A DNA stretch of 38,550 bases from Nemertoderma westbladi. Taxonomy: Eukaryota; Animalia; Xenacoelomorpha. The notes below the pieces were generated by a model. The model did no database searches, was not told the origin of the DNA, and saw nothing but the letters and a program-made list of their open reading frames with translations. Below, in pieces: positions 1-38,550 of the stretch. How positions within the stretch are numbered: position 1 is the first letter of the stretch; each line of letters opens with the position of its first letter. The position numbers were made by a program, and so were the translations under genes. Where the stretch lies: NCBI GenBank assembly GCA_032718475.1, contig JAUCBJ010000499.1:1-38550 (forward strand), read 5' to 3'.

Positions 1-379
1 AAGTAGCAGTACAGGCATACCGGTATGCATCTAATGCACAAAGGCATGTAATTATATATTAAAATGCGATATACAGTAGGATGAAGGATGGCGGGTATGA
101 AAGTTGTGTGATTAATTATATTAATTATAATTAATATTATTAATTAAGTCCGGTAATGATACTTATTAATATATTACATTTAAAATATTTATTGTTTGTT
201 TGTTACGTAAACAGCTAAAGGGAAAGCAGGAAGGGGTATCTCTCTAGGCCTACTGTGTACTTGTGTATATGACGAAACACTTAACATGCCCCATATAGCC
301 AGCTGATAAAGTGGAGTTTATACGATGAAGGAATATGGGAAGGTGGATGGGAATGTGGGAATTAATAAACCTTCCAATT

Positions 380-1007
380 GAAGGAAAAGAGCAGGTTACA
401 GCGGCTGTAATTTCTAACCAAAACAATAACGACGTTGTTACCTACAAATTGAGGGAAAGGAGCAGGTTACCGAGACAGGGTTTTCTAACCAAAACAATAA
501 ACGATTTTGTTACCTACCAATTGAGGGAAAGGAGAATATGTTACCGCGACGGCTTGTTTACACCCACCTTCTTACTAACCGTCCGACTGACTGATCAATA
601 GATCATCCCCCTCAAAAAATAAAGGACATCGCGCACGCACGCGCATAAAACACTTAATAAAGATAAATTTAATAAAAAATATTGACCGAAAAATGAAATC
701 TTGGTATTCTTCACATGGGCGAAGAATACCAGACTTTCTGCCATTTTATTTCACTTTGCAGTTACCCCCATGTGAAGAATACCAGGTTTTCACCAAAAAC
801 ACAGGTTACAGAAGGGCTGAATATAACCAAAAAAATAAACAAATTAGTATATGTGCAGGTTATAAGACATAAATAAGCTCTATAATACACTCAATAAAGA
901 TAACTTAAAAAAGTAAAATCTTCAAATATAAAATTCCAATAAAAGTCGACCGAAAAGTGAAATCCTGGTATTCTTCACATGGGCGGTATTCTTCACATGG
1001 ACCGGCA
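380..1007. repeat. Interspersed repeat with about 70-bp tandem modules and gtattcttcacatg motifs in both orientations
   Basis: About 2.5 modules at 380-545. The 750-985 part recurs, diverged, at about 27585-27796. Confidence 0.6.
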
Positions 1008-1214
1008 CCAAAATTTGGCACAAGCCGCTAAAAACAAATTTAAAATTTCTAGCTTATTTTATTTGAATTCCTTTTAGTTCGTTTCAGTTAGGCCTAGTCT
1101 TTTAGTTAGTATCGTTAGTTTCAGAGCGGGAGGTATTATATTGACCCCCCCCCCCCCCGGGTTTAAGGGGAATACCGGGGAAACTTCACATGCTGACATA
1201 GGCAGAAAGTCCAG

Positions 1215-1375
1215 TAGGCCTACTCATTTAGCTACCATTTAAGGATGCAAGTCAGAGATGCCTCGCTAAACCCTTCAAAACATTCGTGCCGAAACGAAAA
1301 CTACCTTGGCCCTATGCCGGGGTTGAACCCACAACCTCCGAGAGATGTGAATTCAATATAACCACTACACCAAGG
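1215..1375 (-). mobile_element. tRNA-derived SINE-like repeat
   Basis: Minus strand has A box TGGTGTAGTGG and B box GGTTCAACCCC. Body catccttaaatggtagctaaatgagta recurs near 28225-28255. Confidence 0.65.
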
Positions 1376-1891
1376 TGCGCTCTGAACCAAGGTGGAACAA
1401 GTGTCAGATACCGTCAGATCAGATCAGATCAGATAAGGACAGACGTTTTAGCCATCCTAACATACTAGAGATATCTGTGGTCGTCTGTTCCTTTAACAAC
1501 TGCAGAACTGTAGGTTTTTATCGAATTTAAATTATATTGAATTTTAAAATATCATGGGCTGATGGGATGGGGGTAAGAATACACTGACTGAATGAGGAGG
1601 GTTAAATTTCACTAAAAAATCACCCAGTGTTTTTCACAACACAGCAACAACAACAAGCTAAAAAATACCCTAGTGAATTCTAACCGGGGGGTGAAAATTC
1701 ACTAGGGCCTAGTAAATTTTAACCAGGGGGTGAAATTTTAGGGGGGTGGAAATTCTCTGCTACACCGGTGCGGTACCGGTGATTGATTTAGGTTTAGCTT
1801 TGTTAATTCTTCATTAGGCCTAATTCAGTAGGCCTAATTACTCGTTATTTCAGTATTTCTTATAAATAAAACTTAAGTTATTAACCAATTA

Positions 1892-2485
1892 ATGGCGTCA
1901 ACAACCTCTAACGCGGCGATAACCTCACAAGATAACGAAAATGCCATAAAAAGCATACAACACGTGAAATCAGACAACTCGGAACGAAACAACGTCCACT
2001 TACCGCGCCCGACGCGTAATGCCTTGGGGCTTCTAAATAACCCGAGTATAACGAGCGGGAAGGTACTCGATAACGCAAACGGACACGGCGATTGTATCGT
2101 TAAACAAGAGGGGTGCTCTCCTGTAGAAAATACAAAACCGTCACTAGTTAACGAGCCTATTACAACGGATAGTAGAATGGAAGTTGAAAAAGAGTTAATG
2201 TTTATCCCGAATAGAGAAGATCTCCTCCCTCCCCATCCAATATCGCCAGATAAACGGCCAACTAATGTTTTACGTAATGCCGGTAACTTTTTCCGTAACA
2301 TCTGTCTCCCAGCTGTTTGTAACCCCGGTTGGAAAGCTTTCCGGACGGATACCGAGTTTGTTACAGTCTCCGATGAGTCCTTGGGTTTATTCGATGTTGA
2401 CCCGTTTGGTTTTTGTTTTTCGGAAGAAGATTTATCCTGCGGTGCTACCGATATTCCTCCCCCGAATGATGAACTGGAGTACTAA
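1892..2485 (+). CDS. Securin (PTTG1)-like protein, 197 aa, single-exon ORF
   Basis: Motif order matches securin: N-terminal DNEN (KEN-box-like), D-box TRNALGLLNN at aa 41-50 (human TRKALGTVN), MEVEKELMFIP (human PEIEKFFP separase pseudo-substrate), and an acidic C-terminus ending TDIPPP. Length is about 200 aa. Securins diverge fast, so the call rests on motifs. Confidence 0.65.
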   Translation: MASTTSNAAITSQDNENAIKSIQHVKSDNSERNNVHLPRPTRNALGLLNNPSITSGKVLDNANGHGDCIVKQEGCSPVENTKPSLVNEPITTDSRMEVEKELMFIPNREDLLPPHPISPDKRPTNVLRNAGNFFRNICLPAVCNPGWKAFRTDTEFVTVSDESLGLFDVDPFGFCFSEEDLSCGATDIPPPNDELEY

Positions 2486-3772
2486 AGATGAGTACCGTAT
2501 GCCGTAACGGTAGGCGTATATAAATCGTTTTATTTGCTCGATTTTACTCGATTGTTTTTACTGGAGTTAGAACTCGTTTCAGCGAAAAGGATATATTAAA
2601 ATAAATCCCGTTTTATATGAACTTCCCTTGTTCCTTCCAGCTAGTGTTTGCAACCCAACTTAACATGTGCAATTATAAAAATGCGATTCTTCCCTAAACA
2701 ATGGTATTTATTTCAAGGGATATAGTTTATATTTGTTTTTATATTTTATTGTAAATAACATTAATTATAAGATGATTATTATCAAACAGTCAATGTGTGA
2801 CAGTGAGAATGTTTATCGCGTTAATATCCTGAGCAATGAGCACCCGAGCCTGGTAGTGGTGGATATACTTTTCTGCGCAGTTTAGAGTAGTTAGTGGTGG
2901 CCTAGTATCTAGTACATTGTAATTCAAACTGTTGTGTCATATCATAATCTAATAAATTGTATTTTAAATTTATTATATTATAAATTAGGATAGGGCTAGG
3001 GTTGATTACAGTTTTAATTCGGGGTGAAGTCTGAGATCATGAACAACTAAACAAACCTCAATAAAAAAACAAATACACCAATATTACACCGTGTTCCGGA
3101 ATATAGTATCTTAATTCAGTGACTTTCCCCGCCTTTGTTTGTCACCAATAGGAATAGCCTAACAGGAACGGGTGCTCAACAAGATATTAACTTAATAGCA
3201 TATGTTTTTATATATAATTATATTGTTGATTGTTTTATATGCAATACCGTAGAATTATACACTTTCTTCTATTGACCTTGTAATATGTTAAATGAATTGT
3301 CTGTTATAAATACATATTATATACAAATGAAGCACAGGTCCTTAATCTAAGGTCACTCGCACATTTTCACACTCACACTGAGAGGTTCTGGGAATTGGAT
3401 GCTCTGATTGGATAATACTAAACTTCGATAAAACTGACTAATCAGAAACGAGATTTTTAAATTCTCTCTAGGAACGTCCCACTCCATATCTGTGCACTTT
3501 GGAAGGGTCGAGATAATATAGCTAACTATTTATAAAAAATACGCTAGGCCTTCATTTCGGGCCAAACCCAGCAACTGCGATGGGTAATAGAATAATTATA
3601 TAATATAATAATACAAGAAGGTGGGTTTCTGTTTTTCAGTTATTCTGTTTTTTTCACAATAATAATTATTTTTCAACGAATTTAGCATCTACTACTTTAC
3701 TATATAATTTGCTTTTTCCTATTTTATGTTATTACAGCCATAACACTAACTTATTTCTACAACATCTGTACT

Positions 3773-4385
3773 GTGGGGCGAGCCACGAAGTGAGCGAAGC
3801 CTTAGCATATGGGTGCCATTGGCGAGTTCTCTGTCGTCGTCTGTCGTCGTAAATTTTTGGATTGCTAATAACTTGGTTATTCCTTGATCAAATTAAACGA
3901 AACTTGGTACGTATGTAGTCCGTCAAAAGTTTAGAAAGAATCGGAAGTTTGGTAAAAAACGAACTAACGCAACGAGTTTACAGTGGATACGAGTATCCAT
4001 CTGCCATAAATCAGCAGTTACTCTCACAGTTTCGATACTTTGCACAGTTATAAAGGTCGTTAGTCTCCGTCTAGGAAATTTATTTTAAGACAAAACAGGA
4101 CGAGCGCAACGAGAATTATGAAGGAGAAGAGTATTGTAAAACGAAAAATGTCAAACTTAACTTAAATAGACCTAGTTAGAAGGTTTATAAATGACAGTTA
4201 AAGTGCGTAAGGGCAAACTGAAATGGATCTCTGTTTTTACAACTAGTTTATCACAAACTGATAGCATCGCCTTCACTCATATATATTTTGGGAAATACGC
4301 GGTTTTCGTATATCTAATAGAGATTAGTATAATGTACTTTCTAATATAGGCTCACGTGCTGCGCGAAGGCCCCACGAACGTGTTG
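3773..4385 (+). mobile_element. Interspersed repeat, possibly Helentron-associated (HINE/DINE-1-like)
   Basis: Starts tgtggggcgagcc, has a short (gtc)/(ctgt) microsatellite near the 5' end, and ends ...gaaggccccac. An inverted copy is nearby and an end fragment occurs near 37610-37633. Confidence 0.55.
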
Positions 4386-4783
4386 TAAACTGAAAACAGA
4401 TGACCAAGTACAGTAATAGGTACGACAGTGTATAATGAATAAATGTATAAATAATAAATAAATGTATTTAATAAAGCTGGGCATTATAGAAATGGGGACA
4501 AAAAGCTATTCATACATAAACAAAATGTTCCAGAATATGGTGTATGAATAGAATAAAATAGCCTCGCGCAGGTGCAAAACCATGCAACAAATAAATTGAA
4601 CGCTCATATTTCAGCTATTCTTCAAAGAAATTCAGATTGTGTTACATATTTGGAATCCTTGCAGGGCCACCTTTCCAGTGGTGCCAACAATAAGCAATCT
4701 CATTAAGATTTGTAGACAAATTAAGGGGGGGGGGGGGGGGGGCGTGTCACTGACTTACGACACTATATTTTGGGACATGGTAG

Positions 4784-5122
4784 ACACGTTCGTGGGGCTT
4801 CCGCGGCGCAGCACGAAGTGAGCAAAGCCTTAGCATATAGAGGCTGCATTAACGAGTTGTCTGTCGATAGTCAGAAGTCGTCAACACAAATACTCGTCTC
4901 ATTTATTTGCTTCGTTGCGTTCGTTCGTTTTTTACCAAACTTCCGATTCTTTCTAAACTTTTGACGGACTACATGCGTACCAGGTTTCGCTTAATTTCAT
5001 CAAGGAATAACGAGTTATTAGCGATCCAAAAATTTACGACGACAGACGACGACGACGACAGACAACTCGTTAATGGCACCCACATGCGCTAAGGCCTTCG
5101 CTTACTTCGTGGCTCGCCCCAC
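4784..5122 (-). mobile_element. Inverted, rearranged copy of the 3773-4385 repeat
   Basis: 4910-5122 is the near reverse complement of 3773-3976. 4784-4812 is the complement of the element's other end. Confidence 0.65.
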
Positions 5123-5618
5123 AGGGGTATGCTTGGGTTTAGCGCTTCCATGGCTACACCATTAGAAAAGCAATTAAAATTACCCTTATTTCCTAATTAT
5201 TGGTTTGCTAAAATCTCATCATAAAACATCTTATTGTAAATAATACAAATTTTAATAATTATACCGTTCTAAGATGCTTGTAGAGGATATTGTGAAATTA
5301 ATGGGTGTTTTTGTTTGAATCCCAACATACCGGTACTGAAAAATATGTCTCATTACGATATAAAATTATGAAATATGTCGCTGTGTGGAATTTACCAGTG
5401 CGATATTAATTACCCAGAAATAAATAATTATTTATTTACAAAAAGTTGGTATAGAGCAGGTTTTTATCTCACGCTGATATTTTCACAAACGACCGTAGCG
5501 AGTGAGTGAAATATTGAAAAAAGGACCGTCTTAAGTTAAGAAAATGCGATTCTCTAATACAGTATAATAGGCCTATATATTATGTATGTAGATAGATAGT
5601 TTTATAGTGTATATATAG

Positions 5619-5875
5619 CAGATAGGGGCGGGGGGGGGGGGGGGGGGGGACTGGACTCAATAAAAATTCATTCCTCTCCAGGGGAAAATTACTGTCAAAA
5701 ATAAAACTGTAACCTGTTCTATTGTGTTTAGTTTATTGTTTTAGTTAAAATAATGTGCCACTGTAACCTGCTCCTTTCCCTAAATTGAGAATTTAACATC
5801 GAGGCGGGATATTAATTCGCCAAGGCGGGTTTTGTGTCCAGTTTCCCCCCCCCCCCCCCCCCCCCCCCTGTCTCA
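5619..5875. mobile_element. About 250-bp MITE with poly-G/poly-C ends, copy 1
   Basis: (G)n-actggactcaa...tgtgtccagttt-(C)n. Related copies at about 9200-9418, 16279-16531 and 26540-26803. Confidence 0.75.
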
Positions 5876-6168
5876 TATATAGTGTCACCGCGTGATATCG
5901 CAAATATAGTTTTTAATATACTGTAATAAGAACATATTATTAGTAAGTATGGTGAAAGGTTTATTGAGAAAGATATTGTGCTATATTACTTATTGTGCTA
6001 TATTGATATATTTTGATATGTTATTTTACAGGACTCATCTCCATGTGGGTATGCTTGAATCTATAATAATATTAATAATATGTCTGGTAATGTTTGTTGT
6101 TGTACTATGTACGTACAGTCTGTAACTGAGCTGAAATATGACGTGAAATTACATCTGTATCTTTATAG

Positions 6169-6357
6169 CTATTTTGAAGAATACCCGATAGTGAATGGGA
6201 AATCGAATCTTACGTTGCTGTTTATAGAGGATGCTCTTTCTTATATCGATAAGAATGTAGAGCGACAGACGCCATTCTTCCTTTACTGGGCCCCTGACTC
6301 GACTCACGCTCCTGTTTACGCGAGCTCTATGTTCTATGGGAAGAGTCGCAGAGGACG
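6169..6357 (+). CDS. GALNS: GALNS internal exon (first visible): YFEEYPIVNGKSNLT...PFFLYWAPDSTHAPVYAS...GKSRRGR
   Basis: Acceptor ctttatag ends at 6168 and donor gtgagt starts at 6358; 189 nt, phase 2-2. Peptide resembles human GALNS YYEEFPI...PFFLYWAVDATHAPVYAS...SQRGR. Confidence 0.92.
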
Positions 6358-6626
6358 GTGAGTTGATTTCTGTATATTCGGTTCAAATTGGCCCCATCTA
6401 TGTTTCATACTCAACGTCCGGTCTCACAATAAATTTAAAATTGAATATCTTGTTCCATCGCACAATAGTAAGTTTAAAACACAATTAATATCTTGTCCTG
6501 CCGGCTATCGCAGGCTATTCCACCCAGTACTACAAGTAGCAGTAATCTGATTTAAATCGCAATGCATTGCCTTGTAACATCGGGGTTGTCAATTTAAAAC
6601 ATTTTTCTTTATTTCTATATTTTATC

Positions 6627-6773
6627 ATGTAATATTATGGTTTTGTTCAGAAATATAAAAAATGAGGAAGCACGTCATCGGGGGTTGAACCGGGGCTATA
6701 CGTACGCACCCCGGTGACGTGCTTCGTGGTCGTGATTTTTTTTCAATTTCTGAACAAAACCATAATTTTACAT
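6627..6773. mobile_element. Foldback relic of a diverged relative of the 340-bp hammerhead repeat
   Basis: tgtaatattatggttttgttcagaa...cgtcatcgggggttgaacc..gctatacg matches the 340-bp unit and is followed by its own inverted copy. No CUGAUGA core remains. Confidence 0.75.
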
Positions 6774-6930
6774 AATTAATTATAATAGCATTAACAGCTC
6801 AACTCCAATTCATAAAATTTAAACATGTCGAATTTATATTTCTACTGTCATTCACTATTATGATTTATAAAAATCCTTGCGTTTTCACCCTATATACAAA
6901 TTCTGGACGCTTATTTGTCATTCAACAATG

Positions 6931-6996
6931 TTTAGTGTAAAGTTTAGTGTAAAGTTTAGAGTAAAGTTTAGTGTAAAGTTTAGTGTAAAGTTTAGT
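6931..6996. repeat. 12-bp tandem repeat (tttagtgtaaag), about 5 copies, just past the FAM169-like stop
   Basis: Visible directly. Confidence 0.85.
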
Positions 6997-7054
6997 TAAC
7001 ATGCACAAAAATAGAAAAATAGAAAACCTTTTCAGAACTAAGTCGCACTATTTA

Positions 7055-7870
7055 TTACTTAACTCTCATTTTGGAGGATTTTGTGTTTAAATTGTCATCA
7101 TCGCTCAACATCCTCTTGCGTTTAATGCGTTCCAACTGGAGCAACAGATTCGCACTGCAGAGTTGGTCGTCGAAACCTGGAGGATCACAGTAGAATAAAC
7201 GACCCTTAAGGCCGATGCAACGTTCCACCTCTAGGAGGTGCTGGCAAACTCGAGTCATTGCTCTAGAAACGGGATTACACAGAGCAACTCTCTCACCCGG
7301 AAACAAGTCAACGAAATGCACCAAAAGGGTTGTGGCGCAACCCATTCTGCGAAACCCCTTGCAGACATAAATAGTATCCAAAGTGTTTATCTGCCAGACG
7401 TCCAACACGTTAGATGTAGTTGAGGTGCAGCGCGGGTTGTATGTATAGAAACCGATCGCCGATTCATCACGCCACAGCAACGCTGCTCTCTGCGACTCCG
7501 GGTAGGGCGCATACGCTGGATCAATCGCTGGGTTTCGCTCGTTCATCATGTAAATCGCCTGGGATAGAATAAATAAACGCAGACGATCCTGGAAACAGTT
7601 GACAAATTCCACGCCATCCTGCGTTAATCTGTTGAACAAACATTGTTTCAGGGAAACCCATTCACCGTACCAATACACTCCTGAACAGTGATTGGTCGGG
7701 CACACCAATAACGTGATAATAGGTGAGTCTCCTGATTGATTGGGATATAGAGGCCTGTTTATCGCTCTCAGGGACTTATCTCCACAAACAGCACATATAC
7801 TAATTTTCACTTCCTTAAGAGGATCAGCGGAGACATCTAGTTCGACATGGGTCCATTGCACTTCAGTCAT
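7055..7870 (-). CDS. FAM169-family (GNAT-like fold) protein, 271 aa, nested antisense in a GALNS intron
   Basis: Segments LFILSQAIY, LLWRDESAIGFYT, LDTIYVCKGFRRMG and FVDLFPGERVALCNPVSRAM resemble the FAM169A/B conserved domain. Basic KRKR near the C-terminus is NLS-like. ORF is intact. Confidence 0.78.
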   Translation of the reverse strand: MTEVQWTHVELDVSADPLKEVKISICAVCGDKSLRAINRPLYPNQSGDSPIITLLVCPTNHCSGVYWYGEWVSLKQCLFNRLTQDGVEFVNCFQDRLRLFILSQAIYMMNERNPAIDPAYAPYPESQRAALLWRDESAIGFYTYNPRCTSTTSNVLDVWQINTLDTIYVCKGFRRMGCATTLLVHFVDLFPGERVALCNPVSRAMTRVCQHLLEVERCIGLKGRLFYCDPPGFDDQLCSANLLLQLERIKRKRMLSDDDNLNTKSSKMRVK

Positions 7871-8047
7871 TGCTATTTAATTATAAAACAATGATGATTA
7901 TCGAACCATTGAGGGGTGTTTAGCTGATCGGGTAGGGGAGAGTCTTGATAATCGCCTATCTTGATAATATATTAATTCTCATGACATAAATCACTGACGA
8001 AGTTAGCTAGTAAAGCATAATAAATATTACTCGCAATTTATTCTTAA

Positions 8048-8779
8048 GGGGGGGGGGGGGGGGGGGGGTACACCATTTTCGGACAACTGTTCGATTTATC
8101 ACTCTCAGCGTTTCAAAATTGTTTGATTTTGGCTAAAATTTGGCATATAGGTGCCTAAGATGCTATTCTACATGACAGGTCAGAAAATTTTTTTTTTCGC
8201 TATTTAATATTAGTTAATACTAGTTAACATCAAAAAAAACTTGGTTGCGCTTAAAACCCTAAGGCTTTTACAGTTTTGAATCTAATCACATGAAAGTTTT
8301 TTTATATGATAGATCAAAGATGGGGCAACATAACTATCAGGCGAAATTTTGTTAAAATAATTCTGCACCGCTAGGTGGCGCTGCAAATTTATGCAAATTT
8401 TTAGGTTTTTTATAAATAGTATTAAATTTTATTAACAAAAAATTTCGAAAAGTTGCCTGATACTTTTATGCAGGGTGGCTATCTAGACACCCACAGGAAG
8501 TTTCAGACTAATTACTCAAAAATTGTAGAAGTAGTAGGATTTTGAAGTTGACAATTTCATGAAAAAAATATTTGGAGATAATCGACCTTTCATTATACAT
8601 AGTAATAGTAATTTCAATAGGATTCCGTAAATGGAAATTTACATAACTTGAAAACTAAAAGAGCTATTAAATAGCGGTTTTCAGATTTAGAAACACCATT
8701 CAATGGTGCATTATAATAGACCATAAAAAAAATTTCGACATATTTTGGACCAAAATGGTGTACCCCCCCCCCCCCCCCC
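8048..8779. mobile_element. Non-autonomous DNA transposon, Kolobok-like
   Basis: TTAA-(G)n-TACACCATTTT ... AAAATGGTGTA-(C)n-TTAA. A TTAA target with GG termini fits Kolobok rather than piggyBac. Confidence 0.8.
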
Positions 8780-9199
8780 TTAAATACATTTTACAATTTA
8801 TTATTCGGTGTACTTTCTTTTCGACATAGATTTTCGACAATTTCAAAATCCATGTGATAGATAGAGAAGTGAGAAGATAATAGGAAGGGGGGGGGGGGGG
8901 GGAGGCTTGTGGTGTGGGGGTGATTCAATGCAGCAATGAATGAAGTAGGTAGGCTACATACATAATACAGGATATTTTTGGAGTTTTGTTTTCGACAGAA
9001 TTACATAAATGGCAACGTACAGATTCTAAAATTACATAGAACGAAGCCCGTCAGACATTGTTGTGAGGGGTTTATCCTTCTATGATGTATGGCCAGACGG
9101 TGATGAGTTATAACAATTAAGGATAATGAGCAGGTTACAGTGATAAGCTCTAACCAAAATAATAAACGAGTCAAGCGCACGGGTTCATTTTTTGTTCAT

Positions 9200-9418
9200 A
9201 GTGGGGATTTTCGACGCAATCGAAATTCATCCCTCTCCAGGGAAAAATCGACGCAAACAACAGCTGATTACTCTCAAAAATGAAATTGTAATCTGTTCTT
9301 TAGTTTATTGTTTTGGTTGGATAACGTGCTCCTTTCCCTTAGCAATAATTTAACATTGAGACGAGATAGGCCTATTAATTCGCCGAGATGGGATTTGCGT
9401 CAAGTTTTCCCGCTGCCT
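9200..9418. mobile_element. Poly-G/C-ended MITE family, degenerate copy
   Basis: Shares ccctctccaggggaaaa...tttagtttattgtttt...attaattcgcc with the copy at 5619-5875. Confidence 0.65.
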
Positions 9419-10165
9419 CGCAAACGGATTCTAGAAGTGACTGTCTGACCCGGCACTAACTGCTCCAAATGACCCAGAACAGAGTACACAACAGTCCAAA
9501 GTAGATAGAGAGAAGGAATATAATACAGGCAACGCCAATAAAATAAAAACTATTTCCTTATGTAATTTTTTGACCTAATTTGTGGTACATTTTATCTGCA
9601 ATCCTCCACCTAATTACTACAATGATTCAACAAATAAATTATCCAAAGCCAAAAATCTACGTGTAAAAATTCGATTAAATGGTGCTCAGTTATTAATGGA
9701 TGGTCCTTAACTCCTTAGTAAGGGTAGCACATGCATTTTGATGAAACGGATAACCGGCATAAACTGAACTGGGTTAAACCGACTCTTAACCGGGAATGGG
9801 ATCACAGTTTCCTCATGCTTTTATTGAATTACATGATTGGAGGTTTGGTGTAATGTAATTTACCTGAGGGCCACTGATAGGTTGTTTCTGTAGCATGCCG
9901 AGTAAATTATTGACGTCATGTACCGGTACACGCCCATACGATAGAGTGCAATGGAAAGGCCAAAATAATGACGCAGTTGTTAGTATAAATCAGCTGGCTT
10001 TAGAATACATTACCAATACAAATAAAGGTGAACTAAAAATAACCCAAACACCTTGCAATAAATGAACTAACAGTGCCACCTAGGCTAGGACCTCAGACGG
10101 TTGGAGCCAGGAATATAGCATATTGATTTCCAAGTCCAATGCATTACAAACTGAAAAGTGGAAAT

Positions 10166-10667
10166 CTACGGTGGTGATTTTGGTTCACTTCGTTCTTTCA
10201 ATCTTTCATTGAGTTTTTGCTTTACAGTTTTCCGCAGATTAGAAAAGCAAAAAGTTTATTATTAGATTTGCTTTCTCCTTTTCTGAAATATGTAAAGCAA
10301 AAAGTGTATTATTAGTTTTTGCTTTCTCCTTTTCAGAAATGTGTAATATTTTAATAGGCTATAGACCTATTGCTATCGGACAGTATGTAGGTCAGCTGGA
10401 CTCTAATGCCGGTAATAAACTTTTTGCTTTTCATATTTCTGAAAACGAGAAAGCAAAAACTAATATCTAAGTAAACTTTTTGCTTTACACATTTCTAAAA
10501 AGGAGAAAGCAAAAACTAATAATACACTTTTTGCTTTACATATTTCAGAAAAGGAGAAAGCAAAACTAATAATAAACTTTTGGCTTTTCATATTTGCAGA
10601 AAACTGGAAAGCAAAAACTCATGAACCTTTGAAGAAAGAACAAAGTGGCCCAAATTCACCACCGTAG
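10166..10667. mobile_element. Palindromic MITE with about 50-bp internal subrepeats
   Basis: CTACGGTGGTGA...TCACCACCGTAG termini; arms are complementary over roughly 180 bp; AAAT is duplicated on both flanks. Confidence 0.85.
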
Positions 10668-11132
10668 AAATCCGCAATGAATTACTGTAGAAGAACAAAT
10701 AATGGCTACTAGAGGTCTAGCTACGCTGACCTACTGTATAAACCGTAAACGGTTTAATAACCGTAATTCAACAAAATAAAACCTCTTCAAATCAGCCATG
10801 GGCCTTTAGGTTATTGCCTTATACTCCAGCACTTGTGCCAGCTCCTAAATGGACCTATTTATTATTGTACATGTACCTCAAATCTAATTTAATTTACGTG
10901 TCTGTTACTCATCCACTGTTTCTCTTATCTTTATTTTTAACCAACTGTACTGTATATACTGAAGGTACCTACTAAAGCCTACATTACATACAAACAGCCG
11001 GCGGTGAAAGTTTTCAATAGAAATAAATACATGTGATTTATTTTATATCCCTACAGTAGCGTACCAAAATAGTGACTTATGCAGAATCACAATCTGCTCA
11101 AGTCATCTTTTATCTGTCAAAAGTAAAGAGTG

Positions 11133-13147
11133 AATCACTTATTAAATACCCGTTACAACTACAGGAGTATAGTCGAGGAGTACAGTACAGCATCTGTAAA
11201 TGCCATATCAACAGTAACAGCCAATCACTTATTAAATACCCGTTACAGCTACAGGAGTACAGTCGAGGAGTACAGTTACAGCATCTGTAAATGCCATACA
11301 ACAGTAACAGCCAATCACTTATTAAATACCCGTTACAGCTACAGGAGTACAGTCGAGAGGAGTACAGTACAGCATCTGTAAATGCCATACAACAGTAACA
11401 GCCAATCACTTATTAAATACCCGTTACAGCTACAGGAGTACAGTCAAGGAGTACAGTACAGCATCTGTAAATGCCATACAACAGTAACAGCCAATCACTT
11501 ATTAAATACCCGTTACAGCTACAGGAGTACAGTCGAGGAGTACAGTACAGCATCTGTAAATGCCATACAACAGTAACAGCCAATCACTTATTAAATACTT
11601 GATTATGATGATTATTTAGTAGTACTTATTAAATACCCGTTACAGCTACAGGAGTACAGTCGAGAAGTACAGTGTACAGCATATGTAAATGCAATACAAC
11701 AGTAACAGCCAATCACTTATTAAAAATCCGTTACAGCTACAGGAGTACAGTCAAGGAGTACAGTACAGTATCTGTAATCTGTAAATGCCATACAACAGTA
11801 ACAGCCAATCACTTATTAAATACCCGTTACAGCTACAGGAGTACAGTCAAGGAGTACAGTACAGCATCTGTAAATGCCATACAACACTAACAGCCAATCA
11901 CTTATTAAATACCCGTAACAGCTACAGGAGTACAGTCGAGAAGTACAGTACAGCATCTGTAAATGCCATATAACAGTAACAGCCAATCACTTATTAAATA
12001 CCCGTTACAGCTACAGGAGTACAGTCGAGGAGTACAGTACAGCATCTGTAAATGCCATACAACAGTAACAGCCAATCACTTATTAAATACCCGTTACAGC
12101 TACAGGAGTACAGTCGAGGAGTACAGTACAGCATCTGTAAATGCCATACAACAGTAACAGCCAATCACTTATTAAATACCCGTTACAGCTACAGGAGTAC
12201 AGTCAAGGAGTACAGTACAGCATCTAGTAAATGCCATACAACAGTAACAGCCAATCACTTATTAAATACCCGTTACAGCTACAGGAGTACAGTCGAGAAG
12301 TACAGTACAGCATCTGTAAATGCCATACAACAGTAACAGCCAATCACTTATTAAATACCCGTTACAGCTACAGGAGTACAGTCAAGGAGTACAGTACAGC
12401 ATCTGTAAATGCCATACAACAGTAACAGCCAATCACTTATTAAATACCCGTTACAGCTACAGGAGTACAGTCAAGGAGTACAGTACAGCATCTATAAATG
12501 CCATACAACAGTAACAGCCAATCACTTATTAAATACCCGTTACAGCTACAGGAGTACAGTCGAGGAGTACAGTACAGCATCTGTAAATGCCATACAACAG
12601 TAACAGCCAATCACTTATTAAATACCCGTTACAGCTACAGGAGTACAGTCGAGGAGTACAGTACAGCATCTGTAAATGCCATACAACAGTAACAGCCAAT
12701 CACTTATTAAATACCCGTTACAGCTACAGGAGTACAGTCAAGGAGTACAGTACAGCATCTATAAATGCCATACAACAGTAACAGCCAATCACTTATTAAA
12801 TACCCGTTACAGCTACAGGAGTACAGTCAAGGAGTACAGTACAGCATCTATAAATGCCATACAACAGTAACAGCCAATCACTTATTAAATACCCGTTACA
12901 GCTACAGGAGTACAGTCGAGGAGTACAGTACAGCATCTGTAAATGCCATACAACAGTAACAGCCAATCACTTATTAAATACCCGTTACAGCTACAGGAGT
13001 ACAGTCAAGGAGTACAGTACAGCATCTGTAAATGCCATACAACAGTAACAGCCAATCACTTATTAAATACCCGTTACAGCTACAGGAGTACAGTCAAGGA
13101 GTACAGTACAGCATCTGTAAATGCCATACAACAGTAACAGCCAATCA
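11133..13147. repeat. 89-bp tandem repeat, about 22 copies
   Basis: Unit aatcacttattaaatacccgttacagctacaggagtacagtc[g/a]aggagtacagtacagcatctgtaaatgccatacaacagtaacagcc. The ORF track shows the 89-bp period. One interruption near 11598-11625. Confidence 0.97.
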
Positions 13148-13465
13148 GACATCCAAACGGTCGAAGCTTCGGGCTGTTACTGGTAGGCCAGCAACATAAA
13201 AGTCAGAAAAATAATGTTTATATTTGTTTTTTTTGTCCGTAATCTGCAACGGTACGACCGTCGCACATGTTTGAAATATTGTGGCTGTTATTTCGCCTTA
13301 AATTACTAATAAATTTTGAATTATTTTCACCAATTTTGCGTTAAAATTTACTAAAATAATTCATTTACATAAATAACAATAAATTCAAAACATAATATTT
13401 ATATGTTTTAAAGGGAATTTCGCCCGACTTCGTACCATTGAGTGAATGTTGCAGGATACAGTAGT

Positions 13466-13760
13466 GGACTTTTCTTTACTGGACTTTTACGGGCTTTAGA
13501 CTTTTACGGGCTTTCGACTTTTACGGGCTTTAGACTTTTACGGGCTTTCGACTTTTACGTGACTTTCGACTTTTACGGGCTTTCGACTTTTACCGGACTT
13601 TCGACTTTTACGGACTTTCGACTTTTTACGGGTATTAGACTTTTAACGGGGTTTCGACTTTTACGGGCTTTCGACTTTTACGGACTTTCGACTTTTACGG
13701 ACTTTAGACTTTTTACGGGTATTAGACTTTTAACGGGCTTTCGACTTTTACGGGCTTTCT
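13466..13760. repeat. About 17-bp tandem repeat (cttttacgggctttcga)
   Basis: Visible directly; about 16-17 variant units. Confidence 0.9.
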
Positions 13761-14396
13761 CTAACAAAAACGAAAATAATAAACGTTCTTGGCAAACTAA
13801 GGTAAAGGTAAGATGGAACATCGTACCTGGGTATGGTTTTTCCTAACCAAAACAATAAACATCATTTCTATTGAGGGTAAGGAACTGGTCGTATACGTTA
13901 TATATATATATATATATATATATACTGTACCTTTATCATAAATAAAAAGCACACCCACACCCCCTATCCCTATCCCTATACTTCATATTAGTATTAAATA
14001 TGTTACTAGCCTAATTAAAACACACTAGACTAAGCAGGTAGAGGGTAGGATGAACCCGAAACAACGTTATTACTTGGTCGGATACCTCGATTATGTTAAA
14101 TAAAGGCGGGATATTCAAACTTTATATAAATAATACTGCTGTACAACAGCTGCTGAGCTGTAGGCCTATGCGGTACCACTACTGCACTACTACCGACTAT
14201 CGACATAAACTCGAAACTATAGGACTACAGTACAGATTACTCGATGTACAGATATCCCTGATTCCTGCATTCACTACAGAACATTAATTATGATTACTTT
14301 CTTCTTTGATGTCACAACTCACAAGACTATGAACCGTCAATGCTTGCAAGCTTGTTTGTATAGGCCTATTAATAGTAAGTTTAGTAGGGTTCCTGC

Positions 14397-15104
14397 ATGG
14401 TTCCGGTAATGGACGATGCATATGATGAGTCAGGGAATAACGTGTTCACCCGGTCGATAGAATCATTCCTACACCCAGAAAGCCCATTACATATCGCACA
14501 ACGCTACGTTGGTGACGTAGGCTGTGTAGTCTGGGACGCTGCCTTGTCTCTGTGCGCCTACATGGAAACGCCAGACTTCGCGTCTCGTCTGACTCTGCCT
14601 ATCACACCCAATATAATCGGCAGACCGTTAGCTGGTCTAACCGCTCTGGAACTAGGGGCGGGCACCGGTGCGCTAGGTCTACGCGCGTTTCAACTGGGAG
14701 CACGTGACGTCACTGTCACTGATTTACCCGACTTACTACCACTAATTAACGACAACATTAATCTGAACTCTCATTGTGCTGGTGGACGTATAAAGGCCGA
14801 GGTATTGATTTGGGGCCAAGATGTATCGAGTTTCCAACCACCTGATTTGCTTTTACTATCTGATTGTATTTACTACAAGGAATCTTTGAACTCATTAGTC
14901 TCGACTATCACTGAACTGTCTTCCAATAAAACTGATGTTGTTATGAGTTACGAATCCAGAACGACGGGCAATAAAGCGGCTTTGGAGAGGGAATTTTTAG
15001 AGTTGATATCAAAGATTTTTACGATTCGTGAGATTCCTCTGTCATGTCACCATGTGGAGTTTTGTTGCCAAGATATTCACATTCTTTGGTTAAACAAACG
15101 CTGA
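14397..15104 (+). CDS. VCPKMT: VCP lysine methyltransferase (METTL21D), 235 aa, nested on the same strand in a GALNS intron
   Basis: VGCVVWDAA, SAM-binding LELGAGTG, VTDL, DCIYY and the YESRTTGN...DIHILW tail are characteristic of VCPKMT. Start could be ATG 14397 or 14409. AATAAA at 15455-15460. Confidence 0.9.
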   Translation: MVPVMDDAYDESGNNVFTRSIESFLHPESPLHIAQRYVGDVGCVVWDAALSLCAYMETPDFASRLTLPITPNIIGRPLAGLTALELGAGTGALGLRAFQLGARDVTVTDLPDLLPLINDNINLNSHCAGGRIKAEVLIWGQDVSSFQPPDLLLLSDCIYYKESLNSLVSTITELSSNKTDVVMSYESRTTGNKAALEREFLELISKIFTIREIPLSCHHVEFCCQDIHILWLNKR

Positions 15105-15931
15105 ATGTTCATGTACGTTTTCAATTTGGTTTCGGCGAACAATCGAACCTTGGTTGTTAGGTTTCAGTTTAGTTACGAATAATATGTGTTTTAATGTCGT
15201 GGAATAGAATAACTTGTTTGCAGATTAATGTTTCTAGTTTAGAAATGCTGTACTTACTGGAGGAATATTTTGTGGTTGTTTATATTCGGTTTTGTGTCCC
15301 TACCACTCATAAGTGACCCTGATTGGCACATTATATGATATAATATTTTGATCAGCTTTTTACAAAGTGTAATATTTTTTGTAATGTTTCTTGTTTTCTG
15401 AAAAAAACGAAGTTTTTCGATTGAAGTCTCAGTTTTTTGCAGGGGTTTCTATTTAATAAATAATATTTATTATTATTTTATTTTTCTGTGTAGTTTATTC
15501 ATTTACCGGTATTAAATCATAATAATTTTATCAGCGCACTCTCTCATGTAGGTCAGTAACCCTAGGTTGTGTATATATATTTATACTTCAAGAGTTAATT
15601 CGACAATTATATAAATACCAACGCGAAGTATCGAACCACTTGCGGCAACCAGAAAATCCCGTTTTTTAGTTTTCGCAATTACCTATAAGGCTTTACGCCA
15701 CTCTTACTCCCAAGACCCACTATATAACCGTATTTAAGCCAGCAAGCTATGTAAAGTTCATTGCTTATTTGGTTTATCCTGCGTCGCGAACCACGGCCTA
15801 CAGTACTAAAGTTTTTCTGTAGTAGCTGTAGGCCATTCTCGAACTAACACCATCCAAATCCCTGAAGTACGAAGTCTCCCTACCAAACCAGCTCCATCAG
15901 CTCCATTGATTTCCTTCTTGTGTTTCCACAG

Positions 15932-16173
15932 GTACGGTGACGCGGTTATGGAGCTCGATTACGGAGTAGGAAAGATTCTGGAAACGATTGCGTTACCATG
16001 GCATTCACGAGCAAACCTTTGTGTTTTTTACTTCGGATAACGGCGCGGCTGTGGTTGGGAAGGGAATGGCCGGGAGTAATGGTCCCTTCCTGTGTGGGAA
16101 AGAGACAACGTTCGAAGGAGGCCTACGGGAACCGGGTTTAGCGTGGTGGCCCGGAACCATAAAACCGGGACAG
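15932..16173 (+). CDS. GALNS: GALNS exon: [17 protein letters not shown] / [21 protein letters not shown]...[34 protein letters not shown], with an apparent +1 frameshift near 15982-15987
   Basis: Acceptor tttccacag ends at 15931; donor gttggc starts at 16174. Contains sulfatase motifs FTSDNG and GKxTTFEGG. The two halves lie in different reading frames. Confidence 0.9.
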
Positions 16174-16278
16174 GTTGGCTGATACGGATACGGTAATGAA
16201 TCGGTTGTAAACAACCCGACAACCACTGCCGTCAACGACAATTATGAAACTATAACCTGTCATCATGGCTCGTTTATT

Positions 16279-16531
16279 GAGACAGGGGGGGGGGGGGGGG
16301 GGGGGGACTGGACGCAAATCCCGCCTTGGCGAACTAATATCCCGCCTCAATGTTGAATTCTCAATTTAGGGAAAGGAGCAGGTTACAGTGGCACGTTGTT
16401 TTAACCAAAACTCAATAGAACAGGTTACAGTTAAATTTTTGAGAATAATCATCTGTTATTTGCGTCGAATTTCCCCTGGAGAGGGATGCATTTTTATTGC
16501 GTCCATCCCCCCCCCCCCCCCCCCCCCCCCA
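16279..16531. mobile_element. Poly-G/C-ended MITE family, inverted copy
   Basis: Near reverse complement of 5619-5875. Confidence 0.75.
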
Positions 16532-16810
16532 TATGCGTTTATTATTTTGGTTAGAATAACCTTCCATTGTAATCTGTTCAGTTTTCTTCAATTGACAATT
16601 ACATTAATTAGTGTTAATAATGTTTGTCGGATTTGGTTGTCGGACCATCTGAAAAACCATTTAAAAAAAGCTGACAAAATTGTTTATAAATTAGATTCGT
16701 TTCTGTAATAATAATTGTTCATGATATAGGAATCAAAAATTAATAATAATTTATAATTAGTGTATTACTGATATCCATTAAATGTTTTTGTCATTGGTTT
16801 CTAACAACAG

Positions 16811-17053
16811 GTGACCCATCAGCCGTCGACTGTGATGGATCTGTTCACCACGGTTCTGGATATCGGTAAGGTACCGAAACCGACCGACAGACAGATCGAC
16901 GGACAATCCCTTCTACCGCTACTCCTACACGGAAACACTGATAATAACCGACCTATATTCTATTACCGTGGCAACGAGTTGATGGCTGTTCGTGTTGGAA
17001 TATACAAAGCTCATTACTGGACCTGGACTAACTCCATCAAGGAATTCAACACG
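16811..17053 (+). CDS. GALNS: GALNS exon: VTHQPSTVMDLFTT...IDGQSLLPLL...RPIFYYRGNELMAVRVGIYKAHYWTWTNSIKEFNT
   Basis: Acceptor aacag ends at 16810; first donor gttagt at 17054; 243 nt, phase 0-0. Matches GALNS RPIFYYRG...KAHFWTWTNS. Confidence 0.92.
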
Positions 17054-20000
17054 GTTAGTAGTTACTGGACCTGGACTAACTCCATCAAGGAATTCAACTC
17101 GGTTAGTAGTTACTGGACCTGGACTAACTCCAAGGAATTCAACTCGGTTAGTAGTTACTGAACCTGGACTAACTCCATCAAGGAATTCAACTCGGTTTGT
17201 AGTTACTGGACCTGGACTAACTCCAAGGAATTCAACTCGGTTAGTAGTTACTGGACCTGGACTAACTCCAAGGAATTCAACTCGGTTAGTAGTTACTGGA
17301 CCTGGACTAACTCCATCAAGGAATTCAACACGGTTAGTAGTTACTGGACCTGGACTAACTCCATCAAGGAATTCAACTCGGTTAGTAGTTACTGGACCTG
17401 GACTAACTCCAAGGAATTCAACTCGGTTAGTAGTTACTGAACCTGGACTAACTCCATCAAGGAATTCAACTCGGTTAGTAGTTACTGGACCTGGACTAAC
17501 TCCACCGGGAATTCAACTCGGTTAGTAGTTACTGGACCTGGACTAACTCCAAGGAATTCAACTCGGTTAGTAGTTACTGGACCTGGACTAACTCCATCAA
17601 GGAATTCAACACGGTTAGTAGTTACTGGACCTGGACTAACTCCATCAAGGAATTCAACACGGTTAGTAGTTACTGGACCTGGACTAACTCCATCGTGAAT
17701 TCAACTCGGTTAGTAGTTACTGGACCCGGACTAACTCCAAGGAATTCCACTCGGTTAGTAGTTACTGGACCTGGACTAACTCCATCAAGGAATTCAACTC
17801 GGTTAGTAGTTACTGGACCTGGACTAACTCCAAGGAATTCAACTCGGTTAGTAGTTACTGAACCTGGACTAACTCCATCAAGGAATTCAACTCGGTTAGT
17901 AGTTACTGGACCTGGACTAACTCCACCGGGAATTCAACTCGGTTAGTAGTTACTGGACCTGGACTAACTCCAAGGAATTCAACTCGGTTAGTAGTTACTG
18001 GACCTGGACTAACTCCATCAAGGAATTCAACTCGGTTAGTAGTTACTGGACCTGGACTAACTCCATCAAGGAATTCAACACGGTTAGTAGTTACTGGACC
18101 TGGACTAACTCCATCAAGGAATTCAACACGGTTAGTAGTTACTGGACCTGGACTAACTCCACCGGGAATTCAACTCGGTTAGTAGTTACTGGACCTGGAC
18201 TAACTCCAAGGAATTCAACTCGGTTAGTAGTTACTGGACCTGGACTAACTCCATCAAGGAATTCAACACGGTTAGTAGTTACTGGACCTGGACTAACTCC
18301 ATCGGGAATTCAACTCGGTTAGTAGTTACTGGACCTGGACTAACTCCAAGGAATTCAACTCGGTTAGTAGTTACTGGACCTGGACTAACTCCATCAAGGA
18401 ATTCAACACGGTTAGTAGTTACTGGACCTGGACTAACTCCATCAAGGAATTCAACACGGTTAGTAGTTACTGGACCTGGACTAACTCCACCGGGAATTCA
18501 ACTCGGTTAGTAGTTACTGGACCTGGACTAACTCCAAGGAATTCAACTCGGTTAGTAGTTACTGGACCTGGACTAACTCCATCAAGGAATTCAACACGGT
18601 TAGTAGTTACTGGACCTGGACTAACTCCATCGGGAATTCAACTCGGTTAGTAGTTACTGGACCTGGACTAACTCCAAGGAATTCAACACGTTTGTAGTTA
18701 CTGAACCTGGACTAACTCCATCGGGAATGCAACTCGGTTAGTAGTTCCTGGACCTGGACTAACTCCAAGGAATTTAACTCGGTTAGTAGTTACTGGACCT
18801 GGACTAACTCCAAGGAATTCAACTCGGTTAGTAGTTACTGGACCTGGACTAACTCCATCAAGGAATTCAACACGGTTAGTAGTTACTGGACCTGGACTAA
18901 CTCCATCAAAGAATTCAACTCGGTTAGTAGTTACTGGACCTGGACTAACTCCAAGGAATTCCACTCGGTTAGTAGTTACTGGACCTGGACTAACTCCATC
19001 AAGGAATTCAACTCGGTTAGTAGTTACTGGACCTGGACTAACTCCAAGGAATTCAACTCGGTTATTAGTTACTGGACCTGGACTAACTCCAAGGAATTCC
19101 ACTCGGTTAGTAGTTACTGGACCTGGACTAACTCCATCAAGGATTTCAACTCGGTTAGTAGTTACTGGACCTGGACTAACTCCAAGGAATTCCACTCGGT
19201 TAGTAGTTACTGGACCTGGACTAACTCCATCAAGAAATTCAACTCAGTTAGTAGTTACTGGACCTGGACTAAGTCCAAGGAATTCAACTCGGTTAGTAGT
19301 TACTGGACCTGGACTAACTCCAAGGAATTCAACACGGTTAGTAGTTACTGGACCTGGACTAACTCCAAGGAATTCAACTCGGTTAGTAGTTACTGGACCT
19401 GGACTAACTCCATCAAGGAATTCAACTCGGTTTGTAGTTACTGGACCTGGACTAACTCCAAGGAATTCAACTCGATTAGTAGTTACTGGACCTGGACTAA
19501 CTCCATCAAGGAATTCAACACAGTTAGTAGTTACTGGACCTGGACTAACTCCAAGGAATTAAACTCGGTTAGTAGTTACTGGACCTGGACTAACTCCATC
19601 AAGGAATTCAACTCGGTTAGTAGTTACTGGACCTGGACTAACTCCAAGGAATTCAACTCGGTTAGTAGTTACTGGACCTAGACTAACTCCATCAAGGAAT
19701 TCCACTCGGTTAGTAGTTACTGGACCTGGACTAACTCCATCAAGGAATTCAACTCGGTTAGTATTTACTGGACCTGGACTAACACCAAGGAATTCAACTC
19801 GGTTAGTAGTTACTGAACCTGGACTAACTCCATCAAGGAATTCAACCGTTTAGTAGTTACTAGACCTGGACTAACTCCAAGGAATTCAACTCGGTTAGTA
19901 GTTACTGGACCTGGACTAACTCCAAGGAATTCAACTCGATCAGTAGTTACTGGACCTGGACTAACTCCATCAAGGAATTCAACTCGGTTAGTAGTTACTG

Positions 20001-22207
20001 GACCTGGACTAACTCCAAAGAATTCCACTCGGTTAGTAGTTACTGAACCGGGACTAACTCCATCAAGGAATTCAACTCGGTTAGTAGTTACTGGACCTGG
20101 ACTAACTCCATCAAGGAATTCAACTCAGTTAGTAGTTACTGGACCTGGACTAACTCCAAGGAATTCAACTCGGTTAGTAGTTACTGGACCTGGACTAACT
20201 CCATCAAGGAATTCAACCGTTTAGTAGTTACTACAAAAAAAAAGTTTTTTACTAAGTAGTTACTGGACCTGGACTAACTCCATCAAGGAATTCAACTCGG
20301 TTAGTAGTTACTGGACCTGGACTAACTCCAAGGAATTCAACTCGGTTAGTAGTTACTGAACCTGGACTAACTCCATCAAGGAATTCAACCGTTTAGTAGT
20401 TACTGGACCTGGACTAACTCCATCAAGGAATTCAACTCGGTTAGTAGTTACTGGACCTGGACTAACTCCAAGGAATTCAACTCGGTTAGTAGTTACTGAA
20501 CCTGGACTAACTCCATCAAGGAATTCAACCGTTTAGTAGTTACTACAAAAAAAAAAGTTTTTTACTAGAGTAGTTTTTTACTAAGTAGTTACTAGACCTG
20601 GACTAACTCCAAGGAATTCAACTCGGTTAGTAGTTACTGGACCTGGACTAACTCCAAGGAATTCAACTCGATTAGTAGTTACTGGACCTGGACTAACTCC
20701 ATCAAGGAATTCATCTCGGTTAGTAGTTACTGGACCTGGACTAACTCCAAGGAATTCAACTCGGTTAGTAGTTACTGGACCTGGACTAACTCCAAGGAAT
20801 TCAACTCGGTTAGTAGTTACTGGACCTGGACTAACTCCAAGGAATTCAACTCGGTTAGTAGTTACTGGACCTGGACTAACTCCAAGGAATTCAACTCGGT
20901 TAGTAGTTACTGAACCTGGACTAACTCCATCAAGGAATTCAACCGTTTAGTAGTTACTACAAAAAAAAAAAGTTTTTTACTAGAGTAGTTTTTTACTAAG
21001 TAGTTACTAGACCTGGACTAACTCCAAGGAATTCAACTCGGTTAGTAGTTACTGGACCTGGACTAACTCCAAGGAATTCAACTCGATTAGTAGTTACTGG
21101 ACCTGGACTAACTCCATCAAGGAATTCATCTCGGTTAGTAGTTACTGGACCTGGACTAACTCCAAGGAATTCAACTCGGTTAGTAGTTACTGGACCTGGA
21201 CTAACTCCAAGGAATTCAACTCGGTTAGTAGTTACTGGACCTGGACTAACTCCAAGGAATTCAACTCGGTTAGTAGTTACTGGACCTGGACTAACTCCAA
21301 GGAATTCAACTCAGTTAGTAGTTACTGGACCTGGACTAACTCCATCAAGGAATTCAACTCGGTTAGTAGTTACTGGACCTGGACTAACTCCATCAAGGAA
21401 TTCAACTCGGTTAGTAGTTACTGGACCTGGACTAACTCCATCAAGGAATTCCACTCGGTTAGTAGTTACTGGACCTGGACTAACTCCATCAAGGAATTCA
21501 ACTCGGTTAGTAGTTACTGGACCTGGACTAACTCCATCAAGGAATTCAACTCGGTTAGTAGTTACTGGACCTGGACTAACTCCAAGGAATTCAACTCGGT
21601 TAGTAGTTACTGGACCTAGACTAACTCCATCAAGGAATTCCACTCGGTTAGTAGTTACTGGACCTGGACTAACTCCATCAAGGAATTCAACTCGGTTAGT
21701 AGTTACTGGACCTGGACTAACTCCAAGGAATTCAACTCGGTTAGTAGTTACTGGACCTGGACTAACTCCATCAAGGAATTCCACTCGGTTAGTAGTTACT
21801 GGACCTGGACTAACTCCATCAAGGAATTCAACTCGGTTAGTAGTTACTGGACCTGGACTAACTCCAAGGAATTCAACTCGGTTAGTAGTTACTGGACCTG
21901 GACTAACTCCAAGGAATTCAACTCGGTTAGTAGTTACTGGACCTAGACTAACTCCATCAAGGAATTCCACTCGGTTAGTAGTTACTGGACCTGGACTAAC
22001 TCCATCAAGGAATTCCACTCGGTTAGTAGTTACTGGACCTGGACTAACTCCATCAAGGAATTCAACTCGGTTAGTAGTTACTGGACCTGGACTAACTCCA
22101 AGGAATTCAACTCGGTTAGTAGTTACTGGACCTGGACTAACTCCATTAAGGATTTCAACTCGGTTAGTAGTTACTGGACCTGGACTAACTCCTAGGAATT
22201 CAACACG
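17014..22207 (+). repeat. Minisatellite of 48/45-bp units, roughly 105-110 copies, derived from the GALNS exon end plus splice donor
   Basis: Unit ttactggacctggactaactcc(atc)aaggaattcaac[t/a]cg-gttagtag. The first unit is the true exon end. Confidence 0.97.
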
Positions 22208-22856
22208 AAGTATTTGCCATAATGTATTATACTATTATTAGGTCGGCCAGTACAATACAGTAGCATAATAATCATGCATTGTTCTGATAAACCCTATAAT
22301 AGATAAATAAGAGTTAAGATAAATAAGAGTTAAGATAAATAAGAGTTAATTATTAACTCGAAAACTTTGAACTCAGTTGTAATCTCATCAATCGATAATG
22401 TGACCTGTTCCCTCTTTTGATAGTTTAACTTCTCCAATAAAGTAAACCACACCAACCGTTTAGGGGACCCACTACTAGTCCCTCACTCAGTCCGGGAGTA
22501 ATCAGTGATTAGCTGGGCAGTTTAGTAAGCTGATCGCGATCGTTAGGTTTAATTTATCTTTAGCTTATCGGTTATTTCATTGCCGATTTTCCCTTTGAGA
22601 TACTTTAACTCCTCTGTCGCCCTTCCTTAGCTTTGTTTTCCCTATAGAAAATGAATCCCTCTTGGATGAGGATGGTGTGATAGGAGGGTGATAACTGTCT
22701 AACTGGTCATTAATCTGGTCGCCATTAGTTTTATTATATTACCTATATATTATTATCATAATATAAATTATAATTAATTAAACAGGACTAAGGATGATCC
22801 AACTCTATAGCAAATGGAGCTGAAAAAATGAATTCGCCACCAGCGGGGATTATCAT

Positions 22857-23149
22857 AATATACAATGTAAATAGGACAATATGATAATGCTCTCCGTAGC
22901 GAAAAATATCAACCGGCCCTATTGGGGCTCGTACCCGGTACCTAGGTTTCAAACTTCTGGTTATCATCAGCCGGGTGAGTGTACTGAGCTGCCAGACCGG
23001 ATGAATATTTCACCATGGAGTAGGAGATCATATTAAGGCCATACAATCACTCAAAGTAAAGTACAACTTTCGTTCGAGCCCCAACAGGGCCGGTTGATTT
23101 TTTTCGCTATGGAGAGCATTATCATATTGTCCTATTTACATTGTATATT
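22857..23149 (-). mobile_element. tRNA-like hammerhead element with an inverted duplicate of its 3' part
   Basis: 22857-22935 is the near reverse complement of 23072-23149. On the minus strand an A-box-like TGGCAGCTCAGT and a B-box-like GGTACGAGCCC (GTTCGAGCCC in the inverted copy) flank the hammerhead. Confidence 0.65.
22933..22976 (-). ncRNA. Hammerhead ribozyme of a second family, possibly degenerate
   Basis: Minus strand reads ACCCGG-CUGAUGA-UAACCAGAAGUUU-GAA-ACCUAGGU-A^CCGGGU: 6-bp stem I, full core, palindromic stem III. Stem II is weak, with U-U where G-C is usual. Confidence 0.72.
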
Positions 23150-23403
23150 TGATTCACCGCGTCACTCGCCCCACAACAATTCACTTATTATCATACTCGA
23201 GTGATTTAGGATGACTTTGTTTCTGGGTCTTCCATGTCCAGCCCAGGCTTTCGATATAACTTCCCGGTAAATCGGTCTCATTTTACTGAATCGCTCTTTT
23301 CATTTTATATACTACTACGCTCGGACATTCATTCGATTTAATCAGAGTAAAATCAATCTATTTCACCGAATCTTACCTAACACCTGTTCTCTGTTTTATT
23401 CAG

Positions 23404-23525
23404 GGAATAGATTTCTGTCCTGGTCAAGTTATTGCTGACGTAACCACCCATAATCTAACCGATCACAGCAACCAACCAATACTAATTCACTTGGGATCCG
23501 ACCCTGGCGAACGTTATCCAATCAG
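23404..23525 (+). CDS. GALNS: GALNS exon: GIDFCPGQVIADVTTHNLTDHSNQPILIHLGSDPGERYPI
   Basis: Too short for the ORF track. Acceptor ttttattcag ends at 23403; donor gtacgt at 23526. Matches GALNS GIDFCPGQNVSGVTTHN...HLGRDPGERFP, and phases fit both neighbouring exons. Confidence 0.92.
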
Positions 23526-25504
23526 GTACGTTAGTTGTATGCTATCAGCTATTATTTCCTAATCCGGTTACGCGCAATATAAACGAGTCAATCTAGCATA
23601 AAACCCAAAAGTTATTCGCAATCAACCCGTCTTCACGTTTATGGGATTCTATATTATCTTGTTAATGACCAAAATAGCTATAAAAAATTAATTTGCTTAG
23701 AATATATATTTATTCATTGAAATTCTACATGAATTATTTGCATAAAACAAGCCAAACAAAAGGAACAGTAGGTAAGAGTAAGTTAGTAATGTTCCAGAAT
23801 AATTTAATTAATTGCACAATATGCTACAATTCAATGGGGAATGTCTACAATTTATACTGATCTGGCCTGTCAAACGTAAATTGTTATATCTCGGTAACTA
23901 TAAGTCGCATCCAATTTTTAAGTATATAAAAGATTTAAAGATATTAATAAGGTAACTGATGTAAAAAAAATTTACAATTCCACTGCAAGGAAATTTCGTA
24001 ATTCCATTAATGTTAGAGACGATTTTTCACAAAATGAAATTGGGATTTCTCTATTGATTTTAGATGCAATTTATTTATTTAATAATTGTAATTTATTATT
24101 AGTTTAAAAACCACAATAGTTGATAATATAACAAATTTACATACACCCGTTTAGTAGAGAAGTTGTGTAAAATTGCCAAAATTCGTATTAAAAATGGTTA
24201 AATGATTAGACAAATTTATGTTGCTCTATAAACTAAATTGGTAACTATCTACTGTAGAAGTGCATAGTTCAGTTAATCGATAGTAACTGGACTAAAGATT
24301 GTCTTACTGAAATTGGGGAAAATCCAACCAATAGACCCCTTGTTGCTATGTAAAATCCCTCACGCTCACTCTAGGGAACGAAACATAATTGAAAGTGATC
24401 CGCATAATTTATATTTATAGACTTTTTTGGTGATATTAGCAAGAGTCAAAAAAATTGTATAGTTTTGGGTTACCCCTTCTTTTTCGCTAGATTGACTGAA
24501 CTAGTAGCCAATCAGCCATCTCGGCCCCCAAGTATACCAGACTTTCTGCTTTTTTTTAATTTTTTTATTGAATTAATTAATTAAATTAATTTATTTATTT
24601 GTTAATTTAATGAATAATTAACGCACATAAATGAGATTGAGTATTATTGTTTAACAACATTTTTTATTTATAGTCTCTTGTTGCAATTCTAAAATACGCC
24701 GCAGATAAAGGCAAGCTTATATAATGCCTCCGTACTGCAACGCATACAGCCGAAAACGGTCTCCGGAATTTTTAGCCCACGAGTATCCTTAGCCCACGAG
24801 TATCCTTAGCCCGCGAGTATCCTTAGCCCGCGAGTATCCTTAGCCCACGAGTATCCTTAGCCCGCGAGTATCCTTAGCCCACGAGTATTCTTAGCCCGCG
24901 AGTATCCTTAGCCCACGAGTATCCTTAGCCCGCGAGAATCCTTAGCCCACCAGTATCCTTAGCCTGCGAGTATCCTTAGCCCGCGAGTATCCTTAGCCCG
25001 CGAGTATCCTTAGTCCACGAGTATCCTTAGCCAACGAGTATCCTTAGCCCGCGAGTATCCTTAGCCCGCGAGTATCCTTAGCCCACGAGTATCCTTAGTC
25101 CGCGAGTATCCTTAGCCCGCGAGTATTCTTAGCCCGCCAGTATCCTTAGCCCGCGAGTATCCTTAGCCCGCGAGTATCCTTAGCCCACGAGTATCTTTTG
25201 CCCGCGAGTAATCTTAGCCCGCGAGTATCCTTAGCCCGCGAGTATCCTTAGCCCGCGAGTATCCTTAGCCCACGAGTATCTTTTGCCCGCGAGTATTCTT
25301 AGCCCGTGGGTATTCTTAGCCCGCAAAATGAGTCTTCTTAGCCCGGGATAATTACTTGACACCAGGTATTCTTAGCCCGCGAGAATTCTTAGCCCGCAAC
25401 AGGAGGGAATTCTTAGCCCGCACACAGTGGGTATTCTTAGCCCGATGCGCTATGATATGGGAGTGGGAATTTGTGCTTGGGTGCTTGGGAATTTATTTAT
25501 AAGA

Positions 25505-26360
25505 ACAACTTATACTAAATACTAATAATACTACTAGGTCGAGCGAACTCGGACAGTGGAAATGAGATCCTTCCAGGCTTCCCGATTCTCCATAGTTGTC
25601 GCAATTTCGTTTCTCCCAAGTTCAGTATCCCTTTCAAGTTGATCTATGGCCGGTCGTCCACGACTACGCTTTCCATGAGTTGGTTGCCAGAGAAGTAGAT
25701 CTGGTATGACCTCGTCTTTACTTCGCCAGCAGTGCCCACTGAATCGTAATCTGCGTTCACGGAGGGTGGTTGATACAGGTGGTATTGTACCATAAAGCTC
25801 GGCGTTTGTAATGTGTTGTCTCCAGCTGATGTTTAGGGCTGCCCTTAGTAGGCTTGTGTAGCAAACATAAATTCGTTGTTGAAGTGATTTAGTCAGTGTC
25901 CAGGTCTCACCCCCGTATAAAAATACACTTTCCACTGTGGCTCGAAAGAACTTAGTCTTCAGGTGCCTGGAGAGATCTGATTTCCAGATGGTATCCATTT
26001 TTGATAGAGCTACCCCAAGCCTTTGCTTTCTTAACTTCTATGTCCTTTTTGCTACTCTCTATCCATGATCCAAGGTACTAGAAGTCGTCGACCTTCCTTA
26101 GTTGATTATTATCAATGGTTATCCAGTTTCCATCAACATTAAAGGTCATGAATTCGGTCTTGGTAGCATTTATATGCAATCCAACCTCCTTAGCAGCCCT
26201 CTCCACTTTATTTAGTAGAAGCTGTGCATCTGCTAGCGTATTAGAGAGCAGGGCGATGTCATCCGCAAAGTCGGTGTCTGTGACTGTAGTTGCCGGATAT
26301 CTACTACTTCTGCGTTCTTGAAGTGTGAATCCCAGATCTTCACCCTTTGTGGCCGTCCTG
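25505..26360 (-). mobile_element. 5'-truncated RTE-type LINE fragment
   Basis: Minus strand encodes DTDFADDIALL, DFxYLGSWI and FFRATVESVFLYGGETWTLT...RLRFSGHCWR. It has a stop and a frameshift, and a TAG/TAT short-repeat tail. Confidence 0.88.
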
Positions 26361-26539
26361 TATAACTGAACAATATTGTCGTGGGAAAGTTTACACTCGA
26401 TCGCAACCCTTTTTAGGGCTCAATTTGTTTGGCTAAAAAGTTTATCACATAAATGAGACAGTTGCGTTAGTTCATTCTAATACTCTATACTTCATTTTCT
26501 CTTTTTTCTTTTTACAGTTTAATATTTTTATGGTTTTGA

Positions 26540-26803
26540 TCGAGTCGGGGGAGGGGGAAACTGGACTCAAATCCCATCTCGGCTAATAATTAATATCCCA
26601 CCTCAATGTTAAATTCTCAATTTAGGGAAAGGAACAGGTTACAGTGGCACATTATTTTAACCAAAACAATAAACTAAATTTAATAGAACAGGTTACAGTT
26701 TTATTTCTGGAAGTAATCAGCTGTTATTTGCGTCGAATTTCCCCTGGAGAGGGATGAATTTCGTTTGCGTCGAAAGTTCCCCACCCCCCCTCCCCCCCTA
26801 TCT
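26540..26803. mobile_element. Poly-G/C-ended MITE family copy inside the foldback element
   Basis: Close match to 16279-16531. Confidence 0.75.
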
Positions 26804-28084
26804 GTTTTGATCGTAATTCAATCTAGTAATGAATCAACCAGTACATTTTGGATTAAGTGTTTTTCAAAAAAGGCAGCACTCTTCCACTTGTTGCATCCTG
26901 GTACAACGTACCAATTTACAAAGAAACGAAGCAACCGTGATGGTAATTACATAATAAATGTTAACTAGATGGGGCATAGAATGAAATCCTGACAGTAATA
27001 TTAAATATCCCGCCCAATTGTTTCAAGTAAAATATATTTTGTAGTCAAAAAATAATAACTGCGGGCTAAAAATGCTCGCGGGCTAAGAATACCCACTTTG
27101 TGCGGGCTAAGAATACTCGCGGGCTAAGAATACCCACTCCGTGCGGGCTAAAAATACTCGCGGGCTAAGAATACCCACTTTGTGAGGGCTAAGAATACTC
27201 GCGGGCTAAGAATACCCACTTTGTGCGGGCTAAGAATACTCGCGGGCTAAGAATACCCACCCCGTGCGGGCTAAGAATACTCGCGGGCTAAGAATACCCA
27301 CCCCGTGCGGGCTAAGAATACTCAAGATTTCGGTCTAAGAATACCCGCGGGCTAAGGATACCCGCGGGCTAAGAATTCACCTAACCAGCCGAACAACAAC
27401 ACTCCCAGATACAACCTGCCAGCGACACCCATACATGTAACGAATAGCAGTGCAACACGCGTTACAAAAACACATGCAACTAAATTACTTAATACTAAAT
27501 ACAATACAATATAATTATATTATATAGGTATAGGAAGGAATATTTCGATATTTTTCTATATATTAGACTTTATGCTGTTATAGTTCACTTTGCAGTTTAC
27601 CCCCCTGTGAAGAATAGGCCTACCATCTGAATCTAACCAAAACAATGAACGAATTAGTAAATGTACAGGTTATAAGATAGAAATTAGCGCTATAAAACAC
27701 TTAATAAAGATAATTCTTAGAAATATACAAATTCTTCATAAATTTTTTAATAAAGTTTCAAAAGGGATAAAACCTGTTATTCTTCACATGAGCGGCCACG
27801 TGGTTTCAACGTCAGACTGAATATGATAAAATTAATGATAAAAAAAATCACTTACTACTAATTAGTTTAGTTCAGTATTAGGCCGACGGTTGAGGTGAAT
27901 CATTCAGATTGAGTTTCACATATCAATTTGTGGAGTATGGTAACAATAACTGTGACTTGTTCTGTTCACTGCACTTTGTAAAATAATTTGCACAACAGTT
28001 CATGACGTGTGCATGCATTTTAATTTTACTACTACTTTATTATTATTCTTTCGTTTAATTTTAAAATCATTTAGGTCCCACCTT

Positions 28085-28265
28085 CTCGTTGTGGTTATTA
28101 AATCATTGCCTTGAATTCAAGTGTCACTGGTGGTCGTGGGTTCTATCCCCGCATGGGGGGGAGGCTGGGTCATTGGAGTTTTCGGTTCTGTACGATTTTT
28201 GCCTGGGCGAATATCCATCTGCCTTACATCCTTAAATAGTAGCTAAATCAGTACCAGTTTCCTCT
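28085..28265 (+). mobile_element. Diverged copy of the tRNA-derived SINE
   Basis: B-box-like ggttctatccc and the shared catccttaaatagtagctaaatcagta segment. Confidence 0.55.
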
Positions 28266-28775
28266 GGGATAATTGATAATAAATAGTTCTGGTGGCAAAT
28301 ATATCGTCAGACTTTGTGCGTAGTCCTGGGCTGAAAGGCCGTTATATAACTTTAATTTACTTATTTTTTTATGTAGAACGGATTCAAGTTAACTTCCACC
28401 TGGGTTGAAACTCGAGAATAATAAAGATTGTGTAAAATAAAAGCAGATTGAATAACTTCGGTCACATTGGATCTGCTAGATATTTTTTGGAGACGTTACT
28501 TGACTTACCTTTTAGTTATATTTACTTCCGCATATAAACTTTTTGAATTACCAATATTAAGATTAAATATTTCCCCACATGTTCTCGGGTCAAAGAGACC
28601 GTATTAATTAATTTTCCAAAAAGTTTCGTTTAACATACCGTAGTATCATTGAGTACAACTTATGAAGATAATTAAATAAATTGGAGATGAGCTGTTGCAA
28701 CTGTAATTAAAGGTGTAATATTATGGGTTTGTTCAGAAGTGGAAAAAATGGGAGCGCGTCACCGGGGGTTGAACC

Positions 28776-28821
28776 AGCGCTATACGCACGTTTCGGCCTA
28801 ACAGGCCTCATCAGTAGCGCT
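28776..28821 (-). ncRNA. Type I minimal hammerhead ribozyme, copy 1
   Basis: Minus strand reads AGCGCUA-CUGAUGA-GGCCU(GUU)AGGCC-GAA-AC(GUGC)GU-A^UAGCGCU: 7-bp stem I, intact core, 5-bp stem II, short stem III, GUA cleavage triplet. Confidence 0.9.
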
Positions 28822-29115
28822 AACCAGCTCAGCCACTAGCCCCTGACACTCGCAGTCCCACCTAATCCACTTCTATTGAACGGGCAGTCTTAAGTTGCAA
28901 ATATTCTATCTCTAACAGCGGACCTAACGGCCTCAAGTATGCTAGAGTGAAACAGGAGGGAAGTACAAATAAATAAATATTCAGCTCGGTATTGCTGCCA
29001 GGTGATATTAATTAAATAAATTGGAGATGAGCTGTTGCAACTGTAATTAAAGGTGTAATATTATGGGTTTGTTCAGAAGTGGAAAAAATGGGAGCGCGTC
29101 ACCGGGGGTTGAACC

Positions 29116-29161
29116 AGCGCTATACGCACGTTTCGGCCTAACAGGCCTCATCAGTAGCGCT
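29116..29161 (-). ncRNA. Type I minimal hammerhead ribozyme, copy 2
   Basis: Same sequence as copy 1, 340 bp away. Confidence 0.9.
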
Positions 29162-29455
29162 AACCAGCTCAGCCACTAGCCCCTGACACTCGCAGTCCCA
29201 CCTAATCCACTTCTATTGAACGGGCAGTCTTAAGTTGCAAATATTCTATCTCTAACAGCGGACCTAACGGCCTCAAGTATGCTAGAGTGAAACAGGAGGG
29301 AAGTACAAATAAATAAATATTCAGCTCGGTATTGCTGCCAGGTGATATTAATTAAATAAATTGGAGATGAGCTGTTGCAACTGTAATTAAAGGTGTAATA
29401 TTATGGGTTTGTTCAGAAGTGGAAAAAATGGGAGCGCGTCACCGGGGGTTGAACC

Positions 29456-29501
29456 AGCGCTATACGCACGTTTCGGCCTAACAGGCCTCATCAGTAGCGC
29501 T
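29456..29501 (-). ncRNA. Type I minimal hammerhead ribozyme, copy 3
   Basis: Same sequence as copy 1, 680 bp away. Confidence 0.9.
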
Positions 29502-30040
29502 AACCAGCTCAGCCACTAGCCCCTGACACTCGCAGTCCCACCTAATCCACTTCTATTGAACGGGCAGTCTTAAGTTGCAAATATTCTATCTCTAACAGCG
29601 GACCTAACGGCCTCAAGTATGCTAGAGTGAAACAGGAGGGAAGTACAAATAAATAAATATTCAGCTCGGTATTGCTGCCAGGTGATATTAATTAAATAAA
29701 TTGGAGATGAGCTGTTGCAACTGTAATTAAAGGTGTAATATTATGGGTTTGTTCAGAAGTGGAAAAGCTCCCATTTTTTCCATTTCTGAACAAACCCACA
29801 ATATTACACCTTTAATTACAGTTGCAACAGCTCATCTCCAATTTATTTAATTAATATCACCTGGCAGCAATACCGAGCTGAATATTTATTTATTTGTACT
29901 TCCCTCCTGTTTCACTCTAGCATACTTGAGGCCGTTAGGTCCGCTGTTAGAGATAGAATATTTGCAACTTAAGACTGCCCGTTCAATAGAAGTGGATTAG
30001 GTGGGACTGCGAGTGTCAGGGGGTAGTGGCTGAGCTGGTT

Positions 30041-30073
30041 AGCGCTACTGATGAGGCCTGTTAGGCCGAAACG
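30041..30073 (+). ncRNA. Truncated hammerhead in the inverted copy
   Basis: agcgcta-ctgatga-ggcctgttaggcc-gaaacg runs straight into the flanking direct repeat, so the 3' strand of stem I is missing. Confidence 0.8.
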
Positions 30074-31624
30074 TATGAAGATAATGGTTGTCCATAAAAC
30101 TAGACAGCCAGCAAGCTGGCTAGAAGGAGCTCGGGGAAAGAATCATAGCCAAGACTATTACAAATGAACTATGTCAGTCAGTAAGTAAACTAAACAATTG
30201 TCTAAACTGTAAGGCGTGAGGCTAGCTGACTTTGTGGCTCGTCCCACATAATAAAAAATGAAACTTTGCTACCACTAACAAAAATATAATATGAAACAAA
30301 TAATTTAATTATCAAGCACGTTTACAAGATATAAGATTATCGAATATTTATAAAAAATGCCCATGAAGCACAACCAGGACACCGAGCGAGTGATGACCCT
30401 AAACCCACCATAGAACCACCCTATATTATAAATGCGACTCCATTTCCATACGAATTTTACAACAGCGGCTGCTAAGGCAATCAACCAATGCTGCATTATA
30501 GAACAAAACTAACAATAGAAAGGGGTAGCTATAGTTACTAAAACTAAAAACACAAACAAAGCGCAAATATCCTAGCTGTTCCACATCAGTGTCAGAAGTT
30601 CTAGTAAGATAATAATAGTGATAACAGTTTCATTCAATTTTTTGAATAAATACAAATTATTTAATATGTTATAGAGCAAATGTATAAACAAAAGCTCAAC
30701 TAATATTATGAAAATTGAAGGTCTAAACAATATGAAACAAATTAATACATTATCAAAGACAAATTAAATTTTAGCATCACAACAACTATATCCAAGAAAT
30801 TTAACTAAACCGCAAATCAGTCAAAGTGAAAAGGGGGGACAGTTCCCCCCTTCAACCCCCCTTTCAATAAGCACCCCGTCCCAAAAGCAAAGCCGCACCC
30901 AGACCCAGTCAAGCAGAATAACCTATGGAGATAGATATTATGACAACATACCCGGTTCTTTCAAATTTGCGTGATTTGAGTTTTATGCTCGCACCACTAT
31001 TTGTAAGAAATGTTAAAACTTATCTTACAGTATGCCAATGTAGTAATGGTATTAAAATATAATTAAATTAATTTACACTATTAATGCTTCAGCGAAAAAA
31101 TGATGCTAATCCTATGTAATAAAAAAAATAAGAATATTATTTTTAAGAACATACTACATATATCCTATACAAAATAATCAGCCCAGTGATTCGTGGAATA
31201 ATAATATAATCCTACTGCAGTGGTATATTTTATTTTGTTTATTGACAACTCAACTATTTTCTGTCTATCCCTGAGAGCTGATAAAGGATGTGTAGACTCA
31301 GCCAGCAGCCAGCAGCAGGAGCAGTGTAGTCAAGAAATTCTGTCTTGATGGAATTCTATCTCAGGCAGCCCTGCACTCAACCATTCCTACACAGCTATAT
31401 AGCTGCTGCAGCTCAGGGAGGAGTTGTTACTTTACCATTGCTTTTAATTTCGCGACAAAATAATTTCAAAAAAACGAAATATATCGAATACCACACATAG
31501 AATCGATCTGATATTTTGTAACGCGACTATGAACCACCAAAGCAATTTACTTGTAAAATTTCAACAAAATCGCCAGGCAGGAAGTGCCTGAACCTGGATA
31601 ATTATCAGTCAGTCAGTCAGTCAG

Positions 31625-31786
31625 TGTTATATATCCTGAGATTTTTACAGTAAATATCCCGCAGATTTTTACAGTAAGTATCCCGCCTGTCGAGCGGGCT
31701 CCTAAGTCAGTGTTATCCTGAGAGATTTTTACAGTAAGTATCCGCAGATTTTTACAGCAAGTATCCCGCCTGTCGATCGGGCTCCT
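31625..31786. repeat. Tandem duplication of about 80 bp with internal subrepeats
   Basis: agatttttacagtaagtatcccgc occurs four times in variant form; cctgtcga.cgggctcctaa occurs twice. Confidence 0.75.
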
Positions 31787-32532
31787 AAATAATGTTTTGT
31801 TCTGTATGGGTGGGTACGTGAGCGCGTATATGAATGATGATTATGTATAATTTGTTTCCTTTACTAGAGACAACATTAACTGTAATAAAACACGGAAGGT
31901 GTTTGCAACGGATACTGTAACTAATCATATTAAGTCCAAGGAATGATTCCGCGCTCAGCAACACCAAAACAGTAAAAAATGGTCCAAATTGGTCGGCAAT
32001 AATCTCAACGTTGATACTGCACCGACACTCCTCGATACAATGTCCGACAGTCTCCTTGTATAGCCATACACTCTGTCAGCTGCCCAACACACCCGCTCAT
32101 CTAAGACTATAAAATCTTGAGAAGCCGGCGAATGTATATCATTGGCTGACCTCAATATTTGGTAGTGCCAGAGGTCAAGTACATCCCGCACTGTAGTGTT
32201 GTTGTCTCTGCCCGATGTCTCGCGACTCTTAGATTTTGCGGTGCTGGGTGGCAATATAGTTAACCAAACGCAGTAAACTGTCTATTATCAGTATTCAGCT
32301 TAACATTGTCAACCGAATAACTTTCGCTGTTGATGATTTAGAGATCTTAGACTGCTGGTTAGGTGCCACAGGTCATGTTCTATTTCCCACGTTATTGGTA
32401 TTTAGTTAGATAAGCTTCTCATACTCACGGCCGCGGCTCAAGGTAACTACAGTTATCTATCTACACATATTCACACAAATGCTAATAATTTCACTGTTTT
32501 ATTTGGACTATCTAATGTTATATGAGCCAATT

Positions 32533-33229
32533 GCGCAAAATGACCGCAAACACCAAACGTGTGTTTAGTTTGGGTTTGAGTTTGGGTTTGAGTTTGGGTT
32601 TGAGTTAGGGTTTGGGTTTGAGTTTGGGTTTGAGTTTGGGTTTGAGTTTAGGTTTGAGTTTGGGTTTGAGTTTGGGTTTGAGTTTGGGTTTGGGTTTGAG
32701 TTTGGATTTGAGTTTGAGTTTGAGTTTGGGTTTGAGTTTGAGTTTGGGTTTGAGTTTGGGTTTGAGTTTAGGTTTGAGTTTGGGTTTGGGTTTGAGTTTT
32801 GGTTTGAGTTTGGGTTTGAGTTTGAGTTTGGGTTTGAGTTTGGGTTTGAGTTTGGGTTTGAGTTTGGGTTTGAGTTTGGGTTTGAGTTTGGGTTTGGGTT
32901 TGAGTTTGGGTTTGAGTTTGGGTTTGAGTTTGAGTTTGGGTTTGAGTTTGAGTTTGGGTTTGAGTTTGGGTTTGAGTTTGGGTTTGAGTTTAGGTTTGAG
33001 TTTGGGTTTGAGTTTGGGTTTGAGTTTGAGTTTGGGTTTGAGTTTGGGTTTGGGTTTGGGTTTGAGTTTGGGTTTGAGTTTGAGTTTGGGTTTGAGTTTG
33101 AGTTTGGGTTTGAGTTTGGGTTTGAAAAATTAATTTAATTTAATTAAAAACATTTAGGGAGATGAGAAGATAACATAAGATAACAATGGCGGTGTTTCTA
33201 ACAATATTTCCTTTGCGGTCAATTTGCGC
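32533..33229. mobile_element. Inverted-repeat-flanked element containing a telomere-like (TTTGGG/TTTGAG)n tract
   Basis: gcgcaaaatgaccgcaaa (32533-32550) and tttgcggtcaatttgcgc (33212-33229) are inverted with one mismatch. The hexamer tract spans about 32565-33126. Confidence 0.65.
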
Positions 33230-33499
33230 TGATGATCACAATTTGTGCGCCACTCTCTGAATGTTATACGTGGGTTCAGGAGTAGACCATGTTCTAGAAT
33301 ATCTTAACTCAGTAATACACCTCTCCCACACAATTTTTATAAAAAATTTTCTTAGATTATATCAATTAATTCATCAGATTTTTTATTTTTACAAGAATTT
33401 GGAAAAAGTGATTTCTTATTCCGTATCTTTCATATTTATATTAAAATACAGCCAGCCTATTCAATTCGAATAAATTCAATTTTTCGTTATATTTTATAG

Positions 33500-33704
33500 G
33501 CCATCGAGCGACGAATATAAACAAGTTATGCCAATAATTAGGAAACAGTACATCCTCCATAAAGCGACTATGAAAGCCGGTAAACCTCAGTTGGAATTTT
33601 GCGACCCGGCAGTTATGAACTGGGCACCACCCGGTTGCCAGGCAATAAATAAGTGCCTAAAGGTTCCACCTTCCAACCCCAAACGTTGCGACTTCGTACA
33701 CTAG
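33500..33704 (+). CDS. GALNS: GALNS last coding exon: PSSDEYKQVMPII...KPQLEFCDPAVMNWAPPGCQAINKCLKVPPSNPKRCDFVH*
   Basis: Acceptor attttatag ends at 33499; stop TAG at 33702-33704. Matches the GALNS C-terminus PQLNVCNWAVMNWAPPGC...KCL...KKCLWSH. Confidence 0.92.
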
Positions 33705-34229
33705 AGACGGGAACCCTCATACATAAACCAGCTGATTGGCCTCAGACATTATCTTTGTACCGTATGTATTTATGTAAATACGGTCCGTATTTATTTAAAT
33801 TAGGTTGCTGCTTTAGGTCAATTGGATTTCTGAAATTAATTTCACGAATTAAATTACTATTCAACATTTAATCAACTTATTAAAGGAAAGAATCAGGTTA
33901 TAGAGGCGGGCTTACATAACAAAACACTAAACTAAATATTAAAATTATCATTACTACTACTAAATTATTAATTTTTCAGCATCAAAATTGACGCAAAATG
34001 CCACCCAGGCGTTTTACTGGCTGAAGCAGCAGCCCACTTGGTATATTTATTACTACTACTTTTATTCTAGAACAACTGTAGGTGTAATTCTATACTACTT
34101 TTATACTTTTATTTTCATGAAATAATTTTATTTTAATTATAAATATTTTGCCACGTGGCATCTTATTGTTACATTATGTAAACTTATCAGTGTTCCGATA
34201 ATATCCTCATCCTCGTAACGTTCACCTCT

Positions 34230-35045
34230 ATTCTCACGTCAGGTGACCTTGAGCCGGCGTTTGAGAAAGTTATTGGCTGTCCAACACGCCTATTCTCTCC
34301 ATCAGGCTGCCACGGTACAAGGTTGTACATGTACTGGTTGATCTTGCCGGCGAAAACAGAGCCCCGCAAGCTTCTGTGAGCGTCTCTGCAGGGTGATGCT
34401 GGGTCTTGGCGATGAAATTTTGCCATAATTATATAACAACTCATTGCTTAAGTGTGGATCAATGCTGTGCACCTTAAGCAGCATCCTGGTATGTATGTAC
34501 CATCCAGGGATGTGGTGTCTTCTTAAATCAACAGTTAGTGCCAAAGTTTGGCTGCCATAGAGCAGCACAAGCCCCACTGAAGCACGGAAAACGCGCACCT
34601 TTTAAAGAACATGATATATAACAGCTATTCCAGATCGTGGATAACTTGTGGATGGCAGACCAGGCTTACCCTTCAGACATCTTCACCAGACCTCTGAACC
34701 CCAAGGTAGCAGAAGTGTCTGAAGAAATGACTTACCAGTCCATCCAACAATTGAATGTCATCACGATCGATTTTCTGCTGGTCGGATTCCATGTTTACTG
34801 TTAGAATTGTAGTCATTGTGTTATTCACAAAGAGGCCAACACTGGATGCAGCCTCCTCTAAGATAGACCACAGTGTCTGTGCTACTCCAATGTCTCTGAA
34901 AGTAAACCAAGATCATCAACAAAGTCAAGATCGGTTAGATGTTCATCTGGGGACCCACAAATGAGGCTACCTGAAGGTGGATATATTTTCACCGCATCAG
35001 CTCCATAGTCCACAACAATAATGAAGGGTAAGGGATGTCCTTCGG
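34230..35045 (-). mobile_element. Degenerate RTE-type LINE fragment
   Basis: Pieces PFIIVVDY, DLDFVDDLGLLSE, RVFRASVGLVLLYGSQT and LAGLCFRRQDQPV occur across frames. Confidence 0.8.
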
Positions 35046-35444
35046 TTAATACTTGCGCGTAAGTTGTTCTAACACGTGCGTACGTTTTTTCCTCAAATTC
35101 ATGTCTCATGTCCATTTATAGACAGTCCGTATATCACTAAATATTTTGAATGGTGTGAATTTCAATGTGAAAAAGTGACGTGAAAAGTGACAGCAAAAAA
35201 ATTTAAATTAGCCACATTATTTTGTCAATTTTATTACAAATTTGAACCATAATTAGCTCCCTCTAAACGACAGTGTTTAAAGAGAGCTTACGTAATAAAT
35301 ATATATATCATTGAGTGGAATGTAGAATTTTCAACATTTTGATCTGAGTATATTCATGTACCGAGCGAGCGGAGCGAGGGCGGTTTACATAAATGGATTA
35401 TAAACGCTGAAAAGTAATTTTCACACAACGGTGTACGTAATTTT

Positions 35445-36850
35445 GTTAAAGTAGATCTGGTATGACATGACTTTACGTTTATTTCTCCAGCAGTGCCCAC
35501 TGAATCTTAATCTGCGTTCACGGAGGGTGGTTGATACAGGTGGTATTGTACTATAAAGCTCGTCGTTTGTCATGTGTTGTCTCCACCTGATGTTTAGGGC
35601 TGCCCTTAGTAGTCTTGTGTAGCAACCATCAATCCGTTGTTCAAGTGATTTTGTCAGTGTTCAGGTCTCACCCCCGTATAAACGTACAGTTTCTACTGTA
35701 GCTCGAAAGAACTTAGTCTTCAGGTGCCGGGAGAGATCTGATTTCCAGATGGCATCCATTTTTGATAAAGCGACCCATGGCATTACTTTCCTAACTTCTA
35801 GGCCTATATCTTTTTTGCTACTCTCTAACCATGTACTGGAAGGAAGTCGTCAACCTTCCTTAGTTGATTATTGTCAATTGTTGTCAAGTTTCCATCAACA
35901 TTAAAAGTCATGAATTCGGTCTTGGTATCATGCAATCCAACCTCCTTAGCGGACACTTTATTAAGTAGCAGTTGTGCATCAGCTAGCGTATTAGAAAGCA
36001 GGGCGATGTCATCTGCAAAGTCGTGTCTGTGACTGTAGTTGTCGGATATCTGCTATTTCTGCGTTATTGTAGTGAGAATCCCAGATCTTCACCCTTTGTG
36101 GCCGTCCTCATTGCGTAATCCAGCACAATTACTAATAGTAATTGCACCAATGTTTTACATTGCAGTACGCCAGCTAGGATTGAGAAGAACTCAGTTTAAC
36201 CATTTGGTGAGAGTACTGCGATGGGAGTCCATGCTAGGCTCTAACTGCTGAGGACACCAAATCTCTGGATGGCACATTCACAAGAATGCTACGCCGGGTT
36301 CATTGTGTCAAGTACAATGCACACATCTCCAACCAGAAACTATATAACATTGGAGGTGTCTCATTGGTTCCCCCAAGCTTGACACTAGAACAAAATCGCC
36401 TCCGCTTTGCAGGACATTGCTTTCGCCGTGAGGACCAGCCAGTGCATAATCTTGTACTTTGGCAACCTCATGGGGTGAATAAGCATGGTGGACAGCCCAT
36501 GACTTTCTTGAGACGCATCTTAAAGGACACTGGCCTTGAAGATAAGGATGATCTAGCAAATGCCATGGGTGATAGGGAGTTGTGGCGGCGCAATTTTGTC
36601 GACAAGCCGGCACAGAATTTTTACACATGCAGCTGCAATGCAGCATGCCGATCCTAGTAGAGAGTACCTGAGCTTCTGCATCACAATATAACAATCCAAT
36701 GCCAGGGACAATAACTCCTGGTATTCCATAAGCTCTTAGGATTTCCAGCATTTTTCCTCTATGGATGGAGTCGAATGATTTCTTGAAGTCCACTAATATC
36801 AGAACTGCGGGTGCGTCTTTGACTTAATTCCCGCAATCAGTCTCCGTACT
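35445..36850 (-). mobile_element. Degenerate RTE-type LINE (same family as 25505-26360), interrupted by another LINE
   Basis: DFKKSFDSIHRGKMLEILRAYGIP at 36660-36793 and FFSILAGVLQ...IVLDYAMR at 36105-36200. The 35450-36106 part closely resembles 25700-26357. Confidence 0.85.
36217..36659 (+). mobile_element. RTE-type LINE 3' end inserted in the opposite orientation, with an 8-bp target-site duplication
   Basis: Encodes RLRFAGHCFRREDQPVHNLVLWQP...AMGDRELWR and ends tagtag. GAGAGTAC is duplicated at 36209-36216 and 36660-36667. Confidence 0.85.
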
Positions 36851-37699
36851 GTGTATGGCTGACCGCGAGATCTGGGGGCGCTATGTTGCTGGGTCCGCCG
36901 GCACTGCACCTTAGTTCAAGCCGTCATCATCATGAGCGAAAGGACAACAAATTAAAACATTAATTTGTTGTAGAATTAGCAGCATTTAAACAATTACTTG
37001 GTCAAAATAATGTTCCATATGTAAATAAAACTACGTATTGCATGTTAAATAACGCGGAATATATTTTCATTATGTTCTTATTTTTTTTCGCATTTCTTTA
37101 AGTCTTTATATAATATATTTAAAATTGTCACCAGTTCGATCCCACTTGGACGTCATTGCCAACTAAAAGCTGTGCCCAACGAAAAGTTATAATAATATGA
37201 AACCATTCATTCACCCTTAACACCATTTCTTTATGGCATACATTTAGTATCAATATTCAATAATTTAATACGAGTGATATTATTGATCGAGTGATATTAT
37301 GATTTTTGCCATGCTGAATTATTTCGATTGATATCATTGGTCGTTTTAAATAATGTGTCAAAACTGCATTATTTCGCTTGATATTATAGGTTGATTTAAA
37401 ACATGTTTTCTGTTGAATTATTTTGCTTGATATTATTGCTCGAATTAAATAACAGTTGAATTATTTCAACCGATAATTAATTAGGTAGTTTTAAATGAGA
37501 CCGTGAATTATTTCGACCTATAATTATAGCTCGTATTAAATGTACATCAGCTGGTAGTGATTCATACAGAGCGAGATGAATTGAAAACGTAAGTAAATAC
37601 TGACATGAAGTGGGGCCTTCGCGCAGCACGTGACATAAACTTATGTTAAGTGTCAACTCGAAATAATTCTGAATTATAAGCAAAATCTAAACAGATTTT

Positions 37700-38450
37700 T
37701 CCCAATAACTTTACCACCTAGAGGCAGACTGGTTAACTGCAGTCGATTTACACGTTTTCATTTCAGCCCCTCTACATGTAGACTGGAGAACTGCCGAGCA
37801 ATTACGTCCAACAAAGACGCAGCTTATAGATGGTATACAGTCTAGCATGTAGGCTTATCTGACAAGTTTCAGCTTGAATGGATAAAAAATAACGAAATGA
37901 GAGTAGGTCTTCACTTGCAGATATTTCGATCTATTGCGGCAAACTGTATAAGTGTAGATGGAGTACCGACCCACAAAGAATCAGCCAGATTTCTAGAACA
38001 TATATGCCAAGATTCAGCTTAAACGAATTAAAATAACGGAAATTGAAGAAGGTTTTCATTTTCAGACATTTCGCCCTTTAGCGGCAGACTGGAGAACTGC
38101 GGACCGATCACCTTCTTCACAAAGACACACATGTGGTATAGGGAAATGACTTATATACCAAGATTTAGCTTAAACAGATAAAGATCAGGGAAATGGGAAA
38201 GGTTATCATTTTCATACATTTCGCCCTAGACTGGAGATTTTGCCTATAGCGGAAGACTGGAGAACTGCAAACCGGTTACCGATCCCGCAAAGACACAGGA
38301 TGTGTTTTCTAGCCAATATCTGACAAGTCCGCTTGAAGAACTGATCACAAATATCGGATTGGGTCTAGGATTTCACCTTCAGTCATTTCGCCCTCAACCG
38401 GCAGACTAGAAAACTGCAGTCGGTTAGCAGTCAGAGACTGCTGAACAGAT
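37700..38450. repeat. Degenerate tandem repeat of roughly 150-bp modules
   Basis: Recurrent atttcgccc...gcggcagactggagaactgc and agattcagcttaaac motifs. Confidence 0.6.
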
Positions 38451-38550
38451 GATGTCTGAAAGTCGCTAGAATATCTAAACCTTTGGAAAGTCGCTAGAAT
38501 ATCTAAACTTTTGGTCTTATTGTTGCCTACAAATTTTCAACTCGAAAGCT

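Follow-up and report, generated by a model that had tools for sequence, protein, structure and literature searches.

A 340-bp tandem repeat in the window analysed here (the whole stretch of 38,550 nucleotides) raises the question of what a predicted self-cleaving ribozyme does between the two halves of a tRNA-type promoter. The preliminary description of this DNA had read the minus strand of one unit as an A box, a hammerhead, a B box and an oligo-T run, and had proposed that each unit may carry its own internal Pol III promoter, that self-cleavage would separate the two boxes, and that the rebuilding of an intact promoter could explain why the units are inserted in tandem. We lean, without great assurance, towards an account in which the cassette is a hammerhead set within tRNA-derived A and B boxes and belongs to a retrozyme copied by a Penelope-like element, the boxes serving as a Pol III promoter for an RNA of ~100 nt. 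With the ribozyme enclosed by a putative type 2 Pol III promoter and a terminator behind it, the family gives sharp predictions for where transcripts would start, be cut and stop, and thereby makes retrozyme transcription testable.

Organization of the Cassette

The cassette lies on the minus strand from 28843 to 28743, and its letters read as first described. An 8-nt leader (from 28843) precedes the A box, TGGCTGAGCTGG (28835-28824), which corresponds to tRNA positions 8-19. After a TT spacer comes a complete type I hammerhead (28821-28776). Its parts are the 5' strand of helix I (7 bp; 28821-28815), the CUGAUGA core (28814-28808), a helix II of 5 bp with a GUU loop (28807-28795) followed by GAAA, a short helix III of 2 bp and a tetraloop between GAAA and GUA, the predicted cut after GUA (28783/28782) and the 3' strand of helix I (28782-28776). 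The B box, GGTTCAACCCC, occupies 28775-28765, so that 48 nt separate the two boxes, and a run of six T (T6; 28748-28743), the predicted Pol III terminator, stands 16 nt past it. The order A box, TT, hammerhead, B box, spacer (put at about 15 nt) and oligo-T is therefore as proposed. T6 is the sole T run of four or more on the minus strand of the 340-bp unit. An imperfect inverted repeat (28735-28758 / 28851-28874; 24 nt, 75%) encloses the cassette; the region as a whole (28735..28874, minus strand) has a fold z of -2.89, and T6 falls within the predicted flanking helix. The ribozyme does sit where the anticodon and variable arms of a tRNA would be, as had been suggested, but it additionally takes in the 3' strand of the D stem and the 5' strand of the T stem, which it uses as helix I.

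The RF00163 (hammerhead type I) match spans 28777-28820 and model positions 1-45 of 45. It scores 23.4 bits (E 0.00077, for a searched stretch of 136 bases), below the gathering score of 34, and an Rfam scan of the whole window at the gathering threshold gave no match. Core letters are complete in all three full tandem units. The core and helix I show no variant at any of their 28 sites among the 40 of 101 variant rows listed (P 0.08). In computed folds, the hammerhead-competent structure lies 2.0-3.4 kcal/mol above the minimum-energy fold, which is not a hammerhead, and helix I has a pair probability of 0.12-0.29. Within the hammerhead-competent fold of the unit, the A box is predicted to pair with the B box, TGAGCT with GGTTCA, so that helix I is extended past a 4-nt GGUU bulge.

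Helix III offers a second kind of pairing. The majority letter at position 28787 turns it into a perfect palindrome, ACGTACGT, and this letter makes up 61,006 of 75,322 of the depth in sequencing run X2 (81%) and 25,197 of 27,230 in X4 (92%). Both forms of helix III are predicted to give an 8-bp duplex between two molecules, at -8.8 and -9.8 kcal/mol. The axolotl hammerhead HHR_Amex2, which like the cassette can form a helix III of 2 bp and a tetraloop, is described in the accounts cited as cleaving modestly when alone and better as a dimer (PMC7229834; 10.64898/2026.07.22.740005). The cassette RNA is predicted to cleave itself after 28783. A circular monomer would be 61% paired (z -0.9, with 21 of 100 shuffles equally stable), whereas the retrozyme monomers in the published accounts are more self-paired than this predicted 340-bp circle.

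CTGANGA..GAAA, as a bare pattern, has eight matches in the window; four lie outside the copies described here, one of them (25929-25962) within a reverse-transcriptase-like frame.

Origin of the A and B Boxes

Each of the two agrees fully with the Pol III consensus. When the hammerhead was fixed and the other 294 nt of the unit were shuffled by single nucleotides, 2 of 200,000 shuffles gave an A box at most 27 nt upstream together with a B box at most 24 nt downstream. A strict A-B pair, at whatever place in the unit, arose in 3 of 20,000. The 19-letter motif TGGCNNARYNGGTTAGCGC, generalized from the A box and the letters that follow it, is a signature of the tRNA D arm, and occurs in 95 of 167 tRNAs called by ARAGORN from at least 119 viral loci fetched with TGGCNNARYNGGTTAGCGC itself. 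A profile of 45 tRNAs that lack the motif matched the cassette twice, its two halves following the order of a tRNA (model positions 4-27 and 41-66), the single halves having E values of 8.7 and 1.6, neither significant alone. The shuffles, the occurrence of the D-arm motif in real tRNAs and the collinear profile matches bear out the view that the boxes are tRNA-like and non-random. Judged by sequence, their tRNA origin appears almost certain.

That the cassette is itself a tRNA gene can be rejected. ARAGORN calls no tRNA gene at the cassette, the Rfam tRNA model has no match there, and in the tRNA register only 3 of 7 acceptor pairs and 3 of 5 T-stem pairs are formed. A decayed cloverleaf with the boxes kept is as expected if what is maintained is the sequence of a promoter and not the fold of a tRNA. 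With the acceptor and T stems broken in this way, mimicry of a tRNA fold as an RtcB substrate is a weak proposal. A derivation of helix II from the anticodon arm of tRNA-Asn(GTT) was also considered. This tRNA ranks first of 61 distinct tRNA middles, yet the derivation is unsupported: when 3,000 random hammerheads were given this geometry, 386 reached an equal best score, and many members of the family have GAT as the loop. The best global tRNA matches to the cassette are Met, Asp and Ile tRNAs of viral contigs, in a set that had been pre-selected by TGGCNNARYNGGTTAGCGC.

Two other stretches of the window resemble tRNA. A further A/B box pair is found on the minus strand at 1311-1372, with a B box nearly identical to that of the cassette; it is the top tRNA-profile match of the window (E 0.05), and may be the head of a host SINE from which the cassette boxes could have come. 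On the plus strand, 28127-28156 is a T-arm-like stretch (tRNA profile E 0.75), possibly of a decayed SINE.

The Repeat and Its Insertions

The cassette recurs in an array of 3.2 identical units of 340 bp on the minus strand (28669..29766), which holds further copies at 29082-29183 and 29422-29523. Next to it is a fourth copy, inverted and 5'-truncated (29767..30073, plus strand), which has 3 differences from the tandem units. This copy has an A box (30027-30038, plus strand) and the hammerhead up to GAAACG; the cut site and the B box are absent. A target-site duplication of 12 bp, TATGAAGATAAT, surrounds the whole insertion (28661..28672 on the left, the last 4 nt being common to the unit end, and 30074..30085 on the right). 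The RNA 3' sides of the tandem and of the inverted piece face outward, and both are truncated at their junction. On the tandem side the end lies 74 nt beyond T6 and has the 4-nt overlap with the target, and the inverted arm ends inside helix III, ~6 nt short of the cut site. All three differences would fall in the inverted arm by random scatter with a P of 0.011, so that two template units are likely to have contributed: two RNAs, or one mixed multimer with a loss of 41 nt at the inversion.

A second insertion of the same family (6628..6819) consists of two short inverted pieces that are 79-85% identical to the repeat, with no obvious target-site duplication. Its minus-strand piece retains the B box and T6 intact; an A box and a core are absent from the insertion. 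The plus-strand piece stops at the unit position at which the main insertion stops, and the other piece ~42 nt earlier. For one Penelope-like element, a tail of 30-40 bp between two starts of reverse transcription is described in the sources cited (10.1101/2021.04.23.441226; PMC11167929), and the ~42-nt offset, seen in a set of two insertions only, is reminiscent of that tail. The inverted arm and the second insertion carry one box each; the three intact cassettes are all in the tandem.

The tandem region contains no open reading frame of 120 or more amino acids, its G+C content is 0.42 (29001-30000), and neither insertion end has an A-rich or LINE-derived tail. Rfam matches to microRNAs at 29700-29840 can be set aside, as they arise from the hairpin at the inversion junction. 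The element is very probably a non-LTR retrozyme with Penelope-type mobilization; within the window, neither an autonomous Penelope partner nor homology to a Penelope pLTR was identified.

The 340-bp family is highly repeated, as judged from public contigs matched to the repeat; these and the second copy in the window supply the evidence at family level. In three DNA runs, 2,427, 1,247 and 107 contigs match a 901-base stretch. In X2, which may be the source sample, the summed depth is about 1e5 in the repeat against 24 in unique flank, an excess of some thousand-fold that is not to be read as copy number. A further run, X1, which we guess to be RNA, gave a single contig of 371 nt on 29097-29466 with no differing letter and one gap; it fits the window's own unit variant, whereas the DNA runs are heterogeneous. 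Its length equals a 341-nt unit plus 30, which we infer to be the form that a closed loop takes in a 31-letter graph; since circular RNA and tandem DNA would look alike here, the contig is given no weight.

The exact pattern of hammerhead plus B box was found at 11 metagenome loci, none of which has an A-box match in the 60 nt upstream, at no viral locus, and at one prokaryote locus, where the cassette is absent by eye. The metagenome, viral and prokaryote collections contain little animal DNA, so that absence from them is no sign of rarity. Two motifs recur among the metagenome loci (one in L002, L005, L008 and L011, at about 1-115, the other in L001, L004, L007 and L010). In both, a T-arm-like stretch (GGTTCAA) comes after a hammerhead core, with no A-box match upstream, and several loci of this series have extra hammerhead cores some hundred bases apart. 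In full-text literature, mostly of the non-subscription kind and exclusive of Repbase, no description of a hammerhead between A and B boxes was found.

Other features of the window are given for completeness. An uninterrupted frame at 14388-15104 (plus strand) is METTL21D/VCPKMT-like, with best matches of ~48% identity in invertebrates, and marks the DNA as that of an animal. Another at 7055-7876 (minus strand) is protein-like and has no Pfam match; we take it to resemble the FAM169-type acetyltransferase folds. Pfam assigns no family to any of five nearby frames. Fragments like non-LTR reverse transcriptases were seen by eye at 25534-26037 and 36238-36823, where Pfam has no match. Long minisatellite arrays occupy 11133-13147, 17014-22204, 24772-25324 and 32563-33125, with periods of 89, 45/48, 17 and 12.

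Are the Boxes Used by Pol III?

Judging from their sequence, the boxes are rather probably used by Pol III. In the account that we favour, TFIIIC would assemble on them, and Pol III would start a few bases upstream of 28843 and end mostly at T6. The resulting RNA of ~100 nt would cut itself after 28783 into two fragments, one of about 61-66 nt and the other of about 37-40 nt, and would be aided in this by a second hammerhead paired to it at the self-complementary helix III. Within the RNA, the A box would pair with the B box and prolong helix I past the GGUU bulge. A longer read-through RNA, made by Pol III passing T6 or by Pol II from outside, or the circle derived from it, would be the template for new insertions. 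A Penelope-type enzyme would prime on both nicked strands of the target at internal RNA sites, and so produce both the tandem body and the arm inverted to it. It is this copying mechanism that would give rise to the tandem, and the intact A box-hammerhead-B box cassette would be preserved as a side effect.

The distinction between the RNA that is made most and the RNA that is copied rests on the terminator. A run such as T6 stops Pol III strongly. Two separate insertions nevertheless have ends 74 nt beyond it, ~240 nt of the unit remain after it, and the inserted DNA of the main insertion crosses T6 three times. Since the insertions end 74 nt past T6, the copied RNA is a read-through multimer or a circle rather than the ~100-nt product, and the view that the latter is itself copied has to be given up. 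The position of T6, 16 nt after the B box, also argues against routine Pol III multimers.

Better conservation of the boxes than of the rest of the unit had been put forward as the test of promoter function. It gives a divided answer. Among the 40 of 101 variant rows listed, on which all of the variant tests rest, a variant falls on 1 of the 23 box sites and on 12 of the 48 sites beside them (10 of 40 once CpG is removed), a contrast with a post hoc Fisher P of 0.03, so that the boxes do stand out from their neighbours. They do not stand out from the whole unit, with 1 variant observed in the same rows and 1.9 expected (P 0.42). The sole box variant in those rows, at 28828, is a common one. 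It leaves A-box position 15 a purine, and it changes a G-U pair into an A-U pair, strengthening the predicted pairing of the two boxes. In the diverged copy at 6628-6819, the intact B box and T6 have a P of 0.06-0.16 by chance. Because a pairing of A box with B box, and with it a longer helix I, is predicted, their conservation cannot prove promoter function, and the same predicted pairing in the ribozyme fold confounds it as a means of refutation. As a sign of a promoter, box conservation is only suggestive. A further point against promoter use is the 48-nt distance from box to box, wider than the 30-35 of the SINE consensus.

This pairing also underlies the alternative that survives best, which we consider possible but unlikely. 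The boxes would be left over from a tRNA or SINE head that was once captured, and would persist because their mutual pairing extends helix I and closes the RNA rod, and the element would be transcribed by read-through of a host polymerase with no part for Pol III. It would then be an ordinary retrozyme with a captured tRNA or SINE head. The pairing of TGAGCT in the A box with GGTTCA, the place of T6 inside the predicted flanking helix and the G-U to A-U change all fit such relics, and a promoter followed by a T6 stop would be useless for making multimers. According to the one review cited, moreover, metazoan retrozymes seem to be promoterless, with read-through as the model of their transcription (PMC7761336), which counts against Pol III use here. 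Pairing alone, however, needs no consensus letters, and both boxes match the Pol III consensus fully; T6 lies at terminator distance and has no rival T run of its length in the unit; and it is the B box and T6 that are intact in the diverged copy.

Does a Split Promoter Explain the Tandem?

The geometry of the original proposal is sound. The predicted cut falls between the boxes, so that cleavage would separate A from B, and a monomer cut from a multimer would have its box order permuted. The stronger form of the idea, that Pol III routinely passes T6 to make multimers and that the splitting of the promoter by cleavage selects for tandem or circle-derived copies, seems to us improbable. It has this geometry in its favour, the same logic in the published accounts of Sm-alpha, and the fact that the three intact cassettes are in tandem, only one box being left in the inverted arm and one in the second insertion. 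It has to contend with the strength of T6 as a stop, and with insertion ends that lie off the cut site, so that an insert need not be permuted when it is not in tandem. Tandem and inverted forms are, in addition, general in Penelope-like elements and retrozymes. Since they occur also in elements described as promoterless, no split promoter is needed for the tandem, and the rebuilding of a promoter does not explain it.

The weakest alternative, that the A and B matches are a chance likeness within an ordinary retrozyme, in the part around helix I that is rich in G+C, would suit the non-significant single halves and the absence of ARAGORN and Rfam tRNA matches, but is very improbable in view of the 2 of 200,000 shuffles, the collinear matches of both tRNA halves and a 19-letter D-arm motif that is common to 95 real tRNAs among the matches listed.

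An extension of the account that we favour is more tentative, and we regard it as doubtful. The same 23 letters might recruit Pol III as DNA and form the extended helix I as RNA, and the abundant ~100-nt product might cut multimers in trans into monomers ready for circularization. If so, a tRNA-type gene within the retrozyme would supply the RNA by which its transcripts are processed in trans. This RNA would diffuse and act as a partner hammerhead, the palindromic helix III pairing it with the rare multimers made by read-through. Boxes that work both as promoter and as ribozyme helix would be a compact example of dual coding, at the level of DNA and of RNA.

Comparison with Known Systems

The closest relatives in kind are the metazoan non-LTR retrozymes (PMC7229834; 10.64898/2026.07.22.740005). 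As described in these sources, they have a type I hammerhead in each unit, are non-coding tandems of 150-450 bp with a G+C content below 50%, lie between target-site duplications longer than 4 bp, and have been proposed to be mobilized by Penelope-like elements. The present repeat has the same hammerhead type, a short helix III like that of axolotl HHR_Amex2, 340 bp, a G+C content of 0.42, a duplication of 12 bp and the same proposed mobilization. It differs in the A and B boxes and T6 round the ribozyme, no Pol III promoter being mentioned in the retrozyme main texts searched. Self-cleavage and linear and circular monomer RNAs in vivo are features of the published retrozymes; here cleavage is predicted and circles are putative.

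Penelope-like elements (10.1101/2021.04.23.441226; PMC11167929) share with the repeat, by the accounts cited, partial tandems with an adjacent inverted 5'-truncated copy, target-site duplications of variable length, an AT-rich target and an internal start of reverse transcription. Extension on both strands, the internal start and the preference for AT-rich targets are described for one such element in vitro (same sources). The 340-bp repeat is distinguished from these elements by having no open reading frame. With tRNA-derived SINEs, as represented by the consensus in PMC8969392, the repeat has in common tRNA A and B boxes, a decayed cloverleaf and target-site duplications. In that consensus the box gap is 30-35, against 48 nt filled by the ribozyme here, and SINEs have a head, body and tail, whereas this element is tandem, circularly permuted and inverted, with no A-tail.

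Sm-alpha of Schistosoma was rightly named as a precedent. Sm-alpha and Sj-alpha, in the published descriptions, are tandem repeats that combine a type I hammerhead with Pol III boxes of tRNA origin, as here, and Sm-alpha forms an exception to the promoterless rule (PMC6765202, PMC2576457, PMC2770079, PMC4918200). That a copy standing alone is left with no promoter is argued in the same papers, and the idea that a tandem preserves it is therefore not new. In Sm-alpha, as there described, the ribozyme comes after a full tRNA-Gln module; here it stands between the boxes, the cloverleaf is lost, D-stem and T-stem strands are used as helix I, and T6 follows the B box. The 340-bp repeat would therefore work like Sm-alpha but is not a member of that family, from which it is set apart by layout. 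The class of element, the link to Pol III and the tandem argument all have precedent; what is unusual here is the placement of the ribozyme between the A and B boxes.
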